This document shows positions 1-64,000 of a DNA stretch of 64,000 nt, piece by piece. Numbering within the stretch: position 1 is the first letter of the stretch; each line of letters opens with the position of its first letter. The notes below the pieces were generated by a model. It had not been told where the DNA came from and searched no databases. It saw only the letters and a program-made list of their open reading frames with translations. The stretch comes from Ascidiella aspersa (taxonomy: Eukaryota), in NCBI GenBank assembly GCA_963924565.1, contig OZ004608.1:17360001-17424000 (forward strand), in the 5' to 3' direction. The position numbers and the translations under genes were made by a program.

Positions 1-3000
1 TAACGACGCTGTTTGCGAACGAGGGGGTAGGTATGTCTTCATATTTTTCGAAAAAAAGTATGTTATATCTTTTACGACCAGTAGTTTTAAAATCATTCAT
101 TATTGTCATGTTGCCCTCTTTTTTCTTTACTACTTGTAGGTGAACATCAGTATTCTCAAGAAAACAATATGGGTGAAGCTCACGCCAACCCCGACCAACA
201 TGGTAAGTTCCGCAGTTTTAACGCTTATATTTTTGAAATGCCGCTAAGCGTGCATAACATTGACAGCTTCTGGTTCTTCAACACCGACTGTAACGCTAAC
301 GCTAACGGACGCGGCAATCGTTACAACAACAACGCCTTTCCATAAAGTTTGTGGCCCGAGGTGCGACACTAATCAGGATTGTGGGTTTACGCAAAAGTGC
401 CTCTGCGATGGACCATGCTCAGCTTCTTGTCTTCTCATCACCCATCCCACTAGCGGTAAGATACTTTCAACTAGCAGATAAATTACCCAAATATTCGGCG
501 TAAAATCGCGAAGCATAATGTCCAATATTAGAATTAAAAAAACTACATTTTAGTGTGTTGCCCTCGTTCTTTACCACGGCGGACATGCGGGCCTGCCTGT
601 GTCCACGCCGGACAGTGCAGGGCGGGTCAGCATTGTTCCTGCGACGGAAGATGCGGACTCTCTTGTCGGACGCTGATTCCATCAATAGGAGGAAGAATGG
701 AACAGCCGGGAACATCAACTGGTGAGTTAAGATCTGTCATCAATGAAACTTGGTTCAAGTTCCACAATTTGCTTCAACAACCAGATCTTACTGATGTAGT
801 AACAGAAGGGCAACGAAAGGCTGACAGCACAACGCAAAGTTCCTATTCTACCGAGGGCGTAAAAGGCGATGCTGAAATTTCCTATTCTACCAAAGGCTCG
901 GGTTCTACCAAGGGCGCTAAAGGATCGCAAATTTCCTTTTCTACCAAGGGCGCAAAAGGCTTGGTTTCTATCAAAGTCTTTAAAGGCGATGATGAAATTT
1001 CCTATTCTACCAACGCCGTAAAAGGCTCGGTTTCTATCAAAGGCTTTAAAGGCGATGATGAAATTTCCTCTTCTACCAAGGGCGCAAAAGGCCCTGATTC
1101 TACCAAGGGCGCTAAAGGATCGCAATTTTCCTATTCTACCAACGCCGCAAAAGGCTCGGTTTCTACCAAAGGCTTTAAAGGCGATGATGAAATTTCCTAT
1201 TCTACCAAGGCCGCAAAAAGCCGTGATTCTACCAAGGGCGCTAAAGGATCGCAATTTTCCTATTCTACCAACGCCGCAAAAGGCTCGGTTTCTACCAAAG
1301 GCTTAAAAGGCGATGATGAAATTTCCTATTCTACCAAGGCCGCAAAGGGCCCTGATTCTACCAAGGGCGCTAAAGGATCGCAATTTTCCTATTCTACCAA
1401 CGCCGCAAAAGGCTCGGTTTCTACCAAAGGCTTTAAAGGCGATGATGAAATTTCCTATTCTACCAAGGGCGCAAAGGGCCCTGATTTTACCAAAGGCGCT
1501 AAAGGATCGGAAAGTTCCTATTCTACCAAGGGCGCAAAAGGCTCGGTTTCTACCAAAGGCTTTAAAGGCGATGATGAAATTTCCTATTCTACCAAGGGCG
1601 CAAAGGGCCCTGATTTTACCAAAGGCGCTAAAGGATCGGAAAGTTTCTATTCTACGAAGGGCGCAAAAGGCTCTGTTTCTACCAAAGGCTTTAAAGGCGA
1701 TGCTGAAATTTCCTTTTCTACCAAGGGCGCTAAAGGCTCGCAGATTTCCTATTCCACCAAGGGCGCTAAAGGATCGGAAAGTTCAACAGAAGACGGAGTT
1801 TCTTCGCAACAAGTACCGTTAACTTCTGTTACAACTGAAGTTGGACCAGAATATTCTATTTCGGGATCGGGAGTGTCGAGCGCAGGTGTACTTGGATCAA
1901 CCGTGGTTCAAGATAATAATGGTAAGAGCACGGTCTTTGACGCATTATTTTTTTCGTTGCGAAATCGAAATTCTTCTTAGCAGGGTATCAATGTCCAATG
2001 CAATTTCACTTTTGCAGTATGCCTCCCATCTCCTTGCGAAAACGAGTGCATTTGCTCTTCGTCTTGCAAACACGAAGGAGGTTACTACTGCAGGCCCCCG
2101 CTAGAGAAGGAAGGTTTCCTTGGACGAAATTGCTCACACCGTAAGTTGTTTCAAAACTCAGTAAACAAGTTTCCCTTTAATTACTCAGATCAAATACACC
2201 AGCTTCATGCGTTCTGCGCAGTTATATTTTAACGTTTTTATTTCTAAAAAAATAATAGAATTTAGCGTATCTTTATCTTTGAAAAACGTTTTGCAGGCCC
2301 CCCTCAAATCGACTGTGGTGCGGACGCTGTAATGGTGATTCGCTTGGAGAAATCGTTGATGATCGAGTACGATGGAGCACATTCCAATGGCGTATTTTAC
2401 GTGGATGCCTCGACCGTTGCAGACCAGGCACCGGTCTCCGTTTTTACGGTCAATTCGAGGTAACCAAAGATTTAAATATTGCTTTAATATAATAGCCGCA
2501 AAGGCGTTAGAGTATAAAAGTGCCACTGGATTTTAAAACGATATAATCTGTATACAATCATACAATCTACAATATAGAGCGTAAGAAAATATTTGTTCAT
2601 AACGCGGGGATACTGAAAACGACGTTTAAAGCTGCCTTTAACAAATTTTATATCGTCAAATTCTTTGAAGATGTTATTTTCGAATGAGTGACACCGCCGA
2701 CTTTTACACAATTCAGTTGGACCTTTATTCTTGCACCACAACCGTACTTCACACTGGCTCCAGCATAATCTTTCTTAATCGGGTAAGTAAAAGTCAACAT
2801 TTCAGCCAACCTGATAGGTTACATCGCCTTCTCGTGGATTTAACATTGTAGTTGCGTTTTAGATATGGTGGGACCGCTTCACGGAAAACAGAATGTTCAG
2901 CTTTGTGCGCCCAGTGGCCGAAGTGACGTGCAGCTACCCTACAGAGTATATCGTCCAATCAGCCATCGCTCCCTTGTAAGTGGATAACACCATGTCGAAG

Positions 3001-4502
3001 TTAATTTTAATTTCGAAAAGAGGTTTTAATTTGTCTTAAACATTGCTTGATTGCAGCTGCTGCGATCCACTACCGCGAAAGACCGAACTTGGTACCTTTC
3101 TTCTTCGATCCGTATTACACAAGAACCCTCCCAATACTGGAAAACCGCGACTGCTCGTGAATTCCGATCAACCGGGAGTTGCAACCTACACAGTAGGCGA
3201 GATGATTTATCTGACCGTAACGCTAGACCTCGGACCGAAAATGTCGTCCTACGACGAGGACGAAGAAACAAAGGTTTTATATCCTCGTCTCACAATGTGC
3301 TGGTTCGCTCGTCAAAGACAAAGTTCTGGGCCTGAATCCAATAACATGATCATCTACCCAACGTATGTACTTGCTTTTCATAGAAACCCGCGTTTTACGT
3401 AAAGAGAACTTTCCCTCAATACACTACGGTATAATTTAGTTCCTCACTGTTCTTCGTATTGCATATTATTCTCTAATAAAATAGGATTTCAGCTAAAATT
3501 ATTTTAATCCAATAGGAAGCCTTCACTCGAAAATAACAGTTTTGTATTTAGGTAAATTAGAAGTCTTTGTTTTATCATTTTCAATAGTGACCAACCGGCT
3601 ATTAAAGTTTGGGGCCCGGAAAGTGAACTGAACGTTGTTGATATCGGTTTCCAAGTTGTCCAGTGGAAGAATGATAGCAACTACGTATATGTTCACTGCA
3701 GCGTCAAGATATATTCGGTGAGTAGTTGGGGAAGTAGAATTGGCTAACCCCGGAATACGTCCTGGTGAACTCTGTGGATTTTTACAGATGAACCGTGCGA
3801 AACGTTCGATTGATGATGATGCCACCTACAACGAAGTGATTATAAAAGGTCCACTGCGAATCGTTTATAAGGATACTATTAAACCACGGCGTTACGACGG
3901 TAAGAACTAATTACACACACATTTTGACATAACTTATTCATTTTTTCTTTATCGGCCTGATTACGGTCATGTAGTATTACCTGCTTTTTTTAGTTTCCTC
4001 TTGCTGGGAGGTATTTAATTAATCGAATTGGTTCTACAACCTTAAAAGGTGGACCCATACACTAATATTACTACAGGACTTGGCGCCCACCTTATCCATC
4101 AAGATTTAATTTAAACGATGAAACAGTTCGCGTAATAAATATACTCAACTCTAAAATCACCCCTGAAAACATGGGAATTACCAAGGGCTGAATAAAAGCC
4201 CGCTAGATACTTTTTGGGCATAATGCAAACAACTCTTTATGCATAAAGTGCAATTTTGTAAAAACTCTTTCAGAACTGATTTAACAAACCAATTTTATCA
4301 CAGGGGAGGAAAATTATGTAACGTTAAACCTGAATAGCTTCACGAAGCCTATGCTGGTTACGTTCGCAATTCTGCTTTTCCTCTTGTGTCTCGTGCTGGT
4401 CGCGTTGTTAAAATTTCATCTCGTCTGCAATCAAACGGCAGATAACGGAGAAGAGCCGCTGGATTTCCACGATGACCGTCTTTGATTTTGGACTTCCATT
4501 AA
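1..4502 (+). CDS. 5'-partial type I membrane ZP-domain protein: 2 WAP-like Cys modules, S/T/K/G repeat stalk, EGF-like domain, ZP-N/ZP-C, furin site, TM (uromodulin-like/UMODL1-like architecture)
   Basis: Phase-consistent GT-AG exons: <1-30, 140-202, 267-455, 554-721, 785-1921, 2018-2140, 2297-2459, 2671-2782, 2863-2975, 3057-3362, 3588-3717, 3788-3899, 4304-4502. Motifs: CGPRCDTNQDC..CLCDGPCSASC and CGPACVHAGQC..CSCDGRCGLSC (WAP-like); VCLPSPCENECIC..GYYC..GFLGRNC (EGF-like); IDCGADAVMVIRLEK..VTCSYP (ZP-N); YTVGEMIYL..LTMCWFA..YVYVHCSV (ZP-C); RAKR; VIIKGPLRI (EHP-like); TM MLVTFAILLFLLCLVLVALL; stop TAA 4500-4502. Confidence 0.88.
841..1785 (+). repeat. Coding higher-order tandem repeat, 129-bp (43-aa) unit built from 27/36/27/39-bp subunits sharing an STKG-x-KG core
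   Basis: aacgccgcaaaaggctcggtt recurs at 1141, 1270 and 1399 (period 129). Peptide subunits are STKGAKGPD, STKGAKGSQFSY, STNAAKGSV and STKGFKGDDEISY. About 7 units, irregular at both ends. Confidence 0.95.
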
Positions 4503-7500
4503 TTCACGATCCCTTGTGGGTTGCTACGAAATATTACATCTTGTTCCTTTGTTCGTTATCACTTTTGTTGTAATTTTGAATCGCCATACGTTTTCGGTTA
4601 CAAATTAAAAACTATTTTTTTCACTTTGTGTTGGATAGTTCAAGACAGTTTTAATTTCCATTGAAGCTACGGAAGGTTTAAAATTAGTTAACGATCTTTG
4701 TTCGCAATTTCCACCCGATAATATCTGCATGCGCTTATTCGGCTTGCCAGGACTAGTGGCAACTACAAAGCGTGTGAAACACAAATCCACGATCTATTTA
4801 TACCAAAACAAGCGCTGCGTCGGCCTTTGGCTTCGAGTAACCGCATCGAGACACCTTGGACGTTCTCACGCCATCAACTGACGTTAAAGCCGGCGCGTCT
4901 AACGTTTGCTTTTTTTAGTTTCCAGCAGAAGGCTCCGCTTCTTGTCTGCCCTGTAGTGGCAAAGGTATCTTAATTCTAGCTTTGATCGACACAAATAAGG
5001 TGCCACACGCGAACGTGCGGTTTTTCGATTAAGATTGCCCGTCGATTTCCATTCACGACAAGCGCGAACGTGCAATTTGGCAGCTGCAAGAGTCTTTTTT
5101 TATTTTGAATAATCCTTCCGAAGTCGTTTAGTTAATACATTTTTGAGAGTGTAAACGCTAGTTAAGACACGTCGATGCATACCACTGCTGTTTGTGTCCG
5201 GTTTTGTTTTTCATGTATCCGTGACAGTGCACCTGGTTGTGAACAAGCATGCAATAATTCTTTTGAAATTATAATTTTTGTAATTCCTGTTTCGAAATAA
5301 TACAACGTAAAACAAAGGCTTGTAAAGTAATAGGAAGAATTATGTTAACGTTTTGAATAGACTTTATTGTTTGTTAACGTTTTGTTTCGCCGAAGGAGGT
5401 TTATGTATAAATACCAAGTAAAATGCGCGCAGATAAAGCAACGACGCAGCCACGGGAGCCATACCATAAAAATCAACGTTTTAATTGTGCAAAAACATAA
5501 ATTATTCAATGCATTTCCCAGATTTTCGCATCGTGCAAACATGAGATGCATCCCGTGATAAATATTGGGGACAACAAACAATATTTCAAGCGACTTATTA
5601 CCGTATACCGGTCACCTTATGTATGCTCCAAGCATATAAGTAATTGTATGTGAGTCAACTCCGAGCCCTTGACTTTTGCATTGCTACGTTTTATCGCCGG
5701 GCTACCAAGTAATCTTAGAAGCGACCTTAAAATGAACCGAATCTCAAATAAAAATTGTAAAGGCAAAACCACTTCGCTTCTCTACGGGTGCGACACGGCT
5801 CAATACAATGTTTTAAGAGATATCAACTGTTTGAGAGACATAACTACGCAAATTGATGAGTCAAAATGGCATTAGACAACTGCGACTGCGTATATTATTT
5901 CGCGGTAACCTATTGGATGTTTATGGGAAAATATCATAGGTTATATTGCGACGTGCCTGGCAGCTATGCCTTTGCCAAAGTTAAGTCGCCTTTTTGTGTG
6001 CAGTTCACAGTCCATTTCCTGTTGTCATTACGTTAGGAGCGCCAAAAGGAGGCATTTAAGAAAAACCTAAATCCAAAGCGTAAACAAGAGGGTAACTACC
6101 ACCTGGCAGGCACCGATTTGTACAACGACAAGTGACCTGCGCTATGTGCCGTATATCTCTGTTGGATGCCACTTCTCATCTTAAAAACATAAAACCTGAC
6201 ACTCAGTAGGAGTTATTTTGTGGCTCAAATAGATTTTTGCTGTTGTAATAAAGAAAAAAAGGTTTATGTCCAGTTAATCATTGTAAACTTTTATCCACCC
6301 AAAGTATCATTTCTGCACAAGGCGAAAGTGTTTGTTAAAGGGCCCTTTATTTATATTTTGCATTACCAATTGGAAAGACGCAAATCTACACCGAATTTAG
6401 AGAGACATTAAAAAATACATAGGGGTTATTCGTGCCTTTTCGTTGCCAAACGTAACTATAGCCTTTGTTGATTGCGTGAAACAAATAAGCTTTTAATATT
6501 CTAAACTATCCAAGTTGTGTTTTACTATTAAAATAAGCAAAAAGTTGTTTATTTGAGAGTGGTTCGAATTTTAAGCTGATATCACAAAACCATCTTGTGC
6601 ATAACATAGGAAACCAATAAAACGCAGGTCGAAAGTAAAAAAACTACATCCCGACTGATTTTAAACACGAATTGTATGAAATCTCCAGAACAAACATCAA
6701 CGTGTCTGGCAATTTCCTGCAGTAGTTATTTTTATTTTTACAAGGCAAAAAAACAGCTTTAACATCCGTAACGGTCTTGTCGTGTTGCATGTTTACATTG
6801 CGGCGATGACAGTGAGTCCGACCAGCTCCCTTTTGTGCAAGACCAGGTCAGTGGCAGCTAGCCGGCTTGTAAACAATCACCTCCCAACGCGAGAGCTAAG
6901 CCGCTGCCAAGTCTGCAGGGAGGGGACAATGCCACGGGCAAACAAAGCGTAGGTCAGGAAATTGGATGCAAGGCAATTAGCTGACACCCTGACGTCTCCC
7001 TGGTGTGCGGCAAAAGGCAATACCAGCCCACACAACCTGCGAGAAGGCGCGGTCTCGGCGCAAGCGTGGGAAAACTCCTTGCCGTCTTTACAGTGGCGGG
7101 TCCTGTTCGGGTGCAACCGCCGCCTGTTTATCGTATTATCGTATGAGGTCAATGCCACTAAGCACTAATTCTGCAACAGGTTGCGAATAGTCGACAAATA
7201 GTGACATCCAGAAGGTTACATTTTGTTTGCTTCGACAGTCCTTTCTAGACGAAAATTATTTAAACTTTAAACGAACATTACACATGTTGCATACTTGTAC
7301 TTCTATATAAATAGTTGTAGTCCTACAGTTATTACGGGCATAAAATACATTTTTTGACAACTTACTTTTAACCCTTTTCAAACCCGACTACAATTCTATG
7401 TTTGGAAATAACGGCACAGGTGGCAGGAAAAATTCCGCAATTTAACTGACACCGGGCCGCGAGGACGGCCAGCATTAAACAGGCTACTGGATACTGTTGT

Positions 7501-9559
7501 CATCGTAAACTTTGGCTGCTTTGAAAGACGCCGGCTAAAGGAACGCGCAATCTTTTGTTTACAGAAATACGAGCAGGCTTTCTTTCAGACGCGATCTGTT
7601 ATCGGCGTTCCGAAGCAGCTGACAGCAAGGACTGTCATGAAAGGTATCTCGCGTGCTCATTTTTTATAAACATTTGGCGTCGGAATAAAGCTATAGCGAC
7701 TCAGTAGTGGGCCAACGGTAGATGTCGCACATTTTTGCTCTCTCTTGTTATGGAGAAAAAAAAACAGTTCAAATATTATGACAAAAATTAGTTTTTAGTT
7801 TTTTGCCTAAATAATAAAACTAAACATTAATAGCAAATACATGTTATTTATGAGACCAAGTGTAATATAAACCTCACTTTCCTCCCCTTGTCTTTTTTGG
7901 TGGAATCAGTTTCCATTAGAATAACAGTTTGAATGGGTGACAATCCAAACTCGGGCGTTGGCGCCACCTGGCAAGGCTAAGAACTTTTAAACGCGCAACC
8001 TGTTTACCATCAGTAGTTATTCAAGTCACATACGAGCTCTTGATAGTCAAATGGCTTGGTCTGGCGCCGGCCAGTAAGCGCTTTCATTATTTTCGTGTTG
8101 AGATCAGACTCCTAAACAAGACGGACTTCTCATTCAGTTGCTTGTAAACGGGCACCGCTTGTCCCCGTCGGTGACGTAAGTTTTAGTACTCTTTTTTCGA
8201 CTTTAGCCATGCTTCAATACTGGCTGATACCCAGTCTGGCGTTTTTTTTCGGCAAACTGGATCGATCCAGTATGCAAACGTTGTAAACCTCGATTGGAGC
8301 TGACGTCAGCGTGTGCACAGTGTAATTTCCAAAGGTCAGCTTTTGTAAAGCACTTTTGCGAAAGCAGTTTGTCGTGAAAACAATTTCCCCTAACAAAATA
8401 ACTTGATTAGTGTTAATATACTTTCTTCTAGTTATTATGCTATACGTTAGGGCGGACATTTGTTACAAGTATATTAGTTGTATTATATTGATGAAGCTCT
8501 ACTTGACTTGTTTTACTCGAAGCCTTAACACTGAACTTATAACAACATCTATACACAATGGTGGCCAAGTTCACAATAAAGGACGCGTTTTGCGCAAGTG
8601 GACAGTTCTCTTGTTTTAGCATTGAACAAATACAACGTTCACTTTCCTGCAGTGCCTCCATATAATTTGGCCAATTACGGGAAGTTTTTCTAAAGCGATT
8701 GGAAGATTCTTTCTCAGAGGATATGCCGAATGGTGTCTATTCGCCCCCAAACCACCCGTATCCGAAATGCCCTTTCTCCGTTCTCGCACGGTGGTAATTC
8801 TTGGGTAATTTTGACGCGTCAAAGGTTTTGCGCAAGCGACAGATTGCGAAATGTTACCCTCGGGAAAAGTGAATCACGACGATAAGCGGCGGATGTTCCG
8901 TCAACCTGTGACCGACCGGCTTTGTATGTTTGCGATAATTAGCATGACTACCCTGATGGCGATTTTTAGATTTGTGTAGCAGAAGGCATTTGTTAGTCGA
9001 GACATTGCAAGTTGCCAATTAAACAAACCCGTATGAAAATGTGCCCAAACGCACGGCCTGCAAAGGGAGTAAGATTCATTAAAAAGCAATAAAAAACGTC
9101 AAAAACAATACACACGTAGAAATTCATATATTAATACATCCATTGTAAATTAAACGTAAGTAACATTGTTTTGGCCACATTGTGCGACATGCAATAAATA
9201 GGTATTTGTACATAGTCCATTATCAGATGTGTCACAGTCACATGTCTCATCTACTTGTAAATTTAGGAGGTAGAGATCGAAATTAGTTAGACAAGGAAAA
9301 GTAAATGATAAAACAAACAAAAGCCCGCATAAATGACAGACATTATCAAGTCGAACATTTTGAAGTTTACTGAAGTCCATGCTATCATGTCCATTGAAAC
9401 TGACAATATTATTGATTTTAAACAAAATATAACTGAACTTACATTGAACTTTTTTTTTTCATGTAATTTCGTTGTTTAAAAAGTTTTAAATCAGGCTTTA
9501 ACTCACCTCTCGTATGCGAGTATTTTTACCCGTTTCGTCATTTCATTGTGCTACAGGAT

Positions 9560-9952
9560 CATAGGCGTAGCCAGGGGGGGCCTGAGGGGCCATGCCCCCC
9601 CCCCCCCCAAATTTATAAATATTTTCCTCTTAATAATTTGTTTTGTAGCATTTATAAGCAGTATCACAACAATCACAGGCATGCCACACCTTCAATTGTC
9701 ATGCATTGTTACGTCACAAACGATGTAGTTATTATAACATTTACTATACATTAATGTACTTTTACTACTTTCAGACAGTTTTTGCTCATTGACTGTTTTT
9801 TGAGTATTGCGTTAACACTCAGTCAGTTGCTGCTCGAAACGGTTTGCTGGCATTGTTACTTGTCGTTACGGCAGTTGATACAATGCTAAGAGCTAAACAA
9901 AACATTCCAACTTTTTTACCCCCTCCAAAATTTTCGGCTGGCTACGCCACTG
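9560..9952. mobile_element. Non-autonomous hAT-type MITE
   Basis: Ends cataggcgtagccag...ctggctacgccactg. Perfect 8-bp TSD tacaggat at 9552-9559 and 9953-9960. Confidence 0.9.
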
Positions 9953-10971
9953 TACAGGATGCCCCCTTTAAAACTACCAACGATTCCGCCACGTTTCTCA
10001 CATTAACCAAATACGTAAGCAGGCCTCTGGAAGGCTGACAAGTCACTTCCCACTCGTTTGGTCGACGTCATCATTACTTCACAACGACAGTGTTTTGCTT
10101 TAAATGGCGAACAGAAATCAGCTCTCAGATGAATGATTAACTTTTCAAGGAACATCGATGTGTGTGGGATAGCTGAACAAAAGTTAACATTAAACAAACA
10201 TCTGCAAATATAACGACAAATCCAACCAATAAAGCAAATGTACGGTTTGAAAAATCTACGTTAAAATTAACGAAATATAACAGCCCCTATATCAAATACT
10301 TCTGACAACTGCAGGCAAATAGATTCAAGTCAGTTCGTGACCTATCATGGGCTGATTTATTGTTTATTTTTGGGGCAATGCTCAATTTTACTGGAAATTG
10401 GAAAAAGTCGTGCAGGAAAACACTGCTAACATAAAGCTCCCTGTTTGATGGTCGTAATGGTATCAAATTGGTACTCTGAAATTATCTAAATTAGTCGTTA
10501 CCCTAACTAGCGAAAATGGTTAGGTCTCGCGTTGTTGGCCTTTAATCTTGTGTTCATTTTCGATGAAATAGGCGTCATCAATTCCGCCCTGGTGTCTCTC
10601 TTTGCCTACCAGCTAACATGGCAGAGGAAAAAATGCGTGGGCAGCAGGTCGTGACGACGCGGCGCTGCGACGTAGTCCAGACGCGAACTCGCACTGATTA
10701 CAAATCAATTCAACTGTCAGCGTTTTGTTTTCTTCAGTAGTATGTGCAAGTTATTGTGTCTGCGTTTTCAGCCTGCAATAACTTATGTAATTGCTGGATT
10801 ACAAGTACCAACTGGATATTTTGCTTTTAGCTAAATAACGTACAGTAGACTATTCAGACATAGAGTTCAGTTTTTGTTTTTTATTACAAACGGTGTGTTG
10901 TTTGCAAGGGTGTTTCAATAGATGAGTTAAAGCTCAACTGAGTCGACCAAAAATAAAAATTATATTTGACA

Positions 10972-13900
10972 ATGTGGAAAGAAAGCGAATTTAGCAGCAA
11001 ACGCGACGACGACAGTGCGATTGGTGATTCGCCCAATAATTCGGCCGGCGAAGAGAGCTTGAATTCCCGGCGAAAGTCGTCGACGTCGGACGAAGCAGAA
11101 GAAGACCTGGCTTTCAGTCATCTAAATGCTAAACTAGGAACGAAAGTTCCTTCGTGCTTGCTACATAACGCAGAAGTGAGCCTACAAAGCTGCGTTAAAA
11201 TTAATGGACAGAACACGCCGAACAAGGTTACCAGAAGCAAAAGAATTATTAAAGTTATGCCGGCTAGTGTGATGCTTACAAAATCCAACAGCAACGGTAA
11301 CATTAAAACTGTGGAGAGTAAACGCAACTCGGATACCTCTTCTACCGAAGTGTTTCAAGCCAAGCTCAAGCACCTGTTTTTCGAAATGGTAAGTACGGTA
11401 TATTCAATTAAATAGATATATTTGTTAGACTTTTGCAAACCTCGACTAGGTTATTAGAGAGGTTACTAAAACGAGTTACTAGGTAGTAGTCAGCGGCCAG
11501 TTTGCCAGGCCTACATTTTTTCCATCTAAAATATTGCACCGATCGTACGACATAGATTGATACTGCCCCCAAATATCACTGGCGATGTTGTCCTATCTGC
11601 CCTATTTCGTGATGGAATTAAATTATCACGTTATATGATTTGTAATTTTTTACGAACATGTCATTATTTATGATTAGAATAACGCGGCATGCCGGCATGT
11701 GTATGCAGATGTTGAATTATTAAAGCTTAGTTAAATCCGTGCCGATCCAAGGAAACCATGGTGACACTAACCAGTTTGGCTTCAACGAGCCAATACGTAC
11801 AATCGTGCATCAATTGTTGTTTTTTCGTGTTTAACAGCCGACAAATTACTCTAGTTTGCCAACTTCGCATTGTTCTAAAAATTGCACTCATTATCAGAAA
11901 AGTTTTTTTTTGTTCAAATATAAGCTAGGACAAACTGTTGCCATTATATAAGTTTTGTATAATTTAGCACCCTAACATTTATTGTACAATAAAAATGTAA
12001 CAACTAATTACTATAATCTAAAATAAAAAAACGGAGATAGACCAATCACAGTACTGATTAGTGATTACATGCTAGAGATTTGTGCTTTACTGTTATTTTC
12101 ACTAAAGATTCCAACAGGCAACGGTCATTGAAATTGTTATTCTTGTATTAAATCATTGTTTTACATTTATATAAGTACTCTGCTCTGGGTATGTGACAAT
12201 AACTATTGTTGGTAAAATGAACTCGACTGCTGCCACTGTTACAGCATAAATCGTCCAAATGTCGAATCGCTTTCTTATTTTCCCGGCTCCCTTTAAAAGT
12301 CCTGATCCACGATTAACCTATTTCGTCTTTGGCCCGCAATTTCGTTGAGCGGAGGGCGGTTTTATCAAGGAAAGAGGTCGAGCACGAAAACCGCTTTCAC
12401 GGCAATCGTTGTGATGTGTGTATCTAGATCGAACGAACTTTTCACCTTTCGTAACACACGACTTCGAAAACCTCGCTTACAATACACCTGCTGCTGCTGT
12501 CTGCAGTTCGATACATTCACAATTCACCTTTACTGCCCTCGTTGTATGCGATTTGAAATCTGAGACTTGACGTGTTTGCGCCACAAGGCGTCAATGTTAT
12601 GATGCTTTGTTGAGAATGTAAATGCTTGTCATGCTGTTTAAAATGGTTTCCATCCCAAATTATAATTAGCTTTATCGAAATATAAGTCATCTGACCTTTT
12701 ACTTTTGAACAAGGTCTGTTGCTACTTAGACTCGATTTTCATACAACGATTCATATGTAGGCTACTGATACATGTTCAAGGTGTGTTGTGACATAACAAT
12801 CTTCGTGTAGCTGCATTCAGATTTTCAACGTAATGTTTGCACGCGAAACCCTGACAAAACGTAGCATACTGCTAACCCTGCAGGCAGAACAGCATACAAA
12901 GGTCGCCTCGTGTTAGGGGCGGCTATTGATGGTGTCATTTGTTGAGATAACGTCGTCTCGGTCCAATACCCACAGCCTGCGATATATGGGCACTAGGCCG
13001 CATAGAAGCAGATGTTTGATCGGCCATGACTGAGTTGTGAAGACTGCTAATTCCAACCCCGCAGTGCCGGGGTTAGTTGCAGGGGACCATGATACAACTA
13101 TTTGAGATTTCAACCCTAAACATCCTGCCACTAATGATGTTATTCAAAAAGATTGTGTTACATTTTATAATCAAAAATGTGTTTTTGCACACCGCATAAA
13201 AACATGTTTAATTCAATGCGATACCCTTAGATGCATAAACGATTGTAAACAATTCCATGATGTATCAATGTTGGTCAAACTGCCGATCTCCGTTTCTTTT
13301 ACTTTTTACTCCCGCGCTGCTATCAGTTGCTTGGAAGCGAGGCTTGGCGCTAATGACGTCACAATGGAAACCGGAGCTGGGCAGGGCATCGCTGAAGGAC
13401 GCTTGCGTGCCATCCCTGTTGATTTCTACGCACCGTTGACGGTGACACACCTGGCTACACCTCAAGTCGTCTATTATTTTATTTGCCTTCGATGCGCGTC
13501 CTTACCTGAACCCAGGTATAGCTTTAGACACCAGCATTGGATGGCGGTTATTTTAGAACTGGTTGTGGTTTGACGTCATGTGCTACTTGGCGTGTTTTGC
13601 CGCATGGGATTCCAGACCAGTGACACAACTTCACTTTGCAACACTTGATTGAAAGTCCTCAGAATGATAAGCTAAAATTGCATCAGCCTACATATCACAT
13701 TTGCATGGGGTATCTTGGTAGATTTAAAACGTTAAAAATAATTTTGATTATTGTGGAAATTCGTGATGTTTTGTCTTACGACTAGCATTGTTATTTGTCC
13801 AAAGACATTGTGCATTTAACTACACTTGGAAAAAAGTCAATCGCGTTTAGGTATGATAATACTTCGGCCCGTTCAGCGCTTCTTTCGTGCGTTTTGAAAT

Positions 13901-16316
13901 GTTAGAGCTTGGTCGCTTGATCGTTTAAACATTTGCCGCTCCTTGTAATCCCCTTTAGATGGTCGCCAGCTTACAGGGAACGCCACTTAAGCGAAACCCT
14001 TACAGCAACACAGCCATCTAGCCATGCAACGATTACCAATCTTTATGGAAACTGCCAAAGTCGCCAACACAGTGATTGGAAAGTCGTTCCGTCGCTTGCA
14101 ATTCAACTGACCTGGACCTGCCGTCGCGCAGGCGCCTCACAGTCTAAAAAAATGTTGTACTGCTGCATTAGCAAACGTACTTCGTTGGGTGGTGAAATCA
14201 GGTTGTCACAACAACATTAGGAAAGCACCTCGATGCGGCAAATTTGTTTTTAAAAGGGCGAATTGGAAAATATGCTCTATTTTAAATCCACAGGTAGTTC
14301 TTATAAACATATATACCACTGGTAATTACCTTTTAGTGATTCTGCACCAGTTGTACAAGCAACCCGAACGTCCCGTAATTTTAATAACTAGAATGGGCAC
14401 CGTGTTGCGAAAACGGAACTTGGCTACATTTCGTATACTAGCTCAACTGAATAAATCCCCTAAAATAGTGGACAATGAAAGCGCGGGACTAGACGTTGCT
14501 AAACCGCACACCCCCCGTCCGTCCGCGATTGATCCAGGAATTCAAGCTTTATGACGTAACAAATGCGAAATGGTTCTGGCGCTCTCGGCTCACTCCCACA
14601 GCTTCTATTGTTTGCCAAAAAGATCGGAGATCGTAAAAGCGCGCCGAGAAATTGCATTACGTCATTGCTTATTTTCCCATTTTTTCCAGACTGGCGTTTT
14701 TCATTTTTGCTGGCTTTGTTGTAGCATTAAATGTTGCGTTAATAAGTAAAGGTCTTAAGAAAACCTTTGGTCTTACTAAATTAGAATTGTATTTACAATA
14801 AATTGGGCAAGTTTTAATTATTTGATAAGGTGGCACCATTTTAAATAACCTTTTGGCTTTTTTTTTGAACAACATTTTCGGATAAACTAAAATAACATTT
14901 TGTTTTCTGTTGGGTGCACTGATTTTTAGTACATCTCGTGGTGCATTTAATCAAGTATAATTTTATGTTTTTAACTGATAAAGCGCTGCTTCTAACAATC
15001 TTTGGCTGAATTATTTCCTTATGTGATCAAGGTAATCTCATTCATCTGTGTTTGTCCATGATATGTTAAATCATTTGTAAACACACACATACACATCATG
15101 GTATACCTTATGAGCAGAATCGCCCCTATTGCTATTTGCACGAATTAATTGGGTTGTTGGCGTAGACGTTAAGTGCAATTCGCTGATTTGCTGACTGTAG
15201 AGCCGAAATAAATACCGATATTGGCAGAATTAAGTCGTAAAGAAAACTTCTTTCCGCTTTAACGTTGAATTTGCAGCTAAAATGTTAAGCGTGTTTCTGT
15301 TGGTTATGTGTTCATCCATAAATGGCAGAATATTGAAACAATCCGGCTGTGTTGCCCCACTCACAATTCACCTTCTCGTTATACGCAATTCATATATACG
15401 TTTCGTACTTTGTATAACTTTATTTTTCGCGTGTTTGATGATTAATTATGAAAAAATCCATTTTGTCTGACTTCTGACATCATGTTCTAATCTAGCGCTC
15501 CATTTAATCCCTTGTGAAGGCAAGCCGGCTTTGTGGCATTGATTTATTGGATTCGCAATTAAGTTTGACCTTGCGAGGAAGAAGAGACCATTGCGATGTC
15601 ATGAACTGGTTTCGGGCAAAAGCGGAAGACCTTGTTTGTTGGAAGGCTCTAACTGAACGACAAAAGAGCGCTCTTATTTAAACGTAAACAAGGACAGCCT
15701 ATTTACGATTCGTTTAAAGATTACTCCTCGTGGTTAAATTTTGTGAAGTACGCCAATTTAATGCTTGCATTTGTAGGAGTTACCTCGCTGTGCCTTAGAG
15801 ATTTGCGATTTTATAAATTTGATGAATCGGGTAAATGTACCATCAAGTTTCACAGCATCATTATTCGCAACCAATTCTTCCCAAAGCTACTCACGTTTTC
15901 AGTAACTAGCTCCAGCACTTTTTCCCTTTCTCCGGAACATCATTAAACGATTCAAGGAACAGAAGTGCGCATTGTGGCAAAGGCTTTCTGGAAGCCGTGC
16001 CATCTGCCAAGTGCCAGGTCAGCGATCGGTTCCTGTAACAAGTATTCTTGACTTCCGTCGTTTCGGGTCAGGCGTGAGTCAAACGAGTCTGGTAGGCCCT
16101 CGGTTCAAAGCTCGTATTTACTTAGTGTTTGCGTCCCTAGTTAAGTTTGATTGATTTGTTGCACTTGGCAGTCATTCGATTGAATGCTCCACAGCAGATT
16201 AAATGATTTTGATTTTATACCACAATTATTTTATTTTTCATTTGATCACTATTCTGCATGACAATTTTGATTAGAGAATTTTCATTTTACTTTAACTGAC
16301 AACATTTTACGTTGAC

Positions 16317-16348
<32 letters not shown>

Positions 16349-19300
16349 CGCGCAAAAAAAGTGTTATCATAAGGCAGTGGTTCTCAACCGGGCACCCTGG
16401 TGTGACATTTCTAATGCTCAAGGATACCGATAGGTATTTAACCATCTGATTTTTGCTCAATTGGTAAGCTTCTTGATACAACTTTTTGTGTACGATTAGA
16501 TACAATAATATCAAATGATATTTTCTGTTTTAAGTTAATTGTGTTGCTCCAATTCCATTTATAGTGACATTTCAGTAAAATACTCAACGAAAATTCCAGC
16601 CGGGGTGCCGAAAATCTGTTTATTATTTTTGAGGGGTGCCGTAAGCTATAAAAGGTTGAGAATCACTGTCATAAGGTAATAATGTTTGTTGTTAATTGGC
16701 CACAGGAAAATATCCCCCTGCAATCTCCTAAACTCTCCTCTGTTACTGCTCTAGATGCCAGAACTGTGTGATTACAATGGAAACTTGAGCACTGATGAGT
16801 GGCAAGTTGTGTTTACTTTTAGCACTACTTGCGTCGCGTGTACTTGTCGGTCGGGTTCGCCATGTGCGGCGATGACACGCTTTTCAGCTTTTTTAATGGC
16901 AAAGCATGTTTCGTTCCCGCGCAAACAAAAATGGTGCGAATATTTCGAGGAGAGGGAAAACTTTGCGCTTGAGCGGACGTCAAGCGTTTCGCGAAGAACG
17001 CCCTTCTCTGCGGACCAAAAAAGTCCCGCCCACTGACGATTGAGGCCACCAGTATATCACATGGGCCCCTCTCTGTGGTCGTTGCCCCTATGCAGCCTGT
17101 TAGTACTCACGGTGACTGGGCAATGCCCTCAGCTCGGCGGCGGTCGGACTGATAGCGAGAGTGCACTCGACACAAACGCGCCAGCAACCCTTTTCACGCT
17201 CAGCTCCCTGAAAATCTTTTCGAGAGGACCAGTACAGTCGACCAGCACAGCAGTAAGATTGAACGGCTAAAACTACTGGCTATACTTTTTACCCCTTTTT
17301 AGGTGTTGTTTTATTAACTTTGGATCCGGGATACAAGTTTAAATTTGGTGGAAATTGTGTACAGTTGATTGTTTGTCATTACACAGTAAGAACTATTAGA
17401 AATTGTTATCATACAGTTTCAATCAAAAGTGATTCCACTAAGTTTTGGCCAACGATTTCTTTTAACATTGGCTGTAGGACTTTTTTTAACATTGGCTGTA
17501 ATGGGCTATAATTAACCACTAACAGGTCATTTGTCATTTCCATGGTATATATTAGTGCTCAAAAATTGATTTTTTTTACTTTTAACGCTGGCCCCAAATA
17601 TTTTTTTGAAGGGGTGGACCAAAATTTTTTTAGAGATGACGTCATAAATTGATGTCATAAACAAGAAACCTGCTATTTTCAGTCCAATAATTGTGAACCG
17701 AGGTTACAGGTAGGCTAATTGTGAACCGAGGTTATAGGTAGGCTATTTTTTGGTATTTTTGTTAGGAGTTTCTTTGATAATACTTACATATCGTACCACA
17801 GAGCATTGTTTTGTTATGGCATGGGATCCTCTCACCTGAAGTTATCATTTTGATGACTATGCAAGTGTTTTGAAGTAAATACATTAACTGGTCGGGAAAA
17901 CGCCAAACGTACTAGTTTGATGTGTAGCCTATTTAGTGTTTACTCAAACATAAGATATGCTGGCAGTACAAAGAGGACCTTTGGCAATGGCTTATTTCAG
18001 CCTTTCTCCATACTTATATATTTGCATGGCTGTTATATTCTCCGCCCTCGAACCTGGATTAATGAAATTACAATCTCACGAGACTCCCCCTCCCCCCAGA
18101 AGCCGCCTTTATACGCATAAATAATTGAGCGGCCTCAATGAAGCGCCAGAAGCGATGAGATGTCGCTTTGCAAGTCCGTGTCAATGCACTGGATCGCGTG
18201 CCACGCCATGATTGTCAAAGTTCAATATTGACACACATTAGCGTTCCGCCTCTAGAGCCGCACTGTCGTTTATACACATTAGCCTGGTTTTGTCGGGTCG
18301 TTCGGGTCTCAGTAATTTTAGCACGTGTCTGGGTTAATTTGCTGCAGTGCTAATGACTAATTGTCACCTTGACTTCGATAAAGAGATTCTTCCTTCCAAT
18401 AGGCCTGCATATTTACTTACGTCGGGTTGGTTAGAATTCTCTACCGTCAAACCATACCATAGCATGGTGAGTGCAGCTTTAAGTGAATAAAAGGCGTTTT
18501 ACTTTCGGCGAATGTTAAAGTTTGGTATACCATCGCCTTTCCCTTTTTGGCATTGAGTGTCTGTTAAGAAGACAGCGACTCGTATGGATTTAGTAACACC
18601 AACCTGTCAATATAGCACTCGTAATTTTCGCTCATCGCCGTTATTCGAGCCTAATTTCCACTCTGGCGCTCGGACGCTCGTGAACCTTGGTTTCCAGGAC
18701 GTCTTTGAAAATATCAAGTGGTGACCACGTCTGAAGGTACAACGGCAAATTACATGTATGAGACCCAAAGGCACCAGAATCAGAACAAATCAGCACGATT
18801 ATGGGCCGCGTTGACTTATTAAAATTCCTTTATCAGACTGCCCACTTTCGGCGACTATTTATCGCTTCGCCACACGCAGAATTGCCTGGAAAGATTCAGA
18901 CGGACGTAAGGTGGCACCGGAAGTCGCTGCTACAACAATCGAGACAGGAAATTGACTTAGTCGGTGCCAGGGCCTGTATTGCTTTGCTTACCTTTTCAAC
19001 AAAGCCCTGAAGTGGAGACGGTCGTTTTCGCTTTTGAGTGCTCGGCCACCAAAAGTTAAAGAGCGTTAGCGATCCGAGTGCGCGTAAACAAGTGTAAGTG
19101 ATGACGTAGCAGCCTCGAGAGCAGTCCAATTTAACACATTCCAGTTGTACTGTATTCCCGCTATATTTATTTTACGCTTAAGGTGCGTAATGCAAAGCGT
19201 GTTTGACGTTTCAACATCGTTGTTAGCGAACGCTTTTTTAAATGTCAGTTTATCGTTTCTGACGTTTAACCCCATAAATGTAGTACTCCTAGTTTAAATA

Positions 19301-22300
19301 AGCATCGCATGTTTAGGTACATTGCCGAACTGTGTAACAATTTTAAACGTATGAAACACGGCCCAGTCCCAAGCAAAAATGTTGTTGATTACTACTTGCG
19401 GCTAGCACCGCGATGGACTTATAGATATTTTTGTTGTTATCGATCGGCATGCCAGATAAGGTTGTCGCACTGGATAAGATTTGGAAAAGGAACTTAACGC
19501 GTTCCTCTGTAATGGGGTTGTCCAAATATAGATTCTCTTCGCCTATCGCCGCACAATTCTGCCCAACAGTTTTGTACCCGCGTCTCCGCTGCACTGCAAA
19601 TTGCGCTGAGAAATGAAATTATACCTTGCGAATCGTGTATGGCCAACTGACCGCTTATGTCGACCCAATTCGTAGACAAACACACGCGGTGACTCGGTTT
19701 GTTCGGTTTGGTACACAAAGGTTAAGTCATGGAAAATACGGGTGACGAATGAACAGACAAATCGTCCCAATTAATATGAAAAACCCTAAACGACACTCAT
19801 CAACTTAAATGCACCGCTAACAACTTTGTGTTCGCACAGTAAGTGTACTTGCTGTGAAACAAAAGCAAGAGAATTTGTTACAGTCGCCGCTCTAGTTGTG
19901 ATCTTTTCTACTGGGGAATGCTTGAACCTCGACATTTTACTGACGATTAGGCTCTAAGTCTAGGCGTTTACTCTATTTGTTTAGCATTTTTACACACCAA
20001 TTAATACATCACTGGTAGTGTAGACATGCGATATATACCGTTGAGGTATGTTGCTGTTTTTCGCATTTAAATTCTGGTGGTCCAGGGATTCGCATTGTTT
20101 GTTGTTGTACTACCAGCCTATACATATAACATTGCTGACCCCCAGCAGATAGGCTACGATTAAAGGCATATCGTAAAGCTACAGTAAAACTGTCTTTAAC
20201 TGTTATTTGCTCCACCAGCAACGAAGTTGAGTCACTGTATATATGTTTTATTTATACAACATGTACTTGATAGTTGCTTAGCAAATAGTTGGTCTAAATT
20301 GAAAAAACCTGCTTACCCACGAAAATAACTTTAAGTAAGATGATTATATATTTTTTTATAAAACAAATTAAAACATTAGGGTGTATATGTGGTGACATCT
20401 TCGGTTTAACGACAAGGCTAGATACGTTTTTCAATAACGCCCCAAACTGACCCAGTAAAGTTTATTCACTTTGCGTGGGCGTTTGTGTCAATTCTCCGTC
20501 CTACTGTAGACTTTTGATAGCAGCTAACATACAGAGTTTACAGACACAGGTATGCACCGTAAACCGTTCTATATAGCTTGTTGTCAGTACATTGTTACAA
20601 CAACACGCCATAAAAACGTATTGTCGGCCCCCGCATCGTTTCGTCGTTTGATCGTCTGAACACCGATTTCCGCGCTATGTATTAGCTACTTCTAAAAGTG
20701 CAGATTTCAACGAGCGTATCTGCCTTCCTTTATTGCTCCAGTCAAACCACCTCTCTATTGCGTTGCAGTGGAGCATATCAATCGTCTGGCAGTTGTCTTG
20801 TGTTCTTGCCAAGTTGTGTAACCTTACGTGACCAGACACCATGTACATACATATCGCGACCTCATTGCTGACTAGCAAAGCTCGCGTGCCTCTACTAGTC
20901 ATAAAACAGGGTCTAGAAATGCCGAACGAATTCCTCGTTGACGAGATTGTCTTTATGGCCTCTTTATTGGTTTAGTGTTTGTGCGACGTTTATTTATTAA
21001 CACTTATTTTTCTCCATTGTGTTGAAAAGTCCTCTTGTTGGTTTGTTGCAGTGGTTCTAAAACTTGATTACTTGGATAACCCCTTTGCATTTTCGTGAGT
21101 GGTGGCCAGTGGACATGCAGCAAACAGACCATAGCATTATTTTTTTGTTGTGTGTGGCATTTATAATTAATAAGGATACTTACCTTTGGAAACGCTAGCC
21201 CGACACCATGACTTCTCCTGTTGAAATGTATTATTTATGCATAAAATCAATAACCTTATGCGAGTTTCCACACACAACCATACTTTTCTAAACAAATCCA
21301 GAACAGGCGGTGAAATAATAAATTGTTTGGGTAGTGTAATAGGTTTGGAAAATAAATAAGTAACCAGAGGGCCAATAATTCGACATTTTAGTGCTTTATA
21401 TTTTGAATATTACAATGAACTAGCCTAAACATGCAGCTTCTGGCCCAAATAGTGTGGATTGTGTTTCGTTGTAGTACTAACACTCAGGTCTATCATTCAA
21501 CAAGCTGGAATTTTCCTTAACAAACTGTTTTGACTGAGATTTTTTTTTTATTTTGACAGAAACAACTTCGCGAGCTCGACAGCGACATCCTGCGGAAGTT
21601 CGTGCGCCTTAACGATCGCATCGACGAAATGCGCTGGCACCTCGAGCAAAAGGAAACCGACCTCAAGCGGAACATGGAGGGCGAAAGTGGCGTAAACATA
21701 GAAGCCGACGTCGACGTCACGACCTTGTCGCGTCACTCGCCCTGGGAAGACGCTCTTCGGAGACTGTCCGAAGACGAAGTGGAAGTGGAAGAGGAAGACG
21801 ATGACGAAGAAGACATTAAGTTCATTGCTCCTGTTACCATGGCCACGACCTCGTATGCTTCTCTCACGTCGGCAAGGAGCGGTCGGCCCGGCATGGAAAA
21901 TAATCGTTCCGGATTTGGAGGGCACCATAAGAAACATTCGAGTTCGACCACCTCGACGAGCAAGTCATTCGCAAATCCAACCTACGGCCACGTGGACGTC
22001 AGAGGTCACGTTACTCAGGAGCGCCCAAGCATGCTTCAGCCGGGGGCAATCTCCGCCAACGCCGAGAAGCAAAATTACTACAGGTGGGTGGATTTTATCA
22101 GGGCTTGAGATATTCCGGGAACCATCTAACTTAGGATTGTTTGACATATACCTTCAAGTTTTTTGTGCAACCTAGACAAAGACATTTTTACTTATCATTC
22201 TGGAAAAACAACTGATAGATAATCACATATGACGTAGTGTAACATCGTTTGATCGTATTAAGTCTAAACATAATGTTAAAATATATATTTATTATAAAAT

Positions 22301-23180
22301 ATACAGACATAAATTGCTTTATATCCATGGCATATATCCACTTTACTTTTATTTTTACCAAAAACAACCTAATATTATTTCTTTAGACGTTCTAAACGAC
22401 TTCAACAAAATCTAAGATAATTAATTGTATGACTCCGTCGTGTATTTGAAACGCTTGTTTTTACACCACAGGACGAAACCGCTTCGACCGAATTCCACCG
22501 ACCAAACGCACAATCATGCTCAGGTTGGCATGCAACGCTCCCAGTCTGCTTCCAACGCCGCTAAAAAATATAACCCACTGCCCCAACACCAGGCCCGTTC
22601 GTTTCACTCGTCAGAGTCGGCCTTCCGCCCAGTCAACGAAAACCAAGTGGCTCACCATCAACGAGCACCCAGCGATCGAAGTTTTGAAGCACGTCATCCG
22701 AAAGATGGCAGCAGGCGAGTGTCAGACTTTCAGAAAGCGCGCGACTACCAGAACCTGATCGATCTGTCACGCGTACGTGGCGCCGTAAGCCAGGTATCAA
22801 TGAAGCCCCGTTCGCGCACTTCCACCTCGTCGCTCGCCTCGACTGTCTCCTCGGCGTCGTCCGGCGCGTCCTTGCGCTCCCCCACGCGGCCAAATTCGTC
22901 GCGGAGTACGAGCAGCAAGTGGGCGCGCTTTGGAATCGGCAAAGGCAAAGGCGCCCCCGGGCCAATCGAGCAACCTCCACAGACGAAGACTACCAACGGC
23001 GAAAGTGCTAGCACCGGTAGCAATGGCTTCCTTTCCAAGCGATCGAGTCTTTCAAGACGTCATGGTGACGTCATTGCACGTAATCAAAGCGTCATTGCTG
23101 TGTCCTACAAGCGTCGAACCGCCAACGACTCTGTCTACAACTGGATTCAAAGTCAGCAGGACGACGTCACTTATTTATAA
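10972..23180 (+). CDS. LURAP1: Leucine-rich adaptor protein 1 (LURAP1/LRAP35) homolog
   Basis: Exons 10972-11388, 21560-22083, 22472-23180. The splice junction builds QAKLKHLFFEM|KQLRELDSDILRKFVRLNDRIDEMRWHLEQKE, matching the LURAP/FAM89 leucine-repeat motif. The C-terminus WIQSQQDDVTYL* resembles the vertebrate LURAP1 ending ..QDDVTFL (from memory). Confidence 0.85.
16375..16668. mobile_element. hAT-Charlie-like MITE in LURAP1 intron 1
   Basis: TIRs cagtggttctcaacc / ggttgagaatcactg. Perfect 8-bp TSD tcataagg. Confidence 0.92.
17687..17746. repeat. Short tandem duplication (~28 bp, taattgtgaaccgaggtta(c/t)aggtaggc x2)
   Basis: Two adjacent near-identical copies. Confidence 0.8.
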
Positions 23181-23997
23181 TTTTTTTCTATTCTAATCCA
23201 CTCACCGCCTTGAGCCACAATAAACAGTACTTTACGCTATAATTGTCGCTGTTGTAGTTGTTGGTATTGCTTGTTTACGATATATCACCCTTTCCGCCTT
23301 TTTAGTTTCCCGTATTCGTCGCCACCTGCGTTATTACTAGTGCCATTTGATGATTTTCACGCCATCCCTTCTTGTTTTTTGTGCATAATAGACACCAAAC
23401 GTTTATGTTATATTATTATTTAGTGACGCTGTCAATGCATTAATCCTATTTTTTATGTCGAATACATCTCCCTACTACATGTGACCTGGTTAATTGCTCG
23501 TTGTAGTTTATCCAAAGTTAGGATAAAGCATGTTTTTTCTAAAAAAACATAGTTTACGAAATACACCAATCAGATGGACAGGATAATTACTTAAGTATGC
23601 CAGTATTAGTGTATAAAAAATACGATAAATGAACAAAAGTGTTTTTATGTTGCAAGGGCAAGCAATAGTGGTGAAACAGTTTATGGTAATTTTGCACAGA
23701 ATTTTTCCTAGGTGCTGTTATATAGTGCGGTCATCTTGCTCTTCGTTTCTTTCAACAGCGGGTCTAAACAGGAACTAATTACTCAAATAAATCTATGTCA
23801 TTTCAAACCACATCTATGTGCTTAAGTCATTCGTGGAAGGTTAATCCAAAAGGTGTCTATAACAAAATAACCTTTCAATTAGTCAAAATATAGCAAGAAT
23901 ACCTGCCGTACTGCTCATGATGGCCGTGTCGAAGGCTTGGTGTTATTCTTCTCTGCATTTTGGCTAACTGGATATAATGACACGGAAAGAAAAATAA

Positions 23998-24640
23998 GAT
24001 AAAGATTAAACTTCAAACAAAAATTATTAAACCGAAAATCAGTTTGCTTAGGTGTTATCGATAAATATATTTAACTCATATGAGCCTCATCTGTGTCTAA
24101 AAAACAGCATAATATGAAACAGGAAGTGCGCAATTTGTAAATAAAAAACTTATGCTAACTGTGCTAGGCAAGTGGTTTATCTACGCAAGCTGCAACAAAT
24201 AAAGATGCAATCGGTAAAAGACGAAACAAACTGATCACACAGATAAACCGCGCCGTAAAGTGGAACTTTCCACTATTGTCACTTGCAGCAATTGTGGCCT
24301 GCGTAGTGCACCACCTATCGAGTTTATTATTTACTAATATTTCCACTATTGTCACTTAATTTAGTTGCAGCAATTGTGGCCTGCGTAGTGCACCACCTAT
24401 CGAGTTTATTATTTACTAATATTTCCACTATTGTCACTTAATTTAGTTGCAGCAGTTGTGGCCTGCGTAGTGCACCACCTATTGAGTTTATTATTTACTA
24501 ATTGCGTACTTCTTCTTTATATTGTGTTGTGTTTTACTTTTTGAAGCTCTTAGCAGTCAAGTATATTTATTACCGCTAAGATCTAACTAAACAAACTGAT
24601 TTTCGGTTTACCAAGTTTTGTACCAAGTTTAATCTTTATC
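23998..24640. mobile_element. Foldback/MITE-like element with ~70-80-bp inverted arms and an internal 82-bp tandem array
   Basis: Left arm gataaagattaaac..taaaccgaaaatcagtttgcttag..ataaatatat is reverse-complemented at 24561-24640. Internal unit gcagcaattgtggcctgcgtagtgcaccacctat.. starts at 24285, 24367 and 24449. Confidence 0.75.
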
Positions 24641-25711
24641 ATTAATGTGCAACCGGAATTGTTTGTTTTTCACCATTCGGATTCAGGCAAATTCTTTTAT
24701 TCGAAAGAAATTTCTGATTACTTAGCTTGGGTTTTTAAGGTTGGTTTACGCAGCACATCATTCTCTGCTCACTCTTAAAATGAATTTTGTAAATAACCTC
24801 CCAATGTCAAAAATCTATACAAATTTCAAGCTTTATTTTTACGCAATATTTTTCAGTCTACTTTGATTGCATGGTTGTTATTCTGTTGAGGCCCAGAATT
24901 TAAAGTTAAGGAGATTCAACAAGACTAAGTGTGCCTTTGGACCTTGGAGTATCTTATTGTACATTAGATGAAAGCACAAAGTTGTATATAAGTTGAGTGC
25001 TTTTTAACGGTGTGCGTAATGGACGACTTTTTTATTGATTATATTTATTAACCATAGGAAAACTTTGGCAGAATTAAAACATTTTAAAAACGCAAATAAA
25101 AAAAATGTGGGTATATTTGTTTTGTCTATCTTTATCCGTTCTAAAGCTGTCACTGATAAACCCTAAAATGCAATGTAGCAATAGATGGGAAAAAAGAAAC
25201 TTAAATTTTATGACAAATACGGCAATGCGATTCTTAGAGATATGCCTTTAGAAATGCACACAAACACTAAAAAGCATAAAATATAACACCTCATATCAGG
25301 CAGGTATGGGGAGCGTGTACCGCATCGTATACATAAACTTGTTTTTATTCGAATGAAAAGTGTAAAATAAATTAAATTAAATTACCAAAAGGTAAACATG
25401 AAGTGATGAAGGATAATTACAAAAACTAAAGCTTGATGACTCGTTTGAAAAACATAAAAACTTTCAAAAAATATGTTTTTACAATAAATAGGCCCTAAAC
25501 TATTTTAACAGTCCTAAGTGTAGTTCGTCTATTTGCAAAAGGTTTCGTGTGAACTAATTTATTACACAAATAAAGTTGGCCCATTATATTCCTTTACAAA
25601 AGTATACGTTCAAAATATTCTTCCTTACGCATTTCTGTAATCAACAGCATCATTTATGCATAAAAATTTCACTCTTTGTAATTTTCTGAATTCCTTGTCG
25701 TTGGATTGTTG

Positions 25712-25772
25712 TTCGTTAGTGACAGCCACCCAGCCGATACTTTTTCGTTAGTGACAGCCACCCAGCCGATAC
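25712..25772. repeat. Tandem duplication of ttcgttagtgacagccacccagccgatac (x2)
   Basis: Two exact 29-bp copies. Confidence 0.85.
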
Positions 25773-26248
25773 GATCTACCTTTTTACAATAATTTATTTA
25801 TTCACTTGGTTTGGTTCTAATTAACTGTGAAATTACTGGAGTTACTGATGAAGGTTTGGTGGTTGGGGTTAGATAAAAGGTTGCTTATATCTTCTGGCCG
25901 TTAAAGTTTTATTCTAACTGGTTTAGGTCTTATTTCGACTATTTAGCATAAATTCAACTTTGGTCCTATTCCGAACTGTGTTTTATTGCACATGTTATTT
26001 TATCGGTGTTTTTGATGGAGACATTTTTTGTGGGCAATGTATATTTTTATGTAACGACATTGTAATGCTAGATCTAAAATATATATATACTTTGTAGGTT
26101 GGGGACCAATGTGCTACAGCACTTCAAGTAGGTTTCGCGCAGCCAGTATCGATGTATTTTTAAACTACTTTGATTGAATCTTACGTTACGTAGGCTGAAA
26201 ACATTGGTTATTAACATGAAAATCGAATTTAAAACCATTATTATGAAC

Positions 26249-26499
26249 CAGTGGTTGTCAAACTCGTGTAAGCGTATACCCCTGGCGGCGCGGACGAATA
26301 CGTTTTTCATAAAATTTTATTTATAATAAATCTTTGGTCAGACTGTGTGTAGTAAGTATACTCGTTACTAGCGAACTGTTTGTCAAGAGTAATTATTGTC
26401 CTGTAAACGTTGAATGTTTGCTGTTTTTAACATCAAAAGGGTCCCATTGTTTTATAAATCATATTGGGTTTGCAAGATGAAAAAGTTTGAGAACCACTT
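26249..26499. mobile_element. hAT-like MITE (aged)
   Basis: Ends cagtggttgtcaaac...gtttgagaaccactt. Degenerate 8-bp TSD ttatgaac/ctataaac. Confidence 0.7.
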
Positions 26500-26777
26500 C
26501 TATAAACAACTTTCATTATGGAGACAGACGTTTTGCTTTTAGATGAACAAGCAATGTTGCTTTTTATATTGTTGTTGGTTGTCATACAAAGGGTTTTAAC
26601 TTGGCAAAAGCGATGACTTTAGTTTATTTTTTACGGTCACAACAAAGTTGCGTCTAACGTCAACGAACACGTAATCCAGTTGAAAAAAACTTTGTTTGTT
26701 TGTTTTGGACACTAAAATATTGATCTGTCGCAGTCGCCTGTTACACTTTTGTTTCAAAATGGTCAAACCGTTTATAC

Positions 26778-27293
26778 CAGGGATGTCCATTGTCCCACCC
26801 GCGGTCCGCCTGCTGATGTTTACGTGCGGCCCACGACTTATTCTTATTTCAGTAGCCTATATTTAAAACATCGTTTTCGACCTCTCTCATCGTTTTCGAA
26901 AAATGTGTAATCGAGTCTAATGTCGCATTTCAACATTCATCGAACACTTGTGCACCCTTCATTGTCAAGTAATTGATGCCTATTTTTTCTTAAATGTGCG
27001 TTTTTGCAGACCGTTTTAAGGAAATATATCAGCCCAAAGGTTTCGTACCATGGCATGATATACGGCACGTAAACTCAAATTTTCGCGTTTCGCGGGATAA
27101 GACCGATATTCACTGGCAAATTTGCACACGAGTTCACTTTGGAAGAGCAGTTGTTTATAAGTTAAGTTGTTTTATGACGTCACGATATGACGTAACGTAT
27201 GACGTCATCCTTTTAATTGAATGGGTTTTGCGGCGCATCGAAATTTTTCTAAGTGACAATGCGGCCCATTCTGCTAAAAGGTTGGAAATCCTG
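26778..27293. mobile_element. hAT-like MITE
   Basis: Ends cagggatgtcca...ttggaaatcctg, gcggccc subterminal motifs, TSD gtttatac/gtttaaac. Confidence 0.75.
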
Positions 27294-27367
27294 GTTTAAA
27301 CCAATTTAAGACCAACAATGTTACTGTTATTTTTACTGTATTTTGCGATGCACATTAAATAACTCAT

Positions 27368-27628
27368 TTAATTATGTTTCTGGTCCATCTCGTTGACCAT
27401 CTCAACAAGTTGCTGTGCCTCCTCGGGCATTATGTCTTCACCCATTTCAGGAGAGCTCTCGCTTTCAGCATCTTCCTCATTCACATCACCATCGTAGTGG
27501 TAGTAGTAACGTCTCCTAGAGTAGTACCTTCTTCAGGAATAGTACCTTCGCCTGCGCGACCACCATCCCTCAACATTCACGGTAGAGACTGCCAACAATA
27601 GTACCAAAAGCAAGAAGAGCTTGTTCAT
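27368..27628 (-). CDS. Secreted host-defence-peptide-like precursor (signal, R/Y/W-rich peptide, acidic propiece) interrupted by an in-frame TGA at codon 32; nonsense allele, pseudogene or recoding
   Basis: Translation MNKLFLLLVLLLAVSTVNVEG|WWSRRRRYYS*RRYYSRRRYYYHY|DGDVNEEDAESESSPEMGEDIMPEEAQQLVEMVNEMDQKHN*. The ATG follows a strong acceptor directly (ttttctcttctcttttttag). TGA at 27535-27533, final TAA at 27370-27368. Confidence 0.8.
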
Positions 27629-27894
27629 CTAAAAAAGAGAAGAGAAAAAGCCTTCAGTATGATATTCTCGGAAATATTAGGTTATGTGCGACAAATATTA
27701 TGCCTTAACATTTACGGTGAAGACAACCAACAATACTACCAAAATATATAGAGCTTGGTTATTTAAAAATGACAAACAAAAAAACATTAAGTTTGATTTT
27801 ATGGTTATAACCTTTGTTTTAACCCATTGGTAATTTAAGAACTGCAACATCAATTTCAAAATATTAAACGAATTCTTTCCTCGCCAGAACTTAC

Positions 27895-27951
27895 CTTGAA
27901 GTGCTGGAGCAGATGAATAGTGTCTGAAATTCTTTTTCAACCTTTTATATA
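27895..27951 (-). promoter_or_regulatory. TATA box, initiator and short non-coding exon 1 of the peptide gene
   Basis: Minus-strand TATATAAAAGG (27951-27941), Inr-like TTTCAGAC ~26 nt downstream, then a ~30-nt exon ending CAAG|GTAAGT at 27895. The intron runs to the AG immediately before the ATG at 27628. Confidence 0.7.
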
Positions 27952-28292
27952 GCGAATATTGATAAAATGGAATACCCAAAACTAAACATAATTTTGATAA
28001 TTTGAATAAAGGCATAAAACAATGCCTTATTTATACTAAGAAATTGAGAGACCGAGGATAAACTCGACATCCAACTTTTTTGAACAATGGATCACTATTT
28101 GTGAATCTCTTTTTTTTTGCGGACCGCAATACAATAAAAGGTAAGTTACTGAACTTTAAAGGTAAGTTACTAAACTCATCAAATGGCAGTGTAATTAACT
28201 ACACAATTGAATGATCCAATAAAGGCACTTATTGAAAGGGTACGTACTGTACAAGGTATATGTGTGACTTTTTAATTTCTTGTCATATCGCC

Positions 28293-28357
28293 ACAGACCA
28301 CCTGTGCAGTCGTCGCGGACCACCAATGGTCCGCGGACCACAGTTTGGAAAACGCTG
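28293..28357. mobile_element. hAT MITE terminal fragment
   Basis: cgcggaccac..ggtccgcggaccacagtttggaaaacgctg, a typical Charlie-like end. Partner end not identified. Confidence 0.55.
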
Positions 28358-29974
28358 GTCTAGTCTATGTATTTTCTTTCTAATAAAACGAAGACAGAAT
28401 CGCTAATTTAGTATTTGTTCACAAATTACTCTTGTTGCACATACTTTTCAATATATCTCAGATATTGGTAAACGTTTTATAAGCTGCCCTTGTTTTGATG
28501 AATTACAGTTTGCCAAAAACAACCCCAGCCCGACTCCAGTCTAATTTGTCTACTTAGGCTTCTACTCTAAAACCCTGTATATATAACCATCCACCTAATT
28601 TTAAAAAATATCAAACAATCTACCTTTAGGGGTGTCATATAACTTATCCACCTACAATACGTGGTTTAAAAACTCCTTAAGCTTTTTCACCTTGAAAATG
28701 TATAGTTTGCGGCTGTTTAATACTGCGCATGCGCACGTCGGGATCGGGAATCGTGTCTCGGTTTATCTTTCGAAGTCATACTTTGCGCGAACTTATTCTT
28801 TCTGTTTCAATTGTGATTTGCTTGCCCCATGGTTACGGTAACTAAATTAGTCGAGCAAAGTTTTTCATGCCTGGCCTGTCTTGCCTAAAATTTTCGACTG
28901 ATTTGATTAGACTCTTCTTCCGGTGAAATATGATACGACTTCCGGTGTAATATGATACAAGTTGTTAATACTGATCAAAACGACGACTTTTGAAGGTCGA
29001 GATCACAGGCTTTGTACAGGTTTTGGTGAGTACATTGTATACAAAGTTACTAAAGGGGTACAACGGAAAAATATGGTTGAACAGCTCAGATCTTAGGCTG
29101 TAGCTTTGCCTAAAACAATTAACAAACACTTTGCACATGTTTTTTTCAGACTTTTAATATAGAAATAAACCAGTAGAAGGTACTTATTAACAATTTGGTT
29201 AAGTGTAGTTTACAGCATCAGATGGAGATCTTTCCTATCATTTGATATTTTCAAACAGTAGGCGAATTGAAACTGAAAAATAAACCATGAGCAAATTGAA
29301 CACTGTTTTCAGAAAAGTAAAGTGGAAACTGGTACTTTTTATTGAACCACTTCCACATGGGCTTTATATTTCTACTCAATTTTATTGAAAATAATTGGAA
29401 TTTTGTCAGCGTTTTCGGAATGTCGAAAAACAACCTATAATTATATCCAATTTTATTCGCAAAATTCGTTTATCTGTTTTAACCACATTATTGTTTTTTA
29501 TTTTATAAAGGCCATCTCTATTTCCACTTATTAGAGTTAGCATATACAAAACGACGTGGAGCTAAATTGCAAAAATTATCTCAACACAATTGCAACAAAA
29601 TATTAACAAATTCACTGTCAACTTACTTTACATCACAGTGTTAATTCAAGAGCTTTAACGGGTAAATAATAAAGAGGTTTGACTAACAAGCATCACAAGG
29701 GTTTGCGAAGTCATGTTGAAAACCACATATTTGAGTGAAAAATAACTAATATTGTGACACCGGAGATTTGCAATACTACGACAGAGCTACCTAATGAAGG
29801 CCACCTCTCCTTGTGGACCTCTGGTTAAGTTACACCGATCTAGGTTGTGGTAATTTAAAAGTTTGCCAATTTTATAAGAATTTTTATTTCTTGCAACAAA
29901 TGGAGTATTTTCCATATGCTAAAACTGTTTTAGTACCACCAAATGTATAGATGCAATGTTTTTAAATAGCTCTA

Positions 29975-30038
29975 TGGCCCACTTAAAATAGACTCATGGT
30001 CCACTGCTGCGCCATGGCCCACAGTTTGGGAACCACTG
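29975..30038. mobile_element. hAT MITE terminal fragment
   Basis: atggcccac..ggcccacagtttgggaaccactg. Partner end not identified. Confidence 0.55.
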
Positions 30039-30538
30039 GTCTGATATATATTGTTGTTTTTAAATGGTGTTGCCTCGATAAAAGTACATGAAATTTAATC
30101 ATTTGTTTTAGTTCAATCCTAATTGTATGGAACCAGAAGAGTTTTTTACGAATAAAACCAAATGACGTCCTTGGATTTAAATAGACATTGGGTTTTCCAA
30201 AGAATCCCCAATGATTTTTTCAATTTGCGTTTGTAATAACTAAATTCACCGGTAATATTGGGCGATTTTCCAATAATGAATCTCATCAAGAAATTTGTAA
30301 TGTTGATTTTCTAAGAAATATACTCACCACTGGCTACGCGGATATTTGAAAAGGAATTTGGGTTTTTCTAGTCTATCAATTTCAAAGTATAATTGGGGCA
30401 TTGTATATTGTCTTATTCAGTTAGAAAAAATACACAGCTCGCACCCTAATCCAAATAATGTTAGCAATATAAACCTCGGACTAAAATGTGGTGGGATTCT
30501 AGATCAGAGCCAAATTACGTTTAGATTACTGTTTAGAG

Positions 30539-31826
30539 CAGCGTTTCAGCAGCGTTTCTCAACCGGTGCGCCGCGGGAAAATGGGAAAAAATGTTACAAA
30601 AATTCTGTATTATTTTAGAATTTGCGACTAAAAGTGGATTCCAGCAATAAGAACAAAATTAGAGTAACATCAACATCGGAATAAAACACAGTTCGGAATA
30701 AGATCGAAAAGGACCAATAGATAACATACCCAAACTCCTATCGGACCAACAGTCCAGTTTCAAAACAGCGTCTACAAACACCGCCGTTTAAAAAACATAG
30801 CCGTTATAAGGCGGTGGTGGCGCCTAATCGTTTTATATCCATTTCCTGCGGATGAGGATGTTATTTAGGCCACTTGGATCTTATACCAAAAATGTATTGG
30901 GTTTTATTATGGCGTTGGTCGATTCTGGAATTCAAAGTTAAAATTTTAAATGACATATTCCAACATTTGAATAGTTTAAAATTGTCAATGCAGAATCAAA
31001 TTGAAAACACTCATCCACAGATAAAATTAAAGCTTTTCTTAAAAAAATAGGGACTTGGAGAGGGAAAGTTATAGGCTATTTGGAGATGATTCTTTAATCA
31101 AAGATGACCATTCAAATTTATCTTTTTTAATAAAGGACTATGTTTGTAAATAAACTCTAGTCACTATTTTCTGTGAATAAACCCTGAGTAATATGACTGG
31201 ATTCGTATCCCCTGTTGAAGTTCAAATGGTTGATGTTGGCTTTCGCTAACAAAGAAAGAGGGACTATTGCAACATGTATCTAGCGGGGCTTTCGCCATAA
31301 GACCGCAATTTAAACAAAATCAACTTTGGCATAAAAAAAAGTTCGGAATAAGACCAAAATAGGACTAATACCCAATACTCGTAATAATGTTTAAATCAAA
31401 ATAAGACCTAAATTCGTCCCAATAAGGCCTAAATTGCAAGAATAAGGTCTTTTCGACCTTTTACTTAACCCCAAACTCCACCCATAACTTCAACACTAAC
31501 TCCCCCAATAATTTGAACCATAAACCAAATTCTTATTCTACTCATTACTCGCGCCTAACCCCAAACAGAGGCAACCAATGCAGTGCCAAAAACAGCGGCG
31601 CCCTAACGGCATTTTAAACTAGGGAACCCAAACGTCGACACCAAAACGGCCGATGCTAAGAATATGTCCCTTAACCGTCCCAGGCCATACCCTGTTTTTA
31701 ATGTTTTGGGCTTTATTTTGTCCATTTAGGTCTTTAAATTAGCAGTCGACTCGCTCGTCACATGCGCCGCCGCGTTTTGAAAGGTTTACGAGTGCGCCCT
31801 GGGGTGAAAAATGTTGAGAAACACTG
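30539..31826. mobile_element. Composite hAT-like non-autonomous element with nested repeat fragments
   Basis: Ends cagcgtttc(agcagcgtttc)tcaacc...gttgagaaacactg, TSD gtttagag/gtttagaa. Internal gttcggaataaga motifs (~30691, ~31341) resemble 25965-25980 on the opposite strand. Confidence 0.65.
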
Positions 31827-32542
31827 GTTTAGAATCTAGACTGTGGAGGTGCTGTAAGGAATGCTCTTTCATGTGCCAATTGAAGTGTATTTATTGTATT
31901 TGCCAGGTACACTTTATAGCCTCTTTTCTTCGTATAGAAATCATCGAACGTAATCTATATTTATGAAATTAGCATGTTAAACAATAAGTACGTTTAACTG
32001 ATGTCATAGCAGGGCACCTATGGGACATAAACAATGTTAAAGAATACGTTGCAACATGACGTCACAAGGGTGACGCAATACAACGGCAAGGATTAAGTTC
32101 GCGGGGGATGCAAGGAGCAAGCTCGTACAACGAAAGCTGTGATAAAACTGCTTCCTTTTTGTTATCGGATATTACATATTGTTGAACGTATTGCGACGTG
32201 AATCAAAAGCATTTCTTTGCCGCGAAAATGGTTTCATAATACGAAAGAGTTGCACATTGTCGATACTATTAGCCTATCTCGACTATACATGGCTTGATTT
32301 AAGTGGTCAGAAACCTGAAATAAGATTTGCGCCATACCAAGTAAAGTATAAAGCACGCTTCGCTTGCTAAAGTATAAAGTGGCGTATTTAAATATTTGAA
32401 ATTACACTTAATATATTTTTTGAAGGGGTTTGGCTCGTGACTTTATGATCTACTCCTAAAACCAAAATGTGACACTCCTATCAGTCGTAAAAAAAACAAA
32501 AATATACGTAAGTAATTAAGTATATCTACAACACAGAAGTAC

Positions 32543-32864
32543 CGGAGAGTCCAACATAATGTCGTCGTTGAAATAAAGAAACTCTTCGCTTAGTCCCGGA
32601 ATCTCGTGAAAATGAACTTCTATTGCTGGCGAGCTAAATGTTGGCAAATGCGACGCGTCTTTAAATATCTCAGAGTGGAAAACCTTTGAGGAAGAAAAGT
32701 CCTATTATAGACTTATTAACACGTTAAGTGTTACAAAGGTATATATTTGAGAAGATATTTCGTAATGAAATTAAATATTTAAAATTTCTAGTTATTTCTT
32801 TTCCCACCATTTTAACTCTTGGGTTGCTTGTGTTCAACCAGCATAGGACCTGTCCGTTTGTGAC
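32543..32864 (-). pseudogene. Truncated tandem paralog of the Stealth gene (part of exon 4 and all of exon 5)
   Basis: 32864-32808 encodes [19 protein letters not shown]|gtggga. 32683-32543 encodes [47 protein letters not shown] (141 nt, same length as exon 5 at 39160-39020). The 5' part of exon 4 and the other exons were not found. Confidence 0.85.
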
Positions 32865-33909
32865 TTAACTTTGTTGAACAGTTAATGTGAATTTTCAATC
32901 TAGTTTATTGTATCGTTACAGTTACCCACTCAGCAAAAGTACGAGCAAGGGTGCCGCGAACTATTTATAATTTCTGTACGGTGCCGCAAGCCATAAAATG
33001 TTGTGAGCACTGAATTAATAGTTGTGACACACTAATTTTCCAGAAATCAAGGTTAAGATCTTTACAATACGAGGCTTGTAACGATGTTTTCTTTTTGAAA
33101 AATAAATTAAATTGTAATTTCTAAAAAAAATACACCTGTCCTAGTCTATTGCGTACAATCAAGAAATACCTGTCTTATTTACGTTTTTCCTGTTTTTCTA
33201 CGGACAATTAGACTGTAACTTTAAAATATAACAAAATTCCGCCAGGAAAAATAAATTCTGGAAACCTCACGAAACACTCTTAGACTGGGTTACATGGACC
33301 CCTCTAGGGACGCGGGCCAATTTTAAGGGGTTAATGAGAGGGACTATTGAAAAATTTAAGTGTCACATGCACTGAAGGTTTTCTAACTTTACTGGATTTA
33401 TGACATCAATTGAAAAAATAAACTAAATGTGCCTTTCCTAAAAACTAGTTTTTTTAAACAAAAACTTTTTCTCTTTTCTCAGCACGATCGTAGCAAACAT
33501 AAATATGAAAAAATACTGAGTTTAAACTGATTGTTATATTTCTGCTTGACTTGTCTATCACCAAAAACGCACTGCAATGTAGCAGAAAATAATTTTACCT
33601 AATTTGTTTTGCTTCTCTGTTGTACTTCAGTTTTGGAAAAGCCAATAGGGCAACGTTCTAAAACAAAAGTCTTTTTTTGCCGTTGACCACCGTCATTACT
33701 GCTTGCGAAAAAGTGCAAAAATGGTGATAAATAATCAAATTTATTAAAAAAAGGATAACAAAAAACACTTAATTTCAATGACTTAAGTTTAAGTCTAGTT
33801 CTTTGTCAAAAATACTTGAGTCAAGTCAATAGCATTTTTACCGAAACTACTTAAGTCAAGTCAATATATTTAAAATGGTGACAACACTGTTGTTTATTAA
33901 TCGCCAGAC

Positions 33910-35764
33910 GCCTGAATACCAAAGCCCGTCAAAGCCTTGCGGGCCGCAGTCGGGGAAACTCCAAAGTAATCAATAAACTGCAAGTTTTACTCTATATTAA
34001 ATAAGCGAGTTTACCGAACTAATTAGCCAAGAGCGGTGTTTTTTTACATTAGGGAAATATAGATAAGGCACAAACAAAATAACCAAACAATTTATTATTT
34101 CTTTCTTTTGATTACTGCTTCAATGTCAGCATTGATTTCAGTTGTCGACAATCGTAAGCAGGCATTCAGCGTTTCATCAGCTATTCTGTTTCGTACATCA
34201 CTTTTTATCCGCTTCATAATTGAGACAGTACTTTCGCAAATGTAGGTACTATCAAATATGGAACACATCTTCAGTGCAAGTTCTCTTAAGAGTGGAAACT
34301 GCTCGTAGCTTACAAGTTTCCAAAAGGTGTCGTAACGCTACTTTTTTCTTGACAAAAGAAAAGGATCAGATTGCAGTTCACATAATTCTTGTTGGACATA
34401 AGACGGTTGAGACTTAGTATCTACTTCCAGTGGATTATTGAAAAGCTCCAATTCTGCTTTCAGTGAATCAAAGTCAGCGAATCTGCTGCTAAACTCGTCA
34501 ATAATGTCACGTATTTTCTCGGAAAATATGACGAAATCAATATTTTTTCTTCACCAAGTAATTCACAGCATGAAGGAAAATGAGTAGCATCATTTCTTTG
34601 CAAATAAGTCTTGAATAATAGAAGTTTCTTGCGAAAACCTTCAACACATCCCACCATTTGAGATATGTTTTGTTTCTTACCTTGCAACTTCATGTTTAGG
34701 ATGTTCAAGTGATTAGTAATATCAGTCAAGAATGCCAGTGAACCTATAAACTTATCATCATTCAATTGAATCACGTATTCAGGAAACCCTCCTATTTCAT
34801 TCTGGATAAAAGTCAAAATTTATTTTCTCAAAGAAAAAAAGCATTTCAGTGTTTTGCCTGCACTTAATCATCGGATGTGGGAGAATAGTGCTTCTTGGTG
34901 AAGGATGCAATGAAATGTTAGGCAGTCCACGCCATGACTTTTAAGAATGCCAACCAGGCAATTTCTCCTTCCTGTCATTGCCCTGGCACCATCTGTTGCA
35001 ACACATGAACATTTCTCAAAACCTCCATATGCATCAACGACAGAGGCGAGGCTGTTATAAATGTCCAAGCTTTTTGTAGTCCCATGAAGTGGAACTGTCT
35101 TGAGCAGTTCTTCGCAAACAACAAAGTTTTTATCAATAGTGCGGATGAAAATTAGGAGTTGACTAATGTCACTGATATCAGTACTTTCATCTAATTCTAA
35201 GGCCAGAGAGAAGAACTTGCACTGCTGAACAAATTCTTTTAATTGTGAAGTTACATTGTCGCTTAACTCAACCACTTTTCTCGCAACGGTTTGATGGGAT
35301 AAAGACACATTTTCAATTATTTTGGCAATTTTTTATCTCCAAATGCAAGAGCCATCTTAATTGCACATTCTTTTATGATCTCCCCGTCACGAAAAGCCTT
35401 ACCATGCTTAGCGAGCGTTAATGTAACTTCATATGATGCTTTCATGTTTGCGGTTGAATCATTTTTGGCAAAATTGGAAATCATATTTTTTGTTTGAAGA
35501 AGTTACCCTTCAGTTCTTTTAAAATTGCTTCCCGAGAAGTTTCGTGGTATTTTCCGTATTTTCCTCATGTTTGGTGTTGTAATGTCGTTTCAAATTTAAC
35601 TCTTTCGGAACAGATAATACTTGAAAGCACACCAAACACTGTGGTTTACCATTGTTGTCGCCAAACAAATAAGTTTCCTCCCAGTTAGAATTAAACACTC
35701 TGTTTTCCTCTGTCACCCTTTTTTTGCCGCATGCGGCCCGCGTGCCAGGGTTTGGACCACCCTG
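33910..35764 (-). mobile_element. Decayed hAT (SPIN/Charlie/Buster, GTF2IRD2-like) DNA transposon with fragmented transposase
   Basis: Fragments ENRVFNSNWEETYLF..GKPQCLVC..KELNLKRHY (BED-type zinc finger), FSLALELDESTDISDISQLLIFIR, ATDGARAM, HCILHQEAL, LAFLTDITNHLNILNMKLQGK, with frameshifts and stops. Terminal cagggtggtccaaac starts at 35764. The other end is uncertain. Confidence 0.9.
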
Positions 35765-36721
35765 GTTTATTTATTCTGCTATTAATTCAAATACTAAATA
35801 TGTGAAAACAGTGGACAAATGTTTCGCGATTGTTGTTTATTTAGTGATACTTTTTAAGGTCTCTGTAGCGTTTGGAAGTTATTTTCCTACTTTTCGCTTC
35901 TACATTATATTTAAAATAGGTTCGTCTGGCATATATTTCTTGAACCAACGTTCTGGCTTACTATACGGCAAGCCTTCGTCAGGGACACACACAGCCAAAA
36001 GGACGCAAATAAAAATGACACAAAGAAAAAAGGAGCAAATCAGTGGTTATCTTTTAGCACCTGTCGGTACGGCGCTGGAAACAAAACGTCCGTTTTGATG
36101 TTCATGGTATCGGGCCTTTGGTGTAGGCTATATGCCAGCACACGTCTCTTTTCCAGTTAATCAAAAATTACACCTAGTCGTACCGAAAAGTAGTTGATAT
36201 TTTTTAGTAACTATACGAATTTTTTGACGTCACAGTAACGATTCAACGTTTAGAATACGACCCGCGGCCTGTCATTGGAGTAGACCTGAATAAGACGAAA
36301 GTTTGCTTTACTCAAATTAATTGTCGCAATCGCTTGGAATGTATTTATCACAATATGACGTAACTCTGTGATCTCTGATGACCAGGTTTTTTTAAGGTTT
36401 GGTTTGGGTGACCGCTAAGTAGTTTTAAGAGACCGCAAGTGTTTCATTTAAATACCAAAAAGTTGCAAGTCCAAAATTTGGAAAACCGCTGGAGAAATTT
36501 GGGGGACACCCTAAAAAAAACACTGCTGATGACTGTCAAGCGTTGCGGTACAAAAAATTTTAACCCCTAGTAATAAGGAGGAAATGCCAAACAACGTATC
36601 GATTTAATTTCATTTTTGAGAAATCATTGCAACACAGATTTTATTTAGGAAAAAAACTATTGCAGTATAAAGCTAAAAAACGAAAGATAAACAATAATAA
36701 GTTATAACAATCTTCCTATCG

Positions 36722-39700
36722 TCAAGGTCTATCCATCTTTTCAAAAGCAGAAGGATATGGTAATGTTTTCTGAAGGTATAGATTTAGTCCCTTTATAGCC
36801 ATCACGGAGGAAAAACTAAAATAAACATAAATATAAGAATAAAAAATAAAATTTGAACATCCGCTGATATTACTTTAGTGGCTTAACTAAACCCAAGCCT
36901 ATGTAAAAAAAACGATGTTTCACTTTATAGAGCAGTATTTGTAAATTTTGGCAGGCCATTATTTAATCCTTGAATATTAAATTGATTATTCGCTCAATTC
37001 AATAGATAACAATTTATTGTTATTTTGTTATTATTAATATTTCTTGCATTATGGTTTTTAATAGATTAGATAGCGCAGGGGGTCGCAACCACTCATAAAA
37101 ACATTTATCTGATTACTGTTTTCAAGACTAGAATTGCCCTTAAAACGTTTTATACCTGTTGTAATCGATGACATCATTCAAACAATAAAATTTTGTTGGC
37201 TCTAAGGCTTTTAAAGCGGCCTCGTTTGCCTTGTAGTCATTTCCGATTGAGAAATACCGTTGATCACTTGAATACTAAAAATAAAACGTAATAATTTAAC
37301 TTATTTATTTCGTCCTATTTCGCTCTCGTAAAACAAAATCTACTAACTGTTTTTGCATATGTATTGCTTCCGGCGCTTTATAGTTCGGGGTTTAAATATT
37401 AATCTTATAAAAATTCATGAATTATAATGTTTACCAAATATTCTGTTTAAAGTACTTGTAAAAGTTGGCACTAGTAGAAGTAAAAACTTGAATAAGATTA
37501 AAAAATAAGTAGTTGTATTGTTATATTAGCGTCAAATTAACAACCTGTATTTCTTTCGTTGGTAGACCCTCGTACACCAGAAAAGAAAAGTACGAGAGTG
37601 GGACTTGGACATCGTCTGAACATCGAAACTTATGTGAAGAAGTGGCGTCGTAGAAGGTTTTCAGTTTTTCTTGCAATCGTGTCATGATCGAGCTATGGGC
37701 CAAAGAGGCGAAGTTATTAACCAGGGACGCTGGGAGCGGTTTTAGAAGGGGCACGAGCAAATTGTATTCCAATTATTTGATAGTTAATGTACGACTTCAG
37801 ACAATGTCATGTATTTTTTCTACAACGTGAGCAGGCGGGACAAAATGGTGAGAAGGGGTTTACGACTTACGAAGGTTAAAAGGTAGCGAACATCTAAACT
37901 TACTAAAGTCATTTTATAATCAACTGTCAAACATGTTGCTGCGGTAAATATTATTATTATTAAGGCAACAACTCAGACTCTCTTATTTTTTATATGAATA
38001 ATTAGTACGTCAGAACTGTAGAGTTTCTTACTATACTTTCACTTTTTTCTCTTTTTACATCGTTTAACGCAAAAACAAACACGCTGCCAACAAAGTGCAT
38101 CGAGTGCTCTTACCGGTTGATTAGGTGCGGAACATGCGCCATTTGTCGTCGAACGTCAAACTTCAAGTAAGTTTTGAACAAGTAGGCGACATAACGCACA
38201 GAATCAAAATATGTATTATCTAACCTTCAACAAAAAATATTTTATTCAGTTTTCATGTTGTGTCAAACATACGAGCCAAAAACAAGCATTAAACATAAAA
38301 AGTAGTACTTACAGACAGGCTGCATCTATTAACCACATCATATGTCTTACTGTTTTTTTGTATCCGATAATACTTCCTGTTTGAATTTTGCTTTATTAAT
38401 CAAGTCAAGGTGTGGAATTGGGTCCGACGAGTAAATCTTATAACCCATATCCATTGTGTAGAAATCAGCCAAAGTAATCTAAACAATATTAGTTTATCAC
38501 CATTGAAATTTATGGAGCTTTTTCAGAGAGATTTAACATCATGCTGAGGTGTTTGTTAGAATATAGGCAGTGTTGGGACTCAAGTTGTTCGCATCAGTTC
38601 GTTCAAGAATAAAAGCTGGAAAACCGTTTTTTAAAAGTAAAAAAACTTACTTCTGATCTTTACCCATTATTTAGCTTCTTATATTCATTCAAAACGCATT
38701 TAAAACGATTCTGCTGCAAACGACTTTTTCTAGACTAGATTTGCTTGATTACCATATTCCGCCTATAACCCTAAAACCTACACGAGTAGAAATACACAAC
38801 GAAGGACAAACCTGACAAAATGCTTAACGTATTTTAAATAAGGCTTTGAATATAATCACAATTTTAAGAATACTGGTACATAAAATAAATCATTTTTGTG
38901 AGTTTACACCTCGAAGAAAACTTCTAAAATTTTGTTTATAAGAAATCTGCAGATAAACCGCACGGGTAAACATATAAAACTATTCGCATTAAAGCATAAC
39001 AAATCGTAACTTTACGTACCGGAGCTCCCAAGATTATGTCGTCGTTGAAGTATAGAAACTCTTGGCTGAGTCCAGGAATCTTATGCAAATGAACCTCTAT
39101 CGCTGGTGAACTGAAAGTGGGCAGATGCGAAGCATTTCCAAATATCTCGGAGTGAAAGATCTATTTAAAAATGGTACATATAACTGTATAACGACAGCAA
39201 ACCCATTTGATATTACTAACCATCGATACAAGTACATCAAATTAGTGCGGATTACAAGGAAACTATTGGCCTACCCCTATCATTATTACACGGATTTTTT
39301 ATTAACACTTATCGTTAATCCTCGAACTTTTTAGGCTTGCGGTAAAATATCACATATATTCATAATTAAATAAAAATTTCTATTGTTGGCAGGTTAAGTG
39401 ATTTTTTAACCAGGCGAGCACACAATTTTCTTGAAATCGATTATTTTCCTATATAACAAAAAGTTTGGCGCCAAACTTTAGAATATCTCGAGGCACACAG
39501 TTTGAGTTTGCATTTCTTATTATCTAAAAGCTTTTGTACACCTCGGTAATGGAAAGCTTTTGATATTGCAAGACATCATTTTTGTACTGGGTGTTTGGCC
39601 TACAAGCTGACATGTTTTGTATTTTATATTAATTTCGATAAAACGTTTTTCTTACACTAAATGTGAGAGAATCCTATAAGCTACATAAATATCAATTTAA

Positions 39701-42440
39701 CTAACTATAATGCTATAGTACTGGCGTTTGGTATGTATTTATACAGCTTCATTTAAATCTGATTAAAAAGTGTAAGTTTTTGCTCTTTTTCCCACCATTT
39801 TGACTTTTGGGTTGCTTGTGTTCAACCAGCATGGAACCTGTCCGTTTGTGACAATATAAATGTTGCGGATCCAAGGGGCGTACATTTCGAGGGACCTCAA
39901 TGAGTATCTGTGTAGTGTAATGTATATACTTATTTAAATAATAACGCAGTTTTACACTTGAATAAATACGTTGTAGCCTATAGTTAAACTACCTTGTGTT
40001 AAACTTGATAAATTTAGGATCATAATAAAAAATCATTTGTTTTTCCACATTTGCTTAACCTGCCAAAGAGTGTTAACCTTAGTGAGCATTCCGACGGCGA
40101 TAATATATTAAGACATTAAAATACTTGCACACATGTTTTATAATAAAACTGACCTCAGGACTCCGTTGTCAAAAAACCTCTGGCCTCGTATGTCTATTCC
40201 GTTGTTTACTGATGATGTAAGAGTAATATTTATTGATCGTTGAAATTCCGGGTCGGAACCGTTTACCTGTGATCAAAGTGGATGCAGGGTTTGTTCGAAA
40301 AATGGTAAAATATCTATATCACTATTTTAAAATCACAAAAATATAAATAACGTATAGTTACGTGCTGAGTGTTATTTCCGTTTTTAAAGGCATTTTCCAT
40401 TATGTGGACAAAATAAAGAAAAATAAATAATTCTTTGCTCATGCGCACAGCGCTCAAATTTCGTCAGACAAAAACAAAAAAATCGGGGAATCCCTCATTG
40501 TGTAACATATAATCGCACACGTTTTAGCATTTTTGTAGCTGAAAAACTACTCATGATTAAAACCCAAAACAAAAAGAGAAAAATATATCTAAATAGAGTA
40601 TATAAATTTATCTTTACGTTCAAAGAAAGAAAAAAATTTGACGTCATCACAAAAATTGGAAGGGGTGATTTTTTTTCGTTGCCTTTAAAGCAATTATACA
40701 CCTACTTGCCAAACCCAATATTTTTACAACTGCTTTGATGAACGGTATAACAATAAATCCAAATACCTTTTATAAAATTCATTTTTTTAAATATACAGAA
40801 TTCGAACTACCTTGACATACATGTAGTATTTTTTTGTTTTTACGAGAATTGCCACTTGAGTGCTTTCTGTGAATGGGCCAAAACAATAATTAGTATATTC
40901 CAATTAGTATACTTCCCAGTAACATTTTTTAAGATAGCCTAAGACGCAACACGACCCTTTGTTTGGAATGATTTTACCGGAAAACCACAACATGATTATA
41001 ATAAAGGCTATTTTAACTTAATTATAAGAAGCGCAAAACTTAACACATTCGTTCCACTGTTTATAACATAGGGTGTAAAAAATTAATGCAAAGTTTAGTA
41101 GATGTAAGCTTTTGTTTTAGATTATTTATATTACAAACACATGGCGCATAAAAATTTGCAATTAGCTATTGTCGAAATTTTCTTTAAAACTGTTCAATCT
41201 GGCCAGCTGAACACTTACAACAGCAGGAGAGGCGTTTGTGGCACAATTGTGCGACAACAAAATGTCACGTCGAAATTTGCGCACATTTTAAAGATCTTTC
41301 AAAATTTTGCGGATGTTTTTTTTCCAGAATGTTTGCATTGCAAAATGTGCTTTAGAGTTAGAAGAGTCGAAGAAAGAATTGGTGAAAGAGTTGTAGGAAG
41401 AGTAAAAATCCGGTAAAGAGTCAGAGAAAGAGAAAAAAGGGGAAAAAAGAGAAAAATGGGGAAGAATAGTTTGATTAAGAGTTTAATGCCCACACGATCA
41501 AAAATTTGCGCGAATTTGTGCAAAAAGCTCGCATTACTGTAGCCGAAAATACGTACAATTATATATATTAGGTTGTTTAAGGTTTGATATATATAACAAT
41601 CGCACAAGGCGCAATGCCTACAGGGGAAGGCATGTAACAATTTTAAATTATACAATTAAGGTTCTTAAAACCTAATGGTAATTCTATACCTTTAAAGATA
41701 TTTTATTCTGAACAAATTTTTAAGTAACATTAGTATAAAGCAAAAGATTTAAAAAACAAAGTACACATTTCATTTTGATTGCGCCATGTGACTTATAAAC
41801 GCCAAAAGTAAACACCGTCATTTCGAGCTATATTTTATTATTGTTTATGTGCTGTATGTGTCACGTATCCTTTTGATTGACGTTTTGCCAATGCAAGACG
41901 AATAAACGCAATTTTGTTTGTGATTAGAGTGGGTTTTAGCCGCATATTCGCGAAATTGTTTGCACGAGGAACAACAAGGGTTTTTAAGAATAATTGTTTT
42001 ACAGAGTAATATTGTTATGTTCTTCTATTTAAAAGTTTTCCATGCATCCCAGCTAAAATCCTGATGTCCTAGTTTGCACTAGCCCGAAAAAAGCACTCTC
42101 CTACTCCTACACCAGCCCGAAACGCTCTAACAACGCTAACTTTATAGTAAATAAATATGATTAACATTTAACTTACCCACGTGTAAACTACGTCAATATC
42201 GTTATGGATTTCATGCGTTTTGATCTTCATTGCGCCAAATATTCTGCTCTTCATGTTTGGAAACTGCAAATAAAGAAACTTCTAATCTATTCAGACGTCA
42301 TTATAACTCAAATTTTAAACTAAATTTACCTTAAGAAACCTTTTATAGTTTCCATACTCTACGGAACCAATCCAGATGTTTAGTATTACAAGGACAATCA
42401 GCAAGGCAATTACACATCGTTTCCAACGCAGCATCGTCAT
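36722..42440 (-). CDS. Stealth-family hexose/HexNAc-1-phosphate transferase (minimal GNPTAB-like), type II membrane protein, 387 aa
   Basis: Ten phase-consistent exons: 42440-42330, 42263-42177, 40266-40154, 39907-39796, 39160-39020, 38478-38351, 38224-38114, 37692-37545, 37274-37156, 36815-36722 (1164 nt). N-terminal [21 protein letters not shown]1 [16 protein letters not shown]; CR2 [51 protein letters not shown]; CR3 [22 protein letters not shown]; CR4 [15 protein letters not shown]. Confidence 0.92.
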
Positions 42441-42770
42441 TCAGAACACCGTCCGAAACGACAGACGTTTGAGTGTGTCGCACATTTCAGTTAAATTTGA
42501 CACCACTCTAAAGACTGGAACACGAGGTTGAATAGGGGTTAGCACTAAGAACATAACATAAAGACACGGTGTATTATATTTTCTATATTTAATTACCCTA
42601 GTAATCTGACAAAAACAATAAATATAATCTCTGTGTAAATGTTAACTCAGGTTTGTAAGAACTTCGTGACTGTCATAGCAAAAAGAGATGTAACACTTTC
42701 GTAATAAAGGAATCTCTTACAAACAGCAAGATGTAATAAATAGATTCTTGCTTTCGTTTTTTTATAATGT

Positions 42771-42908
42771 AGACTGTTTAGTTAAAACGATTTCGTCAAA
42801 ACAGCTTTAACCCTAGTTACATGTCAGCTAGCATTTTACAGACTGTTCAGTTAAAACATTTATAGTCAAAACAGCTTTAACAGTTAGTTACAAGTCAGCT
42901 ATCATTTT
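42771..42908. repeat. ~69-bp imperfect tandem duplication upstream of the Stealth gene
   Basis: agactgtt(t/c)agttaaaac..gtcaaaacagctttaac..tagttaca(t/a)gtcagcta x2, starting at 42771 and 42840. Confidence 0.8.
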
Positions 42909-44216
42909 GCCATTCAAAATCACCAATTTCGCTAAAACTTATACAGAATAGTTGCGACTAGTTCGTTTCATGTTTACTGGCCTGCAATTCAGTGGTGAAT
43001 CGACTACCTAAAAAGCGAAAAACAGAACAGGCACCACAGTAAAGTGTGCGACTGTGCGTACTGTGCGTGCTGTGCACCCTGCGGCACAAGTGCGTACTTA
43101 AGCGAACTTTTTGTTTTCACGGCAGCGCATTCTCTCAATAAGACTGGAACTGAAATCTCAGGGAATAAGTTTTACCTTTACAAACAATGCACCAGTCGAA
43201 ATAATTCACGTTTCACTCGTCTGCTGATCAGAACTTACGAAGCGCATTGAATTAAAAGCGCTTTACCATCAGTGCTGGTTTAAAATAATGACAAAGACGT
43301 GACGGAAAAACGTGTCTCCATTTTGGCAAGTTTTTCAGTCTAAAAACAATGGAAATGACTCATCAGGGTGGTTTACAAATTTAAGTATTAAACGTCTGTT
43401 GACAAGTTTAAAACATACAAGGCGAAGGCTGAAGCTCGCAGTGTTTCGAAAAAATAAACATTAAAAAAAGCTGTATTACCTATATTCATTCAAAATATTG
43501 AAAAATATGTTTTAGGAGGGAAAACGCAAACATTTTGTAATAACAGAACGTACACATGCTGCGTGGGCTGCTATGGTCATAAATACTTGTTTTACGTGTC
43601 AAAAGCTGATTTATTGAACACTCTAAACATCATTTCCTATTTTAATTAATTATCTTCTCTACAACAGTAAAACACTCACCCTGCAAATTGACCAAGCTAT
43701 TACCATCCGCATTTCAGACATTTTGAACCTGTACGAATAGGAATTATTTGATATTTTTTACCAAAGAATTCTTTCAGCCATTTCAAGATTTGTCAAAACC
43801 TTGTTTTTTAATGTTACTGAAAAAGTATTTGGCAAACTTTGGCTCTTTATGAACTGGTTCTAAGCACTGTAATTTTCAACATAACAAAGTGTTGTTCTAG
43901 CACTCCAATATACGCTTCTGATATATTTAAGGTTTCGAGCAAGCATTGTCGTGATTTGTTCAGTCGTAGTATTTCATCCTATTTGTGAAGATGATACAAG
44001 TTTGTTTGTTTTAAAAATTAAACTGATAATAAGACAATGATGCACACCATTTTTTTTAACGGCTATTAAAAGTTTCGTTTATTGTTGTTTTTTGTACACA
44101 CACAGAGCTCTAAAAGTAAAAGCTCCTCACAACTTGTTTGCCAAAATAAGTTTAATAAATGGCATTGTATCGAGAAATGTGTTTACGCGCCTACAGGTTT
44201 TAGCCTTCCTTTGTAC

Positions 44217-45071
44217 CAGCGGTCGCCAACCTTTTTTGCACTGCGGACCGGTGTAAAACTGAAATTTTGTCGCGAACCGGCCTTAAAAAAAAGAGTCCAG
44301 TAAATAAAATTTATTACAACTTTTTCATTGCAAAATTTAAGCTTGTTTTGCCACAAAAAGATGCTCCCATCTAGGAATTATTGAACTTAACGAAACCCGT
44401 GGACGGCATTTGTCCCGCCAAGCTATTTAACCCAGTCTACGGCTCATTTCAATAAAACTTTTAGGCATTTACTTTTTTTCTTAAATTACACTTATATACC
44501 ATTAAATTACACTCGAATATCATTATTACCTATCCTAGACTTACCAGCTTGTCAAAATAAGGATATTTGAAATTTATTTACTAAAAAGTCCACACTTTTG
44601 TATTTTATATAATAATGTGTTTTAGATCCGTTTTTTGACCAGGCCCTACACGACACTTTCTATAGTTACGCAATACAAGTATCAAAATAATAAATCATTT
44701 TATTATGGGACATTTTTTATAAACGTTGTTTGCATGAATTATTCTATTGCACTTTGGGGTGAGAACGCTTGAACATTAAAAAAACTTGATAGGCTAATTT
44801 AGCTTTAGCCCACTGTTCGATATATTGTCAGTACCGTACTAGGAGTTAGATTTTGCAATAAAAATATGCATTTTTGGATGTTGCGAACGTGCTATGTAAC
44901 TCATATGGCCACAGCATAGTATCACCACTCATGAGAGCTTAATACTATGATTTTTTATATTACCAATCAACCATGGAGTATATCTAAACGAAAGTTAATG
45001 TGTTTTGAACATAAATCTGGCAATATTGCTACGAACCGGTAACAAACTCTTTCAGCGGTTGCCGACCGCTG
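44217..45071. mobile_element. hAT-like non-autonomous element
   Basis: Ends cagcggtcgccaacc...ggttgccgaccgctg with g(a/g)accgg subterminal repeats. TSD not convincing. Confidence 0.65.
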
Positions 45072-48000
45072 CACTAAACTAAAAGCTTTTACCGATTTAA
45101 ACCGAATCAACACAAACGTTATACCGTAACGTTACGTCATCACTTAAATTTTTAATGGCCCTAAAAAACATCCTGGATATGGGTGGTCGGACGCAATTAA
45201 TCTACCTCACTTTTTGGGAAGCAAAAACGAATATGCCTCAAACGTATATTCAGTAGTTCGCCATGAAAATATTTAAAACGTTTGTTTAAGAAGTATACAA
45301 CCTGGCTATAGGAAACAGCATATGTTATTAGTAGCCTACAGGGCGATTATTTTTTCTCCTACGACTGAGAACTTTCATTCTAAAAATATTTTTTTCGACA
45401 AAATTTCACACTATTAGAATTACAATAATGAAAACAACACATTGTTGCATAAAGTACTGCATTAGCGTTTTGGCGTATAGTCTGTCACATGCTTTTATAG
45501 TTTACTGACAACTGGTGGAACACAAATTAGTTATTTTTTCGGGTTTATACATAACATGAAATATCAAAACCAACCAACTACAAAAATGCCAGAAAAATAG
45601 ACATTGGTTAGTTCAGAACATTGTTGAACAAACGGTTTAGTTAAAATACAAGGACAAAATATACTCCAGGTTACTACGGAGCTATGAGAAAAACACACTG
45701 TAACGAACCATAATAACTTAAAACAAGATTAGTTGTTTTAATTTTTCGTAACTAGACCAAATCTTTTCAAATATTTAATACCACATGCTCGCGTAATACC
45801 TTATAATGCTAAAATGTTGTTGGATATAATTTGATAATAAAATATGAAACTGAGCGACGATTTCAAAGACAGTTAGTTTTTTTAACGCTTTTAGGCACTT
45901 TGTAGACGATTTGACTTGAAATAGGTTTGACAAATTCTAACCATATTTTGACAAAATTTGACATCGTTCCTAATTGAAAACCAAAAAACCTTTACATTAT
46001 TATTGGCACTACAGCTTTGAGCATTTCGCAATATAGCCTTATGCTTGTTGCTAAATGTAGGTCGACAAATCAACTCCTCATAGCCAATTAAGACTTCCCT
46101 GATTTGAATTACTTTGCGTATCGAGTTAAAAGTTTATATTCGCGCTTCGCACCATATCCTCTTTGCAATGTGGCATAGAATTGTAGGCAACACCACTCCA
46201 ACTCGAAAGCTAACACACAAATCTTGGTTGTATGCTAAAGGCGTTATGCAGTTCTATCATTTTGAGGTACAGGTATTTGTCAATTAACCCGAATAATTGG
46301 TTATTTTTTCGTGCGACAGCTTTGCTGCCATATCCTTGAATACATTTAAACCCGATTCCAGTTGCACATTTCCGAATTCAACAGGAAACAAAAGGTTTCT
46401 TAAGATTACTTGTTTTATGACGTCACACTTTGTAAAAAAAAAAAAAGATAACACAACCTTAAATCTGCATGCTTACTAAAAAACATTTGCTCAGTAGAAA
46501 AATGCCGTAGAGGGAACACTGATCGAAAAGATAACGACCCTTTCAGATCAAAACATTGCCATAAACATTTGCCATGCCATCATGGAAGTTTGAGTCGTCT
46601 GACCCAACTCGAAGTATTTCATAAAGCACTGAGGCACTATTGAAAATTAGACTATGAAAATTTCTGTTTATTGTGTGTGCGCCCTTCCCTCGTTGCAAGC
46701 ACGTGCTTATTTTGCTTAACGGTCAATCCAACCCTGTTTCGGTTTACACAACAAATAAAAGACAAAACAGTGACTTTATATTTTATTGTCGTTAATGTTA
46801 ATCACAATAGTAAAAGTAACGCGTGCGCATTTTGACGGGAACGCGGCGATAATAAAATCGTGCGCGTAAAGCGCTCTCCAGAGCAGGGCCAAGTATAGTT
46901 ACCAGATTTGGAAACAATTTACGTTCACGAGGCCCCGCCCCAAAGATAGCTTGGTTGTTTTTCCGGGACGGAGAAACGAGTCGATTAGTTGATGAAACAG
47001 AGTGTTAGTCGCAGGCACTTCCGGAACGGCGGGAGATCATTTGCCGCTTACGCAAAAACACGATAAGAACGATAAAAAGCGTATTGGGTAAAAACGTTGG
47101 GAACGCATGAATAATCGGCTAATCGCTACTAGAAGTGTTAGTGGCGACACGCGCATAATATGACCTTCGACGGTCCTAGCACCGAACTACTGTAAGGTTC
47201 ATAAGTAAACGTGTTCGTTTGAAAAGCAAAGGCAGGCATGTTCCGAACGGTTACATCTTCTTCATTTTGCTCCTCGTGTCAATTCGCACGATTTGACTGC
47301 TGGGGCTGCATTTGGTCGTGTTACAAACAACCGTGTAAGCGTTTTCCAATAAAATATACGAAATTTAAAAAAGAGAAAAGAAAAACATATGTAGAGCAAT
47401 TAGACGCGCAAGTTACAAGTAAACACACGAGATAAAACGGTAGGAGCATGCACATAATTAACAGACGAAAATAAAGAGAGAGAAAGATAATAGAGCGACA
47501 AATATATGTTATTTTTCTTGGAATACCAGCCGTCTACATATTATTAATAGCAGTAGCAGAGCAGAAGAAACCGTGAATCAGTCATGGAGCACTAGCCCAC
47601 TACGGTCGCTATGATAACAATTCATTATAAGGCGACGCATACGTTAGACGAGATACCCGTCAAAAATTGCGATGGTTAGAAGACTGCGCCGAAGCGAAAA
47701 ACACAAGCTAGCCAAGCAAACTACACTGCACATCACTGCTACTGAAAATAAACCACTGATGAGATGAAAACACACACGCAATAGATAGATACTGCCACAA
47801 GGGTCGTATTTTATGATGATGTGAAATGTATATGGGAAGCTATCGAGATTTATTGCACCACTTTCGCAAAGCGCTGGGGGCGCAAGTCGATCGCCGCTGT
47901 AGACAAGTGCAATTTGACTTTGAGTGAACGATCGAGTTGGTGCTGAACGCAGCACAGAAAACACAAAACAACAATTGAGAGATATGAAAGACATGCGAAA

Positions 48001-48096
48001 GGCGAGGAATTTTTACGAAGAATAGGAAATTATGAAGGAGTTTAAAGTAGAAGCGGCGACAATCAGCAGTGGAATAAGACGCCCAAGAGAGCAAAG

Positions 48097-51000
48097 TCAG
48101 CAAAGTGAAATTTGTTTATCGTCGCTGGAATCACTCAACAAGATCTCGCGCTTAGCAGTCGGCTTAGCACTATGTTGTTCCTCGGGCCTCACAGATAAGG
48201 GGAGGGTGTTGCTTTTGCGTAGGGGGTACTGACCCATGGGTAATTGGGGAGGTGTGCGACCGGCGGTTGAAGGGTGCTGAGCGACGTGGTTGGGTAAGCT
48301 GGGCAGACTACGACCGTGGCCTTCGGTAGGAGTGGGTGGCAGGTTTTGGGACATTCTGCTTTCTAGATCGTCGCTACTTGTGGTTTTGCTGAGCGAAGGC
48401 CGCTTTCCGCCGAACGTAATCTGGCTGAAGCGTCGACCAATATTGTGCAGCGTGTCGCTTCGAGATCTGCCACTCTCGCCGTCGTCGGTGCTCTTACGCT
48501 GCTTGCGAAACTTGGACGAGCGTTTTGGGGCTACAGGGGCGCTTCCTTTAGGGGCTTCAGCTAACGGAGCGGCCCAAACGTCATCATTGACTGGCGGCTC
48601 CCGTGTGGGCGAGTCGGCAGGCGAAATGTCGAGGAGTAGGTTGGAGTTGTTGCGTCTGGGCGACGAGCTGTTGCTACGCTGGTAAAACTCGAGATTGTTA
48701 GGACGGACGTTGGTTTTCGACTGCTGTACATTTTGCTGCTGCATGAAATCAGGAATCGAAGGCTGTCGCCGACTGGGGACGCCATCTATGTCACGTCTGA
48801 ACGGGTCTGGACAAAAGAGAAGATAAACGCGTTTGCATTTGTATTTAGTTAACATATTTTTTTCCTAAAATAGGTTTTAAAAATATGTATTAGGTTGCCG
48901 GTAACGGGATTTACTGGCGCGAAAACTCAAAATTTCAGGCTTTGTTGATAGTAATCTAAGGTTCAGTTTTTTGTTTATAAGCAAAAATTTGTTTTCAACA
49001 ACACAGCAAAATTAAACGGCTCAACGCATAATACCTTCAAAGGATTTACAAGCAAAATAAAAACAAGCCATGGCTGTAAATGTAAATATATAATAGAAGC
49101 GAAACGTGTAAGAAAATGTGTTATGTGCAAGCGCAACCCGGTTGGCAGCTTTATCACCGAATACTCTACAGAGAGAATTCCAGAAAAAGAAAGTCCTGTA
49201 AATAGCTTACTTGTGGCGGACAGCTGAAGATCTTGCACGCCGTTAATGGAATTCATACTAACGCTATCTGGAAGGAACGTTCCGAGTTCTGCGCAAAATC
49301 ACGGGTTGTTTGCATACGAATTAGCTTTTTAGCGCGTGCAAGAAAATTTTCGTGCACGAGTGGAAACAAAAGGGCGGGTTATATTAGCTTTGTGGAAATT
49401 TATTAAACATAGCAACCAGTTTCAATGACAATATAAGGTGGTCTTTTAAAATATTGGTTAGAAAAGAAAAGTTTGTTACAAATTAACAGTGTTAGTGGCG
49501 GAGTTGGAAAATTAGCGATAAAACGGGTTTCCATCACCAACATTACAAAAGCAAGTAGTTACATCAAAAAAATAATTACGAGCAACTTAGCATACCACAC
49601 CAGGCAGTATCTACCAAGTAAATAATGAATGTAAAAAGCACAAATTACATCATGCAGCGACGACATTTAGTCACACTGGAATACAAACAGCTCCTTAACT
49701 TGGATTGGTGGCAGTTGGATCGTCAAAAAACGCATTGCTACGAAACACTTAATTTTTAGCCAATTCTTCGCTAACTTAACCACAAAACTTTTAATTATTG
49801 GGGGTTGTTGTTAGATAACGATGCTGTTTTGGATGATCCGATTCCCACCGACTATGCCAAAGATATGACGTCACTCACCGTTTCGGGGCGGGATGGACGG
49901 TAGCAAATCACCACTCTGTGAGTTTCAAGTCAGTTGTGCAAGCCATGCGACAGAACATAAACAAAATTCATGAGCGGATGTTGTTAGCGAAAACATATTA
50001 TAAGAGCTATGTAAGTAGTTAGTGTAAAATGCGCGCCGACAAGCGCGCAACGATTTGAATTTGAAGGCAAGTTACCTAAGAACTAATTTGCGATGGTCGT
50101 TGCTTCTATAAAAACTCCAGTTTCACCAGTAATTTTTACGATAAAATTGCGTTTCACATAAATACAATGAATCTCGGTTCTTGGAAGTTTTCTTAGTTAT
50201 ATTTTTTTATATTCTGTTGTAGTGCTTAGTCTCTAGACGAGCCTTCAAATAAAATCGAAACATGGATTTCTGAATGTTAACCACATGGAGTTAGCACAAA
50301 TTAACAAGACACCAGTGGTTAATAAGTTATGTTAGAGGAGTTGTCAAGAAACAACATCGACAGCAACCTGTAGGTTTGACAAACATGCAACACACTCATG
50401 TCTATCTTGCATCATGCAAAATTTAAGCGACTTGAAATATTAACTGATGCAACAACTTAAAGTTTTTTTTTTTTGAATATTACTGATATTAAGGGCGTTT
50501 AACTACTAGATATAAAGCGTCGAAACTGAAGGCACGATCATTTGATAAAACTTGTTTTTATTGGTAATAATGATGTCTTTATTTTAAGCTATAGTAGAAA
50601 ACAAATGTTTAACAAAATAAAATATTGGAATCAAATAACGAATGAGAGATTAAACCCAATTGTTTTCCATACTAAACCTATTTCCGTGCTTACCTGCTTA
50701 TCAAAAACAAACTGGGGTAACACCGCTATAAATAGACAGTCACCACGACATGACACAGCAAGGCATAAATTACAAGACTACGCAGCAGACATTTAACACC
50801 ACCGTTTTGACACTACATAAAACGTCACCGCCACACCTCTAAAAAGCGAGAAGAGCAATATCACGCTACTTCCACGGACGCTTTGCACTTGACCAAACTA
50901 ACATCCTCAACGGAAGACTCTAAACTCCCGGCGTCTACACGGCCGAGCAAAGCGACGTGGCAGCGCGGCACATGCGAGCTTACCGTGCTAGTGCTGTAAT

Positions 51001-54000
51001 TCTCGCTGCTCGACTGCTTGTTGCTACTGTCTTCCGACTGAGGAAAGGCGGGCGAGTCTCCAAAGTCGAGCAGGATGTCTTGCTCGTGCGAGATGACGCC
51101 TGCCGCGGACGCATTGCCGCCGCCACTTGGTACAAAAGAGAGGTCGCTAACCGAGGCGGCGAGGTCGTCCGGCTCCGATATGGCAGAGTCGGGAGTCAGA
51201 GCGTTGTCGTCCACATTCTCGGGCGCGTACGACGAGGGAGTGTTTTGAAACCCTGCATAGAACAAACGATACTTTCGGTTTTATTCCGATATATAATGTT
51301 TATTAATTGTATACTTTCTAACGTTAGTAAAGATTAGTGTTGGATCAAAGTAAGTTCTAAGCCAGGGGTCGGCAACCTATAGCCCGCGGGCCGTATCCAG
51401 CCTGCCGATGTAATTCATCCGGCCCGCCGCCTTTGACAAATTAGACACGAGTCCATTTCACATACTTTTTGACTATTTTAACTACGTAAGTGCAAAAAAT
51501 TTTCGCGCTTCGCGCGAATCATCATTTTGCCTACGGTTTGTTTACGTTTTGATGTGGTGTATTCACCTAGATCAGCGCTTCTTTACATTGCGCCGTGGAA
51601 GGTTGATTTCACAGTTGTTCTAATATTTCACAGTTGTTCTAATATTCACAGTTGTTCTAATATGTTAATAACACAATTCTTAGTTATCATTTTGTGCGGC
51701 CCGCAGAGATCTTTTTGAGTTTGGTTTTGGCCCACGACTAGAAAAAGGTTGCCGACCCCTGTTCTAGGCGATGGTTCTTCCAGATCTAGATAATTCTGTC
51801 ATCACAAATAAAGTTAAAATCTAATATAAGGCGAGAAACACACAATAAAGCCTATGAAGCAAGAATATCTAAACCGGAATTAAACACCTCCTTTTAGCAT
51901 ATCGGGTAAAGTCCGAACGTACCTAAATGGCGTTAATTACAACTAAAGCTGTAGGTGGAGGGTATTGAAAGATCCGGGCAACTGATCAAGACAGATTTTC
52001 ACAAGAAATTTAAAATATAGATTTGTCGTAAGAAAAGGGGTTTGTAGAAAACAATGTTTCAATGAGATACACAATTCTATAACAAACTTAAAAATTGGCT
52101 CACTTACAATTACGTAAATTTAATAATGAAAGGTCAAACCAACGTTTTGGTACAATTATGCGGCTAAGCCACGATTTCCGACACACGTGGGCAAAAAGTA
52201 CACCCGTCCAAAATAATAACATATGACGTCATCACTAGGGTCAAAAGAGCTAAAGTGAAATATTACAAATCCGTGAAATTAGTTTTTTAAGGTAATAATC
52301 CACAATTACTATAATTTGATAGTCTCTCTACTGTTTTGATACATTTATCTTCTAAGATAGAAACGCTACGTGGGACCACAAACCACTGATAAAATGGAAT
52401 GTTGGATCGGGAATTATTCCAGTATCGAACGGATACCGATTAAGGATGTTCAGTGTAAAATATCGGACTTCCAAGGTATTCGAATTCTATCCTGCCAATT
52501 TATATCGGGTATTGGAAAGGCTATAATTTCTTCGTTTTACCGCGTAAGGTTGCGCCAAATTGTAAATACTCAAGCAAATGTTTGGATAAAACCTATCGTT
52601 GTGGCTAAACATGGCTGAGATTTTTTATTCAATGTGGCGTCAGCGCTTATACGGGCGACTAATTACTTAGCGAAAGCCTTTGGCTATTATTAAGTTTCAA
52701 ACAAAAGGTATACTTTCAATCGTATATTTGTGTTTTAGCTGCAAAATTACCTCTATATATCAACTGTATATAAACAATAAGAGTCTGACTAGACATTAGA
52801 CTATATATTATAAGTGCCTAAAATACACTGATATAACTAACTTCTCCATAGGCCGAAATTAAACCACAGGCCTTATGTGGCCCATAGTTTAGTGACTCGC
52901 TAATATATAAAAACTCCACTGTAGTTGCAAAAACGGACCGCTTATAAGTATCGAAAAGGACTATTAAAACAAGGTCTGCGGAGCTAAAAATACACAGGTA
53001 AACCACGCCAATAATTTTAAAATATACACTACCATTTTTACACATTCTATCACCGAAGGTACTGTAAACAAAGCAGACAATTTTCAGACTAAACTCTGCA
53101 CATATTAAACATCGAAGGCGTTTTTTTACTTTACCTGGAAAGGGGAATATGTTTCCGGCCTGGTGAGAGTGTGTGTTAAATATGAAGTCCTTATGCTCGA
53201 TCAGCATCTCCACAATGCGCGATTGGAAAGGCATGTCAATCAACATGATCAATGATTCGTTGCCGTCTCTGTGACATAAAACAATAAAGCACCACGTAAC
53301 CTAACGGTAATACCCTCTAAGATCCGTAACATGCCAACTGGAGGTGTTTTTAAGCAATTCAACTATCGGGCTTAAGGAGCTCCGGTTAAAAAACTTAGAC
53401 TGTGTCACCTTTTAGAAACAAAATGTATTTAAACTTAGCCAAAATGCATGGGAAACGATTGTTCGACTAGAAGAGCGTCACTCACCCGAGCACCTGGCGC
53501 ATAAGAGTTGGTCCAAACACGATAGCGAGGTTGCTCGCTGTCATCTTGTTGTCCCGGCTGTGGGAGGCGATCCTGTGCAATTAAAACACAAGCTATCATC
53601 AGGTAAAAACTTTAGTTAAATTTCATGCGAACCGAAAGGTAAACATCAACAAACGGCAGAAAGAAAATATTAGCGATCTCGGCATTCCAATAGCTGCAGT
53701 TCAACAACAGAAGGTACGATTGTTCTTAACACAATAATGGTGAATTTAATACAGGAAACTGTATTAATTATAGTGGGGTTCAGCTTTCAAATTGTTTTCT
53801 TTATCAGGCAAAAATGTGCGCTTATAGTTGTTGCATGGCACTACGGTACGAAAAATAAAATTTTACGGTCAATGTCGATGTGTTCTGCAACACAAAAAGC
53901 TTTTTTCGGAACAACACGAAGACGAAAGGACTCTCTCGAGACCGGTTTTCCTTGCGGTTTCGAAAAGTGAATATTCTGCTGGCGTCTGGATAAAACTTAA

Positions 54001-57000
54001 GACTGGTTAACCGACCTGGTAAGATGCGATACGATGTACTGCAGCGTGTTGTGGTTAGGCATCGGCAGGCGGTTGACCGTGTCCCGTATCCGGCCCACTA
54101 GGGTGTCCAGTATTTCCCTAGACGGGGGTGGCGGCGCAGGTCGTCCCTCTTCTCGGGCCAGGTTGACAGCCTGGTTCGTTTCGGTAATCACAGTCTGGTA
54201 ATCCTGTAGGGAAAAAGTAGATTCTTGGTGTTTAATAAATACCATAGTTGATTTTAGTCACGAGAAGATATAGCGAAGTATGTTCGATAACGTTTTTTTT
54301 TTTCGCAAACGAGTTTTCTTTTACATTTTAGCACTGCCCGTTTATATTTAGAATATTGTTTTACACAAATGCAAAACATCTCAACGTTTCTATAAAAAGG
54401 AATAAAAATGGGCCCTTCGAACCTTTTCCATAAACAAAATTGCATACAAAATTAAATCTCATGCAGTTAGAAGAGACGAATTAGAAACTGGTAATTTCTT
54501 ATTGCATAAGGTAAAAGCTACCATTGTTAAAACCAGGTGCGTGTTATAAATTATGATAAAACAAAATAACTTTGATACACGTTTTGACTAAAGTACAAAC
54601 GCACAGAAAAAATTATTAAGAAGTCCACGAAAATATTCGACCAAATATTTGTTTATGCCTTACCAAACTTAAGCCAATAATAAATAGTCAAGATAAAAAG
54701 CTCAAATGACAGTGTATTTAGGGGTTGTTTTAAATAATAATAAAAATAACTAGAAAGTCTATAAAAAGCCTAAACAGGCAACAGGCAAGAGTTGTACTTT
54801 GTCTTTATATAAAACTTATTTTCCCAAACGTTGCATTAAAAAGAAGTTTGCTAATATTTGATTATCCTTGATTGACCAAGCGCCCAAATTAAAACCAGGT
54901 ATGCAAGTGATTTTGACGCTTTAGGTTGCCTTATCTCATCCGGTCATGTTCAGCAACTCGGCAAAAGTCGTTTTTACTTTAAGAAACACAACACAAGCCA
55001 GTCCCTTAACTTACCTTGGCTATCTGCAAAAAGGGCGTGTACAGCTCGAACCTCAGTAAAGGCTCGGGCAGCTGACGTAAAAAGCACTTGAGCACGCTGC
55101 TGACATCATGTGGCGAATGCACACTAAGGTCTAGGCTATTCGGCGATAGCTCGAACTGGGCGCAGATTTTCTCAACGCGGTTCTTCACGCCGTTAATTCG
55201 ATAGATACCCTGTGTATCGAACAGAAATTAGACATGTAAAGTAATACTGCATTCAACTAATGCAAGGAAATAACAGTGAATTTAAAACGCGCACGATAGT
55301 CACAGTTAGACCACCTAGAAAAAGCTGAACTATTAAAAAGCTGATTGTAATGTATTGTACGATGGCACTTCTTCCTTGTAATTAGTATTAATGGCAGTGT
55401 ATTTTATACTGTTAAATCCCAACCAAATGTTTGTTAGTGTTATTTTCCTATAAACCGCGCACCTTGGTGGTGAGAGCCCGGTTGTCGATCTCAGCTACGC
55501 ATCTTTTCACGACGTACGGAATACCGTCCAGTGCATCTTGGGCTGCTATCGAAAAGTCAACCCCGAAAACTGTGGCCTTCGGTGGCTTTTTCGGCAACTG
55601 CAAAGTAAAGTGCAATTATTAAAATCTTGACCGTTAGCAATCCAATCGCTTAACGACTTTGCAATAAATTAGCTGTGAACAACACAAACCGCAAGATGTC
55701 ATTTTCTTCACAAGCAATCACACGATTTAAAATAAAAAAGTTTAAAAAGGGGTTTTTTGCCAAGTTATCATTCCCCTTGTTTTAGTTTGAATTAGTTTAG
55801 TTGTAGTTGTTCACCTTTTTTGATTTGATAAGTTTACCTACCAAGGTAAAAAATGGCTACGTTGGTTCGCAATTCATAGCTGAAATTCGTAAATTAATTT
55901 GGTATCCGTTCCAATTCGATATTATTGAGTTCCCCTAACCCTAATTATCCCTACATAAAAATACAAAATGCAAAAATTAACTAAATTATTGGCGGATTCG
56001 TATCGTTAAAATGATTTGTGCAGTGTAATTTTTACAAGCAAATATTTACCTTAAAAGCCTCTCTGACGTTGGACACCATTTTGGCGGCTTGTTTGGTCAT
56101 CTGCGAGCGTTTGGCGACAGGCGAGGAATTCGGGGTTTGTCCCAAATCTGTGATTGGTCGAATAATGATTTGTAACAACAGTAGGCCTATATGAAAACTA
56201 ATATATATTATAGCTTAATAATAAACGTCAAACCCAAAAAGGACTAATACATATCGAGTAAATAATTTTAATAAAACTGTTTTGATACGCACTTGTATTA
56301 TCTTTACTAAATGTGACTATAGTCACTATGTGAAAACGTTATCCTAAAAGTTGCAAAAAAAATCCCAAAATTTGCAAACAGCCCCCAATGCGTTCGATAA
56401 CAAAGTTAATACCGCACGATAAACGCAAGTAGAGCCGGAAATCTGTTTCACACCAATACTTTAGCGTTGGTAATCAAGGTTTTCTTCTCTGTAATAAAAC
56501 GTGTAAAGTCTCCCAAATGAGCCATAAGTGGTAAAACATAAAAAAATAAACTTTCAGCTAGCCCTTTAATTTTACGAGGTAAGATACCAAATTTAAGTTG
56601 GTTTTCGAAACAGAAAAAAATTAAACTCGTTCCAACTTCATACCGCGATCAACCGGTAGCGCCAAAGAGTTGGTGTTCGTTTCCTTGACCGGTTCGTCCA
56701 GGACGTCCTCAGAAGAAAGCGAGCCCTCGGTGGAGGGGCGTCGGCCCGTCCTGGCACGGCTCAGGTCCCCGGGGCTGGTCGAGGGGGAAAAGTCCTCCAC
56801 TGATCGGCTGCTACTGCTCTCTGTGTCGCTGTTAACTGCCAGCGACATAAGTAAGCGACGTTAGGTTATAGCGTCTTTACTTATCAAATTGCTTCTTTCC
56901 GAATTGACACTAAACACGTGGTCTTAGAATATGCTCATAGAGAATAATTTTGCGGTAACTATTATTACATAAAAATGGCGACTTTACAACGCGCACGACA

Positions 57001-60000
57001 GTCACAGTTAGACCATCTTTGAGAGAATCTGCTTGAGAAAAAAATATCGTTTGTTTGAATATTAGCGCACACAGCGAAAAGCGAGAAAGAGTAGCTGCGC
57101 CCAACTCGACGGTTTTAGCGAGAAAAAAGGAAGGCTGGTTTTCCTTAATGCTTAAACAACAGTTCGAAAGATGGACAAAATAACTTTATACATTTTAAGC
57201 GACGTGCATTAAAACGAAACTTTTAAATTGGCCTATTTCATTCGTTGTTGCCTTGAAGGTAAATAAAAAATATAAAGAGTTTTGTCGACAAAAGGTATTA
57301 CAGAACTAAGAAACTAAAATATTTTTTTAAATATTGCACAATTCATCAGTAGGATGTGGTGTGCAGAACAAAAAATTTCAATAAATTCATGACCTGTAGT
57401 GTAATACATTAGGATATAACTTGAACAATTTTCAAGCCCTTTTTCGTAAAATAACTTTTTTTTCTATTGCCTATATTCAATATATATCGAAAGGATTAAA
57501 TACCAAAAATCTTTTCTTTTTTTAATATTTTGACAGTATTTAACAAAACCGAGAACATGTTCTACAAAAACGCTAGTATAAAAACAGTTATCTAATTTTT
57601 TTTCAAAAAATAATATTTTGGCGAGAATAATTCCAGGATTGTGTTAGAGGTAAGTCTCTTAAAAAGTGGCGGTCGCACCTTTGCTGCGTCGAGTCTTCCT
57701 CGAGGCTGTCTGGCCAGGCGACTCGTCGGTGTCGTTTTTAACTGCACAGACATAAACGCAAAAAGGTTATACAAGTGATTAAACATTTTTTAGGGGCGAA
57801 GAAGCTCACAATAACACTTCACGTTACAGAAGTGTTGTGTTACTATTCAAAGAGATTCAAACAACGTGACAAGATTAGGTAAATTTAATTAGACATAAAA
57901 CTACCTTACATCTACATAAAGTGATTTGTGTCGAAAAATTACAAGGGCCCTTACTTTGCGGACTAAAATCACCAATAATAAAACCTTAAAGGTAATGAAT
58001 GCGACATTTGAGTGACAATTGTTTGTATTTTTATGGTGCAATAATTTAATTTTGGGTGCCATTTTCGAACCCATTTTTGCAACAACTATACCAGAACAGG
58101 ATACGTTCGTCGCCAGTCCCCACCAACCTGCTTGTATAAGATAAGGCGCCCCTTCAACAGTGCAAGGCTCGAACACAAACTCTGCCCTCTGGTGGGTGGG
58201 TTGGGCCGGGAGATTGCGGATATAGTCGGAGTACTGGAAGCCCGGCTCGTACCGCCTCGCGTCCTCATACATGGCTTGGAACTAAAAAAAGGACCAAAAT
58301 TGTGGTTGTGTTATGTTGAGACGTACAGTGACGCGGTACTATATTTCTACACGTTAAGTGCGCGGGAAACAATTTTGGAGATTTTGTTACGGGACCAAAC
58401 GTTCTTTTTAGGCTGTTTAAATAACGTTTTTAATCTCGTGGTGTGTTATTTTAGTATCGTTACCCCTTTTAAAAAATATCTAAAGTTATGAAGTTCATCT
58501 ATTTGGTGAACCGTCGTTTGATTTTGGCAAGTATTTGGTTCAAAAACTTTTCGTAAGAATTATGTTTTTTTTTACAATTAACACCTTATTAGACAGTATA
58601 CGGCTTAAAACCTAGAAATAAGTTTTCTAAGCCTTAGCTTTCAAGTGAATTGCTAGCGGTCCATTAACACGCAAAGAGCAATCAGATGATTTTAAAGTTA
58701 TGTCGCACTGGCAAACTTTGGGTCCAAATTAGCATGTTGTGCAAAGCGCTAAACACATGGTCACTGGTCAGGATAAATTCTTTCAATTTTGTTACAAGGC
58801 GAAAATTGTTGCACTGAGATTAACGGCAAAAATTATTTACAGAAAAATGTTAAACGAAAATTGAAAACAACTTCCTATGGTTAATTGGCAAAACCTCAAT
58901 TGAGGGGGGCAAGTTTCTATCCTGTTTAGTCACTGTAGAAAAACGCAAAACAGTTAAGCAAAGCTTGAAAAAAGATAAAATGTGACACCGGCTGTTGAAA
59001 GGACACTGTTCTTTATTATACTGTAAATAACCCATAAGCTTTAAAATATTCTGATTTTTTTTACCTGGACGGGAAGGGGTGAAAAGAGGTTGTAGTGGTG
59101 CTGAAAATAGGCTACGGTGACAGTTTTTGCCGTCTGATCGCACTGACCGATTAGGTCGCGCAGCTGCTGAAGGTAAACGATCTGAAAGAACAAACTACTG
59201 TATATTTCTGCAGTCGAGCATAAATGTCACGATATAAGTTGCAGGTTCATGTGTTAGACGCATCAAACCAACCTTATTCTCCTCTAGTTCCCGCAGTCGC
59301 TTGTTGGCCTCGTTGACGTAGCTTTTGTAGTTGCGCTCTGCCTGTGTGGCCTGCAATTACGTATTTTGTTACGTTGACTGAGAAGTAAATATGCTAATAT
59401 AGGTAAAGGAACTCGAACAGATGAAAACTTGCAGTTTTGGTTGGGTCTTTGTATGAAAGCCTCAATTTTAACTGAGTTTATGAGGTTAGAAGACTTTTCA
59501 ATCACACTGGGAATTTATCATCCGGTCAAGAATTACTTTTTAAAATGTTGGGAAACAATGGTGTAAACTTTGCTTTAAAACCAGCTAAATTCGATCAACT
59601 ACAGAATTAACAGTATATACCTCTATAATGGTGGACATCATACATTATTGCCTTTATGACAAAAATGTTTGTATCGTTGTATTATTATAAACAGACTGAT
59701 TGCATTGGTAAATTATCGTGACCGACAATCAATGGTGTCCAACCTTGATGTTTGTGTCCTCCTCCAGTTTCTTCTTCTTTTCCATTTTTCCAGAAGCGGC
59801 GGCAGAATGAAGAACAGAGGAGAGAGTACCTGAGCCGACGCTGCTGCCATGTCGATGTGGGAGCATCTGTTGGCTCTGCTCGCCCTCAGCACGGATGGCA
59901 GCTTCCTTTGCCTTTTGGTACTCGTGTATCTTGGCTTGGTAAGCCTGCTTGGCCTTCTTCATATTGTTGATAGCGTCCTCCTAATAGACGAGTTAAACAA

Positions 60001-63000
60001 ATTGGTTTACCGCTATAATTGCAGGCGTTAAAGACACTTGTATGCCTAAGTTAAAATAAGAGAACAGCAGGCATAGTACCAATAATTGTTAGGAAAAGAC
60101 TGTCACAACAAGGATGAACAGCACTGTTTAGTTTCCTAATTTCTAGTACTTTACTAAGAACATATAAACATCTATCCCCGTTTAAATTAAAATATGTAAT
60201 TTTTAACAAGAAAATCGAGTAAAATTAACAAAACAAGCATTACCGATCGGCGCTTGTCTTTCTGCCACATGTCTCGAATAGATTTCCGCCTTTTGTCGTG
60301 TTCATTCTTTTTTGCCTGGAGTGGATCAATGAACTTCTGCTGCAGCAGGGAAGACTGGTACATTGTTTGGCAGTTACTAGCATATTCCTTGTCCTGTCAA
60401 CAATTGTTTGATATGTGTGTAATGTTATAAATGTTCACTATGTTGTCACATTGTCTGGCAAAAACACTTTGTCAAAAGAAAACTAAAATTTACAATAATT
60501 AAATATAGTAGTTTTAAACTATTGACATTAGTTTCACTTGGGACATTTCACTTGTTTGTTAACAAGCATTGTAATAATAAAAATAGCCAAACAATAACAA
60601 TTCCATACATGGTCAAGGGCAGTGCAGTAGAGCGATTGAAAGGGAAGAAAACTCTGTTCCGACAAATTGGTCTTGGTGGTTTGTGACAGTTTCAGTATCG
60701 ACTTTGCATGGTCAATTTCTAAAAACAAATACTCATTTTAATAAGCTATCAGGCAAAATCATTTCTTGAATAGAAAGTTTTTGTCAAAGAATAAAACATA
60801 ATAAGTCAAAACCAATAAATGTTTATGTGCAATAATTACCTTGATATAATTTTTCCATTATTTGTATAGTTAGGAACTATTTAATAATATGCCGTCAAAC
60901 TTTCTTAAAAATTACCAAACATTTCACACTTATTTTTAGTTACATAAAAATTCGCTCCACTTTTGTTTTAGTAAAACCCGTTTAGCCAAGTTTAGTTTGA
61001 GGTTAGGTGTTTATGTGTTTGGCATGTTCTTTAACTTAAAATCACTTTTTTTAATCCCTAATGTTGTGAAATTCAAGCAACAACCAGTACTACAAAAGTT
61101 CCCTCTTCCTGGATTAAAATATATATGTCAATAAGCTGATATCTTGCTGAAAGATAATTTGTTTGGCATTAAACAATATTTGGCCCTTTCACTTTGTGAC
61201 TACTACCTTAAAAATTGCAAATATTTTACTATTTTGGGCTAAAATTTAATAGCAAAAAGCGCTACAATGACAAAAAGATTCACATCAATCAAAATCTTTT
61301 TAAGAAATATAGCTGTGTAAATAGATAATCCCATTGAACAACCAACATTAAACTATGGCCGTTAGCTTTTGTGACTTAGGTGCTACAAATGCCAACAGGC
61401 GTCCGGCTTGTTGTTTGCTCAGCACAAGTGAACAGTTAAAACCTAATGGTTAACTACCCATAAACTGAAGGTCAGTTATAGGACACGACAATTTCAAAAA
61501 AATGTATTTGCACAATTGCAAAGAGTTTATGCCCTGACTGCAACTTTGACCATTAAGTTTTCTGTTGTTCCATCAAATCAGTGTTTAAATAAAAAAAGTG
61601 TGACGGGAAAGTATAGATAAGCCATTTATTTCATTTTTGTTATAGTATACAACTATACAGGACTTGTAATTTGTGTTATTCTGGTTAATAAACATATCAA
61701 CATATAATATATACACATTGACAAAACTGTGTGGAGAAACTTGAATTTTCTAACCTGAAAACCCACATGTCATAATAGCATAAGGTTAAATATCAAGTTA
61801 TATTATTACCTAACCTATGGTAATAGAAAATAGCTTTACAAAAAATCGTGGTATTACTTGTAAGATAAACTGCAGTTTTTAAAATTATGTATTTCATTTT
61901 ACAAGGTATGAGCAAAAAATAAAATTACCAAGTGCTGCCTTCTTCTTTACATAAGTTATCAGTTCGTTGAGGTACTTTGACAAAAGTTTGGCTCTGTCAA
62001 AAGACATCTCTATGCCACCATCTATCCTTTGCAGTAGGTCATCCACATTCTCTAACATGGGCGATGTGGTGCCTAAAAACACAACACATTTACATAAAGA
62101 TTTAAAATAAAGACAAAAGAAATCTAAAGTTAGACTTTGCAAACACTTCAATAAATTGTATAACAAAAGGATTATCTCTCGTTTCAGACTTAAAATCCAT
62201 GTTTTACTGTAGAAAATGTAAAACTCTTGGCAGCCATACCAACATTAAAAACATAGGCTTGAAGCTACATTTTTAGAGTATATTAGCCGCTGGCTACTTA
62301 CCATCATTTTTCAGCCCTTGTGCCTCAGTCACATCAGCAACTACGTCCACAGAATTGCGAAATTGAGAGGTTGACTGTTCCAGGTTGTCAAACGACTGTG
62401 ATGTGCTCTGTTTTAACATGACATTAACTCAGCTGCCACCTGCCTGTATGTGATGAGCACATCCTGCTGGTTTATTAACAGATCACACTGCTTTATAGAG
62501 GTAATCGGGTGGGTGTGCAGAAACCTAATGTACTGTTTATTTCCTACTGGTATTTCTGGGCTTATTATTTGCCATGCATTCAGATCAGGGTATTTTATAT
62601 ACACAAATTTTCTAATAAGGTTTTAATCTGTTCCCAAATAATATTGGTTTTAAATGGATGTATTGCTGAACACTTAGTGATTTTATTTGGGATTATGGTT
62701 AGCACTTAGGGACACATTGATACAGATTGTAACACCATTGGATAGAAGGTTAAAAGTTAGTGCATTATACAAATTCTTACCATTGCAAGTGGAGGACTGA
62801 ATTGTATGTCTCCCATAAGACATTCGGAGACACTATAAATAAGAAACACATGTTACTGATTCTAAATTTAAAACAAAATTATTACAACTAATAATGGTTT
62901 CTTTTATAACACATTTCTTTTCTAAACAATACCATAACAGTATAGCATACTGGGAAAAAGCATGTCTAAAGATCAGTATTGCATAAAGACATATTTTTAA

Positions 63001-63830
63001 ACCTGGTACAAAACGCCATTGCCAGATTATTGATGGCGCGGAATATATCTGGTGAAATGTCGACCAAATCATCTTCGTAGTTGAACTCTAGAACAATAAA
63101 ACAGAAACTTTACAACATAACAAACTCTAACCAAGTAGAGCACCAGTTGTAAAGGTCTGGAAAGCAAATAACCTAAACTAGGCTGAACAGGCATTGCAGG
63201 AAACTTAACTTTTTATTAAAGAATATATTGGCCAAAATTTACTTAACTATTCTATTATTGTTTATAGAAAACAAATTACAATACCAATTAAGAAAAACAA
63301 GTAGACATAGTATAAGAAGTAACATACTATGAGATTTTAAAAAGTTTCAACATCTCTCTTTTGTTGCTAAAAGTCACATACCTTTGACATGCTTGATTAA
63401 AGTCCCCGCAGCGCCCAAAATTTCGGCTGAGTTTAATTCTGCATATTTGTCAACAACCTGTTTGAGAACAGTGAGAAGTTCCCCAAGTCTTTCATGAGCC
63501 AATATTCGCACGCTTTTACCTAGAATCAAGTAACATTTAATCAAAAGAGTAACCTCAGGTAATTAAAATCAGCATAAAAGTAGATTAACGTTTTTTTCAT
63601 TTTTGAAGACTTTTAAAACAGATTATTTACCTTAAAAACGCTAACAATTAAAACAAACTGTTATTATAACAAAATTCACATTTTAAAAAGTATCTTACCC
63701 CTTTCTTCGATAAAAACAGTTTTAAGGGCAGTTAGGGCTTCAGAAAAGCGACGCAAGTCTTTAGTCAGCTGAAAAACCCCCTCCTGGTTCATAAGTCTTG
63801 CTTCACCATCAATGGAGGATGAACTTCCAA
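48097..63830 (-). CDS. 5'-partial F-BAR RhoGAP of the ARHGAP45(HMHA1)/ARHGAP29(PARG1)/GMIP family
   Basis: Exons: 63830-63699, 63519-63382, 63087-63003, 62832-62781, 62407-62302, 62072-61929, 60718-60609, 60393-60244, 59980-59744, 59350-59273, 59181-59065, 58281-58128, 57741-57679, 56835-56644, 56147-56050, 55597-55463, 55209-55015, 54203-54016, 53572-53486, 53268-53135, 51252-50984, 49915-49879, (49288-49211), 48806-48097. Motifs: AHERLGELLTVLKQVV (family N-terminal helical domain); F-BAR (DGGIEMSFDRAK.., ARRYEPGFQYSDYI); GAP (VFGVDF..GIPYVVKRCVAEID..GIYRING..HDVSSVLKCFLRQLPEPL..NKMTASNLAIVFGPTL). Confidence 0.92.
51363..51761. mobile_element. hAT-Charlie-like MITE in a RhoGAP intron
   Basis: Perfect 16-bp TIR caggggtcggcaacct / aggttgccgacccctg. 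TSD ttctaagc/ttctaggc. Internal short tandem ttcacagttgttctaatat x3. Confidence 0.92.
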
Positions 63831-64000
63831 CTAAATACAGTACAATAACTAAGATAATTTCAATCAGGTCAAAACATGCTTAAAATTAATACATTACACT
63901 TTTTATTAAAAAAAATACAAAAAGGTGCAAAATTATTATCATAAATTTGAATTTTTATACTTGAATGCAACACTTCAGGTAAACTTATTTAAAATAGGTG

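What the first reader, a model, noticed from the sequence alone, without database searches (positions are those of the whole stretch)
27368..27951. Cryptic two-exon gene for an Arg/Tyr/Trp-rich secreted peptide with tunicate antimicrobial-peptide architecture
Seen: TATA/Inr, a non-coding exon, an intron, then a 21-aa signal peptide (..VNVEG), a 24-codon peptide WWSRRRRYYS[TGA]RRYYSRRRYYYHY (9 Arg, 8 Tyr, 2 Trp, built from three S-R-R-R-Y-Y units) and a 41-aa tail with 15 D/E. The ORF track misses it. Known: ascidian clavanins, styelins and Ciona Ci-MAM/Ci-PAP place a cationic peptide between a signal peptide and an anionic C-terminal extension, and styelin D carries DOPA, dihydroxy-Arg and bromo-Trp. 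Inference: a new SRRRYY-repeat family of host-defence peptides, or of DOPA-type adhesive/metal-binding peptides. I do not recognise the mature sequence.
Basis: partly seen in the sequence, partly recalled or inferred. Interest (0 to 1): 0.85.

Follow-up and report, generated by a model that had tools for sequence, protein, structure and literature searches.

The report
Stop-interrupted sea-squirt defence-peptide gene copy
The flagged stretch is a real small two-exon gene of a sea-squirt family (about twelve genes) built like antimicrobial-peptide precursors. This copy is cut short by a stop codon, and a similar-looking Ciona peptide family has already been published and shown to kill microbes, so it is a modest addition.

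Summary
On the minus strand there is a TATA box, a short non-coding exon, a 266-nt intron ending just before the ATG, a 21-residue signal peptide, a 24-codon Arg/Tyr/Trp core with an in-frame TGA, and a 41-residue acidic tail.

It is one of about 12 loci of one family in this genome. A GT2-GH6 cellulose-synthase arrangement marks the genome as a tunicate. Five close paralogs have intact 72-84-residue reading frames and carry CGA (Arg) where the window has TGA. The window copy is therefore a nonsense allele or young pseudogene, not a recoding event; no SECIS element was found.

The signal and acidic tail are conserved across the family. The core varies by in-frame insertions and deletions. More distant members keep the exon layout.

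The family has antimicrobial-precursor architecture. By inspection it resembles the Ciona "MNK-signal" family (KH.C1.640 and others, PMC7387483), whose synthetic peptide is antimicrobial, salt-tolerant and LPS-induced. The mussel myticalins are a close analogue.

No protein database holds a relative.

Verdict: a new member of a known kind, of moderate to low interest.

The parts
27943..27951 (-). TATA box (TATATAAAA)
   Evidence: Read. It is invariant in all five close copies, and a TATA box sits at the same distance from the exon-1 donor in the distant members.
27895..27925 (-). Non-coding exon 1. The 3' end at 27895 is fixed by the donor caag|gtaagt. The 5' end (transcription start) is only inferred, about 26 nt after the TATA box.
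   Evidence: The donor is conserved in groups A, B and C. No read evidence.
27629..27894 (-). Intron 1 (266 nt, GT..AG), ending directly before the ATG
   Evidence: The same position is used in all family members.
27700..27760 (-). Intronic duplicate of the acceptor, ATG and signal-peptide segment, 135 nt upstream of the real one. In the window its AG and ATG are mutated.
   Evidence: Direct repeat D1. Present in all group A copies. The window-private changes are at 27760 and 27758.
27566..27628 (-). Signal peptide, 21 codons, with predicted cleavage after V-E-G
   Evidence: Kyte-Doolittle hydrophobic core up to 3.7, with small residues at -1 and -3. AlphaFold2 helix 2-26 in the paralog. It is the most conserved part, at 97.5% pairwise identity.
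27494..27565 (-). Cationic Arg/Tyr/Trp core, 24 codons, three S-R(3-4)-Y(2-3) units, interrupted by TGA
   Evidence: Paralog cores are 17-30 residues with net charge +6 to +13. All length changes are in frame.
27533..27535 (-). In-frame TGA at a position where all four compared paralogs have CGA (Arg). This is a C>T change at a CpG.
   Evidence: Window-private substitution at 27535. No SECIS or other Rfam match in 26000-30600.
27368..27493 (-). Acidic C-terminal propiece (41 codons, net charge about -14) plus the TAA stop
   Evidence: It is 87-92% identical to group A tails and 46-57% identical to group B tails. AlphaFold2 predicts a helix over its last 17 residues in the paralog.
27326..27337 (-). 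Candidate poly(A) signals (AGTAAA and AATAAC variants) 31-42 nt after the stop
   Evidence: Read and conserved in group A. Inferred only.
26109..26620 (+). Dead, convergently oriented partial copy: an exon-1-like piece, an intron, ttttag-ATG, and a signal-like frame that stops after about 18 codons
   Evidence: Inverted repeats I1, I4 and I5. Sequence. The same dead copy is present in the C9 and C7 units.
26109..30572 (.). Segmental duplication unit that carries the gene. It is shared at 84-94% identity with units on contigs C9 and C7.
   Evidence: blastn of window 24000-31000 against the paralog loci. The C9 units are tandem with a 6,030-bp period and are 99.8% identical.

Best explanation
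The locus is a nonsense-interrupted copy of a tunicate multigene family that encodes small secreted prepropeptides. Each has a conserved signal peptide, a short hypervariable Trp/Arg/Tyr(His)-rich polycationic core, and a conserved anionic C-terminal propiece.

For the intact paralogs the inferred mechanism has four steps:
1. The signal peptide directs the precursor into the ER and is removed after V-E-G or V-D-A.
2. The acidic tail (about -12 to -14) neutralises the core (+6 to +13) during transport and granule storage.
3. The tail is removed at the acidic boundary (Gly|Asp or before Asp). This is the known cleavage pattern of clavanins, styelins and Ciona CiEMa, and it may leave a C-terminal amide.
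4. The free, unstructured Arg/aromatic peptide binds and disrupts anionic microbial membranes.

The family evolves by birth and death: very recent tandem duplicates, in-frame core insertions and deletions, and dead partial copies.

In the window copy a CpG transition turned an Arg codon into TGA. As assembled, it can yield at most the signal peptide plus a 10-residue peptide with no propiece. It is most likely a null allele or a young pseudogene.

Shown: the anatomy, the family, the conservation pattern, the private nonsense change and the tunicate origin. Inferred: transcription, processing sites, defence function and loss of function of this copy.
For: - Anatomy.
- Paralogs: five close paralogs have open frames of 72-84 residues. 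The profile census finds 11 strong loci plus one weak one.
- Distant members: they share only the exons with the window copy, yet keep the TATA box, the exon-1 donor, the acceptor-ATG junction and a phase-1 intron before the tail exon.
- Conservation: the signal is 97.5% identical, the tail 94.8% and the intron 93.3%, and the core carries the length variation. Against the C9 copy, signal plus tail differ at 4 of 183 sites, non-coding DNA at 29 of 540, and the core at 7 of 69 plus a 6-nt indel.
- The stop: T at 27535 is private to the window, and no SECIS element was found.
- Charges.
- Structure: the core is predicted disordered and the acidic tail ends in a helix.
- Tunicate origin: GT2 and GH6 hits lie 2.8 kb apart on the same strand.
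- Literature: in Ciona, the KH.C1.640 family has an MNK-type signal, Arg-cluster cores and anionic tails. Its 14-mer has an MIC below 3.125 uM, tolerates 500 mM NaCl, and is LPS-induced in hemocytes. Gly|Asp cleavage with amidation is documented for the Ciona hemocyte peptide CiEMa.
Against:
- No statistical test of homology to the Ciona family was possible.
- dN/dS among the close copies rests on too few changes to be significant.
- The cores are not amphipathic helices, so the mechanism assumed for helical ascidian peptides need not apply.
- Any Arg-rich peptide tends to score as antimicrobial in vitro.
- The TGA could be a heterozygous allele or an assembly error.
Confidence: 0.68

Rival explanations
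1. The Tyr-dense cores are substrates for tyrosine hydroxylation and oxidation. They would serve as DOPA/TOPA-type cross-linking, adhesive or metal-binding peptides. Alternatively, after cleavage at the RRR clusters, they would be ribosomal precursors of small modified oligo-Tyr/His peptides of the tunichrome, plicatamide or holdfast type. On this reading they are not membrane-active antimicrobials.
For: - Tyr makes up 22-53% of the cores, reaching about half in the three C7 group A copies.
- The Tyr runs are flanked by tri- or tetra-Arg clusters that look like convertase sites.
- A His/Tyr alternation occurs at the core's C-terminal end, directly before the acidic boundary.
- Halocynthia holdfast peptides of 1.5-2 kDa contain about 50 mol% DOPA or halogenated DOPA, and no genes are assigned to them.
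- The biosynthetic origin of tunichromes is still open.
Against: - The reported holdfast composition is DOPA with Glx, Ser and Gly. Arg is not mentioned, whereas Arg makes up 32-44% of the repeat cores here (13% in the group C core).
- Group C has the same signal and tail but a Lys/Pro/Val core with a single Tyr. That fits a hypervariable defence peptide better than a Tyr-delivery scaffold.
- The similar-looking Ciona peptide is active unmodified.
Confidence: 0.12
2. The window copy is still functional. Either the TGA is an assembly error or one of two alleles, or the truncated product is itself a useful secreted peptide. That product would be the signal plus a 10-residue WW/Arg/Tyr peptide with net charge +4.
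For: - Apart from the TGA, the copy is intact. The TATA box, both splice sites, the ATG, the frame and the tail are all preserved, with no frameshift.
- The stop lies in the last exon, so exon-junction-dependent decay should not remove the mRNA (inference).
- The assayed Ciona peptide is a 14-mer of charge +4 with the same WW..SRRR start.
Against: - All paralogs keep an Arg codon there and keep the acidic propiece.
- A polycationic peptide made without its neutralising tail departs from every family member.
- There is no read evidence either way.
Confidence: 0.15
3. The stretch is not a gene. It would be a chance frame inside a dispersed repeat or transposon-borne unit.
For: - The gene lies in a 4.5-kb duplicated unit that also carries a dead partial copy.
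- The region is AT-rich and intergenic, with a hAT-type remnant nearby.
Against: - A whole-genome DNA search finds only family loci: 11 matches.
- The frames are open in five close copies, and all indels are in frame.
- Distant members share the exons only, with the splice sites kept.
- No transposon protein is present in the unit.
Confidence: 0.03

Closest known systems
Ciona intestinalis 'novel LCAMP family' with the MNK-type signal (KH.C1.640, KH.C7.94, KH.C5.577, KH.L136.4 and others; Ohtsuka & Inagaki 2020, PMC7387483)
   Same: - It is a tunicate family of short Cys-free precursors laid out as signal, Arg-cluster cationic core and anionic helical tail.
- The signal starts MNK and is followed by a Leu-rich stretch.
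- The KH.C1.640 core starts WW-x-SRRR and ends RRRRYD, like groups B and C here.
- Its tail contains a D-x-NEED stretch, like group A.
- SRRR units recur in KH.C7.94.
- There is no dibasic site between core and tail; the boundary is acidic.
   Different: - The signal here has 21 residues, not 23, and ends VEG or VDA.
- The cores here are dominated by Tyr (SRRRYY units and Tyr runs, with His in group A) rather than by mixed hydrophobic residues.
- Homology was judged by eye from the printed fragments only. No alignment statistic could be computed.
- Activity and LPS induction are known for Ciona, not for this family.
Myticalins of Mytilus (Leoni et al. 2017, PMC5577615)
   Same: - It is a multigene, Cys-free family with a conserved signal, a hypervariable Arg/Tyr-rich core (PRY repeats) and a conserved anionic extension.
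- The gene layout matches groups B and C here: a 5'UTR-only exon 1, an intron right before the ATG, an exon 2 holding the signal, the core and the first tail residues, a phase-1 intron, and a tail exon.
   Different: - It is a mollusc family restricted to Mytiloida.
- It has a Lys-Arg convertase site between core and tail, which is absent here.
- Its cores are Pro-rich and its signal is different.
- Group A here, including the window copy, has no second intron.
- The resemblance is most likely convergent.
Clavanins and styelins of Styela clava; Ci-MAM and Ci-PAP of Ciona
   Same: - They share the ascidian hemocyte prepropeptide layout, with a cationic peptide followed by an anionic C-terminal extension.
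- Cleavage is at Gly or before Asp, without a dibasic site (discussion; my own knowledge for the clavanin and styelin precursors).
- The tail endings printed for Ci-MAM-D/E look similar by eye to the tail ending here.
   Different: - Those mature peptides are amphipathic alpha-helices.
- The cores here have a helical hydrophobic moment of only 0.07-0.13 and a 6-residue periodicity, and they are predicted disordered.
- There is no sequence similarity in the signal or the core.

Membership tests
Ciona MNK-signal LCAMP family (PMC7387483) | Conserved 23-residue signal peptide (80% consensus starting MNKSALL and ending in A) | tested here: inconclusive
   The family signal starts MNK or MDK followed by a Leu run, has 21 residues and ends VEG or VDA. 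It was compared with the printed consensus by eye only.
Ciona MNK-signal LCAMP family (PMC7387483) | Cys-free cationic core with tri- or tetra-Arg clusters directly after the signal | tested here: met
   The cores have 4-13 Arg, no Cys and charge +6 to +13. The WW-x-SRRR start and the RRRRYD end are both printed for KH.C1.640.
Ciona MNK-signal LCAMP family (PMC7387483) | Anionic helical C-terminal region, with an acidic residue and no dibasic site at the boundary | tested here: met
   The tail has charge -12 to -14. AlphaFold2 predicts a helix at residues 67-83. The boundary reads Y/H-(D)-G-D or Y-D-V-A.
Ciona MNK-signal LCAMP family (PMC7387483) | Antimicrobial activity of the synthetic core; hemocyte expression or LPS induction | not testable with these tools
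   These are bench assays.
Myticalins (PMC5577615) | Lys-Arg convertase site between the mature region and the anionic extension | tested here: not met
   No dibasic pair stands at the boundary in any member.
Myticalins (PMC5577615) | Three-exon layout with a 5'UTR-only exon 1, an intron right before the ATG, and a phase-1 intron after the first tail residues | tested here: met
   Groups B and C have this layout. Group A, including the window copy, lacks the second intron.
Myticalins (PMC5577615) | Restriction to Mytiloida and the myticalin signal consensus (MKG...) | tested here: not met
   The genome is a tunicate and the signal differs.
Clavanin/styelin-type helical ascidian peptides | Mature peptide forms a cationic amphipathic alpha-helix | tested here: not met
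   The hydrophobic moment at 100 degrees is 0.07-0.13. The core has pLDDT below 50 and no helix.
Selenoprotein (TGA read as Sec) | SECIS element in the 3'UTR and a conserved TGA or Cys at the site in relatives | tested here: not met
   No Rfam match at E<=1 other than a chance miRNA hit. The relatives have CGA (Arg) at the site.

The most novel reading that the evidence does not exclude
The S-RRR-Tyr(n) units may not be one long antimicrobial peptide. They may be a ribosomal multi-copy precursor. Cleavage at the Arg clusters and at the acidic boundary would release oligo-Tyr/His peptides, for example a Tyr/His heptapeptide ending in Tyr in group A. Blood cells would then hydroxylate, halogenate or decarboxylate these into tunichrome-, plicatamide- or holdfast-type catechol peptides. 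That would give the first gene for this long-unexplained class of ascidian compounds.
Probability: 0.08. Interest if true: 0.8.

Novelty: new member of a known kind. Interest (0 to 1): 0.33.

Why it matters
If the reading holds, this sea squirt has an unannotated, fast-evolving set of about a dozen Tyr/Arg-rich, salt-water-adapted defence-peptide genes. They appear related to a Ciona family that is active at sea-water salt concentrations.

That widens the Ciona family to another ascidian lineage. It also offers natural sequence variants, in core length, Trp cap and His content, for structure-activity work.

The window copy itself mainly documents gene birth and death: one CpG nonsense change in an otherwise intact copy.

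The Tyr density also makes the family a cheap candidate to test against the unsolved origin of ascidian DOPA peptides.

Tried and rejected
**Ideas rejected**
- Selenocysteine or other recoding of the TGA. There is no SECIS element and the paralogs have CGA at the site.
- A 30-nt GT..AG mini-intron spanning the TGA. The same segment is plain coding sequence in all paralogs, and it is too short for a spliceosomal intron (my own knowledge).
- A repeat or transposon artefact. The gene region occurs only at family loci.
- NF-kB, CRE or GATA consensus sites in the 650 nt upstream. None was found; there are only two C/EBP-like words.

**Searches with no result**
- The search for homologous proteins with an intact paralog and with a group B exon 2 found nothing.
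- A profile search of 1.84 billion representatives returned only repeat-derived false hits, P0001-P0005.
- Pfam gave nothing above its cut-offs, the PDB gave nothing, and the ESM Atlas gave only a 0.80 chance-level hit.
- A paper search for the repeat motif found nothing.

The weak profile hits on C2 (11.31, 11.33, 26.58 and 26.60 Mb) and the gaps of the C7 cluster were therefore not read.

**Analysis without power**
- dN/dS among the close copies rests on too few substitutions.

Full report
**1. Observation**

- A TATATAAAA box at 27951-27943.
- A short non-coding exon ending at 27895, with donor caag|gtaagt.
- A 266-nt intron whose acceptor ttttag is followed directly by the ATG at 27628.
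- A 21-codon hydrophobic signal ending V-N-V-E-G.
- A 24-codon core with 9 Arg, 8 Tyr and 2 Trp in three S-R(3-4)-Y(2-3) units. Its 11th codon is TGA, at 27535-27533.
- A 41-codon tail with 15 Asp/Glu, ending at the TAA at 27370-27368.

The mechanical ORF list shows only 31- and 38-residue fragments. That is why an ORF track misses the gene.

**2. The gene belongs to a family, and this copy is the broken one**

A DNA search of the window's own genome (308.6 Mb, 75 contigs; the window is C2:17,360,001-17,424,000) found five full-length copies at 86-94% identity. Two are on C9 and three on C7. It also found exon-sized matches in a C7 cluster at 20.30-20.35 Mb and at C7:14.08 Mb.

A profile of the signal plus the start of the core (A4) found 11 strong loci (64-74 bits), one weak cluster member, and four doubtful hits on C2 that I could not read.

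I sort the family into three groups:
- **Group A**: six loci with two exons, including the window copy.
- **Group B**: five loci in the C7 cluster. They have an MDK-type signal ending V-D-A, longer cores with a WW(W) cap and Tyr runs, and the acidic tail on a separate third exon behind a phase-1 intron.
- **Group C**: one locus with the same signal, the same WW-x-SRRRR start and the same tail, but an unrelated Lys/Pro/Val core.

All five other group A copies have open frames of 72-84 residues. At the window's TGA they carry CGA. The T at 27535 is private to the window and is a C>T change at a CpG.

No SECIS element or any other meaningful Rfam match lies in 26000-30600. The TGA is therefore a plain nonsense change. 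Everything else in the window copy is intact: promoter, splice sites, frame and tail. It is either a young pseudogene or a segregating null allele.

**3. Signs that the family is under coding constraint**
- Between groups, only the exons can be aligned (75-84% identity). Introns and flanks cannot. Even so, the TATA box, the exon-1 donor and the acceptor-ATG junction are kept.
- Within group A, the signal is the most conserved segment at 97.5%, against 93.3% for the intron. All length variation sits in the core and the tail, and it is in multiples of three.
- Against the closest copy (C9), signal plus tail differ at 4 of 183 sites, non-coding DNA at 29 of 540, and the core at 7 of 69 plus a 6-nt indel.

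The counts are small. Formal dN/dS is uninformative, but the pattern is the usual one for defence-peptide families: a conserved signal and propiece around a diversifying mature part.

**4. Genomic setting**

The gene lies in a duplicated unit spanning about window 26109-30572. The unit also carries a convergent, dead partial copy at 26109-26620. That copy is equally dead in the C9 and C7 units.

Group A genes also hold a duplicate of the acceptor-plus-signal segment inside intron 1.

The C9 pair is 99.8% identical over 3.4 kb. Two C7 pairs are about 95% identical. Duplication is therefore ongoing.

The gene region is not a high-copy repeat.

**5. Organism**

A Pfam GT2 hit (Glyco_trans_2_3, 62.9 bits) at C5:19,610,502-19,611,038 is followed 2.8 kb downstream on the same strand by a GH6 hit (28.1 bits, above the cut-off). 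Among animals, this GT2-GH6 cellulose-synthase arrangement is known only from tunicates (established knowledge). Earlier notes of this scan also call the genome an ascidian. I could not determine the species.

**6. Properties and likely mechanism**
- **Charges.** The paralog cores have 17-30 residues, pI 10-12 and charge +6 to +13. The tails carry -12 to -14.
- **Signal.** It has a Lys in the n-region, a Leu/Val core, and small residues at positions -1 and -3.
- **Predicted structure.** AlphaFold2 on the four intact group A proteins gives a signal helix, a disordered core (pLDDT below 50) and a helix over the last 17 tail residues (pLDDT about 77 over residues 71-80).
- **Helicity.** The cores have almost no helical hydrophobic moment (0.07-0.13). 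Most of the repeat cores instead show a 6-residue periodicity. They are not clavanin- or styelin-like helices. They resemble unstructured Arg/aromatic peptides.

I infer the usual route for such precursors: secretion, charge neutralisation by the propiece, removal of the propiece at the acidic boundary, and then membrane attack by Arg and Trp/Tyr side chains.

The Gly|Asp boundary without dibasic residues matches what is reported for styelins and clavanins (discussion of PMC7387483). It also matches the Ciona hemocyte peptide CiEMa, which is cleaved between Gly and Asp and amidated (PMC10888236).

**7. Comparison with what is known**
- **Databases.** No relative exists in Pfam, the PDB, the 5.8-billion and 1.84-billion protein libraries, or the ESM Atlas.
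- **Ciona family.** Ohtsuka & Inagaki 2020 (PMC7387483) described a six-gene Ciona family with a signal consensus starting MNK, Arg-cluster cores and anionic helical tails. Table 1 prints for KH.C1.640 a core that begins WW-x-SRRR and ends RRRRYD, followed by a tail containing NEED. KH.C7.94 has repeated SRRR units. The synthetic KH.C1.640 14-mer had an MIC below 3.125 uM against E. coli and S. aureus. It kept activity at 500 mM NaCl, and the gene was LPS-induced in hemocytes. By inspection, the family here shares the MNK start, the WW-x-SRRR start, the RRRRYD boundary (groups B and C) and the D-x-NEED stretch (group A).
- **Myticalins.** The mussel myticalins (PMC5577615) have the same precursor layout and the same three-exon gene layout as groups B and C. 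They differ in having a Lys-Arg site, Pro-rich cores and another signal, and they belong to another phylum. I treat them as an analogue.
- **This scan.** An earlier follow-up note (s1-801575) describes four of at least eleven genes of what is evidently this family on other DNA. It calls them spliced and strongly transcribed, and it points to a Ciona relative. I confirmed the census and the Ciona paper. I could not confirm the transcription.

**8. Alternatives**

*The DOPA, adhesive or tunichrome-precursor reading.* It rests on three points: the Tyr density, the Arg clusters that look like convertase sites, and the open origin of ascidian catechol peptides. Two observations weigh against it. 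The reported Halocynthia holdfast peptides contain Glx, Ser and Gly, with no Arg mentioned. Group C has a core with only one Tyr.

*A still-useful truncated 10-mer.* This cannot be excluded, because the stop lies in the last exon and the Ciona 14-mer is similar. However, every family member keeps the propiece.

**9. What could not be done**
- Spliced models of groups B and C were searched exon by exon only.

**10. Verdict**

The locus is a nonsense-bearing member of a real tunicate family of Arg/Tyr/Trp-rich defence-type prepropeptides. That family has a published, assayed Ciona counterpart and has been seen earlier in this scan. I rate it a new member of a known kind, with interest about 0.33.

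Noticed in passing
window 27173-27207: There are 2.8 tandem copies of a 12-13-nt unit containing the palindrome TGACGTCA (CRE-like), about 160-195 nt downstream of the gene's stop. They lie inside the duplicated unit. Their function is unknown; they could be part of a mobile-element end.
   Followed up: no
window 27700-27760 (minus strand): All group A genes carry, inside intron 1, a second copy of the acceptor, ATG and signal-peptide start. If spliced in, it would give a 26-28-codon upstream frame. In the window copy, private changes have destroyed its AG and ATG.
   Followed up: partly
window 26109-26620 (plus strand): This is a convergent dead partial copy of the same gene type: an exon-1-like piece, a longer intron, and a signal-only frame. 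It is present and equally dead in the C9 and C7 units, so it predates the unit's amplification.
   Followed up: yes
window 34463-35308 (minus strand): Two adjacent open frames lie here. One matches DUF4371 at 27.7 bits, below the cut-off of 32.1. This is probably a remnant of a hAT/ZMYM-type transposase.
   Followed up: partly
G000 C2:11305816-11305905, C2:11330424-11330513, C2:26579475-26579561 and C2:26602031-26602114: These are weak matches (18-27 bits) to the family's signal-plus-core profile. One lies in a 205-residue open frame. They may be further secreted-peptide genes with a related signal.
   Followed up: no
G000 C5:19610502-19614090: GT2 and GH6 domain hits lie 2.8 kb apart on the same strand. 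This is the tunicate cellulose-synthase fusion, used here only to place the genome.
   Followed up: partly
PMC7387483 Table 1 compared with the family tail (L002:1824-2075:+): The last dozen residues of the acidic tails printed for Ci-MAM-D/E look similar by eye to the tail ending of this family (an E-M ... M-D-x-Q pattern). This hints that several ascidian peptide families may share an ancestral propiece. No test was possible.
   Followed up: no
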